A stretch of DNA of 64,000 nt from the sequence record NC_004629.1. One strand, written 5' to 3'. Numbering within the stretch: the stretch's first letter is position 1; each line of letters opens with the position of its first letter. Both the position numbers and the translations under genes were made by a program. Positions 1 through 64,000 of this stretch are shown one piece after another. The notes below the pieces were generated by a model that saw nothing but the letters and a program-made list of their open reading frames with translations, had not been told where the DNA came from and ran no database searches.

Positions 1-163
1 ACAGCTATATAGTCCAATATCGTTCTACCATGCTATTTAAGAGCTTTAAATAATAACCCACTATGTACCCTTAGGTTTTATTTTATCAACAATATAGCTT
101 AAAATAGAAATATACCTAAGTGCTTTTTACTATACTACTATTATTTATCGGAGTTAATTAAGA

Positions 164-553
164 ATGTCTTTTTATCTACCGAAATACACCGATCCAATTG
201 AAGCAATCGAATGGAAAAAGAACGGTGATATACCTGGTGATGGCGTTATCAATAATATCAACCAAGGTGCTATTGTTGGTTATGCTATACCTACTAAAGA
301 GTCTACTCTTAGTAATGCGATTTGCCCATTATGTAATCTAACTGAATCTAGTCATGGTATTTTACGTGTAGGCCCAGATAAAGATAAAATTGTCTGTCCG
401 GGTGATTTTATTATTTTAATTCGTAAAAATAATGGGCGTATACTAGATTACAAATTAATGCGTCAACGTGAATTTAATAAACTTTATCAACTGGTAACAA
501 AAGAGGAAGCTAAACAATGGGTAATGATGTTGGATCCAGAAAAGAAGGACTAA
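164..553 (+). CDS. hypothetical phage protein (phiKZ gp1-like)
   Basis: 129-aa ORF with GGAG SD upstream; coupled to the next ORF. Confidence 0.75.
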   Translation: MSFYLPKYTDPIEAIEWKKNGDIPGDGVINNINQGAIVGYAIPTKESTLSNAICPLCNLTESSHGILRVGPDKDKIVCPGDFIILIRKNNGRILDYKLMRQREFNKLYQLVTKEEAKQWVMMLDPEKKD

Positions 554-1101
554 AGTTATATGAAGCTTTAGTTGAGGATATAATCATCACCAATGATCTT
601 GGTACTGGTCTTCGACCATCTCTTAATATAACCACTAATGATGGTGTAACTAGGAATGTTACATTTGATCAACTTGAGAATTTTATTAAAGTTATAAAAG
701 CCACGCATGATACGCAAACTGTTGGCACTCCATTACAATGGTGTATTTACAGGTATGCTCCTAATTTAGTTAAAGCTCGGTATATTGCAACTAGTTGGAA
801 AATAACTGTAGACCATGTTAAAAAGACTTTGAATTTTCAAGGTACTTTAAACCACGAAGGTACTGTAGTTGATCATCCTAACTATGATCCAGATATTACC
901 GCAAGAGAACTAATGTTCGATGAAACTATTACTGATTTTAGTCGATTTGAACAAATTGCTCTGTCTGGAAATATCGCTAACTTTAAAGAAGAATTCAAAA
1001 TGATGAAATATAGTTTTGACTTTAGTTACATTATTGAAGTTAGTAATGGCATGACTAGACTCAAGGAGTTAGCTAATGATCAAACTGGATTATCAGATTA
1101 A
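517..1101 (+). CDS. hypothetical protein; by position gp2, possibly the nuclear-shell-associated protein ChmB
   Basis: 194-aa ORF with GAGGA SD. The ChmB call rests only on gene order and my recollection that ChmB is gp2 in related phages. Confidence 0.45.
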   Translation: MGNDVGSRKEGLKLYEALVEDIIITNDLGTGLRPSLNITTNDGVTRNVTFDQLENFIKVIKATHDTQTVGTPLQWCIYRYAPNLVKARYIATSWKITVDHVKKTLNFQGTLNHEGTVVDHPNYDPDITARELMFDETITDFSRFEQIALSGNIANFKEEFKMMKYSFDFSYIIEVSNGMTRLKELANDQTGLSD

Positions 1102-1582
1102 ATCAGAAGTCAATCATCTATTAAATAGATTATTAGTTAAAAACTTAGATGGCACTGTTTATTTTAGAACAACTATTAAAGAAGACGATTTAAAAGACTT
1201 ACCTGTTAATCTGATTAGTCTACAAGTACTTATAAATCTATTGATAGGTTATGAAGGACTAGATATTACAACTAGTATTGAGGAATTCACACAACAGATT
1301 AGTCTGATTCTTTGGGACATGCCTATACTAGAAAAAGGCGAAGTGGAATACCTCTATATTGAACAAGATATTAAGTTGAATGAATTAGTTATTAAACATA
1401 AAAGACCTGGTGTATTGATTGATGAGAAAGTATATGGTGAATTAACGCTATTACAAATGGCTCAAATTAATTACCTATTAGCGTCTACATTTAAGTTTAA
1501 AACTAATTTCACTTGCTGTAGTTGGGCTATTGAATTTAAAGATAATGAAGTATCTTGTAAATTCTGGCCTAAGGAAAATTAA
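1076..1582 (+). CDS. hypothetical protein (gp3-like)
   Basis: 168-aa ORF with GGAG SD; stop overlaps the DHFR start. Confidence 0.75.
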   Translation: MIKLDYQIKSEVNHLLNRLLVKNLDGTVYFRTTIKEDDLKDLPVNLISLQVLINLLIGYEGLDITTSIEEFTQQISLILWDMPILEKGEVEYLYIEQDIKLNELVIKHKRPGVLIDEKVYGELTLLQMAQINYLLASTFKFKTNFTCCSWAIEFKDNEVSCKFWPKEN

Positions 1583-2103
1583 TGGCTATTAAATTAATCG
1601 TTGCCCATGACCTAAATGGTGTCATTGGATATAATAATCTATTACCTTGGCATATACCTGAGGATTTAGCTTTCTTTAAAGAAATGACAACTGGTTGCTG
1701 TGTTATCATGGGTAAAAATACTTTCTTATCCTTAGGTAGTAAACCGTTACCTAATCGTAATAACATTGTTGTATCATCAAGTTTATATCGTAACGGTAAT
1801 TATCCAGTAGCCTATGATAATAAATTAGGTGTACTCCCTAATCTAAGTGCAGCTATTGTTTATGCCACTCATTTCAATAAAGAAACTGGAAAGGATGTAT
1901 GGATCATTGGCGGTTCTCAACTTTATAAAGAAGTCATTGAAAAGGATATTTTAGACGAAATGTACATTACTACTGTCAAGATGGAAATAGATAATAGTAG
2001 TTGTGTTTATTTCCCTAAAGAAATCATTAAATGGGATAAATGGAAATCAACCATTATTAAAGAAACTGACCTATGTACATATACCCATTGGATTAAAACA
2101 TAA
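1582..2103 (+). CDS. dfr: dihydrofolate reductase
   Basis: DHFR motifs LIVAHDLNGVIG, LPWHIPEDLAFFK, VIMGKNTF, PLPNRNNIVVS, WIIGGSQLY. Confidence 0.97.
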   Translation: MAIKLIVAHDLNGVIGYNNLLPWHIPEDLAFFKEMTTGCCVIMGKNTFLSLGSKPLPNRNNIVVSSSLYRNGNYPVAYDNKLGVLPNLSAAIVYATHFNKETGKDVWIIGGSQLYKEVIEKDILDEMYITTVKMEIDNSSCVYFPKEIIKWDKWKSTIIKETDLCTYTHWIKT

Positions 2104-2107
2104 TAAT

Positions 2108-2133
2108 AGCCTTCCCCCAGGGGAAGGCTTTAT
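2108..2133 (+). terminator. intrinsic terminator
   Basis: agccttcccc/ggggaaggct stem followed by TTTAT, right after DHFR. Confidence 0.8.
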
Positions 2134-2140
2134 GTCATGT

Positions 2141-2168
2141 ATTCAAACATATTTAAACAGTATATTAC
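2141..2168 (+). promoter_or_regulatory. phiKZ-type early promoter (TATATTAC at 2161-2168)
   Basis: attcaaacatatttaaacagTATATTAC; identical to 4496-4523. Confidence 0.85.
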
Positions 2169-2219
2169 AAAGGTGAATTAAATATAGATTATTCTATTTA
2201 TTATTGAGGAGTGCAGTCC

Positions 2220-2624
2220 ATGAAAAACTCTAAGAAAACAACTTATAATGCAATCGATCTAAGTAAATTAAGTAAAGATATGTTCAGTGGTGGTAGAACC
2301 TGGGCAGCGGTTGAGTTTGCAATAAATTGTGCAAATGAGTTAATGGAGTTAAATAGTAAAGGAAATACTATTTTATTTGATGACGATATTGTCGACAAAG
2401 TTGAATTTGAACTTAAGATCTATGATTGGTGTGATGCACCACATGGCTGTTATCTTTATAGATCTTTATGGAAGAATACTCAGGAAATTGTCTTTGGTGA
2501 TAATGTAAATAAAGATGGAAGACTTGTATTGACTAAAGAAGAAGTACGTGAATACTTTTCAAGATTCAAAATTTTCCGTAGTGTCATGTACTTATCCAAC
2601 AGTATTAAAAAGTTAAAAGGGTAA
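2220..2624 (+). CDS. early hypothetical protein
   Basis: GAGGA SD at 2206-2210 favours the ATG at 2220 over the GTG at 2211. Confidence 0.75.
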   Translation: MKNSKKTTYNAIDLSKLSKDMFSGGRTWAAVEFAINCANELMELNSKGNTILFDDDIVDKVEFELKIYDWCDAPHGCYLYRSLWKNTQEIVFGDNVNKDGRLVLTKEEVREYFSRFKIFRSVMYLSNSIKKLKG

Positions 2625-2644
2625 CCCTCCCCTACCGATAATAC

Positions 2645-2708
2645 ATTCAAACCATTTTAAACAGTATATTACTAACTTGATATTTAACCTTCAATTAATG
2701 TAAAAAGG
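2645..2708 (+). promoter_or_regulatory. early promoter plus leader and SD; 64-bp repeat copy 1
   Basis: TATATTAC at 2665-2672; 61/64 identical to 4496-4559. Confidence 0.85.
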
Positions 2709-2718
2709 AATCTATACC

Positions 2719-3234
2719 ATGTTCGAAATTAAATTTTCTAAAAAAGAACAATTCCCTGGCCGTGGTCACTGCATCGAACTTTATGGTGATTATGTCACCG
2801 AGCGTGTATGGCATGCAGTGAAACAAATGGTTGAATGTAACATTACCAATCACGAGTTTTATAAGGCAAAAGAAGGTTTCTGTGTATTCTTCCAAGGTGG
2901 GCATGATAACCCTCATGGGAAATGGATCCTTCTGGAATTCTGGGTAGACGACATCGAGAAGACTCGTGAGTTCGTTCGTCTCTTGACCATCACTATTAAT
3001 CGAGTATTGACGGAGCGTTTTACTCAAATCTGCGTTAACCCTAATCAAATGGGTTATGCAGATGGGGCAGGTGCATATACTGTACTTGGCGAAATCCATA
3101 AAGAAACTGGATGTCGTGTTAATTGGGGTAGTCCGACTACACCCATTACCTTCTATCCAGAAAATAACTTGGAACATCGTAAAGTACTCGACTTGTGTGA
3201 AACCTTCGAACTCCCAGTAACTAAATGGGTATAA
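2719..3234 (+). CDS. early hypothetical protein
   Basis: 171-aa ORF with AAGGA SD after an early promoter. Confidence 0.8.
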   Translation: MFEIKFSKKEQFPGRGHCIELYGDYVTERVWHAVKQMVECNITNHEFYKAKEGFCVFFQGGHDNPHGKWILLEFWVDDIEKTREFVRLLTITINRVLTERFTQICVNPNQMGYADGAGAYTVLGEIHKETGCRVNWGSPTTPITFYPENNLEHRKVLDLCETFELPVTKWV

Positions 3235-3251
3235 TTAGAGGATAAAGTACC

Positions 3252-3488
3252 ATGTACATCGTTATCCACAGAGACGAGTCTGAAAGACATGAATTGACTG
3301 TAGGTGATCCTAAAGATCTTATCGCGATCTTAGTCATTCTGGAGAATAGTGATAAAGTCATTGAATATAAGGTTATCGATTCGGATGTTGGTGTAATCAA
3401 GGACTTTAGATACTCATTTGGTTGGGGTAACGGGTTCTTCACTAAAAATGCAAAAGATAATTTTAACTGGAATCAATCGAGGAAATAA
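3252..3488 (+). CDS. early hypothetical protein
   Basis: 78-aa ORF with GAGGA SD. Confidence 0.75.
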   Translation: MYIVIHRDESERHELTVGDPKDLIAILVILENSDKVIEYKVIDSDVGVIKDFRYSFGWGNGFFTKNAKDNFNWNQSRK

Positions 3489-3490
3489 TA

Positions 3491-3703
3491 ATGGCTAACA
3501 GTAAAATCAGTGGCGAAGCTGTAATGAAATATCTACGTTCTCGAAATGACCACGTGGATTTTATGCGAGATAAACTGTCGGTTTACATTGAAAATGATGA
3601 AGTGGTAGTTAAGATTATAGATACTACTTCAGGTGGTTCTGCAACACACCACTCAGGTTATGATGTAAACAACTTTGAAAGAACGTATGGTCAAACTAAC
3701 TAA
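3491..3703 (+). CDS. early hypothetical protein
   Basis: 70-aa ORF with GAGGA SD; followed by a terminator. Confidence 0.7.
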   Translation: MANSKISGEAVMKYLRSRNDHVDFMRDKLSVYIENDEVVVKIIDTTSGGSATHHSGYDVNNFERTYGQTN

Positions 3704-3734
3704 ATAAATTAGTAACACTTATTGGCGACATACA

Positions 3735-3760
3735 CCCTCCCTTCGGGGAGGGCTTTATTT
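3735..3760 (+). terminator. intrinsic terminator
   Basis: ccctccc-TTCG-gggaggg followed by CTTTATTT. Confidence 0.85.
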
Positions 3761-3804
3761 TCAATATAGACATATTTTTTTAATACATTAGTTGGAGTTT
3801 AAAA

Positions 3805-4137
3805 ATGTTTAATAAAAATTTTATCAATGGTATTCAAATTTTTGTTGCCGCAACTACTGTTGCTACAACTATTGTTAAGTTAGTCGAATCATACAACAAA
3901 TTAAATGAAGAAAAATCGGCTAACGATGTATGTAAGAAAATCCATATGGAAATCCATAAATTAACTAGCCTGTTTATCGAACAAGATATACCTAATGAAG
4001 AACGCTGTGTTAGGTTACGTAAAACTGTTGATACATTAGTTAATAAACACTGCTCTAAATTAACTGGCCGCCGGCGACTCAGGGCTGTTGCAGAAATCAC
4101 TCGACATGTAGATGACTATTGTCGTCTGTGGAAATGA
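3805..4137 (+). CDS. early hypothetical protein with hydrophobic N-terminus
   Basis: 110-aa ORF with GGAG SD; segment IQIFVAATTVATTIV. Confidence 0.75.
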   Translation: MFNKNFINGIQIFVAATTVATTIVKLVESYNKLNEEKSANDVCKKIHMEIHKLTSLFIEQDIPNEERCVRLRKTVDTLVNKHCSKLTGRRRLRAVAEITRHVDDYCRLWK

Positions 4138-4145
4138 AATAATAC

Positions 4146-4173
4146 ATTCAAACCATTTTAACCAGTATATCAC
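4146..4173 (+). promoter_or_regulatory. early promoter variant (TATATCAC)
   Basis: attcaaaccattttaaccagTATATCAC, same family as 2141, 2645 and 4496. Confidence 0.7.
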
Positions 4174-4218
4174 AACAGTGTAATTAAACCTATTAAATCA
4201 GTAAAAAGGAATCAAACT

Positions 4219-4479
4219 ATGACAACTTTCCTGACTTTTAAATCTGACGAAGACTTGGAGAAAGAAGCAATCCGTCGTGCACGTGCTATCATGGGTTTCC
4301 GTGGTGACCGTGATGCAGCTACTCGTCAGGTATGCATCAATCCTGTACGAGGTAAGGATTACCGTAACTGGTTATCCCATAGCGCTACCTGGAAAGATGG
4401 TAACATTGTTGTTGATGAAGATAGTCTCATTGAGCTAGCCCGTGCCATCATTGATGAGACCTACCTGCACGATATGTAA
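4219..4479 (+). CDS. early hypothetical protein
   Basis: 86-aa ORF with AAGGA SD. Confidence 0.8.
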   Translation: MTTFLTFKSDEDLEKEAIRRARAIMGFRGDRDAATRQVCINPVRGKDYRNWLSHSATWKDGNIVVDEDSLIELARAIIDETYLHDM

Positions 4480-4495
4480 TAACTACTACTCCCTT

Positions 4496-4559
4496 ATTCA
4501 AACATATTTAAACAGTATATTACTAACTTGATATTTAACCTTCAATTAATGTAAAAAGG
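4496..4559 (+). promoter_or_regulatory. early promoter plus leader; 64-bp repeat copy 2
   Basis: TATATTAC at 4516-4523; near-identical to 2645-2708. Confidence 0.85.
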
Positions 4560-4569
4560 GACTTTAAAA

Positions 4570-4719
4570 ATGAAAGCATTCGCACTAGTGGTTATTGGTT
4601 TGACTTTTGGTGGACTGTTTGTAAACGCTAAGTTTGAAGAGCAAACTATTTCTAATGAAACTGTTATCCTCGGTCATCGTATCGGTCCCAATGGTCAAGA
4701 AATGCTCGTAACTAAATAG
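4570..4719 (+). CDS. small membrane or exported protein (49 aa, not in the ORF track)
   Basis: MKAFALVVIGLTFGGLFVNAKFEEQ...; first ORF after an early promoter, AAGGG SD. Confidence 0.7.
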   Translation: MKAFALVVIGLTFGGLFVNAKFEEQTISNETVILGHRIGPNGQEMLVTK

Positions 4720-4729
4720 AGAAATAAAA

Positions 4730-5071
4730 ATGGAAAAGTCCGTAGCAGTTAAAGTAATCGACAACATGTGCCGTCCGAATATCGTTGCTCGCATGAATGG
4801 TAAACTGGTCTACCATGCTCGTAATGTAAAAATAGTAGAAGGTAAGGATCTATGGCCGAACCGCACTGACGTAGATGATGTTCGTGTACTGGTCGGTGAA
4901 GCCTTCCGTAACGGTGAATGGGTACCCATGCGCAGTTCTAGCCTGGTTAACGTAGATGCTGTTACCGGTGTATACGAAACCCTCAACTCTGTTTACATTG
5001 CTCCGGATCTTCTGGGAAGTCTCTCGGTGGGTCCTGATATCTTCAATGATGATGCAACTTTGAAAGGATAA
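4730..5071 (+). CDS. early hypothetical protein
   Basis: 113-aa ORF with host-like codon usage. Confidence 0.8.
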   Translation: MEKSVAVKVIDNMCRPNIVARMNGKLVYHARNVKIVEGKDLWPNRTDVDDVRVLVGEAFRNGEWVPMRSSSLVNVDAVTGVYETLNSVYIAPDLLGSLSVGPDIFNDDATLKG

Positions 5072-5076
5072 TCAAT

Positions 5077-5475
5077 ATGAACTTCATCAAAGAAAACGCA
5101 CTTGGTCTTGGTCTTATTGCACTGGCAGTTGGCGCAACAGCCGTTGCTGCCATCCTCGCGGTCAAAGCTACCGTAAAGGAAGACGGTCAGGCTGTAGCCG
5201 AACAGATCGAAAGCAGTATCTCTGATATTCTTATCGATAAGATCTCCACCTACCGTAACAGTGAACAACATCGCAAGCTGGTAAATCATCTTCGTCGAGA
5301 TCACGAGTTGGATGTCGCAGAGTTCATCTCACGGACCCAATTGGACATCGCGCTCAACATTCTTCCAGAGGTAGAAGTACTTCTGGAATCTCATCGTGAT
5401 CAGCTGACCGTGGAAGAGTTCGATCGACTGGTTGCAAATCTCCAACATTTCGTGCAACGGATCATCACTAAGTGA
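5077..5475 (+). CDS. early membrane-anchored hypothetical protein
   Basis: N-terminal TM segment ALGLGLIALAVGATAVAAILAV; AAGGA SD. Confidence 0.8.
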   Translation: MNFIKENALGLGLIALAVGATAVAAILAVKATVKEDGQAVAEQIESSISDILIDKISTYRNSEQHRKLVNHLRRDHELDVAEFISRTQLDIALNILPEVEVLLESHRDQLTVEEFDRLVANLQHFVQRIITK

Positions 5476-5645
5476 AAACCAAAATAGTGGTAGGTTTTCT
5501 TGCAGTTCTAATAGAACTCACTACTGCTGGTAGTGAGTTCTATTATGAACTGACCAAACCCGAAGGTAAGGTTTCGAAGGAATGGTGTCAACAGCCGGCT
5601 AAACCGAAATGTACTATGTTTGTATTTACTATTACTGAGGAATAA
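5472..5645 (+). CDS. small hypothetical protein (57 aa, not in the ORF track)
   Basis: GTG start overlaps the upstream TGA; MKTKIVVGFLAVLIELTTAGSEFY...; fills the gap to the next gene. Confidence 0.55.
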   Translation: MKTKIVVGFLAVLIELTTAGSEFYYELTKPEGKVSKEWCQQPAKPKCTMFVFTITEE

Positions 5646-5648
5646 TAA

Positions 5649-6056
5649 ATGGATAGTCGTCTGTCGAGAGTCTTCCAAAACGTGGACCATGTGTTCACCC
5701 AAGAACAGACCAATGAACTGGTCAACCGTCGTAATGAAGACATGTTGTTGACTGTACAGGTTGATGACATGTTGGCATTGATCCATAACGACCATGTTAA
5801 GTACAGGGACCTAGTAAAGATTATCATCGAAGATACTATCGCCTTCATAAAAGCAGAGCGTCTCTCGCTCATTGGTATAGGTCTTTTCAACAAGATGGTC
5901 TATGTTGATCAAGGCCCGGATGCTGTTGGCTTTTTAGAATATATTAAGGTAGCTGAGTACACATCCACTCACGTGGATGAGTCCAATGCATGGGTAAATA
6001 TGTATCGCAATAAGATAAAGACTTTCATGCTACCAATTCTCTCTCAGCTTCTGTGA
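5649..6056 (+). CDS. early hypothetical protein
   Basis: 135-aa ORF with GAGGA SD. Confidence 0.8.
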   Translation: MDSRLSRVFQNVDHVFTQEQTNELVNRRNEDMLLTVQVDDMLALIHNDHVKYRDLVKIIIEDTIAFIKAERLSLIGIGLFNKMVYVDQGPDAVGFLEYIKVAEYTSTHVDESNAWVNMYRNKIKTFMLPILSQLL

Positions 6057-6205
6057 TATGAATAAACCAGCGCCCGAGGGTACTGTCAAAGAACTGACCC
6101 AGGAATAAAAGATGGGACTCTTCGGAGACTCCATCCCAATGTATCTTGGAAAGGATGCATTGGGATGTACATAATCCAAATTAATCGTAAAAAGGAAAAT
6201 ACACC

Positions 6206-7318
6206 ATGAAACAATATCGTGAACCCGTAACCCGTCTGACCAAAGAAAAACTGGAATGGGTTATCAGCCGTCGTAAAGAAAGAAAGGCCGAACAACCTTT
6301 CGGTCGTGCCCATTTCCCTGCCGGTACTCGTGCTATCTTCGAATCCTGCTCCCTTCGTTACCTGGATGAGAATGAACGTGTGTATCCTGGACAGCGCTAC
6401 GAGACATTCGAAGCTACTGTTCTCGGCGTTGTGGCCAATGGTCATAACAGTTATGTCGCTATTCTGGACATGCCCTGTGATCTTACTGAAAGCCGTAACA
6501 AGGCAATCAACGTCAGTTGGTGCCGTGGTATTGTATCGCGCGGTGAAGGTAATTTCACCTGGTTCAAAGAAGAGTCAACCGAGTATGATCGCAATCATGG
6601 TTGGAACATCCGTGAGAAACATCCGACTGTTCGTTGGGCAGAAGGTCCTCGTCCTACTAAAGTACGTAGCCTTACCTGGGCAGAGGAATTCGATTATAAC
6701 CGCGCAGTAGATCCGGTATACATCGAAATCAACAAACATCACAGTCAGTACTATATCACTGACATGCGTTCGTTTGTGATGTTCACTCTTCGGGAACATC
6801 CTGCTTATGCAAACTCGTTTAAAGATCATCTGCACAAACTGGACAAGCTAGTCATGGCGCTGTACTCCGATCCGACTATCAAAGCAGCTGAAGTAAAGCT
6901 GTCTCGCTACTCTGTTAGCTGGTTGATCAGCAAGAAGAAGTTCCATAAAGTCCTGCAACGCCTGCTTCCGTTCTACAAGACTTCTCGTCGTAAGGCGCAA
7001 GAAGAAGACGATAAAGCAATTAGCGAGATGTATGAGGCTGAACTGGACCGTGACCTCAGTGAACAGTATGGTGAGTCTGATGATACCTCGGATGAATCAA
7101 GCTATTCATGGAATGACAGCACGCCCCTGGATGATGATGATCTGAATGTGTTTGATATGTACGACGACTCGGCATGCTCGCGTGAAATCAGTGATGATGT
7201 TCAACCCAAAACTATTGGTGAACTCCTGCGTGAAGCAATGGAGAACCCTGAAGAAGAGAAATCCAAATTAGTTATTGGAAGTATGGAAACTCTTTCTAAA
7301 GCGGTTATCATCAAATAG
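6206..7318 (+). CDS. early ribosome-associated protein (phiKZ gp14-like, binds 50S/5S rRNA)
   Basis: 370 aa with an acidic disordered C-terminal third; size and position match phiKZ gp14, reported to bind host ribosomes. Confidence 0.65.
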   Translation: MKQYREPVTRLTKEKLEWVISRRKERKAEQPFGRAHFPAGTRAIFESCSLRYLDENERVYPGQRYETFEATVLGVVANGHNSYVAILDMPCDLTESRNKAINVSWCRGIVSRGEGNFTWFKEESTEYDRNHGWNIREKHPTVRWAEGPRPTKVRSLTWAEEFDYNRAVDPVYIEINKHHSQYYITDMRSFVMFTLREHPAYANSFKDHLHKLDKLVMALYSDPTIKAAEVKLSRYSVSWLISKKKFHKVLQRLLPFYKTSRRKAQEEDDKAISEMYEAELDRDLSEQYGESDDTSDESSYSWNDSTPLDDDDLNVFDMYDDSACSREISDDVQPKTIGELLREAMENPEEEKSKLVIGSMETLSKAVIIK

Positions 7319-7333
7319 ATTACACGCAATAAT

Positions 7334-7360
7334 GGGAGTCTTCGGACTCCCTTTTATTTT
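7334..7360 (+). terminator. intrinsic terminator
   Basis: gggagtc-TTCG-gactccc followed by TTTTATTTT. Confidence 0.9.
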
Positions 7361-7423
7361 CTACATCGTATTATTTTTTTTATTTAGCAATATATTCATA
7401 AACTGTAAAAAGGAAGATATCTC

Positions 7424-8425
7424 ATGATCATCAATGCAACCATCACTCGCGCAATGCTGAGTGCTCAAACTACAGAATCATCACTTCTGTTTATTCTGAC
7501 ACACCTACATGGCAGTCCAGATGCTACTTCGTCGGATATGAACGACACCAAGCGCATTCTCGCCTCTAACGATCCTCTAGGTACCCTGTGGCAATGTGGT
7601 TGCCATTTGGTCGTATCGGAAGACGAACGCTGGTTCATTTCTCCATTTGGTGATACTGTACGCCTGGCATACCAGCACAAAGTACGTGGTAGCTGGATTA
7701 CTTTCGGCATAGACCTGTTCGATCCGGAAGAATCCGAATCGGTACTATTGGCTATCCGTAGGCGGCTCCGCACCGGTTTCCCAGCAGATGAACTTGAAGT
7801 TAACTGTGGTATCAAAGGTTACCTCGAAGAAAGTTACGAGGTCAACGGGACCGGTTTGTGGAGCGTAGGTCGAATCATTCTGGCACTGCATCCCACTAGT
7901 ACTTTCCGTTTTGCTACTCTGGAACGTTTGCACGAGATTGCTAAGTTCCATAAGAACTACGCTGACATCGTGGATGATGTCGGGATCAATCATGATCGTG
8001 ATTACCTGAATAAGATCGTCGATGGGAAATGGGTGGTCGAAGAGAAAGATGCTCAAGCTGTATTGAACAGCTACTTCACTTCGATGCTGAAGTTCTTCTT
8101 CAATCGCGGTTTCTACTATCAGGACACTATCGATGGCGGCAGGATCGATGTTCGTAGCAATGAAGGATCGTACTACCTCATTGGTGGTAATACCACTGTA
8201 AATACCATCAATATCACTTACCTCAGTGCTAACAAAATAGAGATTAGTAATGGAGAATGGGAGTTCGCTTGGGACTGCAACAATACTGAATACTTTCCCA
8301 TTGAAAATCCGGTAGATGCTCTGCTTGGTTTCCACAAGCGTGTAGGCCAGGAACATATCTACATGGCTTCTGGTCTGGGTACTAGCCTGGAAGACATCCA
8401 CAAGGTTCAACATACTCTAAAATAA
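7424..8425 (+). CDS. early hypothetical protein
   Basis: 333-aa ORF with AAGGA SD. Confidence 0.8.
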   Translation: MIINATITRAMLSAQTTESSLLFILTHLHGSPDATSSDMNDTKRILASNDPLGTLWQCGCHLVVSEDERWFISPFGDTVRLAYQHKVRGSWITFGIDLFDPEESESVLLAIRRRLRTGFPADELEVNCGIKGYLEESYEVNGTGLWSVGRIILALHPTSTFRFATLERLHEIAKFHKNYADIVDDVGINHDRDYLNKIVDGKWVVEEKDAQAVLNSYFTSMLKFFFNRGFYYQDTIDGGRIDVRSNEGSYYLIGGNTTVNTINITYLSANKIEISNGEWEFAWDCNNTEYFPIENPVDALLGFHKRVGQEHIYMASGLGTSLEDIHKVQHTLK

Positions 8426-8437
8426 GGAAAATTAATT

Positions 8438-8917
8438 ATGTCGTATAGCTTAGGTATTGTCACTCGCAATAAGTCGGCACTGATTGTTACCAGTGATTAC
8501 AAATATGATGAGTTCGTTCTACTAAAACCGACCAATGGTCTCAAGGTAGAAGGCCAGTTGGTGCAATTGGTCTGTATCTGTTTCGGTGACAAGGAAAAAC
8601 GTTCTCTGACTCACGAGATAATGGCCAATGCTGAACAAGCAGATTACACCAAGGACGATATCCTGACTATTATGAAGGAACACGGTGTAGAACTGCGAGT
8701 GATCACTGATAAGGCAGTTCATGTATTTCAATACATTCGCGACGTGGCTATCCATGGTGTGGTTGATTCCAATAACACCACCTTCTGGTTCGGCGACACA
8801 GAACACCGAAAATTGTTTTATCCGTACTGCGGTATTGAGGGTAAATCTTTTCATCATGCCCTCCGTGATAAAGAATTGTGTCGGGTATTTGAGTTTGTCA
8901 CTGTAATCAATTGGTAA
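8438..8917 (+). CDS. early hypothetical protein
   Basis: 159-aa ORF with AAGGA SD. Confidence 0.8.
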   Translation: MSYSLGIVTRNKSALIVTSDYKYDEFVLLKPTNGLKVEGQLVQLVCICFGDKEKRSLTHEIMANAEQADYTKDDILTIMKEHGVELRVITDKAVHVFQYIRDVAIHGVVDSNNTTFWFGDTEHRKLFYPYCGIEGKSFHHALRDKELCRVFEFVTVINW

Positions 8918-8927
8918 CGATATAAAT

Positions 8928-8950
8928 ACCCTCCTTCGGGAGGGTTTTTT
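8928..8950 (+). terminator. intrinsic terminator
   Basis: accctcc-TTCG-ggagggt followed by a T run. Confidence 0.9.
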
Positions 8951-8974
8951 ATTTTGTGATTAGAGGAATAAAAA

Positions 8975-9118
8975 ATGGCAGGTTATCGTATTATTGCTTT
9001 TAATGGTACTCAGTGGGAATCTCCGAGTGGGTACACCATTCAGCAAGCGGTGAATGAGTTCCTAAAGAAATATGATTTACATGAATTAGATATTCGCAGT
9101 ATTACTGCATTACACTAA
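8975..9118 (+). CDS. small hypothetical protein (47 aa, not in the ORF track)
   Basis: GAGGA SD; MAGYRIIAFNGTQWESPSGYTIQQAVNEFLKKYDLHELDIRSITALH. Confidence 0.7.
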   Translation: MAGYRIIAFNGTQWESPSGYTIQQAVNEFLKKYDLHELDIRSITALH

Positions 9119-9146
9119 ATCCAATTTTAAATAGGAATACGTATTA

Positions 9147-9539
9147 ATGAATTATAATGCAGAGAAATATACCGCACTGCTAGTTTCAATTGCAGCAAAC
9201 ATTGACACTGTAAATAAACTCACCAAAGAGATTTTATCGTCTTCTGATAATAGGGATTTTCTCTATGATGTGCATCAAATGACTGACATGTCCCTCGCCA
9301 GTCTTCATACGCATCTAACTAAAGAAGTCGAAAAGTTGGTGGAAACAATGGATCTAGTTAAAGATGGCCTATATGTCCAGGATGTTGAACTCATTAAGGG
9401 TAAGGGAAACTGGCGACATATCGCGGATAATGAACCTACCATCAACGCTATTAAAGCACTGCGTAAACACATTGGCGAAATCAGTGCATTAGAAGCTAGA
9501 ACTGTTGTTAAAGGTTACAAGGCAGGCGTCTTAAAATAA
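9147..9539 (+). CDS. protein with a ribosomal L7/L12 C-terminal-like motif
   Basis: C-terminal INAIKALRKHIGEISALEARTVV resembles the bL12 CTD (VIKAVRxxTGLGLKEAKDLV); judged by eye only. Confidence 0.55.
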   Translation: MNYNAEKYTALLVSIAANIDTVNKLTKEILSSSDNRDFLYDVHQMTDMSLASLHTHLTKEVEKLVETMDLVKDGLYVQDVELIKGKGNWRHIADNEPTINAIKALRKHIGEISALEARTVVKGYKAGVLK

Positions 9540-9601
9540 CATCGAATAGTATTAAGTCTACCTCCTAGAAGATAGACTTAATAAATCATGAGGAAAATAT
9601 A

Positions 9602-9931
9602 ATGTCCAATATGAAAAAATCTAGTTTGAAAGAATTCTTCGAACATATCACTCAGGCTGATCCATTTAATCCTTATTCCTTCATCTACTCCAGACCTATG
9701 CAATACGCTGGTGAAGATAGCGAGTACGCACTACATGTTACGTATGTGCATGGTGCAGCTTACATTGAAGGTCTTGTTGGCCATGAAGGAATCAGAATCA
9801 ATGTATTCTACAATAAACTCCAAGGTATTCAACTTTGGACATACTTTGATAACGAACCTCGTGTTGATTCATGGCCGTATTATCAAGTTGATGCAGCTTT
9901 AGAAGAAATCATCCGCCTGACTAAACTATAA
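9602..9931 (+). CDS. early hypothetical protein
   Basis: 109-aa ORF with GAGGA SD. Confidence 0.75.
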   Translation: MSNMKKSSLKEFFEHITQADPFNPYSFIYSRPMQYAGEDSEYALHVTYVHGAAYIEGLVGHEGIRINVFYNKLQGIQLWTYFDNEPRVDSWPYYQVDAALEEIIRLTKL

Positions 9932-9959
9932 ACTCTATTTATAAAAATAGGTGAAGAAA

Positions 9960-10169
9960 ATGATCTATCTAGGATGGTTTACCATTATCTTTGTTACAAT
10001 GAGTCTGTGTCTGTTTTATGTATTTTGTCACCGTAGTATTCGTGAATCACACCCAGGTGTAATAGAAAAACAGACTACTCGAAAAATTGTTATTTGGGCT
10101 GGTATTCTATTGGCACTCGCTTACTTAAATGAAATCAGCCGAGTTTATATAGAGCAGATGGTAACCTAA
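9960..10169 (+). CDS. small membrane protein with two TM segments
   Basis: AGGTGA SD favours ATG 9960; hydrophobic stretches LGWFTIIFVTMSLCLFYVFC and IVIWAGILLALAYL. Confidence 0.7.
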   Translation: MIYLGWFTIIFVTMSLCLFYVFCHRSIRESHPGVIEKQTTRKIVIWAGILLALAYLNEISRVYIEQMVT

Positions 10170-10226
10170 ATATTCAATAACTCCGAAATAATCAAAACTA
10201 TTTAATATATCAAAAGGAAACTTTCA

Positions 10227-10597
10227 ATGTTCGAAACTCAAGGCGTTCTTACTGATGAACTCTGACAAGCTACGAGGGATACTGACTGACCTCGGTATAC
10301 TCCCACCTCGCTTTGTTGAGAGCACCGATATCCGTGTCGGCAACTTCCGATTTCAGCGCTGGAAAACCCAGGTCCTCAAACCTGCTGCTCCTGGTTATCG
10401 GAAGTGGATTGACGTGGGTAGGTTAGAATGGGTGGAGGTTAAATACCACCTCAACAAATTACTTAAAGAGAATAATCTCAATATCCAAGAAGAAAGTAAT
10501 CGGTCTGGATAACCTCCGGAAGCTCCTGTCAGATCAACTCAACCCGCCACGTCAGTTAACAGACGCTGTACGCGAGAAAAATCTTCACAGCAAGTAA
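10227..10597 (+). pseudogene. gene apparently broken by two +1 frameshifts (track ORF 10255-10512 is its middle part)
   Basis: SD-led MFETQGVLTDEL stops at CTC TGA; the +1 frame continues DKLRGILTDLG...; a second +1 frame SKKKVIGLDNLRKLL...HSK* runs to the terminator. Confidence 0.45.
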
Positions 10598-10606
10598 CGA
10601 TATAAG

Positions 10607-10630
10607 GCCCCTCCCTTCGGGTAGGGGTTG
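10607..10630 (+). terminator. intrinsic terminator (imperfect)
   Basis: gcccctccc-TTCG-ggtagggg. Confidence 0.65.
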
Positions 10631-10658
10631 TCTATTCATTTCTTAACAGGAAATTCTA

Positions 10659-10994
10659 ATGGAAGACTTCAAAGAAATCGAGATTTACAGTATGACGTTC
10701 ATCGACCATTCGGAAAATGCTTCTCGTGTAGTGATTGCACAGATCACTACTCTGGATGATCGTACTGTTTACGGGGTAATGGAGGTCAATGGTTTCGGCG
10801 GTCAGGCCACTACTAATCTGCGTCGGTTCGAACAGAACCGTCAACACGCTCGTTACTTCTTCACCAAGTCGGTAGCCACTGCTCACGCCGAGGCTTACGT
10901 CAAGTACCTGAATGACGACATGGTCGAACAAGACTACCTCGATATGAATACCGGCTACAACTACACCGAATTTATGAACATGGTAAATATCTGA
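10659..10994 (+). CDS. early hypothetical protein
   Basis: 111-aa ORF with AGGA SD. Confidence 0.8.
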   Translation: MEDFKEIEIYSMTFIDHSENASRVVIAQITTLDDRTVYGVMEVNGFGGQATTNLRRFEQNRQHARYFFTKSVATAHAEAYVKYLNDDMVEQDYLDMNTGYNYTEFMNMVNI

Positions 10995-11001
10995 GGTCAT
11001 C

Positions 11002-11565
11002 ATGGACAAAAAATTGAAGGAATTCCAAGCAGTGACCCCTGGTGTTGATCGTTTCGTTTACTGTGAGAAGACTGACACCTGGCTTCCGAAGGCTACTCGT
11101 CCTCTGGATTGTCACCGTAATAAAAACGCGATAACAGCATTCGATAAAGCCAACGAAGAAATTCAAGAACGTTGGTTCTACTGGTGCATTGCATGGGAGA
11201 AAGCCTCTGTTCGACCTACCATGGAAACCGAACTCTGGAAGAACCCGTTCATCTCCGCAGAAGAGCGACTGGAGATTGCAGAAGGCGCCATTGCATTCCG
11301 CAACGAAGTAATCAGAAATCTTCAGGGTCGTTTGGTTTCACCGACTATCGCTGAGTTCGAACTTAACAAAGAAATGGTGGAAGCTATTCTGGATAGCGAA
11401 TACATCGTAAAAGATTTCGACCGGAACTCTGAAAATGGAGAAGTCGAACTGCGTTACCAAATATCCAATAACTTCCATACCCGAGAACTGGCACGTGATA
11501 CTGTTCACCGTATCATCAATGCTCTCAAACAACTGACTCCGGTACGAAGTAAAAGGGTGGGATGA
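11002..11565 (+). CDS. early hypothetical protein
   Basis: 187-aa ORF with GAGGT SD. Confidence 0.8.
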   Translation: MDKKLKEFQAVTPGVDRFVYCEKTDTWLPKATRPLDCHRNKNAITAFDKANEEIQERWFYWCIAWEKASVRPTMETELWKNPFISAEERLEIAEGAIAFRNEVIRNLQGRLVSPTIAEFELNKEMVEAILDSEYIVKDFDRNSENGEVELRYQISNNFHTRELARDTVHRIINALKQLTPVRSKRVG

Positions 11566-11568
11566 ATA

Positions 11569-11985
11569 ATGGCGATGCAACATAAAAAGGATGCTGAACT
11601 TTACACCCACAAAGAGGATGGTGGGATTTACTATTACCATGGCTTGGCTCATGGTACTGGTGACCAACGCGGGGAACTGTTGCACATCTACAGTGATTAC
11701 TTCACTGACATGATGTACTACCGTAACCACACCTGGTCAACTCGGATGGAACGTGTTTCTGCTCCAGGTCTTCGCCTGAGCCGTTCCTTGCACCCGCACC
11801 TCTGGATCACCACTCTGATCGGTTTGATTGTCATTATCATTACTCGGGTTGTTTTCGGCACCGAGTTCAATGCAATCACACCCCAAGAGATCGTCGGTAC
11901 GGCCATTGCAGGTGTACTGGCTTTAGGTGTTCCGAGTTTCATCCTGCACCAACTGTACAAATGGAAGTACAAAAAAGCCTACTAA
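11569..11985 (+). CDS. membrane protein with a DUF1653-like (SH3-type) N-domain and two TM helices
   Basis: YTHKEDGGIYYYHG...LLHIY...MYYR resembles DUF1653 by eye; two C-terminal hydrophobic helices. Confidence 0.55.
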   Translation: MAMQHKKDAELYTHKEDGGIYYYHGLAHGTGDQRGELLHIYSDYFTDMMYYRNHTWSTRMERVSAPGLRLSRSLHPHLWITTLIGLIVIIITRVVFGTEFNAITPQEIVGTAIAGVLALGVPSFILHQLYKWKYKKAY

Positions 11986-12009
11986 AAAGAAGGTCGAGAC
12001 AACATAAAA

Positions 12010-12222
12010 GGAATTCCCCATTGGCCGCTAAACCAATGGGGTTCCAAACAGTGCATTCGCGACTACACTGTCAGTAGGTGTCATCCAAGAGAACTGCGGA
12101 TTAGCTACTTACCCCTCGTGGGCATTTTCGCTAGCAGTATTATAACAATACCGTAAGTTCTGAAAAAGATTAGCCCTCCTGGTGCAACAGGAGGGCTATA
12201 TGTCGTCAAGTTTAAGCTTGAC
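12010..12222 (+). ncRNA. candidate structured non-coding RNA
   Basis: ~260-nt gap with no credible ORF and at least 5 hairpins or helices (see findings). Confidence 0.55.
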
Positions 12223-12263
12223 ATTTTCGCCCAAAATGGGCTTTCTTGCAGAGGAGACTTCGA

Positions 12264-12530
12264 ATGAAAGTCTTTGAAACAAGTTCCAGACCTGATCCAA
12301 TTTATGGATACATGGCTGGTTTAGAAGTAACAGCATTCAATGGTAAGCCACTAGTCTACGGACGAAATGAGCTAATCAAAATTGCTGTATATGATAATAA
12401 AACTTTCCTAGGTTACATTGGCAATGGTCAGCTTGTAAACAAGATTTCTGATGCTAAATGGATTGACGGATCGTCTAACTATCATATTAATTCTAACTCC
12501 AGTAATCTTTTGTTCGCTAGAGTTGCTTAA
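12264..12530 (+). CDS. hypothetical protein (gp24-like)
   Basis: GAGGAG SD favours ATG 12264 within track ORF 12246-12530. Confidence 0.7.
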   Translation: MKVFETSSRPDPIYGYMAGLEVTAFNGKPLVYGRNELIKIAVYDNKTFLGYIGNGQLVNKISDAKWIDGSSNYHINSNSSNLLFARVA

Positions 12531-12537
12531 CTTCAAA

Positions 12538-12562
12538 TACCCTCTTCATTGCGAAGAGGGTA
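12538..12562. terminator. bidirectional terminator between convergent genes
   Basis: taccctcttc-ATTGC-gaagagggta, 10-bp stem. Confidence 0.8.
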
Positions 12563-12583
12563 ACGTATTATTATTTTTTTTGT

Positions 12584-14737
12584 TTAATACCAACTATTTC
12601 TAGAATATCTGTTAATACGCACTCTACGTGTACGCTCTGCACGAGCTTGATTTAACATGGCATCAATACCTACACCACTGCTATCATCAATATTAACACG
12701 TTTAGACAATTGTTTCAAACGCATTTCTAATTTAGCTGCAATCATCGGGTTCTTTTCACCGCGAAGCTGCTCAATTATCTCTTCAAATTCTTTGCGACCT
12801 TGCTGTTCTTTCTCTTCATGATATTTTTCAAGTTGACTTGGTTCTTTATCACGTAATTTTGATTTACCTAAGATGGGAACATTGATACCATAATAAGATA
12901 AATTCTTACCTTGTATTAATAACCAATGGGCTAATAATAATGATACCACTAAGTCATCATGGTTCCCCTTAGCATGGTCAATTCTACCATTACGGATAGT
13001 AAGTGCTAATAACTCCGTGCTAAGTGGTTTATCATAGATGGTCCTTACCCCATAATGCATTGCTGATGGTAATGCCACCTTAAATAGATTATCACGAGAA
13101 TACTCGCCAGTACCTGACGTTGCATAGCCAAAATAACGTTTAAACCTATCATAGAACGATGGTTGTCTTGCTGATAACGGAGTTTGAATGTCTCTGAAAT
13201 CATTTTCTCTTTCTGATGATTCATTGACAATTCTGTTAAAGATACGCCGGAATGGATCTACTCCTTTAGTATGTAGAATCAAGATAACATGGTCAATTAA
13301 CGATATACCTATTGATTTACGTTCTGGTATCCAAAGAATATTAGGATATCTCAATAGCATTGTTGCAAAGAAATTACCCATTGATGGCACTGATGATTCA
13401 TTGTATCTACCAACACACATAACCTCATGTGTTTCTACATCAACTACAACTGTGCCGGTGGCGTCATTATCTTCACCAAGAAGTTCAGATGGGTCGGTAC
13501 CCATAACGAACCTACCCTTCATCATCCGTGAGGCTACTTCTTCTTTTGGTATATACCAACGAAGTGTGTAACCATCATCCGTGATTTCTGTCCAGCTTGG
13601 CTCACGCATATTGTTTTTAAGTTTATCTTTCTCATCTGATGATAAGGGTGAACCTTCACCACCAACTGTCCAGATATTGAAGAAGTCCCTATCGGCAATT
13701 TCACCGAATGAACCTGATTCACGAAGTGTGTTATATAACCACTCATCGGTACGTCCTAATTGACGGTGGTTAAATGCACCATAAACTAGAGGTTTCTTTC
13801 CAGTAGTGCCTTTTTCTACAACACGATGTAGAGTTTTCTGATCTGGTAGATCAAAGAATTCCTCTGACCATGGGCAGCCACCTGTTAAGAAGTGATATGC
13901 AAATTCACCATCACGGGTAGTGATGTTACCAGCTGTAGTTGTATAGATGTTACCATAAGGCTGGTTCTCACGGCGAGCTTCATCACGAGCTGCTGAACCT
14001 GATGCAAGTGCAACAGGTAGTGAAACACCAATTAAGTTAATATATGCAAGTTCGTCAAAGTGCATATTTGGTACTGTAAGACCACGACCTAATTTATCAG
14101 CTGCGTTAACATCATTTCGACCAACAGCTGTTAGATACCTATTACCTAATCTAATACATGTCATCAATTCGGAGTTATCCGCATCTAATGGATCAGTATA
14201 GTGGATATACTCTGGTAACAAATCACGCATTACTTTTAGACGCTCGATGTTAGCATTGCGTAGTTTGTTATCTTTAGTAATAAGGTTAATCTTAGTGTTC
14301 TCACCCCAGATATACATCATGCCTGTATTGAGCACGTCAGTTGATACGGACTTACCTGTCTGACGAGGCTGTAATAAACCAAAATCTACGTGATTGAAAT
14401 AACACCAGAATAAAGCAATATTACCACGGTTAGCTTGGAATGGAATTGGATTATTACCCGAGTTAGGGGGGATTCTTGCCACTTCCCTAAAAAAATACCA
14501 AGGATTATATTTGCATTCCATGTTAATACGAAACTTCATTTCTTCGCTAAGATTAGGGTCATATGGATCCACCCCAATTAAACCTTGGTCCAATATAGCT
14601 AGTATAAATTTGTAATTTTTAATACCCATCTTTTTATAAGTCAATGCTAACTTTATAAAAGATTTATTTTTAGTAGTAAGATCAACACTAGCGCTGTAGT
14701 ATTTATCCCAATCACTATTGAAAAGTATAACGTCCAT
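12584..14737 (-). CDS. terL: terminase large subunit (gp25)
   Basis: Walker A PRQTGKS, Walker B MHFDE, RNase H-like nuclease GTDPS and HDDLVV; 717 aa. Confidence 0.93.
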   Translation of the reverse strand: MDVILFNSDWDKYYSASVDLTTKNKSFIKLALTYKKMGIKNYKFILAILDQGLIGVDPYDPNLSEEMKFRINMECKYNPWYFFREVARIPPNSGNNPIPFQANRGNIALFWCYFNHVDFGLLQPRQTGKSVSTDVLNTGMMYIWGENTKINLITKDNKLRNANIERLKVMRDLLPEYIHYTDPLDADNSELMTCIRLGNRYLTAVGRNDVNAADKLGRGLTVPNMHFDELAYINLIGVSLPVALASGSAARDEARRENQPYGNIYTTTAGNITTRDGEFAYHFLTGGCPWSEEFFDLPDQKTLHRVVEKGTTGKKPLVYGAFNHRQLGRTDEWLYNTLRESGSFGEIADRDFFNIWTVGGEGSPLSSDEKDKLKNNMREPSWTEITDDGYTLRWYIPKEEVASRMMKGRFVMGTDPSELLGEDNDATGTVVVDVETHEVMCVGRYNESSVPSMGNFFATMLLRYPNILWIPERKSIGISLIDHVILILHTKGVDPFRRIFNRIVNESSERENDFRDIQTPLSARQPSFYDRFKRYFGYATSGTGEYSRDNLFKVALPSAMHYGVRTIYDKPLSTELLALTIRNGRIDHAKGNHDDLVVSLLLAHWLLIQGKNLSYYGINVPILGKSKLRDKEPSQLEKYHEEKEQQGRKEFEEIIEQLRGEKNPMIAAKLEMRLKQLSKRVNIDDSSGVGIDAMLNQARAERTRRVRINRYSRNSWY

Positions 14738-14839
14738 ACACTGCCCTTTAAGGTACTTATTTTAATGTGCCATAATAAAGCCGTATTGAACGGCAATTGT
14801 AAAGTATAGTCTCATATGGATAATGTGTTAAAAGACGTT

Positions 14840-14874
14840 ATAAAGCCCCCTAGGAACCACCTAGGGGGCTTTAT
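14840..14874 (-). terminator. intrinsic terminator
   Basis: ataaagccccctagg-AACCA-cctagggggctttat, 15-bp stem at the end of gp26. Confidence 0.85.
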
Positions 14875-14876
14875 AT

Positions 14877-20207
<5,331 letters not shown>

Positions 20208-20284
20208 TACCGCTACTCCTTAAATGGATAGTAAAAAATAACTAGTATGGTCAACTATGATTAATATCTATGATTGACTGTTAG

Positions 20285-22423
<2,139 letters not shown>

Positions 22424-22451
22424 GTGGGTGGCTTTCAGAATGAGGAAAAGT

Positions 22452-23335
<884 letters not shown>

Positions 23336-23336
<1 letters not shown>

Positions 23337-23518
23337 TGGCAAAAGTATATCCGATGGTCCCACCTGGGAAGACTCGCAACCAAGATCAGAACTTTGATAT
23401 CAATGCATTCTTTTCTCCCGATGTAGTTGCGGCTGGCAATGGTCTGGTTAGTCAACTTCGGCGAAATGCTCAAACTGAAAAGAATGAGCAGACTGTCGGT
23501 ACTAACCAAAAAAGCTAA
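23336..23518 (+). CDS. small late protein
   Basis: 60 aa; start overlaps the tube stop; ends at a terminator. Confidence 0.65.
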
Positions 23519-23520
23519 AG

Positions 23521-23592
23521 CATATCGCCTCCCTTCGGGGAGGCTTTATGTTGTTAAAAACTATGCTAAAAAATAATTAAGATATATATTAC
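23521..23592 (+). promoter_or_regulatory. terminator (gcctccc-TTCG-gggaggc) followed by an early promoter (TATATTAC at 23585-23592)
   Basis: flanks catatcgcctccc and gggaggctttatg are identical to 29344-29373. Confidence 0.8.
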
Positions 23593-23645
23593 ATGTTTGC
23601 TTATTCAATAAGTAAAACTAGATTGTAAATTTTAGAGAGGTTAAA

Positions 23646-24842
23646 ATGAAAATTAATGAACTTACAAATACTGATTTATTATTAGAAAACCACACTATTA
23701 ATAAAATTGATTGTTTACTAGGATTACTTTATAAACATAACTTCGATAAAGAATTTACATCTAAAATTAATTTTGGTATTCTAACGCAAATGACATATCA
23801 GAAGGATGATGTCAGTTTCGTAGTGAAGCCTAGCTTTGAACAAGGTTTTATTAATATCACTTTTAGTAATGATACATCATGGAATGTTAATTTTGCACTC
23901 ATCGATGGTAAACCTAAATACATTGGTTATACTGATCAAGAAGTGACAATTGAAGAGCCGCATAGCAGGGAATATTACACTCTAACAAGTGAGAGTATTC
24001 GGCAATTAACAATTCAAGTATTAATTAATACATGGTATCAAGTAAATAATATTCCAAGCGAAGTATACGAGTATCAACATCACTGGAAACTGGATAAAAA
24101 TATTCTTAACGATGATGATATTATTCGATACTATTATCGTTTCATTTTAGCTACCTATTGGGGAATGCCAACACCTGATAGACAAGCTACATTTGAAAAG
24201 TGGTTAGAAAATGACATTGCAAATGGGGAAGGTGATGACACAACTAATAGTCATTTAAAATGGCTATTCAAACAGGATCATTCTAATATTACTGAAACAA
24301 CTAATGTTAGAGATGAAATTAATGCATGTAGCATCCACCACATTTATCCGTCAGGCAATATTACGTGTGTTTTAACTGATAATAAGAAACCCACACGTTG
24401 GCGAGAATATGTAATGCATGCCTTCTATAAAACCATTGGGTATACTTGGGTTAATCCAATTGAACTATATTGGCATAAAGGTACTTCTGTGGAGTATGTT
24501 AGTTTAGAAACGGTTAATGCCAACCTTTTACTAGCTGCAAATATTTTCACTGTATACAGTAATTGGAATATTACGGAAAATAGCCATACTTCAGATAACT
24601 CTGTATCTATCCCAGCTATTAACCTATTTTGCATCAATAGTGAAAATAGTCAATATGCAGTATCCTTTAAGAATAAAAATAATAACTCTTATGAATTATT
24701 TGATTCATTATCCTTAAGTGGAAATCAAATAATTTCATACACTGAAACCGCTATTGAGAAATCTAATTGTTCTGGTCCATTGAAATTTGTAAGTGATCAC
24801 GTTATCAAGTTTATTTGTAAGGAACTAACAACGTGTCGATGA
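23646..24842 (+). CDS. AT-rich early hypothetical protein (gp31-like)
   Basis: 398-aa ORF with GAGG SD. Confidence 0.75.
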   Translation: MKINELTNTDLLLENHTINKIDCLLGLLYKHNFDKEFTSKINFGILTQMTYQKDDVSFVVKPSFEQGFINITFSNDTSWNVNFALIDGKPKYIGYTDQEVTIEEPHSREYYTLTSESIRQLTIQVLINTWYQVNNIPSEVYEYQHHWKLDKNILNDDDIIRYYYRFILATYWGMPTPDRQATFEKWLENDIANGEGDDTTNSHLKWLFKQDHSNITETTNVRDEINACSIHHIYPSGNITCVLTDNKKPTRWREYVMHAFYKTIGYTWVNPIELYWHKGTSVEYVSLETVNANLLLAANIFTVYSNWNITENSHTSDNSVSIPAINLFCINSENSQYAVSFKNKNNNSYELFDSLSLSGNQIISYTETAIEKSNCSGPLKFVSDHVIKFICKELTTCR

Positions 24843-25195
24843 AGAATGAAATTGATAGTTTAACTAAAATTATTAATGATTTATTAAAAGAGCACTTTAC
24901 TAATCGTAAAGAATTTATTACGAAGATTGGTAATAAACGTATAGTCGTTCCGGGTGCTCTAGTTTTCTTCAAAAAGTTACGTGGAGAAATTACGGCTAAG
25001 GTTTATGCAAAGCGTAAAGTAGATGGTGGCTATCATGAGCCAGCTATTAGCACTGTATGCGTTAGTAATACAAATGTATCATGGGGTGGATTCAGTGGTA
25101 CCCCGCGTAAGGAAATTAAAGATAGTTTAACTATTTTTACTTATGTGGCTATTTACGATGCTCTGAAAAATTTATGTAATGATCAATCTAGCTAA
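24833..25195 (+). CDS. hypothetical protein
   Basis: 120-aa ORF with AAGGA SD; the start may be ATG 24839. Confidence 0.7.
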   Translation: MSMKNEIDSLTKIINDLLKEHFTNRKEFITKIGNKRIVVPGALVFFKKLRGEITAKVYAKRKVDGGYHEPAISTVCVSNTNVSWGGFSGTPRKEIKDSLTIFTYVAIYDALKNLCNDQSS

Positions 25196-25207
25196 TGTTA
25201 CTTAACA

Positions 25208-25241
25208 GCATAAGCCCTCCCATTGCGGGAGGGCATTATGT
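25208..25241. terminator. bidirectional terminator
   Basis: gccctccc-ATTGC-gggagggc between convergent genes. Confidence 0.85.
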
Positions 25242-26480
25242 TTATTTTGTTTTTGTATAGTAATTCTTAGTCATAGCACGTAGAATTAAATACAACATCA
25301 ACCCAGTCCTAGTTGCTGCGATATATGCAGGTACCCTAGAATTAGTCGCATCCCTAACTAACTTCTCACCTTCTTCACGCATGAAAATAACTTGAGCATT
25401 TTCTGTTTTAGATGCCATTATCTTTGCTCGTATTTTTACAAGCAATGTTTGTAGATCATTATTTCTAGCAACCATTGTACGGAGTGATTGCATATAATCG
25501 AAAGCATACAATAAGCACTCATCTACGAGTTTCTCAAGCTTTTGTGCCCTAGGTTGACCGATGTTACGGGAAAGGTGTCTAAGTGTCGCCATGAACATTT
25601 CTGGTGGCATTGTGGGCATTATCTTTTCAATAATACCGACTAACTCAGGTCTAATGAAATTTTGTTCTTGTTGCGCAACTTGATGGATATAAGTAAGATA
25701 TGAGCGATACCCAGTAGACTTATCGCGTAGAATCTGCTCACCATCAGAATTAATAGCCATGTCTGATGAAATAACTAATTTACCACCTGATTGCAGTGTT
25801 CTGATATAAACATCATAGTACTTGTTGATTAATTCACGTAGACGTGTTTGAGTATCAGATACTACACGACCAGACCAATAATCCAGTTCTTGTGTTTTAC
25901 CAGTTAAGAAAGGTGCATAAATAGAATCAGGTGCAATGATACCTTCAGCCCGTTGCCTAAATAGTTTCTCCCATGACCCAATTGTCTTAATGTCAAATCG
26001 ATAATTGAGTGCGGCGAATGCAGCTTCGGCTACTTCTTTACGTGCAGGATATTTAAAGCGTGGTACAAGTAAAGATGTTAGATATTTAAAATGCAACACC
26101 ATGAAACAACTAACCATTGCTTCATGTCTAATATTCAAAGGAACATTAGTTGTTTTTAAAAGCCTAGAACAAATATAGGCAGGAAGATGATTGAATACAT
26201 CTGACATTACACGATGGTTAGGGTCAATGAATTCAACTGACTTAAAATCTTGGACTAACAGCGCTTCATCAATTCGTAAAACATCATCATACCAAATCTC
26301 ACGATCCGTATCGAAGAATTTAACTTGTTGTACACCTAGTAATACACCACCAAAGAAAGCAGAGTGATCAGCATTCCTATTCATAAAACTGATAGTAAAG
26401 TCAATAATTCTTTTACATAAATCGCGATCAAATTGAACATCCTTAAAATTTCTATCAAGGACTTCTTTAATAGTTGCCAT
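25242..26480 (-). CDS. virion structural protein (gp32-like)
   Basis: GGAGG SD favours the start MATIKEV at 26480 (412 aa); conserved late-type gene. Confidence 0.75.
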   Translation of the reverse strand: MATIKEVLDRNFKDVQFDRDLCKRIIDFTISFMNRNADHSAFFGGVLLGVQQVKFFDTDREIWYDDVLRIDEALLVQDFKSVEFIDPNHRVMSDVFNHLPAYICSRLLKTTNVPLNIRHEAMVSCFMVLHFKYLTSLLVPRFKYPARKEVAEAAFAALNYRFDIKTIGSWEKLFRQRAEGIIAPDSIYAPFLTGKTQELDYWSGRVVSDTQTRLRELINKYYDVYIRTLQSGGKLVISSDMAINSDGEQILRDKSTGYRSYLTYIHQVAQQEQNFIRPELVGIIEKIMPTMPPEMFMATLRHLSRNIGQPRAQKLEKLVDECLLYAFDYMQSLRTMVARNNDLQTLLVKIRAKIMASKTENAQVIFMREEGEKLVRDATNSRVPAYIAATRTGLMLYLILRAMTKNYYTKTK

Positions 26481-26570
26481 TGGGAAAACCTCCTGGAGAA
26501 TCAAATCATAAGTCATAAAAGTACTTATGTTATTTATTCCATGTAATTACATAAATTAGAGGATAATAAA

Positions 26571-27440
26571 ATGGTTTATAAAATGATTAGTTTATTAAAC
26601 CTAGCTAACCCTAGTTTAATTCAGCAATTAAGTCAATCGGTATCTAATGAAAAAGATCTAGAAAATCTTAGAACTAGTGGTTGGCTAAAAGATGATCTTA
26701 ACAATAATGTGTTTTTCATTTATTCTGAAACATCTTCTGATATTCTAGCTAGTCTAAGGATTAATTTAACTATTGACCCATGGATAGATAGTGATAATCC
26801 CTATCAGAAACTAGATGTTGGTCAAGTTAGTCGATACATGACAACTGCACTTGCTTGTACTAATAATGATTATGAAGTTAATGTTATTAAAACTATTTCT
26901 AAACTATTATTATCGTTTATTAATAATCAGATATGTTCAGTTAATAATATTAAGTTTAACAATAGTGGTAATGAAACTCAACTATCAGTTGGATTAATAC
27001 ATAACTCTTATACCCTGGACATAGATTTAAATATTGGAATGAAATCATTTATTGATAATAAAACTATTATTGATAAATATAAATTATTTGAAACATCGTT
27101 GAGTAAAACTAAGAGTGAATTTAATTTTTCTATAGTCACTAATGACAAAGTTAATAAAGTTGCATCCATATACAAGACCGCATCTACATGTGAATATGAT
27201 GATGCAATTCTATTTAACAAAGATTCGCTAGTAAGTATAAAACCATTTATTGATGGTCATTCACTTATTACTACTGATCTTATTGAATCACTTATCAAAG
27301 AAATTCAAAATAAAGAAACTAAAAAATTAAAGTTAATCAAAGTTATGTGTTCCAACCATTATCAGAGAACTCATGGAGATTTAATCACAATTGTCTTATG
27401 CAGCCCTGTTAATATTTGGTCCATAACTATCTATGTATAG
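26571..27440 (+). CDS. AT-rich hypothetical protein
   Basis: 289-aa ORF with GAGGA SD. Confidence 0.75.
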   Translation: MVYKMISLLNLANPSLIQQLSQSVSNEKDLENLRTSGWLKDDLNNNVFFIYSETSSDILASLRINLTIDPWIDSDNPYQKLDVGQVSRYMTTALACTNNDYEVNVIKTISKLLLSFINNQICSVNNIKFNNSGNETQLSVGLIHNSYTLDIDLNIGMKSFIDNKTIIDKYKLFETSLSKTKSEFNFSIVTNDKVNKVASIYKTASTCEYDDAILFNKDSLVSIKPFIDGHSLITTDLIESLIKEIQNKETKKLKLIKVMCSNHYQRTHGDLITIVLCSPVNIWSITIYV

Positions 27441-27447
27441 GTAACAT

Positions 27448-27651
27448 ATGGATTTAAATCCTCATGACATCGATAATCAAGCAATATTTAATTATTTAGA
27501 AATGTTGCCATCTACTTTTAAGATAACTGAATCTACTTTTGTTGCTGCTGATTTTGATAGTAATGGCGATGTCATCATACAACTAGAGCAATCATTAATT
27601 TATACTGGTTGCTCTTTATCTAAATTTAATGCGTGTTTTAACACTATGTAA
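27448..27651 (+). CDS. hypothetical protein
   Basis: 67-aa ORF with AGGT SD. Confidence 0.65.
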   Translation: MDLNPHDIDNQAIFNYLEMLPSTFKITESTFVAADFDSNGDVIIQLEQSLIYTGCSLSKFNACFNTM

Positions 27652-27654
27652 ATA

Positions 27655-27685
27655 TAATGCCCTCTCCTTATGGAGAGGGCTTATG
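27655..27685 (+). terminator. intrinsic terminator
   Basis: gccctctcc-TTAT-ggagagggc; same family as 25208 and 34911 but in the opposite orientation. Confidence 0.8.
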
Positions 27686-27737
27686 ATGTATTTTCTCTTT
27701 TATCATCTGTAGTACAATAACTCAAATATAATTGTAG

Positions 27738-28517
<780 letters not shown>

Positions 28518-28526
28518 GGTACAACC

Positions 28527-29342
28527 ATGGCTAAACGAAAAGCTCGCGCAGTAAGTGCACCGGTAACATTATCAGAAATTAGTGAAATCCCTAATGAAGT
28601 AACTAATGCAGAGGATAGTGTCAATGAACTTGAAACCACTCCTACTGAAATTGTTTCTACTGAATCAAGTGAAAATGAAAATACCACTGCCGATTCAGAA
28701 AACACAGCCACAACTGACTCGACAACAGATGAAGAATCAGAAGACACGTCTTCTACTGAAGCAAATGGAGATGGGGAATCAGAAGAGCCCGATCTATCGG
28801 AGAATCAGGAAGATCCGAAGGAGCCTATAGAAACGCCTGAGGAGCCCGTTGAAGATGATGATGGTTCAAGTGACCCTGATGGTGGCACATCTGAAGAAAA
28901 GCCAACAGAAGGCGATCCAGAGGATCCTGAAGAGCCTACTGAACCTACTGGCCCTGAAGAACCCACTGATCCAATTGATCCGGTGGAACCGCCGCCTGAA
29001 GAACCTAAAGCATTCCAATTAAACCTAGCTACAGTGAAATCACAGTTTGGTGATTTACCAACGTATTGGGCTATTGAGTTAATTAAACGTTATTTCAGTG
29101 CGCCACCTGGTATCTATATCCCAGATGTAGTCGATAACCCTGATTTCAAAATAATGGTTCAACAAGTGAAATTCTTTGGTAATGGTCTACGTCCGATATA
29201 TAACTCTAAGAACATGATTACTTTCACCACTATGTTAGAAGGTGCAAGTGAAGCAACAATCTTAGAGGATATGAAGAAACAACAACCGGCACTACTAAGT
29301 TTATTACCTTGGTATGATCCAAACGCTGAAATAGATAAATGA
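28527..29342 (+). CDS. virion protein with a long acidic E/P/T-rich disordered region (gp35-like outer capsid vertex protein)
   Basis: basic N-tip, ~150-aa acidic low-complexity tract (EEPTEPTGPEEPTDP), folded C-domain; identity inferred from gene order. Confidence 0.65.
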   Translation: MAKRKARAVSAPVTLSEISEIPNEVTNAEDSVNELETTPTEIVSTESSENENTTADSENTATTDSTTDEESEDTSSTEANGDGESEEPDLSENQEDPKEPIETPEEPVEDDDGSSDPDGGTSEEKPTEGDPEDPEEPTEPTGPEEPTDPIDPVEPPPEEPKAFQLNLATVKSQFGDLPTYWAIELIKRYFSAPPGIYIPDVVDNPDFKIMVQQVKFFGNGLRPIYNSKNMITFTTMLEGASEATILEDMKKQQPALLSLLPWYDPNAEIDK

Positions 29343-29343
29343 A

Positions 29344-29405
29344 CATATCGCCTCCCCTAGGGGAGGCTTTATGCTGAGTTAAAAAAAGTTTAAGATCTAT
29401 ATTAC
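29344..29405 (+). promoter_or_regulatory. terminator followed by an early promoter (TATATTAC at 29398-29405)
   Basis: catatcgcctccc-CTAG-gggaggctttatg ... aaaaaaagtttaagatcTATATTAC. Confidence 0.8.
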
Positions 29406-29445
29406 TAATTTGCAATAATAAACAATATTCAAATAGGTATCTATA

Positions 29446-30261
29446 ATGACTGAATCAACTACTTTTAGTTTTACCCCTAATCCACATCTAAAAGAAATAT
29501 ACGATAATTTTAAAAATAAATATCCTAAAAACAGTGTAATCTACGGTTGGATAAATAAAGAAAATAATAAATGGGGAATTACCGGTAATACGAAATATAA
29601 TTCAATTACCGGTACTGGCCATAATGTTCAATACATTAATCATCTAATTTCTAGACTACTAGAAGAAGAACAGCATTTTGAGAATACACGTATTGAAAGA
29701 GCATGGCTTAATTTAATTGAGTCATATGAAGACAGTTATAAAAGCGATGTATCTCACTATACTAATCTGCCATTAAAAGCCACCTTACCAATTGGTAAGC
29801 TCAATGTATTTCAAATCGGAAGAGCACACTCAGATGAACTAGGTATGATTACACTAAAATCTGCCAATGTATCAGAAATCATTATTGAGTCTAAATCAGC
29901 TCTTGATGAAGCTCTTAATTCTATTGATTGCATTATTCATGAAAACATTAAAACTGATTTTAAAGTACTCATGCATGAATTTTATAAAAATGAACCATAT
30001 AGGCCTGATTGGTTAAAAGAAAATGGTACATGCAAATTTATTCAATCAACCTTTAACATTGGTTCATCATTTGATTTAATTTACTATGGATGGAAGTGGG
30101 AAGGTGTAACCAGAATTAAAACAAGTGATCGAGATGCAGCTGATATGCTGTATTCTGGTATTATTATTAATACATCAAAATTAGTTAATGATCCAGATAA
30201 TGAACCGTTATTTGAACAATTAGTTAATGTATGTGAAGTATCAACTGCTAAAGTAAAATAA
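29446..30261 (+). CDS. early hypothetical protein (gp36-like)
   Basis: 271-aa ORF with AGGT SD. Confidence 0.75.
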   Translation: MTESTTFSFTPNPHLKEIYDNFKNKYPKNSVIYGWINKENNKWGITGNTKYNSITGTGHNVQYINHLISRLLEEEQHFENTRIERAWLNLIESYEDSYKSDVSHYTNLPLKATLPIGKLNVFQIGRAHSDELGMITLKSANVSEIIIESKSALDEALNSIDCIIHENIKTDFKVLMHEFYKNEPYRPDWLKENGTCKFIQSTFNIGSSFDLIYYGWKWEGVTRIKTSDRDAADMLYSGIIINTSKLVNDPDNEPLFEQLVNVCEVSTAKVK

Positions 30262-30297
30262 GTGTATTATTTTTAATAAATGAAGAGGTTAGAAAAA

Positions 30298-31119
30298 ATG
30301 ACTCAATTTAACATCACCTGGGAAGAACAACTCCAAGCCCTATCTAAGCTAGATGGTTTACATCATCCACATAAATTAGAGGATATCTCCGTTCATTGGG
30401 TATTTAATCCAGTAGATATTTCAGTTTTTGTTACATGTGCGACCATGAGTAGTCATAACACCCACTATACTTTTAAACCGCAGTCAAGTCCAGATGATGC
30501 CATGGTGCGAGAATATGTACTATCTCGCATTATTGCCGATAATCTGAAATATGTTGATAATTTATATCTAGCGGCTGGTGCCGTTATTTGCGGTAATGAC
30601 GAATACATTAGTGATGGTAATGTGGTTGGCATTCATATAGCTGATGGCGTAGGAGGTAACAAGCTTATTCTACCAGTCATTGAATTTATGCCAGGTGTTC
30701 ATGTTGATGATATCAGTGATAAACTAATCAAGTCGTCATCCTATCAAGGTATTTTCAAAACAGATAACCTTGAAGAGTTTGAATTCCTTGTTGATAAGAA
30801 GAATGCAAATAATGTAAAAGAATTAATTCTAGCCTATACTGATTATTTCGCTAATAAGTTGGCCTTTAAAGATCCAGCTGAACCAGCTGTAGAAATGTAT
30901 CAGTTTATTGATCGGACTGAAGTATATTTTAGTTTTGAAGGATGCCATCCAGATGTTGAGGAAGTTCTATTTACCATTAAGATCGTACGTTACAATCAAC
31001 CACTCAATTCAACTGCAATGCAGGTATTTTTGAAAAACCCACTACTCTCGCACATCCGGACAGTTGTCCGGCAGGACCTTCCGGCGAAATTTGTGGGCGG
31101 TGTACTATTTAATTTTTGA
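30298..31119 (+). CDS. dip: Dip, degradosome-interacting protein (RNase E inhibitor, gp37)
   Basis: MTQFNITWEEQLQALSKLDG N-terminus recognised; two genes upstream of PhuZ (gp39); GAGGT SD favours 30298. Confidence 0.8.
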   Translation: MTQFNITWEEQLQALSKLDGLHHPHKLEDISVHWVFNPVDISVFVTCATMSSHNTHYTFKPQSSPDDAMVREYVLSRIIADNLKYVDNLYLAAGAVICGNDEYISDGNVVGIHIADGVGGNKLILPVIEFMPGVHVDDISDKLIKSSSYQGIFKTDNLEEFEFLVDKKNANNVKELILAYTDYFANKLAFKDPAEPAVEMYQFIDRTEVYFSFEGCHPDVEEVLFTIKIVRYNQPLNSTAMQVFLKNPLLSHIRTVVRQDLPAKFVGGVLFNF

Positions 31120-31366
31120 GAAATTCATTACTTTAATAGACTGTATTTCTCTTATTTATCTCTTTTCTTCTAAAAAGAAAATTATATAAATAGTATATTA
31201 TGTGGGGGGGACCCTTTGGGGGGGTCCCATATAATATTCCTTATTATTAGAGATGGGGTATAACCTATCCTTAGTTCGAGAATCTAATACTTTTAGTAAT
31301 AAGGGATTGGCTATAAAGAGCCAATACCGTTTAATTTGAAAATAGAAAAATTGGAAAAAATGAAAA

Positions 31367-31879
31367 ATGTCTGAACAGAAAGATTACACTCTAGTACGTA
31401 CTCCACTAACTCATGATGAGCTAAAGAAAGCATTTAAAGAAGATAACATTCATGCATCTGATGTTCAACTAGATAGGTTAGTTAAGTTATCTGAAGAAGT
31501 ATGTAGTGCTAAAGGCAATTACAACATTCGTCCTTTAGCTAACTCAAAAGGAATGGTATTTGAATTCACCAACAAAGATGGTGAGATCATTGCACTAATT
31601 CCTTTTGATATTTCAAAAGAACGTAAAAATGCCAAAATCCCAAAAACGAAATGGCTTACTGAACTTCTAAACGTTTATCGTTATAAAGTTAGTAAGATTG
31701 AAGTTAAGAATGTACTTAACATGATTATTGATTGTGTTAAGTCTGGTGGTACTTGGCAAACATACATGTGTCGAGATAAGATGGTAATCGAATTTAAATC
31801 TGATACTGGTAAAGTGGTTAATGAATTAATTGTTCATCAAGAACGAACTCATGAAGAGATCGTTACTTTTAAGCACTGA
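31367..31879 (+). CDS. hypothetical protein (gp38-like)
   Basis: 170 aa; the two halves end in similar MVFEFTNKDG and MVIEFKSDTG segments, suggesting an internal duplication. Confidence 0.75.
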   Translation: MSEQKDYTLVRTPLTHDELKKAFKEDNIHASDVQLDRLVKLSEEVCSAKGNYNIRPLANSKGMVFEFTNKDGEIIALIPFDISKERKNAKIPKTKWLTELLNVYRYKVSKIEVKNVLNMIIDCVKSGGTWQTYMCRDKMVIEFKSDTGKVVNELIVHQERTHEEIVTFKH

Positions 31880-31929
31880 TACCATTTACAAGTTGGTATA
31901 TGAAATTATATTAATCACAATGAGGTGTA

Positions 31930-32913
31930 ATGATGTCTAAAGTAAAAACTCGAATTTACTTTTGTGGTGGTGCTGGTTTCCGTATTGGTGAACTATTCCA
32001 TGGTTATCATGAGGATGTTTGCTACATTGATACCAGTGTACAGAATAAACACAAACACAATACTGACGATAATACGATCATTATTGAAGCGGATACTAAG
32101 CTAGCTGACCAGACTGCACGTAAACGTGCTATCGGTATGGGTAAAGATCGTAAGGCAGCCGCAGAACTAATCTCTGCACATATTCCTGCCATTGCCCATC
32201 ATTTCCCAGCAGGGGATACTAACATCGTGGTATACTCAATGGGTGGTGCTTCTGGTTCAACCATTGGTCCTTCTCTTGTTAGTCATCTACAACAACAAGG
32301 TGAAGTAGTTGTAAGTGTGGTCATTGGATCTTACGACAGTGATATTAGTCTTCGTAATAGCAGTGGTAGCCTTAAGACTTTTGAAGGGGTTTCCTCTGTT
32401 AGTAAAGTTCCGATGATTATTAACTATCATGAGAATGTTGAAGGTATACCGCAATCAATGGTGAACCAAAACATTCTTGAAGTACTAAATGCACTAGTAA
32501 TTCTATTTAATCAAGAACACCAAAGTCTTGATCTAATGGATATCACTAACTGGGCACACTTCCATAAGCACCATGATGTACCTGTACAGACTGTCCAATT
32601 ACACGTGTGTTTCGATCGTCAAGAAGCTCAGGCTATTCTGGATCCAATTTCTATTGCTTCACTATACACTGATCCTGATCGCGATGTATCAATTAGTACA
32701 GTTCTAACTCGTACTACTGGTTATGCTGATCCTGAAAAATATGATTTCGATCAAATGCATTTTGTGATCAATGGCCTATCTATTGAAGATATTCGTAAGC
32801 GATTAGAAGAACGTCGTGAAATGATGAATCGAGCCAAAGCTAATATGCGTAAGCGTCAGTCTACTCTAGATGTGGATGACCAAGCAACTAGTAGTGGTCT
32901 TGTATTCGATTAA
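31930..32913 (+). CDS. phuZ: PhuZ/TubZ phage tubulin (gp39)
   Basis: tubulin/FtsZ motifs CGGAG, IDTS, GMGKD, GGASGS; PhuZ C-tail LDVDD...GLVFD; 327 aa. Confidence 0.97.
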   Translation: MMSKVKTRIYFCGGAGFRIGELFHGYHEDVCYIDTSVQNKHKHNTDDNTIIIEADTKLADQTARKRAIGMGKDRKAAAELISAHIPAIAHHFPAGDTNIVVYSMGGASGSTIGPSLVSHLQQQGEVVVSVVIGSYDSDISLRNSSGSLKTFEGVSSVSKVPMIINYHENVEGIPQSMVNQNILEVLNALVILFNQEHQSLDLMDITNWAHFHKHHDVPVQTVQLHVCFDRQEAQAILDPISIASLYTDPDRDVSISTVLTRTTGYADPEKYDFDQMHFVINGLSIEDIRKRLEERREMMNRAKANMRKRQSTLDVDDQATSSGLVFD

Positions 32914-32921
32914 CTTATACT

Positions 32922-32950
32922 GGAGCCCTTCGGGGCTCCTTTTATTTTTT
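32922..32950 (+). terminator. intrinsic terminator
   Basis: ggagccc-TTCG-gggctcc followed by a T-rich tail. Confidence 0.9.
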
Positions 32951-32967
32951 TTGTAACGAGGTGTAAT

Positions 32968-33450
32968 ATGAAACCAGTAAATACAGTTACTTATATTCCT
33001 TTGCATGTAGCTGAATCATTTTATTCCCCTAGAAATATGATCTGTCTACTGGAGAAAGGTAGAGTCCCACTTTATTCAGCAAAACATCTTAATTATTTAC
33101 GTATCAATGTTGATGACATTGAGGATTATGTTGATTCTTCTTATGATCTATTTGATCATCGGCATGCACAACGTATTATTTCCTTCTGTGAAGCTCTTGG
33201 TAAGGGTCAACACCTATTCGTACACTGTGAGGCAGGTATTAGCCGATCGGCTGCTGTAGCTAAGTTTCTGTGCGATAAAATGGGATTCATTCATGTACCG
33301 CATAATCCATCTTTATTTAATTTTGATGGTTACAATGGTCACATTTATGGAGTTTTATGTAATGCTAAAGCAGGGAAGCTTTATTATGACGATAGAGCCG
33401 ATGGTATTTTTATGGGTAAAGTAAATCAGAATTTTGCAGATATTAAATAA
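32968..33450 (+). CDS. CX5R (PTP/dual-specificity-like) phosphatase
   Basis: active-site loop VHCEAGISRSAAVA; upstream DDIED general-acid loop. Confidence 0.85.
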   Translation: MKPVNTVTYIPLHVAESFYSPRNMICLLEKGRVPLYSAKHLNYLRINVDDIEDYVDSSYDLFDHRHAQRIISFCEALGKGQHLFVHCEAGISRSAAVAKFLCDKMGFIHVPHNPSLFNFDGYNGHIYGVLCNAKAGKLYYDDRADGIFMGKVNQNFADIK

Positions 33451-33489
33451 CTAGCGATAATTAATAATCTGTATATTAGGAGATAACCG

Positions 33490-33963
33490 ATGGCAAAGAA
33501 CACTGCTAAAAAGCTCGACGAGCAAATGGCAGCTGAACTTGATCTGACGTTATCTCCGTTTACTATGGTTCTGAAACACGTAGTTCGTCTCCCCAACATA
33601 GTTGAGGGATTTATCTTTGTAATGGTTAAGGATGGAATTATTAGCTATGATCGGGTAGACAAATGGGCTGAAGTAAACGGGATGCGTTTGCGAGTTCCTC
33701 GTTTCAAATCGCATTCGGTTATTGAGAAGCGGTTAAACGATAAGCTGTATAGACGTTGGTATGTTTGGGGGAATGGTATTTTATATCCATTACAAACATC
33801 CAAGGTTGAAGATTTAAAAGATAATTTCTATTTCAAGATTGACAGTAACCCCCACTGTTGTACCATCCACATTCCAAATATTGATGCAGACAGTATACGA
33901 AATAATACATTACCATTTTTCGAAAGAGTCCACCCTGGATGGGGTGTTATATTAACTAATTGA
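33490..33963 (+). CDS. hypothetical protein
   Basis: 157-aa ORF with AGGAG SD. Confidence 0.8.
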   Translation: MAKNTAKKLDEQMAAELDLTLSPFTMVLKHVVRLPNIVEGFIFVMVKDGIISYDRVDKWAEVNGMRLRVPRFKSHSVIEKRLNDKLYRRWYVWGNGILYPLQTSKVEDLKDNFYFKIDSNPHCCTIHIPNIDADSIRNNTLPFFERVHPGWGVILTN

Positions 33964-34292
33964 GATTTACGTATATGCTATTATTGATTGATTATCCTGA
34001 GGTTAAGGAACTGGCAGATTATGTAATGTCTGAATTTGAACAATATCCTAAATTAGTTAGTGGTTCTATTCTTTCACTTGAACACCACACTAAAGGATCA
34101 TTTGATTTTATCTGGAGATATGACGGATGTGTTGATATTAGATATAAAAATCATATCTGTGGGACTATTACATTTATGGGTTCATATCCAACTTATTTAA
34201 CTTATAAAAATGTTATTACCATCAATGTCCAAGATATGATTATTTCATTAACAGATATCGAGAAATCATTATGTCAACAGTTGCTCAGTTAA
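33960..34292 (+). CDS. hypothetical protein
   Basis: 110 aa; TTG start overlapping the upstream stop; exact start uncertain. Confidence 0.6.
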   Translation: MRFTYMLLLIDYPEVKELADYVMSEFEQYPKLVSGSILSLEHHTKGSFDFIWRYDGCVDIRYKNHICGTITFMGSYPTYLTYKNVITINVQDMIISLTDIEKSLCQQLLS

Positions 34293-34558
34293 GTATTTAT
34301 GTAAAACAGTTTGTTCGTCTTAATCTTAAAGATGAGGATGTTATTTTAGCCGATGGCGAGAAATGGAATATTTTTGTTTTAAATAAAAATAAACTATTGA
34401 TCCGTGATAGTGATCGAATAGCAGTTACAACTATCGATTATGATTCATTCGGTAAGATTATTAAGATTGATCATTCTGATTTTGTCAATAGTTCCATGGC
34501 AACTGATAAGGCATATGAGGTATTAAAAACATATATAGCTCATCGCTATGGGGTTTAA
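34271..34558 (+). CDS. hypothetical protein
   Basis: 95-aa ORF with GAGA SD. Confidence 0.65.
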   Translation: MSTVAQLSIYVKQFVRLNLKDEDVILADGEKWNIFVLNKNKLLIRDSDRIAVTTIDYDSFGKIIKIDHSDFVNSSMATDKAYEVLKTYIAHRYGV

Positions 34559-34583
34559 TAAATATTTAAATACATTTAAAGGC

Positions 34584-34591
34584 TATATTAC
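34584..34591 (+). promoter_or_regulatory. early promoter core TATATTAC
   Basis: atttaaaggcTATATTAC, 35 nt before an AAGGA-ATG start. Confidence 0.6.
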
Positions 34592-34625
34592 AAACATGAT
34601 AATAATCCATGTTAAAGGAATAATC

Positions 34626-34853
34626 ATGAATAGCCTTGCATATAAAACAACTGTTGTATTCGGTAAGACATATCGCGTAACAGGTAACAAAGCATTTATA
34701 TCCATTCTAGATTCACGTGGCAATATTTGCTTTGAATTAAATATCGTTGAAAAGAAAGCATGTCAACCGTGTAATAACTTTAGACGGTATTGTTCAGGTA
34801 TTGGTATTGCACCTGGTGATCTCATCAAAAAGATTCTCAACAGTATTAATTGA
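34626..34853 (+). CDS. hypothetical protein (75 aa)
   Basis: promoter and AAGGA SD place the start at 34626 (MNSLAY), not 34548. Confidence 0.7.
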   Translation: MNSLAYKTTVVFGKTYRVTGNKAFISILDSRGNICFELNIVEKKACQPCNNFRRYCSGIGIAPGDLIKKILNSIN

Positions 34854-34910
34854 TGATGGGTTATACCAGTATGTTTTTAAATATAGTGTTATTTAGATAT
34901 TATCTTAATG

Positions 34911-34950
34911 GCATAAGCCCTCCCGCAATGGGAGGGCATTATGTCTTTTT
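34911..34950. terminator. bidirectional terminator
   Basis: gccctccc-GCAAT-gggagggc between convergent genes. Confidence 0.85.
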
Positions 34951-34961
34951 TTTTATTTTTT

Positions 34962-35771
<810 letters not shown>

Positions 35772-35859
35772 CTATAATGCGCTGTACGCGTTTTTTCGAT
35801 GGAGATAATACCCAACTAAGGTATAATATACATCGGCTTACCACGAACAGATTTGACTA

Positions 35860-35883
35860 AAAATATTTTTAGATCTATATCAT
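35860..35883 (+). promoter_or_regulatory. early promoter variant (agatcTATATCAT)
   Basis: aaaaatatttttagatctatatcat, same family as 44917 and 63058. Confidence 0.6.
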
Positions 35884-35898
35884 GTTCCTGAACATTTA

Positions 35899-36327
35899 AT
35901 GAGAGATTGTACTGTGACTACTCCCCAAGTAGCTGACCTGTATGTAGTAGATGTAACGAGGGTGATAGCCAAGTTAGTACCAAGATCGCCAAAAGAGCTA
36001 ATAAATGCTCGTTTAGCAATTAGGTGCCAAAGCTTTGGAATACATCCAGATGACTATGGTACATTAGAGCATATATTTAAATCAGTAGAGGACAGCTTAA
36101 TTGATGACTTCTTTAAATATTCTATTGACTCTTTTGAATTCATGTATACTACTGGATATAGCCCAATAAATAACACTCCTCAAGAAATCCAATGGTTTCA
36201 TGATAATCATGAAGCCGCATCTGATCTTTGGGATATATTAAAAATTATACCTAGAGTAAATGCAGGTAAGTTTGTAATATTCTATCGGTTAAAGAACACA
36301 GTTTGGATCGCTATTCCAAAAAATTAA
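35899..36327 (+). CDS. hypothetical protein (tandem family member)
   Basis: 142-aa ORF. Confidence 0.7.
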   Translation: MRDCTVTTPQVADLYVVDVTRVIAKLVPRSPKELINARLAIRCQSFGIHPDDYGTLEHIFKSVEDSLIDDFFKYSIDSFEFMYTTGYSPINNTPQEIQWFHDNHEAASDLWDILKIIPRVNAGKFVIFYRLKNTVWIAIPKN

Positions 36328-36340
36328 TTGGAGAAATATA

Positions 36341-37414
36341 ATGTCGAATAAGCTCATTGTACTTGATACGCGCCACCAAGAAAAAGCAATATACGATTTA
36401 CTAGGTCAGCTTACAGCTTCAGCTTCAATTGATGAAGCGATTGGGGTGAAATTGAGTAAAGATGTGGCTCAACAGTTTTTACATCTAATGGTTGAAAATA
36501 TAGTAGAGAGTTTAGTTTCATATAAAACAGCCAAAGACCAGTACACCAATCTTAAGATGGCAGCAGCTATTTTTAATTGTGCTGTAACTGACGTAGATAG
36601 TAATAAAGTTGCTTGGGTAGAAAATCTAATGAAACTACCTTATCTAGAAACTATCTATCTAGATATCTATAAACAAGTAGCTAAATATATCGATAGCGGT
36701 ACATGGATCCAATGGGATGTAGTTAAAGCTGGTTCAGTTATAACTTTAATCAGTGGCAAAGATTATCGTATCGCGGAATATGATCGTGTCCATGGGATTG
36801 ATAATGGTGATGATCATGCAGTGGTATCACTTAACCTACTGAACCCATTAAACTATTTATTTAGTGAATTTCTCCGTATATTCTTCCATGGCTTTGACAG
36901 AATTAATTTACAAACACTAGGTTATAGTATCTACGAATCTAGGCGTAAAACTCAGCTATCTCTTGCTAATGGTGGTAGCTATACTTTAAATAAAGACCAC
37001 ATCACCACTAACCATGCATATAACATCGCAGTAGAATATATTCAAGAACAGTTAACTGCATTACTTATTGGTGTAATTGTTAAACAATATAGTAATATTA
37101 AAGTATCTTATCTAATACCTAAGGTTAACCATGATTTCTTTGCAAGTTTAGGACTTGATAATTTATTACTATTTGAAGAGAAATATATTAGCCCTCTAGT
37201 TAGTTCTATTAACATGGCATATTTTTCAACCAGAATTGAGCATGACGTTAAGTATGAACTAGAGTATCATAGCTATGTAATTTCTGTATACAAGAATAAG
37301 AATGCAACTTATCCTATTGAGAAATTAGTATTTGAATATCAACGTGGTGATTATTTACCTGATGATCAGCGAGCGCAAGCTGAGCGATACATTTTAGAAA
37401 ATAATTTATACTAA
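36341..37414 (+). CDS. hypothetical protein (possibly a two-domain tandem family member)
   Basis: 357-aa ORF with GGAG SD. Confidence 0.8.
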   Translation: MSNKLIVLDTRHQEKAIYDLLGQLTASASIDEAIGVKLSKDVAQQFLHLMVENIVESLVSYKTAKDQYTNLKMAAAIFNCAVTDVDSNKVAWVENLMKLPYLETIYLDIYKQVAKYIDSGTWIQWDVVKAGSVITLISGKDYRIAEYDRVHGIDNGDDHAVVSLNLLNPLNYLFSEFLRIFFHGFDRINLQTLGYSIYESRRKTQLSLANGGSYTLNKDHITTNHAYNIAVEYIQEQLTALLIGVIVKQYSNIKVSYLIPKVNHDFFASLGLDNLLLFEEKYISPLVSSINMAYFSTRIEHDVKYELEYHSYVISVYKNKNATYPIEKLVFEYQRGDYLPDDQRAQAERYILENNLY

Positions 37415-37442
37415 ATAAAGCCCTCCTTATGGGGGGCTTTAT
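37415..37442 (+). terminator. intrinsic terminator
   Basis: ataaagccctcc-TTAT-ggggggctttat. Confidence 0.75.
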
Positions 37443-37463
37443 ACCGATTATAAGGTTTTTATA

Positions 37464-37853
37464 ATGAACATATCTAATGATAAAGACACATCAATGTGTA
37501 TCAGAATGGAAGTAAGATCTTTTGTACAAGATCAACATTCTGATATTTGGAAATCTATAAAAAATAGTATTGGTGCAGAATATGCATTAACAATTGTATT
37601 GGCAGCAGCGTCTGAGAGGGCATCAGGTAGCACATCTAATGATGTCATAGAACTAATTAATCAGATGCTGGGTTATAGAGATATTTGTGATATTGATTTA
37701 ACAACTTATCTGTATAATTGTTCTAACCGGGTAGTTCTACCATCAGCTGGTAACATCCAGTTAAATAGGGTTATTTATGATACTGAGAAACCAGAAGATC
37801 TATACGTCACCATTACCCACACCACAACCTCGTTTTTTACTAAGAGCGACTAA
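37464..37853 (+). CDS. hypothetical protein
   Basis: 129-aa ORF with AAGGT SD. Confidence 0.7.
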   Translation: MNISNDKDTSMCIRMEVRSFVQDQHSDIWKSIKNSIGAEYALTIVLAAASERASGSTSNDVIELINQMLGYRDICDIDLTTYLYNCSNRVVLPSAGNIQLNRVIYDTEKPEDLYVTITHTTTSFFTKSD

Positions 37854-38229
37854 AAGTAAACTTATTAAAGATGATAACTATCTAAGATTTGTATTAGACT
37901 TTTTAGATATTAGTTATATCGAAGCAATGCATTTGCTTGTCGCATTGGCAGAACAGAAGCTTATGCAAATGGTCATTAAAGAAGAGATGTTCTATGAATA
38001 TGCTAAAGATATTCATTTCATGCATAAACTAATAGAACTTCTCGATGAAGGTGCTGAGCAGATCATGCATCTCATTCCAACAAATACTAAGGAACTGTGG
38101 TATGAAACAGAAGCACGAGATGGATTGTACATCGGAGGAAGTACAACGTCTGGTATATGTATTGCCAATCGAAGTGGTATTCCCACAATTAATCACATTG
38201 ATAAAGAAATTTACTTACCTAACAAATAA
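37777..38229 (+). CDS. hypothetical protein
   Basis: 150 aa; overlaps both neighbours; start uncertain. Confidence 0.6.
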   Translation: MILRNQKIYTSPLPTPQPRFLLRATKSKLIKDDNYLRFVLDFLDISYIEAMHLLVALAEQKLMQMVIKEEMFYEYAKDIHFMHKLIELLDEGAEQIMHLIPTNTKELWYETEARDGLYIGGSTTSGICIANRSGIPTINHIDKEIYLPNK

Positions 38230-38560
38230 AGATGAAGCTACAGTCATCGCCTTATTAACTCAATGGGTTGTTAAGATGATGTCTAAATTACAACAGGATA
38301 ATACGGTTATTCCTTTTGTGGATATACCAATACAACTAGGAAATGGTCCAGATTGGGATGAGTTCATTAATTTGTTCTATACAACTGGAATCCAATTACT
38401 ACATAGAACACCGAAGAATTTAATAGACTATAAGTTCATTAGAGTAATAGATAATAAAGTTGTTCTATTAACTATAGTCACTGGTAAAGAGTGGAGTCAA
38501 TATGCAATTGTTGCTAATTTTGAAACCGCGTTCTTTTACGGAAGAGCTAGGTGTAGGTGA
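38120..38560 (+). CDS. hypothetical protein
   Basis: MDCTSEEVQRLVYV start chosen by similarity to the 35899 N-terminus (MRDCT...LYVV) and a shared YTTG. Confidence 0.6.
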   Translation: MDCTSEEVQRLVYVLPIEVVFPQLITLIKKFTYLTNKDEATVIALLTQWVVKMMSKLQQDNTVIPFVDIPIQLGNGPDWDEFINLFYTTGIQLLHRTPKNLIDYKFIRVIDNKVVLLTIVTGKEWSQYAIVANFETAFFYGRARCR

Positions 38561-38936
38561 GCCGACTGATTTTGTACTATGGTGTATTAATAGACTTCTA
38601 GCAGCATATGTAGAATACTTTAACCACTGGCAGAGATTAGATTGGCCTACCTTTTTAGAGCAATGGTTAGAAGATTACTTAAGCGATACCTATATAGAAC
38701 CAGATAGACCGATGAGCATGATGGTATTTGATCATCAGGGAAATCCTAATACTATCAATTGGCACTTAAGATCTGCTGAGATTATCGAAAGAGTATTGGA
38801 TTTATTTGGAACTGATTTCTTAGAGATAATCCAAAAACAAGTTATTCAGGCAGGTAATCTTATTACTAGTCTTAAATGTATAGAAGTAGATAAATATAAG
38901 ATGGTAACTAAATTAGTTATGAGGTCTCAAACATGA
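38502..38936 (+). CDS. hypothetical protein
   Basis: 144-aa ORF with GGAG SD. Confidence 0.75.
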   Translation: MQLLLILKPRSFTEELGVGEPTDFVLWCINRLLAAYVEYFNHWQRLDWPTFLEQWLEDYLSDTYIEPDRPMSMMVFDHQGNPNTINWHLRSAEIIERVLDLFGTDFLEIIQKQVIQAGNLITSLKCIEVDKYKMVTKLVMRSQT

Positions 38937-39469
38937 TGCATCCACTTCTTTATAGACAACAAGAAATGCAGCGGATAAATGATGCTAATAACATAACTCC
39001 AGGCCAACAAGGAATGACGAGTTTCGTAGTTATTAACATCAGTGATATCTGGCCCATTGTTAATAAAATGGCTGATGTAGTTGTCAATAAGTCTTACAAT
39101 ACTCCTTACCCATATACTGAACACCAGTCTATAGAACAATTATGGTATCAGGCAATTAATTCATATATTGAATTTCTAGCGCAACAGCCTACTCAACCAA
39201 TTATAGGGGTTGACTATTATTTACAAGAATACTTTCCATCGGTAGCACCTGTGATTATGCAAGATAAATATGCATTGAGTATTCTTAATATGTGGTTTGC
39301 GACCGTGTGTAAAACATTGGCTAGCAAACTACAATCTGAAATAGCACATCTCTATCAGAATGGATATGGTGTAGAAAGAATCCAATCAATAGCAGTTGAT
39401 CAACATAATCAGGGTTATATTCTAGAAGGTGAAGACTTTGGTATGGACTGTTACAATGATGTGGATTAA
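38933..39469 (+). CDS. hypothetical protein
   Basis: 178 aa; GAGGT SD; ATGA overlap. Confidence 0.8.
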   Translation: MMHPLLYRQQEMQRINDANNITPGQQGMTSFVVINISDIWPIVNKMADVVVNKSYNTPYPYTEHQSIEQLWYQAINSYIEFLAQQPTQPIIGVDYYLQEYFPSVAPVIMQDKYALSILNMWFATVCKTLASKLQSEIAHLYQNGYGVERIQSIAVDQHNQGYILEGEDFGMDCYNDVD

Positions 39470-39541
39470 GTGACACATATTAACAATTGACGCAAATAGG
39501 AAAGCCTATCGGTTCACATAGGCTTCCTACTAGGAACCGAT

Positions 39542-39925
39542 ATGGAAAAACGAGTATTTATCGTATTTAAATCTAAAGAGTCAGAAGTATATTCGCAACA
39601 TTTGCTTCGTGAATATACAAAACGAATGATATATCCAGATTGTCCAACACCACTTGATTTATTTGAAGAATCACGTAAGTTAAGTTATATGGATACGCTT
39701 AATAATGACATATACATCCATATGCTGATGTATGGACATGACTCATTTGATGATCCTGACGAAGATATTGAGTTAGAGAATTATTCTACTAAAGGATATG
39801 TTATTGAATATTGTACCGACTTTATCAATAGCTTTAAAGAAAAATATCCAAATGGACATGTATTAATTACAGTGCCAATGGATACAAAAGGTCTGTTTGG
39901 TGTAGTTGTATTACTAGATGAGTAA
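39542..39925 (+). CDS. hypothetical protein
   Basis: 127-aa ORF with AGGA SD. Confidence 0.75.
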   Translation: MEKRVFIVFKSKESEVYSQHLLREYTKRMIYPDCPTPLDLFEESRKLSYMDTLNNDIYIHMLMYGHDSFDDPDEDIELENYSTKGYVIEYCTDFINSFKEKYPNGHVLITVPMDTKGLFGVVVLLDE

Positions 39926-39950
39926 TACCCTATGTAACCAACTATTTTAG

Positions 39951-40376
<426 letters not shown>

Positions 40377-40380
40377 CTAT

Positions 40381-40404
40381 AAAGGAGCCATTATGGCTCC
40401 TTTT
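40381..40404 (+). terminator. intrinsic terminator
   Basis: aaaggagcca-TTA-tggctccttt followed by T. Confidence 0.8.
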
Positions 40405-40577
40405 ATGTTGTTTTATTTTTACTTACTTACATCATCTAATGTGAATGTAAGTTGATGTGCTACCTCTCAATTTAGGGTACCCGTATAGGGTACCCATTCT
40501 TTCCTTTTCTTTTTTAGTTAAAAAGAGAGAAATCATTCACTATAATTAAAAAATAAGTATACTGAGAGATATGTGAA

Positions 40578-42773
40578 ATGACCGCATTTGCCCAACCAAA
40601 TCCGTTTTTAAAAGATGTCAATGATTACCATCGTGATATTGATATCATTAATGCATGTCTTGATGATAATGCCAAATATCTTCAATTAATGACAAAAGAT
40701 GAATTAAATATTAGTTTAGAAGAATGTAAAGAATTTGTTAAAGAACAATTACGTCAAAATGGTGAATATGCACTTCGTAATCCATTAGCAACTATTCTAG
40801 ATAAAAATAAGTTTGGTGATAGGGAATTAAAGACGGTTTCATTTATGGCTTTTCTTAACCGTGTTAAGAAACAGAATCTATTATTATCTCCATCAATGAC
40901 CGCATATTTACCAGAGTCTGTTAGACAGTCTACGCACTCCATCTATATTGCCGAAGGTGTGAAAAACCGTAAGCGTGTTAAAGGTGAACAGATGCAGGCT
41001 GAACGTGAAGCAGCTGCTTTCCTACAGGCCGGCGATAAAGAGAATTCACAAATTAAAACAGAACTTGCACAAGTACGTAAAGGCGAGCAAGAAAACTTCA
41101 AAATTAACAATAACTCATATTCAGGCGGTACTGTATCTGCTGCCACTATTCTTTATTATAAGTCCACACACTCTAGTTTAACATCTACCTGTAGAACTGG
41201 TACCTCTTATGCTAACTCAAATAATGAAAAATTCATTATGGGTAATAGGCATTATTATACTCCAGAAATCACAAAAGCTAATTTAGTAAACACTATTAAT
41301 GTAGCTGATATGGAGTTAATTCAAAAAGCAGTAACTAATTTTAATCTACATTGCCCAACGCCAGAAGAAGTAGTTGATATGGTTCTTTATTCAACTAAAC
41401 ACTATTGGCAAAATAAGTACTACACGGCGCAGATTTTAAAACTAGCTACTGGGATGACACCAGTCGAACGAGCAGCAGTTATGTACGTAGGTGATCTATA
41501 TCACTTATATAAATACAATAAAGAATTAATCAAGAGCTTTCTAATTAAATTAAGCCAGGTTGGAACAAAAGAACAAATCATCACTGAAGAAGAATATTCA
41601 ACTTATGATGGTGATATGGATCTATTGGCTAGCTTTATTTGCTTTGATACTGTTAAAGGTCGATCTAAAGCTAAACTAAAAGAGTCAGATCCAGATACAT
41701 TAAACCAAGTTTATGCCACTGGTCGAAATATCGCTGAAACTCTTAATGAATATCGTCTATTGATTGAAGCTTTCTTCTTGACTAAATGTGTACCATCAAG
41801 CATTCATGCTTTTCCAACTGTGTATAGACGAGCTGCTGTTATTTCAGATACTGACTCCACTATGTTTACATTACAATGGTGGGTTGAGGAATTCTTTGGT
41901 AAAGTAACTTTTAGCAATGAAGCTAAGCGACTAGTATTCGCACTAGTGTTTCTAGTGTCTGAAGTAGTTATGCATATCTTGGCGATTCAATCCGCTAATA
42001 TGGGTGTATCTAAAGATAAGCTTCGTCTATTTGCAATGAAGAACGAATATTATTTCGCAGTACTGGCCTTAACTACTCGTTCTAAACATTACTTTGCATC
42101 ACAGGATGCCCAAGAAGGGGTAATGTTTAATGAGTCACGAATGGAGATCAAGGGTGTAGGACTAAGGGATAGTAAAGTACCTAAGAAGATTAATAGTCGT
42201 GCTAAAACACTCATGGAAGATATCATTAAAACTGTAAAGACTGAAGAGAAAATCGACTTGGCTTCAATTCTAAAAGAAGTTGGTGATATCGAAAGAGAAA
42301 TTATTGAGTCTGTTAGAAGTGGTAAAGCTGAGTATCTGACAAGTGGTCAAACTAAACGACCTGAGTCTTATAAATCTGAAGATAACTCAACCCATAAAAA
42401 GGGATTAGTGTGGAAGACTGTATTTGCTCCATCATTTGGTGACGCTGGTGATCCACCTTATTCACATGTAAAGATCTCAGTTACTCTTAATAATAAAACT
42501 GCGATCAAAGAATGGATTGATGGTATCGAAGATAAGAAATTAGCTGCTCGTATTCAAGCATGGGTTACTGAAGAAAATAAAACCAGTATTGGTGATTTCC
42601 ATATCCCGAGTACAGTAGTAGAAACTGGTCGTATTCCAGAAGTTATTACGCGTGTTGCTGACGTTAGAACTATCATTGGAAATACTATGGGTGTATTCTA
42701 TCTAACCTTAGAGTCCCTAGGTATTTTCCTTATTGATAAAAATAACGATCGACTCATCTCCGACTTCTATTAA
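40578..42773 (+). CDS. DNA polymerase, family B, polymerase subunit of the split phiKZ enzyme (gp50)
   Basis: motif B KINNNSYSG, motif C SDTDS, then RSKHY and KGVG; no exonuclease or motif A here, consistent with the known two-gene phiKZ polymerase. Confidence 0.88.
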   Translation: MTAFAQPNPFLKDVNDYHRDIDIINACLDDNAKYLQLMTKDELNISLEECKEFVKEQLRQNGEYALRNPLATILDKNKFGDRELKTVSFMAFLNRVKKQNLLLSPSMTAYLPESVRQSTHSIYIAEGVKNRKRVKGEQMQAEREAAAFLQAGDKENSQIKTELAQVRKGEQENFKINNNSYSGGTVSAATILYYKSTHSSLTSTCRTGTSYANSNNEKFIMGNRHYYTPEITKANLVNTINVADMELIQKAVTNFNLHCPTPEEVVDMVLYSTKHYWQNKYYTAQILKLATGMTPVERAAVMYVGDLYHLYKYNKELIKSFLIKLSQVGTKEQIITEEEYSTYDGDMDLLASFICFDTVKGRSKAKLKESDPDTLNQVYATGRNIAETLNEYRLLIEAFFLTKCVPSSIHAFPTVYRRAAVISDTDSTMFTLQWWVEEFFGKVTFSNEAKRLVFALVFLVSEVVMHILAIQSANMGVSKDKLRLFAMKNEYYFAVLALTTRSKHYFASQDAQEGVMFNESRMEIKGVGLRDSKVPKKINSRAKTLMEDIIKTVKTEEKIDLASILKEVGDIEREIIESVRSGKAEYLTSGQTKRPESYKSEDNSTHKKGLVWKTVFAPSFGDAGDPPYSHVKISVTLNNKTAIKEWIDGIEDKKLAARIQAWVTEENKTSIGDFHIPSTVVETGRIPEVITRVADVRTIIGNTMGVFYLTLESLGIFLIDKNNDRLISDFY

Positions 42774-42780
42774 GAAATAT

Positions 42781-42833
42781 AGCCTCCCCTAGTGGGAGGC
42801 TTATATACTAAAAAATAATTAAGATTTATATAG
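42781..42833 (+). promoter_or_regulatory. terminator followed by an early-like promoter
   Basis: agcctccc-CTAGT-gggaggct then aaaaaataattaagatttatatag. Confidence 0.65.
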
Positions 42834-42871
42834 TCTGATTGCCAATTACTAACTTAATATGGTTCAATATA

Positions 42872-43048
42872 ATGACAAATCATACCGAATTTAATTTTGA
42901 CTTAGATCGGATGAAGAAGGCAATTAATAGCGGCACTATCACATTACCAACAGTACCATCGGGATTAACTCGTGAAGAGAAACGAGCTTTTATCCGAAAA
43001 TATATTAAAGATAAATTAAAAGAGGTAGATGATAATGGAAAAGACTAA
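42872..43048 (+). CDS. small hypothetical protein
   Basis: ATG 42872 (MTNHTEF) within track ORF 42839-43048. Confidence 0.6.
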   Translation: MTNHTEFNFDLDRMKKAINSGTITLPTVPSGLTREEKRAFIRKYIKDKLKEVDDNGKD

Positions 43049-43754
43049 TGAAGTTCGTGTAATCACTTGGAATGATTATAGTAAATTAGTAAATGATAAT
43101 CGTATTAGGATCCATGGATTAGCCCCTGATGATTCCACCAAAGCAACAGCCTATGTTCTTTTGGATGATGGTACTGAGGAATTGGTATATGTAACTTATT
43201 CTAATGAATTAAAAGAAGCTGATGTTACTACTGAAACAACTGCAATTACTAGTGATAAAAGTTCACTAGATGATGTTCAACCAATTGGTTTAATTACCTC
43301 TAATAACGAACCACCAAAGTTAAATAGTCTAAATGACTATATCGATGAATTCAATTGGCACTCAAGTGCTGACAATGATTACAATAATGTCTCACTTGAA
43401 TTAATGCTAAATACCCATCATACAACTCTTTGGGAATGTGATAATATTCTAGTAAAAGACGTAACTATTAAACAAGCTCTTAAAGAAGGTGTTGATAAAC
43501 AACTTATTAATACTGATAGTTCATTCGATGAACTGGTTACGCATCTAAGGCTAACTGCTAAAACTATTATGGATCCATTAGATGAAATGGATAATGGAGT
43601 TAAAAGCAGTGACCAAGCTGTAGTTGATCAATTACTAAATCATGACCGTCGACCAGGTAAGTTTAGTAATAAAATGCTATTGCCAGCTATCCCAGGAATT
43701 AACCGAGCTGAACGTAGAAAATTACTTTCTAAAATGAAGAAAGGTAATTTCTAA
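43035..43754 (+). CDS. hypothetical protein (gp51-like)
   Basis: GAGGT SD; C-terminal NRAERRK basic motif. Confidence 0.75.
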   Translation: MEKTNEVRVITWNDYSKLVNDNRIRIHGLAPDDSTKATAYVLLDDGTEELVYVTYSNELKEADVTTETTAITSDKSSLDDVQPIGLITSNNEPPKLNSLNDYIDEFNWHSSADNDYNNVSLELMLNTHHTTLWECDNILVKDVTIKQALKEGVDKQLINTDSSFDELVTHLRLTAKTIMDPLDEMDNGVKSSDQAVVDQLLNHDRRPGKFSNKMLLPAIPGINRAERRKLLSKMKKGNF

Positions 43755-43765
43755 TAAAACGGCAT

Positions 43766-43797
43766 ATAACCCCCTCCAATTTAGGAGGGGGTTTATG
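43766..43797. terminator. bidirectional terminator
   Basis: aaccccctcc...ggagggggtt between convergent genes. Confidence 0.8.
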
Positions 43798-44889
43798 TCA
43801 CATTTCTTTTCTTTTAAGTGCATCTATCATCCAATCAACTTGTGCCTGTTGAGCTTTTACAAACTCGCTATTTGCTTGTTGCTTAAATGCTTGATCATTA
43901 GATGCTTCTATAAGATCAATTAATACAGCGTTAACAGAAGATTGATCATAACCAGTGTTCTTTAAAAGCTGTCCTACAAGATACTTAATGAAGGGTGTGC
44001 GAGCCAATACATAAGCCCATTCATTATTCCTATTAATAGGTTCTCGTGGGAGTCGCATCATATCGAACAAATTAGATTGTACGATAGCTGGTGTTATCCA
44101 TGATAAACCTTCCATGTCTACACCCTTTAATATGGATTCTCTATTGATAGTTGTACATAGTTTATCAATACGTGGATTCATATCAGTGATGTAAAATGGA
44201 TGCGGTATAGGGAATGTTGGATTTTTAATATCTAAAGCATTCCTTGCTAACCTGTTAAAGAAAGAAATATCTAAATAAGAGTCAACCATATTTGGCAATA
44301 CAAATGATCCTATAAACCTATATGTATCTTCAACTTCATCAGGATTCTTCTCAACTTGCCATCGATACCAGTAACGGTACATCACAAGAAGCATTGGTAT
44401 ATTTACTAGAGTTACACCATAGCCTCTACCCTGCGTGGTATTGTTCATGATAGGTAAATTAGTATCAGTACGTGTATGATACAGATACGTAACAGGGGAA
44501 AGTTTATACCATGTTTTATTTAGATCTTTTAGATCAAAGCTCTCTGATGTGGATACTAGAACTTCTTCAGTTTGAGGACCAAGTGTAACACCACCTACAT
44601 GAACCTTACCTTTATTTAAAGATGATGTAATACCAAATGAACGAATAATAGCACGTGAACGATCGTCCACGTTCTTTATAAAAGTAGCATCATCACTTAG
44701 TAACTCTACGTTAAAATGTCGAATCATTTGTGCTAATATATTTTTAGATTCAACATACTTCGGTGCCCGTCTATAATAACTTTTAACGTCCCTAATTTGC
44801 TCAGCGTAGATTCGTCGGATATAATGGATGTTAGGATCAACCACCTGCCCCAATTTACGTGACGGAGCATTCTTAAATAAATTATACAT
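43798..44889 (-). CDS. virion structural protein (gp52-like)
   Basis: 363 aa; late TATG motif 38 nt upstream on the minus strand; synteny next to chimallin. Confidence 0.7.
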   Translation of the reverse strand: MYNLFKNAPSRKLGQVVDPNIHYIRRIYAEQIRDVKSYYRRAPKYVESKNILAQMIRHFNVELLSDDATFIKNVDDRSRAIIRSFGITSSLNKGKVHVGGVTLGPQTEEVLVSTSESFDLKDLNKTWYKLSPVTYLYHTRTDTNLPIMNNTTQGRGYGVTLVNIPMLLVMYRYWYRWQVEKNPDEVEDTYRFIGSFVLPNMVDSYLDISFFNRLARNALDIKNPTFPIPHPFYITDMNPRIDKLCTTINRESILKGVDMEGLSWITPAIVQSNLFDMMRLPREPINRNNEWAYVLARTPFIKYLVGQLLKNTGYDQSSVNAVLIDLIEASNDQAFKQQANSEFVKAQQAQVDWMIDALKRKEM

Positions 44890-44904
44890 GGTTATTATCC
44901 GATT

Positions 44905-44934
44905 AAAAATTAATTGAGATCTATATCATAGTTT
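44905..44934. promoter_or_regulatory. overlapping divergent promoter: early TATATCAT (+) and late TATG (-)
   Basis: agatctatatcatagttt at 44917-44934, identical to 63058-63075. Confidence 0.65.
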
Positions 44935-44970
44935 GGTAACAACAGTAGTAATTACAAATAGGAATATACA

Positions 44971-45336
44971 ATGGCTAAAAATAATGTTGAAGACCCGCCA
45001 CTATATTTAGGTAATAACAAAGATCTTACCGTATACATGACTAGCAAAGAAATTGTAGTTAACTTTTTCAATGTAGAGCGTAGAGTTAAGATAGATCCTA
45101 ATGACCCCAATCCATTAGCAACTGCTACTAAACTCCATGAGGAATTAGTTAAGCTATTAGTCGCGCATCGATTTGGTAGTGTAGTTAAAGTAAATGAAAC
45201 ATCTGCTTCAGCACATTCACCATTTGTTGCTAAATTTGACACAACTGATAATAATAAAGTTGATCCAGTTAGTAAACTATACGAACTGTACCATTCTCTT
45301 TTTGGAACAGTTCGTAAATATATGCAAAGTAAATGA
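44971..45336 (+). CDS. hypothetical protein (gp53-like)
   Basis: 121-aa ORF with AGGA SD. Confidence 0.75.
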   Translation: MAKNNVEDPPLYLGNNKDLTVYMTSKEIVVNFFNVERRVKIDPNDPNPLATATKLHEELVKLLVAHRFGSVVKVNETSASAHSPFVAKFDTTDNNKVDPVSKLYELYHSLFGTVRKYMQSK

Positions 45337-45551
45337 TAACTGCATTTTATAAAAATACTGATAGTTATTATTTAATACAGGACTGACGTAAATTAGTTTC
45401 TGGATTCAAACTTTATACCCATAAACTCAAAAAAGAAGATATGGAAATTGTAAAATGAAAAATAAATAATACTCAGATTGTAATAATATGTAGTGAACAT
45501 AGTGTTCGTTACGATCTGCTGATAGCAGATTATAGCGTCTATGTTGTAATG

Positions 45552-45575
45552 AAAAAAATTTGAGATTTATATTAC
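45552..45575 (+). promoter_or_regulatory. early promoter of chimallin
   Basis: aaaaaaatttgagattTATATTAC (core 45568-45575). Confidence 0.85.
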
Positions 45576-45647
45576 TAAATTGAATCTAGTATACTAAGTA
45601 CTTAGGTTCTTCTTGATCAAGAAACCATAATCGTAAAGGTATTTAAA

Positions 45648-47528
45648 ATGGCTGTTAACGAAAACGAAATCGGCACCGTTCAAACTCAAGCTACTGCTCC
45701 TGCTCCGCAACCCACTGCACAGCGTCAAGCTCAACGTCCTACTGGCGCGCCTGGGTCTACTACTGGCATTAACCATCTAATGCGTCGCTCTGGTCGACTA
45801 GATGGCTCTGATGCTCGTTCAGCAGATGCCCTACAAGTATTCACTAAAGTAAAAGAAGAAGCAATCCGCCATCAGGACCTACCTGATGACTTCGATATCC
45901 ATCGTTTCGATCGTGATGCGCAACAAGTTGGTATGGCTGGTCTACTCATTGTTAAACTAGCTAAAGATATCAATGGTTCCATGAAGGCATTCGTTCGTAC
46001 TCTAGTACTCGATAACCTACCTGGTACTCGCATCCGTCCCCGTACCCACAAAATCAACAATGGTCTAACCGACGACATCATTGAAGAGAAGGTACTACCG
46101 CGTGATGTATTCACTGCTCAATACTGGAGCAAGATCGGCGAGTTCCTACGGAACCGTTACAACATCCCTGGTCTAGAAGTACTATCTGCCGGTCCCCGTG
46201 CAGTGTATGCTGACTTCGACTTCAAAGATGAACTAGCTGTTAAGAACCTACTAGTTGAATCTGTTAACATCTGTGAAGATGCTATTGCACGTCGTAACAA
46301 TGAGACTCCGTTCTCTATTGCGACCCACATCAAAGCAGAAAACGAACAGCTTACCTGCAACCTAGACTACAATGGTATTCCGGTTAAAGATAGCTGTGGT
46401 AATCCGATCCGTTCTGACATGGTCATCTCCACTAGCCGTGGTAAGAAAACCAACGTACCTGAGAACGAGTTCTATGATACCGATAGCCAGCTAAACCAAG
46501 TTAGTCTATTCGTAGATCTACATTGGACTCCGACCACTGGCCAGCAACAAGGTATGTTTGGCGTAACTCTACCTGGTGCAGCTCTACCTCCGCAGTTCAC
46601 TCCTTACATCGTTATCACTGACGTTCGTAAGGCATCCTGGATCCAAGCATGGACTCTAGAAATGTGGCTGTTCGCACTCGGTAATGCGTATCGTGCAACT
46701 GCATCCCAGGCATGGGCTCGTACCCTAATGCCGAAGATCGCTACTAGCAAGATGCGTGATATTGGTGCACTTGGTTATTACTCAGAGCTAGGTAAAGCGA
46801 TTGAAACTCGCACCGAAGCATTCATGGCAGACGACAGCAACTTCGTAATGCTAATGAACAAGATGGTTAACCAGAACCCTGCATTCCAGATCGATATCGA
46901 TCCAATGGGCGACAACTCAGCTATTGAGCAAGTCATCCTAGATGCAGCTGGTGGCGTAAACCAAGCTCGTGCAGTTAGCCTGATCTTCCAAGCTCTAACT
47001 AACCTATACGGCACTGATTTCCGTCAGTTCTATAACCTAGCTGAAGCTGGTCCGATTATCTTTGACAACCATCATGAAGTAGACCTCGGTCACTACACTG
47101 ATGAGCATGGCGAACTAAGCGACCGTCGTGATCTTGACGTTCTAGGTGCCATGAACATGTCTGAAGGTAATGACCAAGAGTGGAAGACCTGGTATGCTAC
47201 TCAGGTAGGTAATGACCACATTGTGCGTCGTATGAATAACAGTAAAGGCTTCGACAAGATGTACCTAGGTAACGTTACCTATACTGGTCGTGCTCGTCGT
47301 CTAACCTTTAACCCGAAATTCATCACCGCAATGGATGCCGCAGCAGCAGCCGCTGGTGTAACTGTAACCATGGAAAACCTAATTACCAACTTCGGTCAAC
47401 AGCGCTTCGCTGGTTACACCGGTATGGGTAACATGGCTGTTTCTGGTAGTGCACAAGTTGGCATGGCTGGCAGCATGGGTCAAACTTACGGCGCTCCTTC
47501 CTATAATGCACCGGGTACCTGGTACTAA
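45648..47528 (+). CDS. chmA: chimallin, major phage nuclear shell protein (gp54)
   Basis: 626 aa; Q/A/P-rich N-arm and G/M-rich C-tail; directly upstream of the nvRNAP beta' gene; strong high-expression codon bias. Confidence 0.9.
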
Positions 47529-47529
47529 T

Positions 47530-47897
47530 AGGAAATACCTCGGTAGATAGGGATGTTAAATAAGTAACATCCCGATTCTAATACTGCGACCCTGGTTCAC
47601 TTCGGTGATAACGGTTAGGAGTAGGTTCCGTGAAGTAATCGACTAGTGGACTTAGTCTAGGTCGACCTATCACTACACGAGGATGATAGATCACTTAACC
47701 GAAAGGAGTTACTCAAAAGGTAACGTGTGATCAAAAACTACAATGGATGGTAAATGAGACTAGTGCCGGTATGCTACAAAGAAGAGCGGAGGTTAAGCTT
47801 TGTAGATGACGCTAGGCTCGGGCCAGGCTCCGTTGGTGGTCCATTGTAAAAACTGATATAGCGGCTCCTTCGGGGGCCGCTTATATCTCCTTTTTTT
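47530..47897 (+). ncRNA. candidate large structured RNA or 3' UTR domain ending in a strong terminator
   Basis: ~360-nt GC-richer gap with nested long helices, cUUCGg and GAAA tetraloops and A-rich linkers; terminator gatatagcggctcc-TTCG-ggggccgcttatatc plus T7. Confidence 0.7.
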
Positions 47898-47922
47898 GTT
47901 AATCGATAAACAGGAGTTTGGT

Positions 47923-49167
47923 ATGGGTCTTTATGCCAAAGTTGTTGATCATAATGAAGTTCATGATCAATTTACGGGTAAACGAATTTATGCCAATGAT
48001 TACAATACGAGTAACTCAGATGAGAAAGAAGAATTTGATAGGCATTTCTATTCTCATTTCCAAGATTCAGAAGCAATTGAAAGTAGTGTAAGCTGTGATT
48101 GTCGAGCAATCGAAGACGCACATAAACTCGGAGTAATCTGTGATATTTGTAATACTCCAGTTGTCAATACTTCTAGCCGCCCTATCGAACCATCAATGTG
48201 GGTTCGTACACCAAAACACGTACGTAGCCTAATTAACCCACGTTTAATCATTATGCTAACCGGATATCTAGTAACTAAAGAATTCGATTTCTTAGCATAT
48301 CTAACTGATACTTCTTATCGATACGATGTAGAATCTATTGGTTCTAAAGAAACACGCAGGAAAGTAGATAGGCTACTGCATCGAGGATTTGAAAGAGGAT
48401 TAAATCACTTCATTGATAATTTCAATGAGATCTTCCAATTCCTACTAGATGCAAATATTATCTCTAATAATAAATCCGAATTCGCTCAATTCGTTGCTCA
48501 GAATAAAGATAAGTTATTCCCTAAATATTTACCAGTTCCTTCTAAACTCTGTTTCGTAGCAGAATCAACCACATCTGGTACTTACTTAGATAAACCAATT
48601 GAAGCAGCAATTGATGCTACCTTAACCTTCGCTAGTATTGATGCATCATCTGTACCACTTAGTCCAATTAAAGCTCAGAATAGGACTATGCGAGGACTAA
48701 GACTATATGGCCAGTTCTACGAGATCTACGCAAAATCACGAATTGCTCAAAAGCCTGGTCTTGCTCGGCGTCACATGTTTGGTGCTCGTCTCAACGCTAC
48801 GGCACGTGCAGTAATCACTTCTATTAGTGACCCGCATGATTATGATGAATTACATATTCCGTGGGGAGTAGGTTGTCAATTATTAAAGTATCATCTAACT
48901 AACAAGCTAAAAGCTAAGTTTAACATGACAACTCGTGAAGCATTCTCATTTGTATATGAGAATGTACTTCAATATAACCAAATCATCGCAGATCTATTTA
49001 AAGAGTTAATTGCAGAAGCAGCCCCTTATAAAGGAATGGGTTGTACTTTTCACCGAAATCCAACGCTTCAACGTGGATCTACGCAGCAGTTCTTTATTAC
49101 TAAAGTAAAAGATGACATTAATGATAATTCTATCAGCATGTCAGTTTTATGCCTTAAAGCGCCTAAT
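47923..49167 (+). CDS. non-virion RNA polymerase beta' N-terminal subunit, exon 1 (gp55)
   Basis: AGGAG SD; Zn finger CDC...CDIC; HRNPTLQ; ends KAPN, the N of NADFDGD. Confidence 0.9.
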
Positions 49168-50539
49168 GGACAATTGAATAACTAAATAAGGGTAAAAACA
49201 ATGGAACAAAACGGAGTAGTGTCCGTCTTTGATCCGGCTTCATTTAAAATTGAATGGCGGGATATTCCTGGATACTCAGCATATGAAGCTAGTAACTTAG
49301 GAACAATTCGTCATAAGCGGTTAAATAGAATATGTAATTTCTTCCTTACTAAAACATCGATTGGGACATATCTCAATATTGGTGCAAAAAATGATGAAAA
49401 AACATCTAAGAGTAAGGGTGTTCATATATTAATCTGTTTAGCTTTCCATGGTCCATCACCTGGACCAAATTATGAAGTCAATCATAAAGACGGCAACAAA
49501 CATAATAATTTACCATCTAATTTGGAGTGGATGACTCGTGGTGAAAACATTGAGCATGCTTACAAAAATGGATTAAGAAAAGAAAATAGACGGGTAATTG
49601 CAACTGACGTTACCACTGGTGAAAAGACTACTTATTACTCGATGAGTGAACTTGCTCGGGCATTAGGAGTTAATAAAAATACGGTTTGGGTTATTATACG
49701 TGATCATAAGACTAAGCCGTATAGAAATAGATTCACATTTGAATTTATTACCGGTGAGACTAAGATTGCTGATCGAGATAGTACCAAGACAGTTTATGTT
49801 TTAGACTATAAGACTAAGACATTACATGTGTTTCATAACTTAGCTGAAATGGAACTTGCACTGGGTACTAAACGTAATAAAGCCTATTACCATCTAGTTA
49901 GAGGTAGTAAGGAAATCATGGATGGTTTGGTATTCTCATATACCGCTAATCCTGAAGATTTCCCTAAATACACTCAAAAAGAAATTGAAGCCTCATTTGG
50001 AAAACCTAGTAATGGAAAAGGTACTCCAATTGAAGTAACTGACACCATCTTGAACACTACCAAAGTGTATCCGAGTATTCCACACTTTGCAAGAGATGTC
50101 GGTATTAAGCATCCGAATACTGTTCGAAGAGCAATCTTTGAAAAGAATGGGGTGCTTGATAAATACCTTATTAAGTTAATCAAATCTAGTTCCCCCAATG
50201 AGTAATCGTTGGGTTGAGTTCTCTCTAATTGCTGGGATATCCTGTTAAACTAATCTACCACTGCGAGTCGAAAGACAAAGCCAAGGTTTGAAAAAGATTA
50301 GGTAGGGCCAATCAGCAGCCAAGCTCCGTAACATTCCATTTAGGAATAGGAGAAGGTTCAACGACTATTACGGTATCAGGTGCACCGGTCCTAGAAATAG
50401 GATGTAGGGTCAAGTGACTCGAAATGGGAGACACCCCACTCCGAAAGGAAGGGTGAAGATATAGTCTGGTCTTCTAGCGAGAGCTAGAGCTGCACGTAAT
50501 GGTGCGGGTATCAATTAACGACTGATACTGAACAATACG
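49168..50539 (+). mobile_element. group I intron (IA-like) interrupting the RNAP catalytic motif NADFDGD
   Basis: exon ends in U and intron ends in G; P aattgctgggata at 50227, Q aatcagcagcc at 50310, R gttcaacgactat at 50356, S aagatatagtct at 50456; P3 50220-50225/50426-50431; splicing restores the frame. Confidence 0.92.
49201..50205 (+). CDS. intron-encoded HNH homing endonuclease (NUMOD4-HNH-NUMOD1 type, gp56)
   Basis: WRDIPGYSAYEASNLG (NUMOD4); VNHKDGNKHNNLPSNLEW...N.EH (HNH); three HTH-like repeats such as YSMSELARALG. Confidence 0.92.
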   Translation: MEQNGVVSVFDPASFKIEWRDIPGYSAYEASNLGTIRHKRLNRICNFFLTKTSIGTYLNIGAKNDEKTSKSKGVHILICLAFHGPSPGPNYEVNHKDGNKHNNLPSNLEWMTRGENIEHAYKNGLRKENRRVIATDVTTGEKTTYYSMSELARALGVNKNTVWVIIRDHKTKPYRNRFTFEFITGETKIADRDSTKTVYVLDYKTKTLHVFHNLAEMELALGTKRNKAYYHLVRGSKEIMDGLVFSYTANPEDFPKYTQKEIEASFGKPSNGKGTPIEVTDTILNTTKVYPSIPHFARDVGIKHPNTVRRAIFEKNGVLDKYLIKLIKSSSPNE

Positions 50540-50761
50540 GCTGATTTTGACGGCGATCAATTGAATCTTACGTTAATGCCTGATGTGTATCTAACTAAAG
50601 CAACTGAACGCATTGCACCACACACGTGGGTTCTATCTATTGATGAACCACATGAAATCTCAGGTAACCTTGAATTACAGGGTCCTGTTGTAGAAACAAT
50701 TATTAACTGGGCACATGAGAAGTATTTACCGCCATTAGAAGAATGGCTAAAAGCAAAATAA
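50540..50761 (+). CDS. nvRNAP beta' N-terminal subunit, exon 2 (gp56.1)
   Basis: begins gct gat ttt gac ggc gat = ADFDGD; spliced product is about 488 aa. Confidence 0.9.
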   Translation, partial: ADFDGDQLNLTLMPDVYLTKATERIAPHTWVLSIDEPHEISGNLELQGPVVETIINWAHEKYLPPLEEWLKAK

Positions 50762-50763
50762 AT

Positions 50764-50796
50764 TAATAGGGGAGTCTAACTCCCCTATTATTTCTT
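50764..50796 (+). terminator. intrinsic terminator
   Basis: taataggggag-TCTAA-ctcccctatta followed by TTTCTTT. Confidence 0.85.
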
Positions 50797-50809
50797 TGAG
50801 GCTGGTAGC

Positions 50810-51193
50810 ATGCATGATTTAGTCATCTATTGGAAAGCTCATGATGGTTACTACATACAAGATGAACATGGCGAACATCCTGTAACTTTCCAATTCGCAG
50901 AAATTAATTGGAATTTCACCGGAGCTTATGAATACGGTGGTTCTGAATTAATTGATGATCACTTAAGGTTTGGTATAGATTTCAAAGTACGTGATATTGA
51001 ATGGCAAATTAGGTTTGATTTAAACGGTAAATTTACTCTGTACAATATGTCAAATAATGATCGGGATGATACCTTTGTAATTCCAGCTACTTCAAAATTT
51101 GCCCAATTCTTTAAAAAGACAGGCAAACATGTAGTTACTAATGAAGTTATCACTATCCCAATTAATTGCTCTTTTGATAAGCAAATTTATTAA
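50810..51193 (+). CDS. hypothetical protein
   Basis: 127-aa ORF with GAGG SD. Confidence 0.75.
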   Translation: MHDLVIYWKAHDGYYIQDEHGEHPVTFQFAEINWNFTGAYEYGGSELIDDHLRFGIDFKVRDIEWQIRFDLNGKFTLYNMSNNDRDDTFVIPATSKFAQFFKKTGKHVVTNEVITIPINCSFDKQIY

Positions 51194-51205
51194 AGGTAAA
51201 TAAGG

Positions 51206-51631
51206 ATGAATAGTAAATGTAATGAATGTACTAAGCAAATCGATAATTCCCATGATGCACCAAAAACACTTGGTATCTGCCATAAGCATTATCGGTTCAG
51301 TGTATTTGGGGATAATGGTTTACTTAAAGATTCAGATAAACTAGTTACATTTAAACTTAATAAAGAAACTAATCTATTTGAATGTATTCTAGAAAATACT
51401 AAAGGTGAGTATACGGGATTCCATCATCCTAAGTTTGGATTCCGTATTAAACATGATGATCCAATCACTATTGTGGTGACTGCACCTGAACATGACATCT
51501 ATGTTGAATTAACTGTAACTGTTGAAGGTGTTACAAAAGCTATCAATTGGATCGGTCAGGAACTAGACACATTTAACCTACCTATACAACATCCGTTTAA
51601 TCTATGTTGGTCATATACGGCCAATAACTGA
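51206..51631 (+). CDS. hypothetical protein
   Basis: 141-aa ORF with AAGGA SD. Confidence 0.75.
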   Translation: MNSKCNECTKQIDNSHDAPKTLGICHKHYRFSVFGDNGLLKDSDKLVTFKLNKETNLFECILENTKGEYTGFHHPKFGFRIKHDDPITIVVTAPEHDIYVELTVTVEGVTKAINWIGQELDTFNLPIQHPFNLCWSYTANN

Positions 51632-51639
51632 AGTGTATA

Positions 51640-51699
51640 ATGGTTATAGATACTCATGGTGTGGACCTATTGGACAGTTGCGCCGTGAAGTTATACTGA
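51640..51699 (+). pseudogene. truncated, diverged duplicate of the 5' end of the 52006 gene
   Basis: MVIDTHGVDLLDSCA versus MIVDAHGVDLLDICA; 35/45 nt identical. Confidence 0.8.
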
Positions 51700-51722
51700 A
51701 TTCAATTTCAGATTTATATTAC
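51699..51722 (+). promoter_or_regulatory. early promoter
   Basis: aattcaatttcagattTATATTAC (core 51715-51722). Confidence 0.75.
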
Positions 51723-51753
51723 TAAGGTGCAATAGTGATAAGGGGAATACCCA

Positions 51754-51936
51754 ATGTCTAATATTCGTGAAATTATTCGACGTAACCCGGAATGTTTATC
51801 ACAAGCTGAACGAGATGAACGTGAAGCCAGATCGGTAGCCATGATAACTGGGAGATATATTACTCGTGGGAATGGTGATGTAGTGGTAAACAGTAGGTTT
51901 GTCGATGCATATGTCGAAATGATCTCTAAGCTTTAA
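51754..51936 (+). CDS. small early hypothetical protein
   Basis: 60 aa; AAGGGGA SD directly after an early promoter. Confidence 0.7.
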   Translation: MSNIREIIRRNPECLSQAERDEREARSVAMITGRYITRGNGDVVVNSRFVDAYVEMISKL

Positions 51937-52005
51937 GGGGTAATCTATTATGCAACATCAATTTAATCTATGCTGGGTATATGAGTACAGTATCTGAGGT
52001 GAATA

Positions 52006-52617
52006 ATGATTGTAGATGCACATGGTGTAGACCTCTTGGACATCTGTGCAGGTGGCCATCTTACACAGCAAACAACTCAATGGTTGGGTGAGCGTAGCCA
52101 GGCATTGCGTTCAACTATGTCAACTGCTGCTGCTAGCTTTTTCAATACTGCACAAAATATGTACAGTATGATTAGTGAATCAGCTGCTGTTCAAGCACTG
52201 CGGAATCTAACCACAAAGAAAGATAATTTATGGCAGTCTAACAACATTGTGTATCTTGAGACATTAGCTGAACTACAAACAGCTGGTCCGATTATGCAAC
52301 GTTGGGTTATGGCGCATGAGCGTCTAAGAACTATGTATCTTAATAATGAAGTTGATGGATATGGTGGTTCTTATAATAACATCCAAGGTGATGCTGTAGG
52401 TGAACGACAGTTTGATTATCGTCGCGTGATGGATGGAGTTATGTATACCGATAAGAAAGAATTCGGTTATAAAAACTATCACGAAGATATCAAGAGCGAT
52501 CGTAAACTTAGTCTGCACGAGAAAGTTGACATTATCCGTATGTGGAATGCTATTGATGGGCATCTGGACGCAGGTGAAGAAGATCCAACTTCAGTCGTAG
52601 GTAATCTTCTAGGTTAA
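52006..52617 (+). CDS. conserved phiKZ-family protein (gp59-like; possibly the Imp3 import factor)
   Basis: 203 aa; GAGGTG SD; the Imp3 link rests on recalled gene numbering only. Confidence 0.6.
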   Translation: MIVDAHGVDLLDICAGGHLTQQTTQWLGERSQALRSTMSTAAASFFNTAQNMYSMISESAAVQALRNLTTKKDNLWQSNNIVYLETLAELQTAGPIMQRWVMAHERLRTMYLNNEVDGYGGSYNNIQGDAVGERQFDYRRVMDGVMYTDKKEFGYKNYHEDIKSDRKLSLHEKVDIIRMWNAIDGHLDAGEEDPTSVVGNLLG

Positions 52618-52623
52618 ATAAAT

Positions 52624-52650
52624 GAGAGTCCCTACATGGGGCTCTCTTCT
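52624..52650 (+). terminator. intrinsic terminator
   Basis: gagagtccc-TACAT-ggggctctc followed by TTCT. Confidence 0.7.
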
Positions 52651-52668
52651 ATCGTTTAGGAGAGATCT

Positions 52669-53004
52669 ATGTCAATTGATCTACTCGTACCAAATAAACT
52701 AAAGATGTTTCAAAAAAGTCCAGATGGTACGGGATATATGTACTTTAATAGTACAGATGGGATAGAACTTAAACACGATAATCAAACACGACTATTGTAT
52801 CTTCCTGATAATGTCTATGTAACTGGTGATTATGTTTCACCTGATACTAAATTTATTTTCACAGTTATTGAAGGTGAAGTGGTCTCTATTAAATTAGATA
52901 CTGGCGAGGAAATACATAGTTATAGTTTTTGTGATGAGAGTCCATTGTGGAACCATCCACATATTGCTTTTTACGTTAAGGAAAATACAGATGCTATTAA
53001 TTAA
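52669..53004 (+). CDS. hypothetical protein
   Basis: 111-aa ORF with AGGAG SD. Confidence 0.75.
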   Translation: MSIDLLVPNKLKMFQKSPDGTGYMYFNSTDGIELKHDNQTRLLYLPDNVYVTGDYVSPDTKFIFTVIEGEVVSIKLDTGEEIHSYSFCDESPLWNHPHIAFYVKENTDAIN

Positions 53005-53455
53005 GCGTAATGACTCATCAATGCCACTACACCCTATTCTTAAATTAACTACTGCTGTAGTTGATTCAACTCGTTTTAATCTTGAAGAATATTCTTATCT
53101 TAAAGAAGCATTTAAGAATGGCACTCTACGTATCTATGTAACTGGATATGACTATGCTTACCCATCTGAAGATGGTCATCTTGTTATTAAAGACGACCAT
53201 CCTAATGTATCTAGCAGGCCACCATTTGTACATGTTGGTAGGGATCCAAATGGGCTAGTTGATGATACCCAGTTATATGTAGCTACAACTCATTTTTCAG
53301 GGACAAGTAGTGAAATTACTGCCAAACCCATTAGTGTACATGCATGTGTTACTGAACACGATATCGTTTTAACAAGTACACTCAAGAAAAAAGAAGGTGC
53401 TGTCATCGTATACCACATTGAATTAATTGCAAGTAAATATTTATATGCTAGTTAA
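52991..53455 (+). CDS. hypothetical protein
   Basis: AAGGA SD favours ATG 52991 (MLLIKRN). Confidence 0.7.
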   Translation: MLLIKRNDSSMPLHPILKLTTAVVDSTRFNLEEYSYLKEAFKNGTLRIYVTGYDYAYPSEDGHLVIKDDHPNVSSRPPFVHVGRDPNGLVDDTQLYVATTHFSGTSSEITAKPISVHACVTEHDIVLTSTLKKKEGAVIVYHIELIASKYLYAS

Positions 53456-53521
53456 TGTAAGTATTTAACTGTATGTATCAAGCAATATAAAGGGAGCCAT
53501 TTGGCTCCCATCTTAACTTAA

Positions 53522-53959
<438 letters not shown>

Positions 53960-54517
53960 ATGACTAGTGAAGTTGAGAAAAATGAAAGCGAAGCTATGAA
54001 CTCCATGCTATTAAAACGAATTCATATGCTAGAAGTAACAGTTAGGAATCTAACGAAACATGCTAATGTTGTAGATGAAGCTTTCCAACAATTAGTAAAA
54101 GCTAAAGCTGAAGAAACTGCAACATTTAATATTCGCGTTAGTCGAGTTCTTGCAGATATTCTTTGCAATATGGGTGAAAGTATTCGGCATGAAGTTGATG
54201 ACGCAATGCGAGCTATCCATGGTGATACTAAACCAGTATTCGCACTAGCTGAAGTAGATGGGGTTAATCAGAAAGAACATATGGAATCAGTCATTGTTCG
54301 TAAGGGCGGTGATAAAGGTTATATGTTTGCTACTGTTGGAACGCCTAATAAGTTCACTACTGAAAACTGCGATGCGTTGATTGATTACCTAAATAGTAAT
54401 CCTCAACTAATGGAAAACAAAGAAGAAGCTCGTTTTAATATCATCACTACTCTGACTAAACAACAGATTGAACAAGTTATGGGTAAAGAAGATGGCAACT
54501 CCGGAACCGAACACTAG
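53960..54517 (+). CDS. hypothetical protein with an N-terminal coiled coil
   Basis: 185-aa ORF. Confidence 0.75.
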   Translation: MTSEVEKNESEAMNSMLLKRIHMLEVTVRNLTKHANVVDEAFQQLVKAKAEETATFNIRVSRVLADILCNMGESIRHEVDDAMRAIHGDTKPVFALAEVDGVNQKEHMESVIVRKGGDKGYMFATVGTPNKFTTENCDALIDYLNSNPQLMENKEEARFNIITTLTKQQIEQVMGKEDGNSGTEH

Positions 54518-55100
54518 AGTTACAGATAGCGATAACATGATCATGGATGCAATGCAAGCCATGGTTAGCATTCATCAGAAAGAGACACCTATTGTTCATG
54601 AGGACGTTTTTGTAAAGAATATATTACCATTACTTGAATGCCCGTGGGCACCTGGTGCATTAGATGAATATCGTAAATATGTTCGTGAGCTATCAAATCC
54701 GTTACGCGTAGCAAGTGTCAATACCAAAGAAGCGGTTGTGCTTTTTACAGTTCCAGCACTTTATCCTCGTCCAAGTGTTGCAATCTCATCTGGTGAGAAT
54801 GTTGCTAGCATTTCTAACGTAATGGATTATTATAATAAAGAACATAACCGCAATCCACGTGGTGGGTTTGCTAAAGAAGCAGCTCAATTCTTAGAGCGGT
54901 GTATTTATAATGAACCATTGGAAAAACAACTTTTACAAGTGTTAATCCAAATCTTAGCAGCATATGGTCGGGTATTAAAAAATACTGATGGTACTCCGTT
55001 ATATGAGTTACCGAATACATCTTCATCTAAATCTGGAGGTGTGCAAGTAGATACACCTGAGAATGATGAATGTGTTTACGGTGACGAATATGAAGACTGA
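54492..55100 (+). CDS. hypothetical protein (gp64-like)
   Basis: start MATPEPN at 54492; acidic C-tip. Confidence 0.75.
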   Translation: MATPEPNTRVTDSDNMIMDAMQAMVSIHQKETPIVHEDVFVKNILPLLECPWAPGALDEYRKYVRELSNPLRVASVNTKEAVVLFTVPALYPRPSVAISSGENVASISNVMDYYNKEHNRNPRGGFAKEAAQFLERCIYNEPLEKQLLQVLIQILAAYGRVLKNTDGTPLYELPNTSSSKSGGVQVDTPENDECVYGDEYED

Positions 55101-56229
55101 TAAAACAAAGAAACCTGGCATATTTCGATATTTAACAGTAGGCGATGTCCATATGGGGCATCGCCAAACCCCTACTGAATTAATCATCAATAACTTTTGG
55201 AAAACTGTCCCTGATACAATTTTAAAAGATATTGATATGTTGATTATTACAGGGGATTTATTTGATCGTCAATTAAACAATGGCGATCCAGCTGCATACG
55301 CAATTGATAGATTTATTACAATACTTCTCTACAAATGTGAAATGTATAATGTAATGATCCGTATTGTTGAAGGGACCCCATCACATGACCGTGGGCAAAT
55401 GCAGTTTTTCGTAGAACAAAAAAATAATGCAAATATTAAAGTTGATTTGCATTATTCAAAGATTCTCGATATTGAGTATATTGAGAAACTAGATGCATAT
55501 TTCCTTTATGTCCCTGATAAATGGAATCCATCCACATCAGAGACTTTAAATCAAGTAAAAGATTTAATGCATAAGAAAGGTATATCTCAAGTTGACTTTA
55601 CTATTTTACATGGGGCATTTAAACATCAGCTACCAAGTATTGTGGAAGAGCCAACACATGATCCAGACGAATATTTAGCATTAACTAAATATATGATCAA
55701 TGGTGGGCATGTTCATGAGATGTCTATCTATGAACGCATTTTAGCTGCCGGTGGATTTGATCGATTAAGTCACAACGATGAAATTCCAAAAGGATTATTT
55801 GATGTTGTGGTGAAAGAAAATGGCGAATGGACTGCTACATTCCTTGAGAATAAGGGTGCGCGTAGATACGATACTTTGAATGTCCATGGAATGGATACTA
55901 AGCAACTTAATTACACTGTTAAAGAACATATCAAGACACTACCAACTAACTCTGCAATTAGGTTAAGATGTAATCCAGGTGATGTAGCTACTGGTGATCT
56001 CGATACATTTCAAAATGAATATCCTAATTTTTCATGGAGTATCTTAATTGAAAAAGTTACTACAAAGAAAAATACTGTGTCAGATAGCCTAAAGAATTTT
56101 GATTTATCAGAATTTTTGGATATAACTCCAGAAAGTATTTCTGATTTAATTATTCCAGATATTGAAAAATTTACAGCGGACGCTGCTCAGATCCAACGGG
56201 TATTGGGATTATTGACAGAGTTCAAATAA
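55090..56229 (+). CDS. sbcD: SbcD/Mre11-like metallophosphoesterase nuclease (gp65)
   Basis: motifs GDVHMG, ITGDLFD, GTPSHD, LHG, GHVH. Confidence 0.88.
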   Translation: MKTDKTKKPGIFRYLTVGDVHMGHRQTPTELIINNFWKTVPDTILKDIDMLIITGDLFDRQLNNGDPAAYAIDRFITILLYKCEMYNVMIRIVEGTPSHDRGQMQFFVEQKNNANIKVDLHYSKILDIEYIEKLDAYFLYVPDKWNPSTSETLNQVKDLMHKKGISQVDFTILHGAFKHQLPSIVEEPTHDPDEYLALTKYMINGGHVHEMSIYERILAAGGFDRLSHNDEIPKGLFDVVVKENGEWTATFLENKGARRYDTLNVHGMDTKQLNYTVKEHIKTLPTNSAIRLRCNPGDVATGDLDTFQNEYPNFSWSILIEKVTTKKNTVSDSLKNFDLSEFLDITPESISDLIIPDIEKFTADAAQIQRVLGLLTEFK

Positions 56230-56241
56230 AAGGCAATAATA

Positions 56242-57072
56242 ATGGATATTATCGAGAGAGATGTAGGTGCTAATATTCCGATTAGCATTGGAACTTCTTT
56301 TGCTCTCGAAGGGCTTATAGGAACACATCCACAAAAGCCTAGACAACCAACTGATGTTAAGTCTATTAAAGAAATATGGATTAATGTCCGTACTCTTGCA
56401 AGAAATATGTGGCAGGCTATGAAGTCTGAACAACAAACTAATATTAACTTGGTTGCAGCAGTCGATGTTTTATTTCAAGAAGCACAAACAATCCCGGTTG
56501 CTTTACGGCAATCGGGGATAAAAGCAACTGTAAAATATTACATTACTGGTCGAGATGCAGTGAAGTGGTTATTCCCTAAAGCTACATTTAAAGTATCACG
56601 AACACCGCAACAATTAGCTTATGATGTTTATGAACGATTTGTATCAATTGAACTATATCAGAAGTTAAAAGATACAGATTTAATTACAATGGAAATATCT
56701 AATAAACCTCCAAAGGTTGAAGGTACTGTTTTACTATTAACCCATTTCCCACATGAACTATTATGGAAACCCCATTTTAATAGACTTCTTTTATTGGAAT
56801 CCCATACGGGTAAAATAAAGACATACAACATGTGGTATACTAAACTAAATGGTTTAAAAGAAGATACTCCATTTCCTTTTACATCATTTGCTATACAGAT
56901 ATTTGGCGATAAACAATTACTTGAACCACAAGACAAAGCTATTCGTGCGCAATTAAAACAATTGGCACAATCTAGAAAATGGACAGGATTAACAACACCA
57001 GATAAAGTTCATCATGACATTACTGCTTATGGTTCTAAAGAGTTAAAAGAAGCATACAAGAAATTCAAATAG
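56242..57072 (+). CDS. conserved protein, possibly a degenerate FEN/PIN 5'-3' nuclease fold (gp66-like)
   Basis: IWINVRTLARN, LLLTHFPHELL and IFGDK occupy FEN motif positions but lack most acidic residues. Confidence 0.45.
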   Translation: MDIIERDVGANIPISIGTSFALEGLIGTHPQKPRQPTDVKSIKEIWINVRTLARNMWQAMKSEQQTNINLVAAVDVLFQEAQTIPVALRQSGIKATVKYYITGRDAVKWLFPKATFKVSRTPQQLAYDVYERFVSIELYQKLKDTDLITMEISNKPPKVEGTVLLLTHFPHELLWKPHFNRLLLLESHTGKIKTYNMWYTKLNGLKEDTPFPFTSFAIQIFGDKQLLEPQDKAIRAQLKQLAQSRKWTGLTTPDKVHHDITAYGSKELKEAYKKFK

Positions 57073-57158
57073 AAGAAATACTTGTTGCGATAATATTACG
57101 TAGAAATCATTTCCCATCTAGTTAAAAGAATCTAGTTTTAATTTGGAGTTATCACATC

Positions 57159-57899
57159 ATGTCACAACAGCAGCCTAATGCACCCGTAGTTAACCCTTTT
57201 AACGTAATGAATACTTGGCTACATGCCAAACCATGCGAGGGTTCTCAAAAACGACCGACGCTACGATTTGGTCTGTTTAAAAACCAACCACGGGTTACTG
57301 TTCGTACTAATGTACCTGGTGATAAAGACCATGGTAAAATTGAGTTCAATACTGACCTAGCAACCTTTGCATGTTTCATTAAGTTTGCAATGGACTTAAT
57401 TGAAGGTAAAACCGAAGATACTGAACGTGTCTTTGTTTACCGTAATAACTTCGTAGCTGGTAAGAAGCGTGATAATTTTATTGAGCTTTCTAAGCTACAT
57501 GTTGGCCGTGCACAAGATGGTCGAATTTACATCGCAGTGCTAAGCACTCAACCTGATCGTCCAAAGATCAAATTCTTCTTTGGCCCGTCCCAATTCCATG
57601 ATATCCGCAAAGCAGATGGTAGTCAGCTATCACCTAAGGAAATGTCTGATGCTTATGCATACGGTTTCCTAGACCCCGCATATAAACTAGTAATGCATCT
57701 TCTAGTAACTGAATTCGATCCAGATGCTAAAGGTGTATCTAACCCTGCTAATTTTAATCAGGGTAACGGTAATAGCGGTGGTTACAATAATGGTGGTCAG
57801 CGCAATAACTATAACAACGGCGGCAATAATAGCTATGCTAAGCCGGCTAATAATAGTTATAATGACTCAGCTTTTGATGAGGATATGCCTTCCTTCTAA
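57159..57899 (+). CDS. chmC: ChmC-like nucleus-associated nucleic-acid-binding protein (gp67)
   Basis: beta-rich N-domain plus an N/G-rich disordered tail; immediately upstream of gp68 and PicA, the known ChmC position. Confidence 0.72.
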   Translation: MSQQQPNAPVVNPFNVMNTWLHAKPCEGSQKRPTLRFGLFKNQPRVTVRTNVPGDKDHGKIEFNTDLATFACFIKFAMDLIEGKTEDTERVFVYRNNFVAGKKRDNFIELSKLHVGRAQDGRIYIAVLSTQPDRPKIKFFFGPSQFHDIRKADGSQLSPKEMSDAYAYGFLDPAYKLVMHLLVTEFDPDAKGVSNPANFNQGNGNSGGYNNGGQRNNYNNGGNNSYAKPANNSYNDSAFDEDMPSF

Positions 57900-57902
57900 A
57901 AC

Positions 57903-57940
57903 ATATTTCGGTGCTTACTCTCGAAGTAGGCACCGATATG
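57903..57940 (+). terminator. terminator-like hairpin
   Basis: tcggtgcttac...gtaggcaccga after gp67. Confidence 0.6.
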
Positions 57941-57966
57941 CCCTCAGTACTAAATGCCGTTATACT

Positions 57967-57991
57967 AAAAAAAATTTGAGATCTATATTAC
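57967..57991 (+). promoter_or_regulatory. early promoter
   Basis: aaaaaaaatttgagatcTATATTAC (core 57984-57991), nearly identical to the chimallin promoter. Confidence 0.85.
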
Positions 57992-58024
57992 TAACATGTA
58001 TCTACATTGGTAAAAGAGGTTAAA

Positions 58025-59590
58025 ATGCAAATCATCGTTACAGGAGTTCAAGGTACTGGTTTTACTGAAGTGGCTACAGAACACAATGGTAAACGTTTAA
58101 CTTGGACAACTACGGCTTATAGTAAAATTCGTGTACAAGATCAACAACGAGTATTCCAAGAAATCAATGATTATTGGAGTGGCCTAAGTGCTGAGGCACA
58201 ACAACATATCTGGAATTGTTATGTAGAAATTCGTAAGATCATGGATATGGCCATGGATCCGATGAGGATTGCAATGAGTCTATCCTATTACATCAAAGAG
58301 ATGTATAAAGCCATGCCGATGAATAGTTTTCGGCGATGGCTACTAACTATTGGTAAACTTTATATTCCAGTAGATATTGAAGAAGTTATCACTGATGATT
58401 CACGATATAATCGACCAGATCAAACATATCTGAAACATGACTATATTAACCTTGCATCTGTATCACTAGCTCTTCGTCCTTTAGTACCTATTTGGGGCGA
58501 GTTTATTGATCAGGGCACTTCTCAGGAAATGCATAAAGAGTGTGAAGTAATTAGTCTCATCTCGGATTGTGAGGTTAACCATTGGCCTGTTGATGAAATA
58601 TCAATTGATGGAACTCCAGTAGAAACAGCTTATGATAAGCTAAGTGCATATGTTAAGTTTTGTGTAGAAGATGAAGCACCCACCTTAGCCAACCTTTATA
58701 GAGGTATGAGTTCAGCTGAAGTGCCGGATATCTTACAGGCTAAAGTTATGGTTAGGCGATTAACCATCCTACCATTAAACGATGCCACCTCACATTCCAT
58801 CGTTTCAAATATGTTTAGATATGTTAAGTCAAATCTAAACCCTGCTGAACGATCAACTGCTGACCGGGTTAATGATAAACGGCCAGATAAAGGTGGTATT
58901 GATGATGATGATAAAACATCATTTATCGAATCGCATAAAACTAAACAACGAGTTACTCCTGGTGATATTGTAGCTTATAACTTAGATGCTCTTGATGTAG
59001 TTAAACTGGTTCACAAAATCGATGACACTGTCCCAGTAGAGTTAATTCAGGAATGTCTAGATTGCGTTGCAGTTACAGCTACTAAAGATATCTATCCACA
59101 CCAGATATTACTTGCACAATGGGTGATGCACAAAGCTTTCCCTGCAAGAGCATTCAGCCACATTAATAAAAATGCAGTTAACCATTTGTTGGCAGCAGCT
59201 CAGTCACTAATGTGGCATTGGGGTTTCCAACAAGTTGCTGTATTTATGCAAGTAGAGTTGTATTATAGTGGTGAACATGCAATGTCCATTCAACCACGTA
59301 ATAGCACACGTATTCAAATTAAATATAAGGACGTAATGGATGAGCTTTATCCACATCAACGACAACAGCGAGCTATTAATGGTGTTCCAGTAGCACCTGT
59401 AAATATTGCGGGCATTGCTGTGCAATCTGCACATGCATCCATTAGATCTAGTAACTGGATCTATCATGGACCCGATCGTTTATTCAAAGAAGCAGAACAG
59501 GTAACTCAGAATAAAGTCCTTGTTGTACCGGCCACAATTAAGTCGGTGATCACCGAACTGGTAATTCATCTGGGTAAACTTAATCAGTAA
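58025..59590 (+). CDS. non-virion RNA polymerase specificity subunit (gp68, sigma-like)
   Basis: GAGGT SD with ATG 58025 gives 521 aa; position between ChmC and PicA. Confidence 0.8.
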   Translation: MQIIVTGVQGTGFTEVATEHNGKRLTWTTTAYSKIRVQDQQRVFQEINDYWSGLSAEAQQHIWNCYVEIRKIMDMAMDPMRIAMSLSYYIKEMYKAMPMNSFRRWLLTIGKLYIPVDIEEVITDDSRYNRPDQTYLKHDYINLASVSLALRPLVPIWGEFIDQGTSQEMHKECEVISLISDCEVNHWPVDEISIDGTPVETAYDKLSAYVKFCVEDEAPTLANLYRGMSSAEVPDILQAKVMVRRLTILPLNDATSHSIVSNMFRYVKSNLNPAERSTADRVNDKRPDKGGIDDDDKTSFIESHKTKQRVTPGDIVAYNLDALDVVKLVHKIDDTVPVELIQECLDCVAVTATKDIYPHQILLAQWVMHKAFPARAFSHINKNAVNHLLAAAQSLMWHWGFQQVAVFMQVELYYSGEHAMSIQPRNSTRIQIKYKDVMDELYPHQRQQRAINGVPVAPVNIAGIAVQSAHASIRSSNWIYHGPDRLFKEAEQVTQNKVLVVPATIKSVITELVIHLGKLNQ

Positions 59591-59606
59591 TAATTGAGGT
59601 AGTTCT

Positions 59607-61280
59607 ATGTTAGGTTTTAATAATTCAGCAATGGGTGGTAATACTGAAGTACAGATTGAATCATTCATTCTAGTACAGACTGGTACTTATCAACCTGAGC
59701 ATGTTCGACCATTTACGGTAGAGGTCACTGAGAACTCTATTGAACGTTTAAAAGAAGCAACTAATGACGGTCGTAATCTAGGTGTTGCAGCTGTGCAGCA
59801 AATTGCAGCTGATGTGATTGCACCACGTGCTCAAACTCAAGGTGAAGTCCCTATCGTCAATGGTTGGGGTGAGCGCCGGTTTAGGTTCATGATGAAAGTA
59901 TGGGAGAATAACCGTTTCTTTGGTAATACCCGTACTTGCCGGATTCTATTTGGTTGCTCTGACCATTGCTCTATTAGTCCGCTTAGCAGTAGTCTAGATC
60001 CTAACATGCGTATCTATTTTAATAGTGAAACTGTTATTGTAGAGCGCCAACGACCAACTGAGTTCGGTGTAGTCAAACAAGCACATATCCTAGGTTCTAA
60101 CCAGATCCTTGCACCCGTTGATATCATGAGTGATATTACTATCCCTCAGAACGGGTTTAGCATGTATACTGGAACTTCATCATATCTTCAACGACCGGAA
60201 GATGTTTTCCAGATCCAGCAAACGATGCAAGTAGCTAAACGCATTGAATCAACTGGACTACATCAAGGCGTATTTGACCGGATCATTGATCAACGCTCCA
60301 GTGTTGGTGAAGCAGGTACTTTCCAATATTCAAATCGCCGCGATACTTCTCCTACTCGTTATCTATCTAGTACTCTTAATGCATGGCAGCATTCTGTTAA
60401 AGAAGCTGAGATGGCTAATAATGATAACGATAATATCTTTGGAGGTGTCTCTGATGAAGTGATGCTAGGTGATGCATCTGCTGTACTTCGAAATCAAGAT
60501 ATCCATTCCAATATGTTCATGCGCATTCTAAAAGAACGCTGCAATTACATGGAACGTGGCTTTGTTACACTGGCTGACCTACAACGAGTATTCCCTGAAC
60601 TACTGGTTGATGGTGTAGTTAAAGCTGGTATGGATAATGGTAATTCTCAACGCTTCGTTAACCGAGCAGAGCATTCCATGCATTGGGGTGGTGCAGATCA
60701 TCACACTGTTGCAGCATCGCTACTTGCACAAGTAGTTCCAGCAATCATGATGGATAACTATTTCCGGGTAACCTCCTTTGCAATTACAAATGGACATGGA
60801 GCTAATAACTATCTATTCGAAATGCATCCAAATGGTACCAGGAGTATCATGGATGGAATTGATATGACTCCACAGATCAATGACTTTGAACGTCGTCTTA
60901 TTACCGATGCGATTAACAGTATCTCTTATGGTAACCAGATTCCGTTTAAAATCTCCATGCACTCTGACTTAGCTGGTGATACTGTTATTGATATCAGTCT
61001 AAATCATGAATCGGTAGAACGATTCATCGCACCGACCTTCATTGATAGTCTGTTTAGTCCAGTCATCACTCGGGATGCATCAGCACCGGCTATGATCTCT
61101 AATGACCTTACCTATCTTGTTAAGAATGTTATCCCCACTAAGACTCAACAAAACATTCTAAACAGTAGTGGTCAGCCGGTTAACATGCAACCGTATCAGC
61201 ATCCTGTAGCTCAACCTGCTCAAATCAATCCTAAATTTGGTGATAACAATGCCTACGATTTCTCTTTCCAAGTTCTATAG
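59607..61280 (+). CDS. picA: PicA/Imp1 phage-nucleus protein import factor (gp69)
   Basis: 557 aa; conserved gp68-gp69-gp70 order. Confidence 0.75.
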   Translation: MLGFNNSAMGGNTEVQIESFILVQTGTYQPEHVRPFTVEVTENSIERLKEATNDGRNLGVAAVQQIAADVIAPRAQTQGEVPIVNGWGERRFRFMMKVWENNRFFGNTRTCRILFGCSDHCSISPLSSSLDPNMRIYFNSETVIVERQRPTEFGVVKQAHILGSNQILAPVDIMSDITIPQNGFSMYTGTSSYLQRPEDVFQIQQTMQVAKRIESTGLHQGVFDRIIDQRSSVGEAGTFQYSNRRDTSPTRYLSSTLNAWQHSVKEAEMANNDNDNIFGGVSDEVMLGDASAVLRNQDIHSNMFMRILKERCNYMERGFVTLADLQRVFPELLVDGVVKAGMDNGNSQRFVNRAEHSMHWGGADHHTVAASLLAQVVPAIMMDNYFRVTSFAITNGHGANNYLFEMHPNGTRSIMDGIDMTPQINDFERRLITDAINSISYGNQIPFKISMHSDLAGDTVIDISLNHESVERFIAPTFIDSLFSPVITRDASAPAMISNDLTYLVKNVIPTKTQQNILNSSGQPVNMQPYQHPVAQPAQINPKFGDNNAYDFSFQVL

Positions 61281-62628
61281 TGATCAAGTATTACCTGCTT
61301 TCCGATACAAAGTAGGTGAAGAGGATATGATCAGTATTCTCGATCCACTTGGTCGACCTGCACCTGCAAAGGTAGATGGTAAGCGACTAGTGGTACCTAC
61401 TAAAGATTGGCTTCGTAAAGGGCTAGGCGATGATTACATCGCCTTCCACCCGCTATCTGAAAAGATCTCTCGGCTAGGTACTTCTCAAGTACTACAGCAT
61501 ATGCAGCGTCAAGTTAAGGCTAATCTAATGTTTACTGTGAAGTATCTTACTTCACGTATTTTAGAAGTAGCTGCCGACTCCACTCTGCATAAAGACATTC
61601 CGCCAGAATGTTCAGACTTCCTAAAGAAACTATCCGGTGCTAAGCCAGATACCATTGAGTGGTTTAATAAGGTTGTCAAAGCTGCTGAAAAACGCTCACG
61701 TTTTGTAAGCGTGTATCTAAAAGCAAATGGTAAATTTGATGGGAAGACAGTTAACCGTATCTGCGTTATTCGGTTCCCTATCGTAGAGGATCTTTATTCT
61801 AAAGATGATATCCTTGGAGTAAATGTACCTAAGAAACAGCGGCCAGTTCTAATTGAACTATTTAAACTGGTTGTACCATTTGGTGATTCACCAACTGAAT
61901 ATTCAGCAGGAACTGTTGAGCGGGTAGCACCTTATTTTGTATGTCTTATCCAGGCATTTAACAAAATCACTACTCAACTAAATAGTGTTATTGATAAGTA
62001 TCGCCTGATCTTCGATGATGCTATTCAACCTTATTCAAAAGTTGATGAGAAGGTGATTGCTGATTTTGCAAAGATGCAACGTGAGATCCCCTCTCTTGAT
62101 GGTAATGAAGGAGTCAGCAATGAAGTAGAAGAAGAAGCTTCTGAAACTGTAAACCCAGTTGCCCAAATTCCTGTCCAGAAAAAGGATAGTGTAGTTAAAG
62201 TGGGTAATACTGCTAAAGAACAAACTACTTCTACACGTGTACCAGTAGGCACAACTGTGAATGTTAATCCATCCATGAGTCAAGCTGTAGCAATGACTCA
62301 GGCACCTCAACGTCCCGCACAACAAGTTCAAACTAGCAATAAAGCATCTATCCAAGATCTTCTAAATGCTGGGCAGAAAAACCAATTTGCTCAACCAGGA
62401 ATGATGCAACAACCTGTTATGATGAACAATAACTTTGCAATGCCTGGGATGATGCAGCCGCAGCAACCAATGATGGCTAATATGCATCCGCAAATGATGC
62501 AACTCATGGGCAATCAAATGCCGATGGGTGGTGGATTTGCGCAAGCACTAAACCCCGCTCTAGCTGGTAATGGTAACACCGCGATGATGAATCTAGGTGG
62601 AAACCAAATGATGGGGCGTCTACTGTAA
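61249..62628 (+). CDS. conserved chimallivirus protein with a Met/Gln/Asn-rich C-terminal IDR (gp70)
   Basis: start MPTISL (GGTGA SD); low-complexity C-terminus. Confidence 0.75.
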   Translation: MPTISLSKFYSDQVLPAFRYKVGEEDMISILDPLGRPAPAKVDGKRLVVPTKDWLRKGLGDDYIAFHPLSEKISRLGTSQVLQHMQRQVKANLMFTVKYLTSRILEVAADSTLHKDIPPECSDFLKKLSGAKPDTIEWFNKVVKAAEKRSRFVSVYLKANGKFDGKTVNRICVIRFPIVEDLYSKDDILGVNVPKKQRPVLIELFKLVVPFGDSPTEYSAGTVERVAPYFVCLIQAFNKITTQLNSVIDKYRLIFDDAIQPYSKVDEKVIADFAKMQREIPSLDGNEGVSNEVEEEASETVNPVAQIPVQKKDSVVKVGNTAKEQTTSTRVPVGTTVNVNPSMSQAVAMTQAPQRPAQQVQTSNKASIQDLLNAGQKNQFAQPGMMQQPVMMNNNFAMPGMMQPQQPMMANMHPQMMQLMGNQMPMGGGFAQALNPALAGNGNTAMMNLGGNQMMGRLL

Positions 62629-62639
62629 TACGGCATAAA

Positions 62640-62663
62640 CCAGGGGGCCTAAGGGTCCCCTGG
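62640..62663. terminator. bidirectional terminator
   Basis: ccagggg...cccctgg between convergent genes. Confidence 0.7.
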
Positions 62664-62669
62664 CTTGCT

Positions 62670-63032
62670 TTAAAACTTTTTAGTTTGATATAGGCTAACG
62701 AGGTGCTGAATCATGTCGTTATTCGGTATGATTAAATAGCTGGTGTAATCATTAGCTGAAGGATCCCTTAGAACTTTACCAAAATCATAAGGGCTAACTA
62801 AACCATTAACACGCATTTGAATCCACCACATATCGGGATTGACACGGCGTTCTGCCATGTATCCATAAAAGTTTCCTTCGAACTGGTAATACAATTCAGG
62901 TGGAATCTGAATACGTGTGGATCTGACATTACGTAAGATATTCAAATGAGTCTCAATAATTAATCTGAACCCTGGTTCATAATAAACAGATTCACCTGAA
63001 TCTGGCTGATTAGCTAACAGTGTGAATGCCAT
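62670..63032 (-). CDS. putative baseplate wedge protein (T4 gp53-like)
   Basis: NPDMWWIQMRVNGLVSPYDF resembles the gp53 WxIxxxNxxxDP signature; late TATG 36 nt upstream. Confidence 0.55.
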   Translation of the reverse strand: MAFTLLANQPDSGESVYYEPGFRLIIETHLNILRNVRSTRIQIPPELYYQFEGNFYGYMAERRVNPDMWWIQMRVNGLVSPYDFGKVLRDPSANDYTSYLIIPNNDMIQHLVSLYQTKKF

Positions 63033-63044
63033 AATAAATTCCAA

Positions 63045-63075
63045 TAAATTTTATTTAAGATCTATATCATAGTTT
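63045..63075. promoter_or_regulatory. overlapping divergent promoter: early TATATCAT (+) and late TATG (-)
   Basis: agatctatatcatagttt at 63058-63075. Confidence 0.65.
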
Positions 63076-63100
63076 TACAATTACCCAAAAGGAGGTAGTG

Positions 63101-63271
63101 ATGAATTATGGTAATAACCATAGACACACTCAAGAAACTGTAATAGACCAACAAAAAGATTATAGATATCCACAATTTACTGAGCACAATGTGCAGATAG
63201 ATCCATATGATCGTTTCTACATTGGTGGCGTCCGTGGTATGATGTTTTTAGATGAAGTAAAAAAGAGGTGA
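63101..63271 (+). CDS. small hypothetical protein (56 aa, not in the ORF track)
   Basis: AAGGAGGT SD; MNYGNNHRHTQETVIDQQKDYRYPQF...VKKR; its 3' end carries the SD of the next gene. Confidence 0.7.
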   Translation: MNYGNNHRHTQETVIDQQKDYRYPQFTEHNVQIDPYDRFYIGGVRGMMFLDEVKKR

Positions 63272-63274
63272 AGT

Positions 63275-64000
63275 ATGTCTCAACTAGGTAGACGTGAAAT
63301 TGATCTAACTTTACTAGGTCATACTGGTTTAGATCCTTGGTATGGCACTACCTCATCTGCACGGGGTGCTATGTTTGTAACACACATTGGACAAGCACCA
63401 GAAGTAAATGGAAATGAATCGCGTTATTTCCTAACGGGTGCTGAATTAGAGTATGCCAAGTATACACATGATGTTCGTTTTCCTGAGGATTGTCGTGTAC
63501 TACATGTTCTTAGAAAATATCCAACGGGTATTGGTAAAGACAGTATTAGATCTAACCCGGTAACAACTATTATCTACGAAAACTATTTTGACAAATATAA
63601 AACTATTGGTGTCCTACATGTTCCCGAATACATGAGCCATCACCAAGACTTTGGTTATGAACTTGTAAAGAACCGAGAAGTGTGGGAAACCATTGCTCCA
63701 AATGAAATGTTCTCTAAAGACACAGTAATTGCACAGTCTGGTGCAGTTAAGAAAGATGGTACTTTAGGGATGGGTGTTAATGCTAATGTTGTATTCCTAT
63801 CTGCCGCAGGTACTATTGAAGATGGATTCGTAGCTAATAAGAATTTCCTTAAAAGGATGATGCCAACTAGTTATAGCACGGCTGTAGCTAATGCTGGTAG
63901 GAAAGCTTTCTTCTTAAACATGTATGGCGATGATAAGATCTATAAACCATTTCCAGACATTGGCGATGTTATCCGACCAGATGGTGTAATCTTCGCCATC
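63275..64000 (+). CDS. non-virion RNA polymerase beta C-terminal subunit (gp71-73), partial, runs off the window
   Basis: MSQLGRREIDL...SSARGAMF...GTIEDGF; open frame to the window end; beta-subunit-like motifs. Confidence 0.85.
   Translation, partial: MSQLGRREIDLTLLGHTGLDPWYGTTSSARGAMFVTHIGQAPEVNGNESRYFLTGAELEYAKYTHDVRFPEDCRVLHVLRKYPTGIGKDSIRSNPVTTIIYENYFDKYKTIGVLHVPEYMSHHQDFGYELVKNREVWETIAPNEMFSKDTVIAQSGAVKKDGTLGMGVNANVVFLSAAGTIEDGFVANKNFLKRMMPTSYSTAVANAGRKAFFLNMYGDDKIYKPFPDIGDVIRPDGVIFAI

Follow-up and report, generated by a model that had tools for sequence, protein, structure and literature searches.

A predicted three-domain structured RNA in the 3′ untranslated region of the chimallin mRNA of phage phiKZ

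Introduction

REP elements act as 3′ mRNA stabilisers in E. coli operons. In REP, as in lambda sib retroregulation, a cistron is followed by a structured block at or near a partly read-through terminator, so that terminated and read-through transcripts may meet different fates. The ornate noncoding RNAs, GOLLD and ROOL of phages and OLE and raiA of bacteria, are large, multi-domain and covarying, and have a patchy horizontal distribution; GOLLD and ROOL often adjoin tRNA genes. Smaller 3′UTR-derived ncRNAs, such as the PHIKZ298 3′UTR RNA and PAK_P3 ncRNA1/2, consist of one or two hairpins (90–210 nt), have no promoter of their own and use the terminator of a highly expressed gene upstream. Riboswitch and T-box attenuators and the HK022 put RNA are folded RNAs positioned just before an intrinsic terminator on which expression of an essential gene depends; put, while nascent, binds the elongating polymerase in cis and so suppresses terminators further downstream. 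RNA-based counter-defence comprises RNA anti-CRISPRs, phage tRNAs and pseudo-ToxI (PMC3475682 for the last).

Phage phiKZ is the model nucleus-forming phage and the chimallin gene chmA is its best-studied gene, yet a folded tail of ~310 nt has gone unmentioned. The element is undescribed in the literature that we compared, being absent from the phiKZ dRNA-seq, ONT-cappable-seq, Grad-seq, ASO and TnSeq papers (Ceyssens 2014 lies outside this comparison). An earlier note, made from the sequence alone, had pointed to a structured RNA 3′ of chimallin. That observation is confirmed here, and the interpretation that accompanied it is partly supported. Our analysis covers a window of 64 kb, meaning the whole stretch of DNA under study, which corresponds to bases 1–64000 of phiKZ (AF399011 / NC_004629) with identical numbering.

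Results

Transcripts across the chmA–gp55 gap

The chmA reading frame stops at TAA (47526–28), with TAG as the next codon, and a gap of 394 nt (47529–47922) separates it from gp55. The overlapping ORFs in this gap are all ≤38 aa, in keeping with the earlier remark that it holds no credible ORF. A small protein was considered and rejected: the ATG at 47754 is lost in eight of ten sequences, the ORFs do not exceed 38 aa, and the substitutions are pair-compensating. On the minus strand, the ORF is thrown out of frame in Pawinskivirus, where a 2-nt indel occurs.

Published ONT-cappable-seq data (Putzeys et al., bioRxiv 10.1101/2023.10.13.562163, Tables S4/S5) place the chmA start sites at 44937 (P025, early), 45377 (P026, middle), 45490 (P027, middle) and 45583 (P028, early), with none mapped from 45583 until the next one at 49168. 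Transcription units TU038, TU040, TU043 and TU045, which begin at P025–P028, stop at the intrinsic terminator T025 with a 3′ end at 47888, and TU041 and TU046 run from chmA promoters past T025 to 52650 (bioRxiv 10.1101/2023.10.13.562163). T025 is thus passed by a fraction of chmA transcripts, and co-transcription of chmA with the downstream nvRNAP cistron has been reported (Gerovac et al., PMC12571901). Since no start site is mapped for the structured RNA itself and T025 is where chmA transcripts stop, this RNA is the chmA 3′UTR; and because gp55 likewise lacks a start site, T025 read-through is the sole mapped route into that essential gene. Of the two possibilities raised earlier, a 3′ domain of chimallin mRNA and an independent ncRNA, the former agrees with the published transcript maps and independent transcription does not. 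As in 3′UTR-derived sRNAs, the published start-site and 3′-end tables show a terminator common to the mRNA and no separate start site for the element. Two other phiKZ ncRNAs were reported by manual Grad-seq inspection, and the chmA 3′UTR RNA is not among them.

Table 1 Features of the chmA–gp55 locus in phiKZ.
Feature	Position	Strand	Details
chmA (PHIKZ054, chimallin)	45648..47528	+	Pfam PF25677 full length, E=0; 100% identity to AF399011
Domain 1	47538..47682	+	CCUCG/CGAGG (47538-42/47678-82) around three hairpins; RNAalifold helices 1-7
Hairpin 1a	47544..47580	+	UAGA/UCUA plus GGGAUGUUA/UAACAUCCC
Hairpin 1b	47582..47623	+	Outer helix, internal loop, UCAC-UUCG-GUGA tip 47597-47608; RNAalifold helices 4-5
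Hairpin 1c	47630..47673	+	Base GUGAAG/CU-AUCAC (47630-35/47667-73), UCGACU/GGUCGA, UGGAC/GUCUA
Domain 2	47689..47732	+	44-nt three-way junction: GAUCAC/GUGAUC (47689-94/47727-32), CC-GAAA-GG, GUUACU/GGUAAC
Domain 3	47739..47848	+	Closing helix 47739-48/47839-48; long two-step arm 47756-65/47810-19 and 47774-81/47798-805; tip 47785-94; side hairpin 47822-26/47833-37
Intrinsic terminator T025	47855..47897	+	Stem 47855-68/47873-87, GC-rich, UUCG loop, U7 47891-97; mapped 3′ end 47888; helix 16
gp55 (PHIKZ055), exon 1, non-virion RNA polymerase (nvRNAP) subunit	47923..49185	+	RefSeq annotation; ATG 47923

Architecture of the folded RNA

As plus-strand RNA, the ~310 nt from 47538 to 47848 form three domains, each closed on its own (Table 1), and this architecture is given by both the MFE and the RNAalifold folds. 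The helices that the earlier note had listed are all present, namely GGGATGTTA/TAACATCCC (47550–58/47565–73), the UUCG-capped hairpin at 47597–47608, TCGAC/GTCGA, GATCAC/GTGATC around CC-GAAA-GG and GTTAC/GTAAC, and TACAATGGAT/GTCCATTGTA enclosing CTACAAAG/CTTTGTAG. Its long irregular helix needs one correction: TCGAC/GTCGA stands, and the proposed cgtg/cacg closure gives way to a base of GUGAAG/CU-AUCAC; in Pawinskivirus, GCGA/UCGC compensates the pairing of this base and breaks the proposed closure. The phiKZ inter-domain linkers are short and A-rich (47683–88, 47733–38 and 47849–54); two of them have the AAAAAC sequence remarked on before, which is not kept between genera. The strong terminator predicted downstream, a GC-rich UUCG hairpin followed by seven U, is the experimentally mapped T025. 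Its stem starts 6 nt beyond the end of domain 3, it is 97% identical even in PhiPA3, and it was missed by a simple terminator scan owing to the 3 nt between stem and U run.

Base changes among relatives follow the predicted pairs in each domain. The closing pair of domain 1 is U-A in phiKZ and C-G in Pawinskivirus. In hairpin 1a, the pair 47545/47579 changes from A-U to U-A, the pair 47557/47566 is U-A, C-G or A-U across three genera, and G-U wobbles occur on the plus strand only. At the position of hairpin 1b, PhiPA3 has a hairpin of the same shape with another sequence and a GAAA loop, as judged by eye from the alignment. In hairpin 1c, both partners change at 47631/47672, where U-A becomes C-G, and at 47642/47662, where W10-2 has G-C in place of A-U; PhiPA3 keeps the base of this hairpin and has a 157-nt insertion inside. 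Domain 2 is the best conserved part across three genera. Its closing helix reads AACCAC/GUGGUU in PhiPA3, two double changes relative to phiKZ, and HPP-Temi has GUUGC/GCAAC in this domain; the 2-bp stem of CC-GAAA-GG is invariant among the aligned sequences and gives no covariation signal either way. Domain 3 has double changes at 47742/47845 and 47758/47817. Domains 2 and 3 together admit two mutually exclusive folds (A and B), each ~99% paired, and neither touches the terminator stem; fold A of domain 2 is favoured by the PhiPA3 sequence.

Evidence for the fold and its strand

Folded together with the terminator, the region has a z-score of −3.65; the value for 47538–47848 alone is −2.72, and none of 100 shuffles was as stable, so the comparison with shuffled sequence that the earlier note had called for came out in its favour with a modest z. 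The minus strand gives a similar value (z = −4.1). Folding energy is therefore a modest signal, which by itself proves neither function nor strand.

Covariation, also named beforehand as a check, was assessed in an alignment of ten distinct sequences, six from Phikzvirus (phiKZ, SL2, W10-2, T2P, FBPa36 and PA7) and four from Pawinskivirus (PA1C, HPP-Temi, PS119XW and HHBS36_1). The RNAalifold consensus holds 108 pairs in 16 helices, and 99.5% of its 1079 cells are standard pairs. Compensatory double changes occur in 8 of the 108 pairs, spread over eight helices, compared with 0–2 in controls whose 3′ partners were slid by 1–3 columns and in which pairing is only 33–42%. With PhiPA3 added for domain 1, double changes affect 9 of 47 pairs versus at most one in slid controls. 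The sample is small, ten distinct sequences from ~3 lineages, so shuffle counts overstate significance. Judged from these aligned sequences, covariation is stronger evidence for the predicted fold than folding energy, and it backs a multi-domain RNA whose structure, as had been proposed, goes well beyond what a terminator needs.

The same alignment bears on the strand. Across the 108 predicted pairs and ten sequences there are 136 G-U/U-G cells and one A-C cell, and the UUCG and GAAA loops exist on the plus strand only. The excess of G-U over A-C cells and the orientation of the loops together indicate that the folded molecule is the plus-strand RNA.

Constraint is not confined to the helices. 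Between the two genera, 31 of 216 paired and 47 of 141 unpaired columns vary, the inter-domain linkers are identical at only 15 of 35 positions beside domains at 83–96%, and the flanking genes stand at 57–64%. Because so few unpaired columns vary by comparison with linkers and flanking genes, the loops and junctions themselves appear to be selected, which points to a possible tertiary structure or bound partner.

Searches against known families

The expectation that the element lies outside any known RNA family held in Rfam 15. At E≤10, the interval 47529–47900 gave only two minus-strand matches, both touching just the terminator end and both below cut-off (STnc130, 18 bits against 55; ceN89, 15.7 bits against 48). 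Neither the whole 64-kb window (E≤0.1) nor nine related loci (E≤1) gave a match for the element. The same whole-window search recovered, as a positive control, a group I intron at 50168–50489 (75.6 bits, E=2e-17), 2.3 kb downstream. The element itself has no match to the RF00028 group I core and interrupts no ORF, the chmA stops of phiKZ, PA1C, phiHQ and PhiPA3 falling at one alignment point.

Several other candidates were rejected. ARAGORN found no tRNA, tmRNA or tRNA-like gene in 45000–51000 or in the nine related loci. A dispersed or MITE-like repeat does not fit an element that occupies one place per genome without flanking direct repeats, and no second copy turned up in the 64-kb window when it was searched with covariance models of domain 1 and of domains 2+3. 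GGA motifs, the mark of an RsmA sponge, number 8 against 8.4 expected. The Shine-Dalgarno-like motifs AGGAG, AAGGAG and GGAGG are lost in PhiPA3 (alignment judged by eye). Pairing between the element and the chmA 5′UTR is no better than that of shuffled sequence, and for the start region of gp55, sequence overlap confounds the pairing score. The element resembles neither CRISPR repeats nor ToxI repeats nor tRNAs.

Distribution among jumbo phages

By blastn, the region occurs only in P. aeruginosa jumbo phages: ~49 Phikzvirus records at 94.7–100% identity and seven Pawinskivirus-like records at 84–85% over 362 nt, with phiHQ aligning from domain 2 onward only and PhiPA3 in two short pieces only. 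We refer to the element of phiKZ, Pawinskivirus and, in diverged form, PhiPA3 as type A; it lies downstream of chmA in all carriers. A covariance model of domain 1 (R1) detects PhiPA3 (L002:2500–2773) with E=6.6e-10. The domain 2+3 model, whose structure differed from the full-length consensus, did not recover PhiPA3 domains 2–3 significantly, and given this weak recovery we do not count PhiPA3 domain 3 as homologous.

The chmA–RNAP gene order is kept in other relatives, and the content of the gap differs. In covariance-model searches of the 201phi2-1, Psa21, Phabio, Noxifer, Viktualia, D6 and RP13 loci, no homologue came up; the domain 2+3 model was run there with filters off. D6 and Noxifer have a gap of 84–87 nt that is essentially the terminator alone; 201phi2-1, Phabio and Viktualia have small ORFs in theirs. 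The chmA 3′ regions of 201phi2-1 (z = −6.3) and Phabio (z = −5.4) are structured in their own way, with a common GAAA-capped hairpin first, and the 435-nt gap of Psa21 holds an unrelated structured RNA (z = −3.6). In a motif scan for domain 2, IMG/VR yielded only a PA7-like phage, JGI metagenomes and GTDB genomes yielded none, and a chimallin protein search of IMG/VR returned the same PA7-like contig only. A metagenome scan for the hairpin 1a motif gave two matches, both rejected as chance occurrences inside coding sequence, apparently of ABC-transporter ATPase genes.

Exchange and modularity

Between phiKZ and PA1C, chmA is 56.8% and gp55 63.6% identical, and the gap 83–84% (83.3%). In 60-nt sliding windows, identity is 79–89% over the structured domains (47560–47859), 57% and 78% at the gap edges, and 41–70% outside the gap. 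PA1C and PhiPA3, whose proteins are closer to each other than those of PA1C and phiKZ are, show values of 68% and 74% identity in the two genes and only 61% in the gap. Within Phikzvirus, the gap lies below both flanks in four of five phages (94.7–96.4% versus 97.5–98.6%), the exception being FBPa36 (98.0% versus 98.0–98.8%); in this genus the gap diverges faster than its flanks and is therefore not intrinsically hyper-conserved.

Single domains also depart from their surroundings. SL2 domain 3 is identical to that of PA1C at 102 of 106 positions (96%) and to that of phiKZ at 95 of 106 (90%). phiHQ and PA1C are 99.8% identical in both flanking genes, and phiHQ carries ~310 nt of unrelated sequence in the exact place of domain 1, with domains 2–3 and the terminator kept. 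This replacement, a structured RNA that we call type B, is homologous to the Psa21 gap; of two sister phages, Psa21 has a 350-nt RNA (type B) that D6 lacks. The type B core also occurs in Ralstonia phage RP13, 10 nt upstream of a tRNA-Leu gene, and its presence there outside a chimallin context suggests that such modules may act on their own.

On these comparisons, the between-genus similarity of type A appears to disagree with that of the flanking genes, single domains appear swappable, and in other lineages the slot seems either to be empty or to hold an unrelated structured RNA. We infer that the element has been swapped between genera of P. aeruginosa jumbo phages and that it is an accessory modular RNA cassette, not core to chimallin expression. 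The divergent linkers beside conserved domains indicate real purifying selection on the domains and so count against purely recent transfer; an alternative reading of this contrast is long-standing vertical inheritance under strong selection, without exchange.

Discussion

We propose, tentatively and with a probability of about 0.38, that the folded RNA is itself the functional product, serving as a decoy, sponge or RNP scaffold that binds a trans-acting factor. The chmA mRNA on which the element rides is among the phage messages transcribed earliest and most strongly, so that large amounts of folded RNA would be supplied within minutes of infection. The factor, most likely a P. aeruginosa protein and possibly a phage protein, would be bound through the conserved loops and junctions, and the RNA would act on the mRNA or after release by processing, with protection of the chmA 3′ end as a side benefit. 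At that same level of confidence, this reading would fit the structure and its strand, the transcript context, the constraint on unpaired columns, the cassette-like behaviour and a host-linked distribution that is not cleanly separable from phylogeny because the ChmA and RNAP trees lack deep resolution. Against it stand the lack of a known partner and the absence of a discrete processed species from published reports, those from manual Grad-seq inspection among them; a simple RsmA sponge is unlikely, the GGA count being at expectation. Type A also occurs only 3′ of chmA, where three lineages keep some structured RNA, which could equally mean a cis role for the chmA mRNA.

A broader version, which we regard as speculative and on balance unlikely, would make the chmA 3′UTR an 'RNA accessory slot' that holds interchangeable cassettes expressed early and at high level, each a host-specific decoy aimed at an RNA-binding protein of the host or at a defence system that senses RNA. 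The cassettes that it would comprise are type A (phiKZ, Pawinskivirus, PhiPA3), type B (Psa21, phiHQ) and a third type (201phi2-1, Phabio). If true, such a slot would be the RNA counterpart of protein anti-defence islands.

A cis role could take the form of a 3′ stabiliser or insulator, in which the block shields the chmA cistron of terminated and read-through transcripts alike from 3′-to-5′ exonucleases and RNase E entry, so that shell protein is made in large excess over the polymerase subunit. The element's position, after the stop codon and before the terminator of a gene expressed at very high level, with a low-need gene next, suits this role, as do the strongly structured yet unrelated chmA 3′ regions of 201phi2-1, Phabio and Psa21. 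A roadblock, however, requires stems and not conserved loops or junctions, and the apparent constraint beyond pairing is more than an exonuclease roadblock needs; moreover, the terminator alone suffices in D6 and Noxifer, and the degradosome is already inhibited by phiKZ Dip (PMC4980113). We therefore consider stabilisation as the main function somewhat improbable, though a serious alternative. Less probable still is an attenuator or antiterminator that senses a factor or binds the phage polymerase, sets read-through at T025 and thereby tunes gp55 synthesis. The structured RNA does lie immediately 5′ of the intrinsic terminator that gates the promoterless, read-through-dependent gp55, only 6 nt separate domain 3 from the terminator stem, the two exclusive folds of domains 2–3 are almost equally well paired, and the loop of domain 2 and the terminator's 3′ foot are complementary at 9 of 10 positions. 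That complementarity is within chance expectation, though, and weakened in PhiPA3, none of the alternative pairings found overlaps the GC-rich terminator stem, domain 1 is open to replacement by an unrelated RNA, and the element is missing from relatives that share this gene order.

Patchy distribution, between-genus exchange and domain replacement would also be expected of a selfish or decaying mobile RNA, an intron or other ribozyme remnant spread by transfer with no benefit to the phage, and the neighbouring gene houses a group I intron that is active and comes with an HNH endonuclease. Yet no group I or other ribozyme model matched the element in a search that found the true intron at E=2e-17, the chmA stop falls at the same alignment point in all relatives with the ORF uninterrupted, the element is single-copy without flanking repeats, and the compensatory changes speak of continuing selection for the fold; we hold this origin to be quite improbable. 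The chimallin-specific roles suggested in the earlier note, namely localised shell translation, a scaffold for nucleus assembly or a dedicated client of ChmC, draw on the linkage to chmA in all carriers. They fare poorly against the nucleus-forming relatives that lack the element (D6 and Noxifer) or have unrelated RNAs in its slot (Psa21, phiHQ, 201phi2-1 and Phabio), no homologue being recovered by the covariance models in the loci listed above, and are in our view very unlikely. Even less credence, indeed hardly any, goes to a DNA-level element (an origin, recombination or packaging site) or to chance structure. The minus strand does fold about as well by z-score, but the 136 G-U cells against one A-C cell, the UUCG and GAAA loops found only on the plus strand and the compensatory changes all tell against both.

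For work on this model phage, the location has a practical side. All gp55 transcription passes a terminator just after the element, and engineering, knockdown or transposon insertion at the locus affects the element; transposon insertions here are not interpretable because they would be polar on gp55. More generally, large structured phage RNAs with clear covariation would gain a new class in this element, which would also represent structured RNA modules exchanged between jumbo-phage genera at a fixed site, a behaviour linked until now with accessory protein genes.

Among known systems, RNA counter-defence offers an analogy only: RNA anti-CRISPRs, pseudo-ToxI and phage tRNAs would share with the element early expression, accessory and host-linked occurrence and cassette swapping at a fixed hot spot, and the element has no resemblance to CRISPR repeats, ToxI repeats or tRNAs. 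With riboswitches, T-boxes and put it shares the position directly upstream of an intrinsic terminator gating an essential gene; unlike them, it follows a complete ORF and not a promoter, no terminator-excluding pairing was found in it, and close relatives do without it. It resembles REP and lambda sib as a structured block 3′ of a cistron at or near a partly read-through terminator, whereas those are simple hairpins with little sequence constraint and the element has conserved loops and junctions and modular domains. The 3′UTR-derived ncRNAs are alike in promoter, terminator and highly expressed parent gene; the element is larger (~310–360 nt) and has three closed domains, and for it no seed-like single strand is evident and no processed species has been reported. 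Compared with GOLLD, ROOL, OLE and raiA, it is smaller, sits in an mRNA 3′UTR, is limited to P. aeruginosa jumbo phages and has no Rfam match, but like them it is large, multi-domain, covarying and patchily distributed in a horizontal pattern, and the type B module of RP13 adjoins a tRNA gene as GOLLD and ROOL do. From sequence comparison, then, the chmA 3′UTR carries what we take to be a previously undescribed structured RNA family in a model phage, of the kind of phage 3′UTR and orphan structured RNAs.

Alternative folds of the chmA element

Domains 2 and 3 of the chmA element, the structured RNA in the 3′ UTR of the chimallin gene, can adopt two mutually exclusive folds, because their 3′ partner strands are near-repeats of each other (GUGAUC/GUGGUC and GUCCAUUG/CUCCGUUG). 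Either fold remains approximately 99% paired across nine sequences, and this part of the element may act as a conformational switch.

Structured RNAs in related phages

The chmA 3′ regions of 201phi2-1 and Phabio are strongly structured, as judged by folding energy relative to shuffled sequence (z), and share the hairpin UGGGAUCGAAAGGUCCCA directly 3′ of the chmA stop codon; their sequences are unrelated to that of the phiKZ element. In 201phi2-1, chmA and the RNAP gene are separated by an inserted 188-aa ORF, gp106, which scores below threshold (22.8 bits; cut-off, 27) against the Pfam family of the PhiKZ major capsid protein.

A second unclassified structured RNA, distinct from the chmA element and termed type B, was observed in phiHQ, Psa21 and Ralstonia phage RP13. 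Its core reads ...CAAUUGCA...UAAAGGUCUGACG...UGACCUGCCAAAGUC...ACUUACGGUGAUGUAA...AAACCGUAU. It has no match in Rfam, and searches of IMG/VR and GTDB genomes returned no additional copies. Several GenBank records carry "hypothetical proteins" annotated over the structured RNAs described here, type B among them; these annotations are probably spurious.

Features listed by position (L-numbers denote loci from related phages, in their own numbering)
Feature	Sequence	Position	Remark
Domains 2 and 3	Window	47689-47848	Two folds
T024	Window	45844	3′ end
Group I intron	Window	49186-50575	Splits gp55
Intron catalytic core	Window	50168-50489	Rfam RF00028, 75.6 bits
gp56 ORF	Window	49201-50205	HNH/NUMOD endonuclease, inside the intron
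PHIKZ056.1	Window	50576-50761	Annotation of gp55 second exon
Non-coding gap	Window	62629-63100	472 nt
Type B RNA, phiHQ	L003	2194-2505	In place of domain 1
Type B RNA, Psa21	L005	4756-5075	Occupies chmA 3′ UTR
Type B RNA, RP13	L020	about 2950-3097	tRNA-Leu begins 10 nt downstream
chmA 3′ region, 201phi2-1	L004	4759-4983	z = −6.3
gp106, 201phi2-1	L004	4984-5547	
chmA 3′ region, Phabio	L006	4753-5036	z = −5.4
Annotated ORFs over structured RNA	L015	2174-2281, 2427-2615	
Annotated ORFs over structured RNA	L017	2174-2281, 2426-2614	
Annotated ORF over Psa21 type B	L005	4841-5083	Minus strand

Other features of the phiKZ window

Published ONT-cappable-seq data place a non-intrinsic 3′ end, T024, ~200 nt into the chmA coding sequence, which yields short transcripts (TU037, TU039, TU042 and TU044) from all four chmA promoters. 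The window also holds a second long non-coding gap, upstream of PHIKZ070.1 and the nvRNAP gene gp71. This gap starts with a strong GC hairpin (z = −3.2 for the gap), shows no homology to the chmA element, and has a terminal sequence similar to the early promoter P025.

Downstream of chmA, a group I intron harboring an endonuclease ORF divides the nvRNAP gene gp55 into two exons, and the split gene has been named "orf55-56.1" in a TnSeq preprint. The nvRNAP gene is uninterrupted in PA1C, PhiPA3 and the other relatives, where it encodes 476-490 aa.

Follow-up and report, generated by a model that had tools for sequence, protein, structure and literature searches.

How did a core gene of phiKZ come to sit behind a small promoter-bearing unit that is itself framed by two unequal copies of the gene's own start? 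The gene is gp59 (52006-52617; annotated, PHROG 3254), which is phiKZ orf59, or imp3, in the same genome and at the same coordinates. In the available text of Kokontis et al. (10.1101/2024.03.27.586873) and of a phiKZ TnSeq study (10.1101/2025.11.23.690004), Imp3 is conserved and essential and serves as an import factor of the phage nucleus, and TnSeq gives 0 transposon insertions in it. Directly before imp3 in phiKZ stand an early promoter and the 60-codon ORF 58.1, together referred to here as the cassette, flanked by a decayed 101-nt duplication. We analysed this arrangement in a 64,000-nt window, bases 1-64000 of the phiKZ genome (NC_004629.1), with coordinates the same as those of the genome, and across 47 Phikzvirus records, with a sequence-level check in 8 phiKZ-type, 6 PA7-type, and 3 cassette-free loci. 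All features described below lie on the + strand.

The initial annotation had noticed that the start of gp59 occurs twice, and this is borne out: 51640-51684 encodes MVIDTHGVDLLDSCA and 52006-52050 encodes MIVDAHGVDLLDICA, with 35/45 nt and 11/15 residues identical, and four of the ten nucleotide differences are purely synonymous third positions, as had been said. The reported similarity of the upstream context (aagtgtataATG versus aggtgaataATG) can likewise be read directly from the sequence. The duplication is larger than had been stated, for a repeat search returned a direct repeat of 101 nt at 77% identity (78/101) between 51583-51683 and 51949-52049, at a spacing of 366, which extends beyond the first 45 nt of gp59 to the intergenic Shine-Dalgarno (SD) sequence and the 16 final codons of gp58. 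The match stands out against shuffled sequence: in 200 dinucleotide-preserving shuffles over 51000-52700 the best 101-nt diagonal averaged 48.2 matches (sd 1.4, maximum 52), against the 78 observed. Copy A (51583-51684) holds the real tail of gp58 (PHIKZ058, 51206-51631; in the annotation and the ORF list, PHROG 26219 of unknown function) with the intergenic sequence (51583-51639), followed by imp3 codons 1-15 as a dead stub (51640-51684). Copy B (51949-52050) holds a redundant gp58 tail remnant (51949-52005), then the real imp3 start (52006-52050). The cassette had been placed within the start of gp59; what stands is that a promoter-plus-ORF unit lies between two copies of the gp58/gp59 junction, but the repeat spans more than the gp59 5' end, with the left-hand join at imp3 codon 15/16 and the right-hand join inside the gp58 tail.

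The early promoter called at 51715 is well supported, scoring 32.3 bits in a weight matrix built from 8 other TATATTAC sites in the window with the 51715 site left out; a score of at least 12 bits occurs at only 11 sites across the 64 kb, every one of them on the + strand. The motif (51690-51734, with TATATTAC at 51715-51722) is of the virion RNA polymerase type and fits the phiKZ early promoter, an AT-rich consensus with TATATTAC and an upstream T/A-rich element; this consensus has been described previously (PMC8244752; PMC10914365). It is the single promoter motif within 50500-52800 and is located immediately upstream of ORF 58.1. No terminator-like site was found between 51936 and 52006, and a transcription start site upstream of orf59 (imp3) is reported in the available text of the TnSeq study (10.1101/2025.11.23.690004). 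The genes imp3, orf60, and orf61 would now be transcribed, together with ORF 58.1, from their own virion-RNAP early promoter. The motif was not found in the few kb surrounding the cassette-free loci scanned, nor in BRkr and Psa21.

The 60-aa ORF that had been seen between the copies is the annotated PHIKZ058.1 (PHIKZ_p18, 51754-51936), named "p18" in the literature and described, in the available text of the two studies cited above, as the first gene of a putative p18-imp3-orf60-orf61 operon. It is a real protein-coding gene; distant homologues were found, and its dN/dS of 0.06-0.11 against two distant relatives, L019 and L020, reflects purifying selection. An AF2 model (pLDDT 75) has a helix-helix-hairpin-helix arrangement, with no PDB fold match at E<=0.001. 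Pfam returned no match for gp57, gp58, p18, Imp3, or 56.1, and PHROGs placed these proteins in families of unknown function only. Transposon insertions are tolerated in p18 (3 sites, 32 reads), and gp58 has 1 site with 4 reads after trimming (14 sites with 9875 reads untrimmed). A scan of IMG/VR for p18 retrieved PA7 only, and the JGI metagenome contigs scanned gave no matches.

Cassette-free alleles, which the initial annotation had proposed to look for, do exist, so that the refuting condition it had set, both copies in all relatives, does not hold. The cassette is present, absent, or relocated among otherwise near-identical genomes, with three states in the 47 records: the phiKZ arrangement in 14, a cassette placed between 56.1 and gp57 together with a single gp58-imp3 junction in 26, and no cassette in 7. 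The gp58/imp3 junction is therefore free of it in 33/47 relatives, all of which carry the copy B N-terminus MIVDAHGVDLLDICA. In a census of 40 records, the phiKZ cassette core (51685-51933) is 92-95% identical to that of the 26 PA7-type records, and blastn matches this segment to positions 1001-1249 of record L002 at 93.6%. The site used in the PA7-type records corresponds to 50742-50790 in phiKZ, where it is empty and comprises the 56.1 3' end (the RNAP-beta C-terminal exon) with a terminator hairpin at 50764-50790. In the PA7-type phages it has a scar of its own: a diverged 56.1 end (EEWLKS and stop), a different terminator, the promoter, p18, a second 56.1 end of about 20 nt (13/20 identical), and the usual terminator, so that the unit is flanked by two hairpins. 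The p18 stop is there replaced by two extra codons, ND. The PA7-type locus lacks the p18-stop/RBS segment common to phiKZ and L019, and phiKZ lacks the PA7-type left flank; neither order, therefore, derives from the other. Both PA7-type records checked for it, PA7 and Churi, have a nonsense codon that makes p18 a pseudogene, as is probably the case in about 16 of the 26, and about half of the Phikzvirus relatives have either no p18 or a dead one.

Among the cassette-free phages, PA02 has the copy B type of gp58 tail ("b") and, compared with KTN4, 1 difference in the last 373 nt to the left and 0 in the first 600 nt to the right. Because its flanks are identical to those of phiKZ-type phages, the comparison indicates that PA02 lost the cassette through the repeat. 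As an exact single crossover between copies A and B of a sampled phage, PA02 was rejected, being one position (column 44) off; the one extra change that its junction needs there counts against reading the locus as a recombination scar. Two further phages, 124.01 and 6B, resemble phiKZ at 56.1 and at the start of gp57 but the PA7 type beginning with gp58, and are, on this mosaic pattern, recombinants that would have inherited both empty sites.

The halves of the two repeat copies have fared differently. The left half of copy A matches the single junctions of relatives, and its right half differs from them at 6-10/45 nt; the right half of copy B is identical or nearly so to every single junction, and its left half is otherwise found only in PA02. 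Every single junction consists of the left half of A and the right half of B, with the exception of PA02, which is all copy B; thus, the working halves are conserved and the redundant halves have diverged. Divergence is similar in the two redundant halves, at 10/45 in the imp3 stub and 14/57 in the gp58 tail remnant, or about 20%, and the stub differs at 9-10/45 nt among phiKZ-type phages that share the arrangement, roughly the neutral rate estimated from gp58. Across the three stub variants, 10/17 inferred changes fall at third codon positions (p=0.03), a weak excess that fits an imported functional allele better than pure decay and in that respect speaks against the scar reading. We also considered hypermutation of the stub (20% versus 0.5-4% in adjoining segments) and rejected it, since the excess is unconvincing against a likely neutral ~12%, a value that holds if the gp58 differences are synonymous. 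A swapped allele in an 18-nt patch was dismissed as well, the clustering of left-half differences not being significant (p=0.23).

Two short reading frames lie within the duplication. The orphan ORF (51640-51699; 19 codons and stop, MVIDTHGVDLLDSCAVKLY) is the imp3 5' stub reading into the promoter motif's upstream edge, which is where the shared block begins. It is open in 8/8 phiKZ-type loci, in three sequence variants. The initial annotation had suggested that its 19-aa peptide might compete with the N-terminus of the full protein, a suggestion that finds no support; its SD (51630-51635) reads GAAGTG rather than the native GAGGTG in all eight phiKZ-type genomes checked, and this G-to-A change occurs in no B copy or single junction. 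The peptide varies at 5/19 residues among close relatives, and the stub would be a decaying remnant. The orphan tail, CAVKLY and stop, was considered as a remnant of the 171-aa pre-promoter gene of L019/L020 and discarded, the alignments being no better than shuffles (p=0.4-0.5). The second frame, a mini-ORF of 15 codons and stop (51950-51997, MQHQFNLCWVYEYSI) with its own RBS (AAGGGG) upstream, may be translated; it is in-frame and open in 8/8 phiKZ-type loci, and its TGA overlaps the imp3 SD (GAGGTG, 51996-52001) exactly as the gp58 stop does in cassette-free phages. The mini-ORF would keep imp3 translation in its native context of SD and upstream stop. The imp3 gene is not stripped of its upstream context: copy B keeps the native stop-overlapping-SD arrangement, with the mini-ORF replacing gp58. 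In the available text of Kokontis et al. (10.1101/2024.03.27.586873), escape mutations map to the likely SD of imp3, 10 bp before its ATG.

More distant relatives carry p18 in further contexts, which had been suggested as a check on the ORF. In L019 and L020 (p18 at 80-82% aa identity) and L024 (51%; a 1-kb contig), p18, its stop, an RBS, and the imp3 ATG follow one another without any duplication, with other genes upstream in L019 and L020. The phiKZ segment 51934-51961, comprising the p18 stop, RBS, and ATGCAACATCAA, aligns with the p18/imp3 junction of these three, joined in phiKZ to the gp58 tail remnant, and blastn homology with L019 reaches window position 51961. In L026/L027 the order is RNAP-beta, p18, gp57 ... 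imp3, so both orders occur in distant lineages. In several diverged lineages of chimalliviruses, p18 has thus remained directly linked to the start of imp3.

We consider it probable, with some reserve, that 51583-52050 is the scar of illegitimate, microhomology-level recombination between two related genome types, which would have differed in the accessory genes between RNAP-beta and imp3. One parent would have had the order RNAP-beta, gp57, gp58, imp3, with the gp58 stop overlapping the imp3 SD, and the other would have had the early promoter and p18 directly before imp3, as is still so in the three distant relatives. In the phiKZ lineage, a segment running from the promoter through p18 and its stop to the RBS and roughly the imp3 start codon would have come to lie between gp58 and imp3, through a left join at imp3 codon 15/16 and a right join in the gp58 tail at a microhomology of ~10 nt (TATGCAAYATC). 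As a result of two such joins, 101 nt of the gp58-tail/SD/imp3-start junction are present twice. Each copy would have kept one working half, the gp58 end in A and the imp3 start in B, and the redundant halves would have diverged by about 20%. It counts against this reading that two illegitimate joins, or else a single insertion that duplicated its target, are required to reach the phiKZ order, and the parental order RNAP-beta, promoter, p18, imp3 was found at species-level identity in none of the sampled genomes.

The initial annotation had instead proposed that a promoter-plus-ORF cassette inserted at the gp59 start and brought a foreign allele of its 5' end. Taken to mean a mobile cassette, and extended to the gp58 tail, this view would have the alleles already diverged before the insertion. 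The synonymous third positions among the stub differences (4/10) and inferred changes (10/17, p=0.03) favor such an allele, as do the stub states GCC and GAT, which occur in imp3 of distant relatives, and the similar divergence of the redundant halves. Yet a stub-type N-terminus is carried by no real imp3 among the sampled genomes, and the "b" tail is a real gene end only in PA02, with flanks identical to those of phiKZ-type phages. Moreover, the left-half differences do not cluster significantly, the diverged halves are exactly the non-functional ones, and the near-neutral divergence of the stub between phiKZ-type phages is as expected for decay in situ. We therefore hold the foreign allele to be unproven and this explanation to be rather unlikely.

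Improbable, in our judgment, is a Campbell-type integration, in which a circle carrying the cassette and a diverged gp58/imp3 junction would have recombined once near the imp3 ATG, the reverse reaction excising a 366-bp circle. Its topology fits exactly, with A as resident-left plus incoming-right and B as incoming-left plus resident-right; PA02 resembles an excision product, and such mini-circles are documented for T4-type phages (PMC2839356). However, it only moves the question back, since a genome with the duplicated arrangement must already exist to give rise to the circle; what is repeated here is the ends of genes and not a promoter/stem-loop motif, and the match of the p18-stop/RBS/ATG segment to the native junction of L019, L020, and L024 points to a direct join with such a genome. 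We find it harder still to credit that the duplication is kept because its small ORFs work, with the 19-aa peptide mimicking or competing with the Imp3 N-terminus, or the stub and mini-ORF tuning imp3 translation. Both frames are open in 8/8 phiKZ-type loci, the stub has a weak third-position bias, and the mini-ORF has a good RBS and a stop that overlaps the imp3 SD like the gp58 stop elsewhere. But an open frame over only 19 codons says little, every phiKZ-type genome checked has a damaged orphan SD (GAAG in place of GAGG), the peptide varies among close relatives, and 33/47 relatives do without it.

If the locus was formed by illegitimate joining of two genome types, a second, independent join of the same types would have given the PA7-type order RNAP-beta, p18, gp57, gp58, imp3. 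The direct repeat would offer a substrate for homologous deletion of the cassette, and cassette-free phages could have come from such deletion or from ordinary recombination between both orders. The mechanism is ordinary; it is the gene that is interesting.

Joints of this kind are familiar from the Hendrix-type model of phage mosaicism, in which "morons" and mosaic joints arise by illegitimate recombination. Like morons, the phiKZ cassette is a small accessory gene with its own promoter between genes that are adjacent in relatives, it is polymorphic for presence and absence in near-identical genomes, and its joints lie at gene boundaries with little or no homology. Unlike morons, it has a promoter for the phage-encoded virion RNA polymerase and not for host sigma-70, has no terminator of its own and so would also drive the essential downstream gene, and retains a 101-nt partial duplication at the joint. 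A second parallel is found in the PeSL (promoter-early stem-loop) cassettes and mini-circles of T4-type phages (Arbiol et al. 2010, PMC2839356; Comeau et al. 2014, PMC4122927), likewise early-promoter cassettes with small ORFan genes in variable regions that shuffle between close relatives and whose direct repeats could release a small circle. The phiKZ repeats differ in being a gp58 tail plus imp3 start, not promoter/stem-loop copies flanking an ORF, no stem-loop adjoins the phiKZ promoter, and the target adjoins a core essential gene and not a dedicated hyperplastic region. Within its 249 nt, the cassette core encodes nothing but the 60-aa ORF without a Pfam match, with neither a transposase nor a homing endonuclease, and no inverted repeat pairing both cassette ends was found. 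Nor do the repeats look like target-site duplications, which would be short, exact, and of constant length: the phiKZ one spans 101 nt at 77% identity, the PA7-type one about 20 nt with 13/20 identical.

A more speculative possibility, to which we give only limited credence, is that p18 serves Imp3 as a dedicated accessory partner, helping for instance with its assembly or expression, and together with the promoter sets how early Imp3 appears; the three states would then form an allelic series for import timing and dosage, and the repeat would make loss of the unit appreciably frequent within populations. If this is true, Phikzvirus offers a ready-made series: phages with the unit before imp3, phages with it detached and placed before gp57, where p18 is often a pseudogene, and phages that lack it.

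Our findings bear directly on work with phiKZ, which is the model for dissecting protein import into the phage nucleus, a process in which imp3 is among the few core, essential genes. Kokontis et al. (10.1101/2024.03.27.586873) and the TnSeq study (10.1101/2025.11.23.690004) concern the same p18-imp3-orf60-orf61 locus, and their available text is silent on the duplication, on the relocation, decay into a pseudogene, or absence of p18 and its promoter in most sequenced Phikzvirus genomes, and on the linkage of p18 and imp3 in distant relatives. Complementation experiments had needed the entire p18-imp3-orf60-orf61 block, whose promoter and first gene are a recent, polymorphic addition, imp3 lying directly behind gp58 in 33/47 relatives. 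Experimenters thereby learn which parts of the block are dispensable and gain natural, isogenic-like comparisons for the timing of Imp3, and the 101-nt repeat may render laboratory stocks heterogeneous at the imp3 locus. For jumbo phages more broadly, the locus is a clean, dated case of accessory genes being merged beside a core gene.

The phiKZ genome (AF399011/NC_004629) matches the window at 51100-52700 with 100% identity and identical coordinates, and its annotation places here 56.1 (50576-50761; the C-terminal exon of a non-virion RNAP beta subunit), gp57 between 56.1 and gp58, gp58 (51206-51631), 58.1 or PHIKZ_p18 (51754-51936; p18 below), and gp59 (52006-52617), named Imp3 in the literature. 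The initial annotation had noticed that sequence at 51640-51684 resembles the start of gp59, and its 45-nt match was reproduced (35/45 nt, 11/15 aa, four differences purely synonymous). The direct repeat is longer than this, covering 51583-51683 (copy A) and 51949-52049 (copy B) with 78/101 positions identical at a spacing of 366 nt, and takes in the last 16 gp58 codons and the intergenic Shine-Dalgarno sequence (SD) as well. Chance does not explain the match, because dinucleotide-preserving shuffles reached at most 52/101 (mean 48.2, sd 1.4). A cassette of an early-promoter motif and ORF 58.1 thus sits between duplicated gene ends, as had been proposed.

Among the 47 Phikzvirus records covering the locus we distinguish three states, checked at the sequence level in 8, 6, and 3 loci, respectively, with the remainder inferred from BLAST geometry. 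Class i (14 records, including phiKZ, SL2, 30-1, NK1, FBPa36, KEN49, fnug, KTN4, Brmt, LC, OMKO1, and fMGyn-Pae01) is collinear with phiKZ. In class ii (26 records; PA7, GUMS, T2P, kmuB, PhiPizzaParty, Churi, and others) the cassette lies between 56.1 and gp57; its core corresponds to 51685-51933 at 92-95% identity, and there is a single gp58/imp3 junction. The cassette is wholly absent from class iii (7 records; PA02, 124.01, 2PS, 6B, 9-Ps-8B, 9Ps-7B, and 14Ps5-6). Cassette-free alleles therefore exist, all with the downstream N-terminus MIVDAHGVDLLDICA, and the situation that would speak against an insertion, both copies in every relative, does not obtain.

Except in PA02, the single junction of relatives consists of the left half of copy A (gp58 tail and SD) and the right half of copy B (imp3 start), and thus each phiKZ copy retains one functional half. 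The diverged halves are the two redundant ones, the imp3 stub in A (10/45) and the gp58-tail remnant in B (14/57). The initial annotation read the duplication as the mark of a foreign allele of the gp59 5' end, which is unproven. The stub occurs in three variants among class i loci (MVIDTHGVDLLDSCAVKLY, MIIDAHGVDLLNSCAVKLH, MIIDAHGVDLLDNYAVKLH) and differs between phiKZ and FBPa36, KTN4, or OMKO1 at 9-10 of 45 nt, compared with 0.5-4% in adjoining segments; against a neutral rate of ~12%, provided that the gp58 differences are synonymous, this divergence is what would be shown by a dead fragment. The weak third-position excess among inferred stub changes (10/17, p=0.03) is still compatible with import of a functional allele; the left-half differences are not significantly clustered (p=0.23). 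The suggestion that a 19-codon stub ORF from 51640 yields a peptide competing with Imp3 is unsupported: the SD before the stub reads GAAGTG, not GAGGTG, in 8/8 class i loci. A second small ORF, missed initially, spans 51950-51997 (encoding MQHQFNLCWVYEYSI before its stop), with its own AAGGGG RBS and a TGA overlapping the imp3 SD; this 15-codon mini-ORF appears to recreate the native stop-in-SD context of imp3.

The 60-aa ORF does occur in other genomic contexts, both at the class ii site and in distant relatives (loci L019, L020, and L024-L027), five further small p18 homologues having come from a profile search over 1.8 billion representatives. The metagenomic loci L019 and L020 lack the duplication and run from a 171-aa gene through the same promoter motif, p18, its stop, and an RBS to the imp3 ATG, and phiKZ 51934-51961 (taaggggtaatctattATGCAACATCAA) aligns to their p18-imp3 junction, including the first imp3 codons MQ(Y/H)Q. 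In L024, p18 again adjoins the 5' side of imp3 (TAAGGGG...ATG); L026 and L027 have the class ii order (RNAP-beta, p18, gp57, two other genes, imp3); and L025 carries p18 in a different context. No p18 is present in the outgroups Psa21 (RNAP-beta, gp57, imp3) and BRkr (RNAP-beta, imp3). Thus, the RNAP-beta-to-imp3 interval is a hot spot for accessory genes on either side of p18. Homologues of gp57 were found in Psa21 and two metagenomic relatives (L019 2706-3080; L026 423-818; L006 2733-3116), and gp58 was found in Phikzvirus only.

In class ii, 56.1 ends in a diverged tail (EEWLKS, not EEWLKAK, before the stop) and a different strong hairpin, followed by ~55 nt present only in these 26 records and then by the promoter and a p18 in which two extra codons (ND) take the place of the stop. 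On the 3' side the end of 56.1 recurs over 20 nt (AATGATTAAAAGCAAAATAA versus AATGGCTAAAAGCAAAATAA), and the usual terminator follows. The p18-stop/RBS segment common to class i and L019 is missing from class ii, as is the left flank of class ii from class i, so neither order is derivable from the other. The best explanation is that each order arose through a different illegitimate join between a p18-bearing and a gp57-gp58-bearing genome. In phiKZ, the right-hand join likely used ~10 nt of microhomology between the gp58 tail, which has TATGCAACATC where copy B begins, and the donor RBS/start; the left-hand join falls at imp3 codon 15/16, at most ~15 nt from the promoter's upstream edge.

Flanks are mosaic across classes, Brmt (class i) and PA7 (class ii) differing at 4/773 nt in gp57-gp58. 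Phages 124.01 and 6B resemble phiKZ in 56.1 and over the first 400 nt of gp57, and class ii (kmuB) from gp58 through gp61, and thus are recombinants that inherited each parent's empty site. In PA02 the gp58 tail is of the 'b' type, found elsewhere only in B copies, and both flanks are identical to those of class i phages: against KTN4, the final 373 nt of the left flank show 1 difference and the initial 600 nt of the right flank none. This pattern indicates deletion through the A/B repeat, although column 44 of PA02 is not explained by one crossover within any A/B pair sampled. In both cases, therefore, the cassette-free state in the database looks secondary.

With dN/dS of 0.06-0.11 against L019 and L020 (80-82% aa identity), p18 is a genuine gene. 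Pfam gave no match for it, and the AF2 model of p18 (pLDDT 75; helix-helix-hairpin-helix) has no fold match in the PDB. Class ii p18, at dN/dS ~0.8 against class i and separated from imp3 by a terminator, is decaying. In PA7 and Churi (L014 1343-1531, L021 470-658) codon 20 is nonsense (CGA to TGA), with R38C also present, and the 16 records at 88.3% aa identity, where the ORF is mostly unannotated, probably all carry the same change.

The motif between the repeat copies reaches 32 bits under a matrix derived from eight other TATATTAC sites in the window. Scores of at least 12 bits occur at only 11 positions in the 64 kb, all of them on the coding strand, and the 60-codon ORF lies downstream of the motif. 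No terminator was found between it and imp3-orf60-orf61 in class i, which would place these genes behind a virion-RNAP early promoter. Class ii has a hairpin between its sole early-promoter motif and gp57-imp3, and the motif is absent from class iii, BRkr, and Psa21 loci (3.8-5.7 kb scanned each). According to bioRxiv 10.1101/2024.03.27.586873, Imp3 is conserved and required to import proteins into the phage nucleus, escape mutations map to the coding sequence and to a site 10 bp 5' of the ATG, likely the SD, and partial complementation needed the block p18-imp3-orf60-orf61. A TnSeq study (10.1101/2025.11.23.690004) mentions a TSS 5' of orf59 and reports no insertions in imp3 and a few in 58.1 (32 reads at 3 sites, versus thousands in gp57 and gp60). 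The low 58.1 read counts would fit a possible polar cost on imp3. Its gp58 tables give 1 site/4 reads end-trimmed and 14 sites/9875 reads untrimmed, so one or both ends of the gene tolerate insertions, in keeping with the two strongly dissimilar gp58 tails that occur naturally, ending CWSYTANN and CWVYEYSI. Although specific to this lineage and inserted between gp57 and imp3, gp58 is scored in phiKZ as apparently essential.

Upstream of 56.1, contigs from three RNA-seq runs (X1, X9, X10) connect 49167 straight to 50540, and their loose end ATGTCAGTTTTATGCCTTAAAGCGCCTAAT maps uniquely to 49138-49167; thus, the gp56 HNH-containing intron (49168-50539, between gp55 and 56.1) is spliced at exactly these boundaries. 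Intron and HNH gene are polymorphic too (relatives' loci L002 245-358, L016 571-684, L014, L011, L012, L018), PA7-type phages having only a 114-nt truncated HNH remnant annotated. In fnug, Brmt, OMKO1, KEN49, and PA7 the window match does not begin until query base 59, and the genes upstream are arranged differently.

The phiKZ unit resembles a moron in its own promoter, accessory ORF, and polymorphism among close relatives, but lacks its own terminator. It also resembles the T4-type PeSL cassette (PMC2839356), an early-promoter/ORFan unit shuffled among relatives that could form a circle, but the PeSL repeats are promoter/stem-loop motifs whereas those of phiKZ are gene ends. A 64-nt early promoter and 5' leader occurs three times at the genome's left end (2645-2708, 4146-4209, and 4496-4559; 95% and 73% identity to the first), and these units could be substrates for PeSL-like shuffling. 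Repeat and Pfam searches revealed no transposon or homing-element features. Neither the duplication nor the three states was found described in the literature searched. As a mechanism this is ordinary phage mosaicism; what makes the locus interesting is the gene affected, imp3, and the natural allelic series that is revealed.
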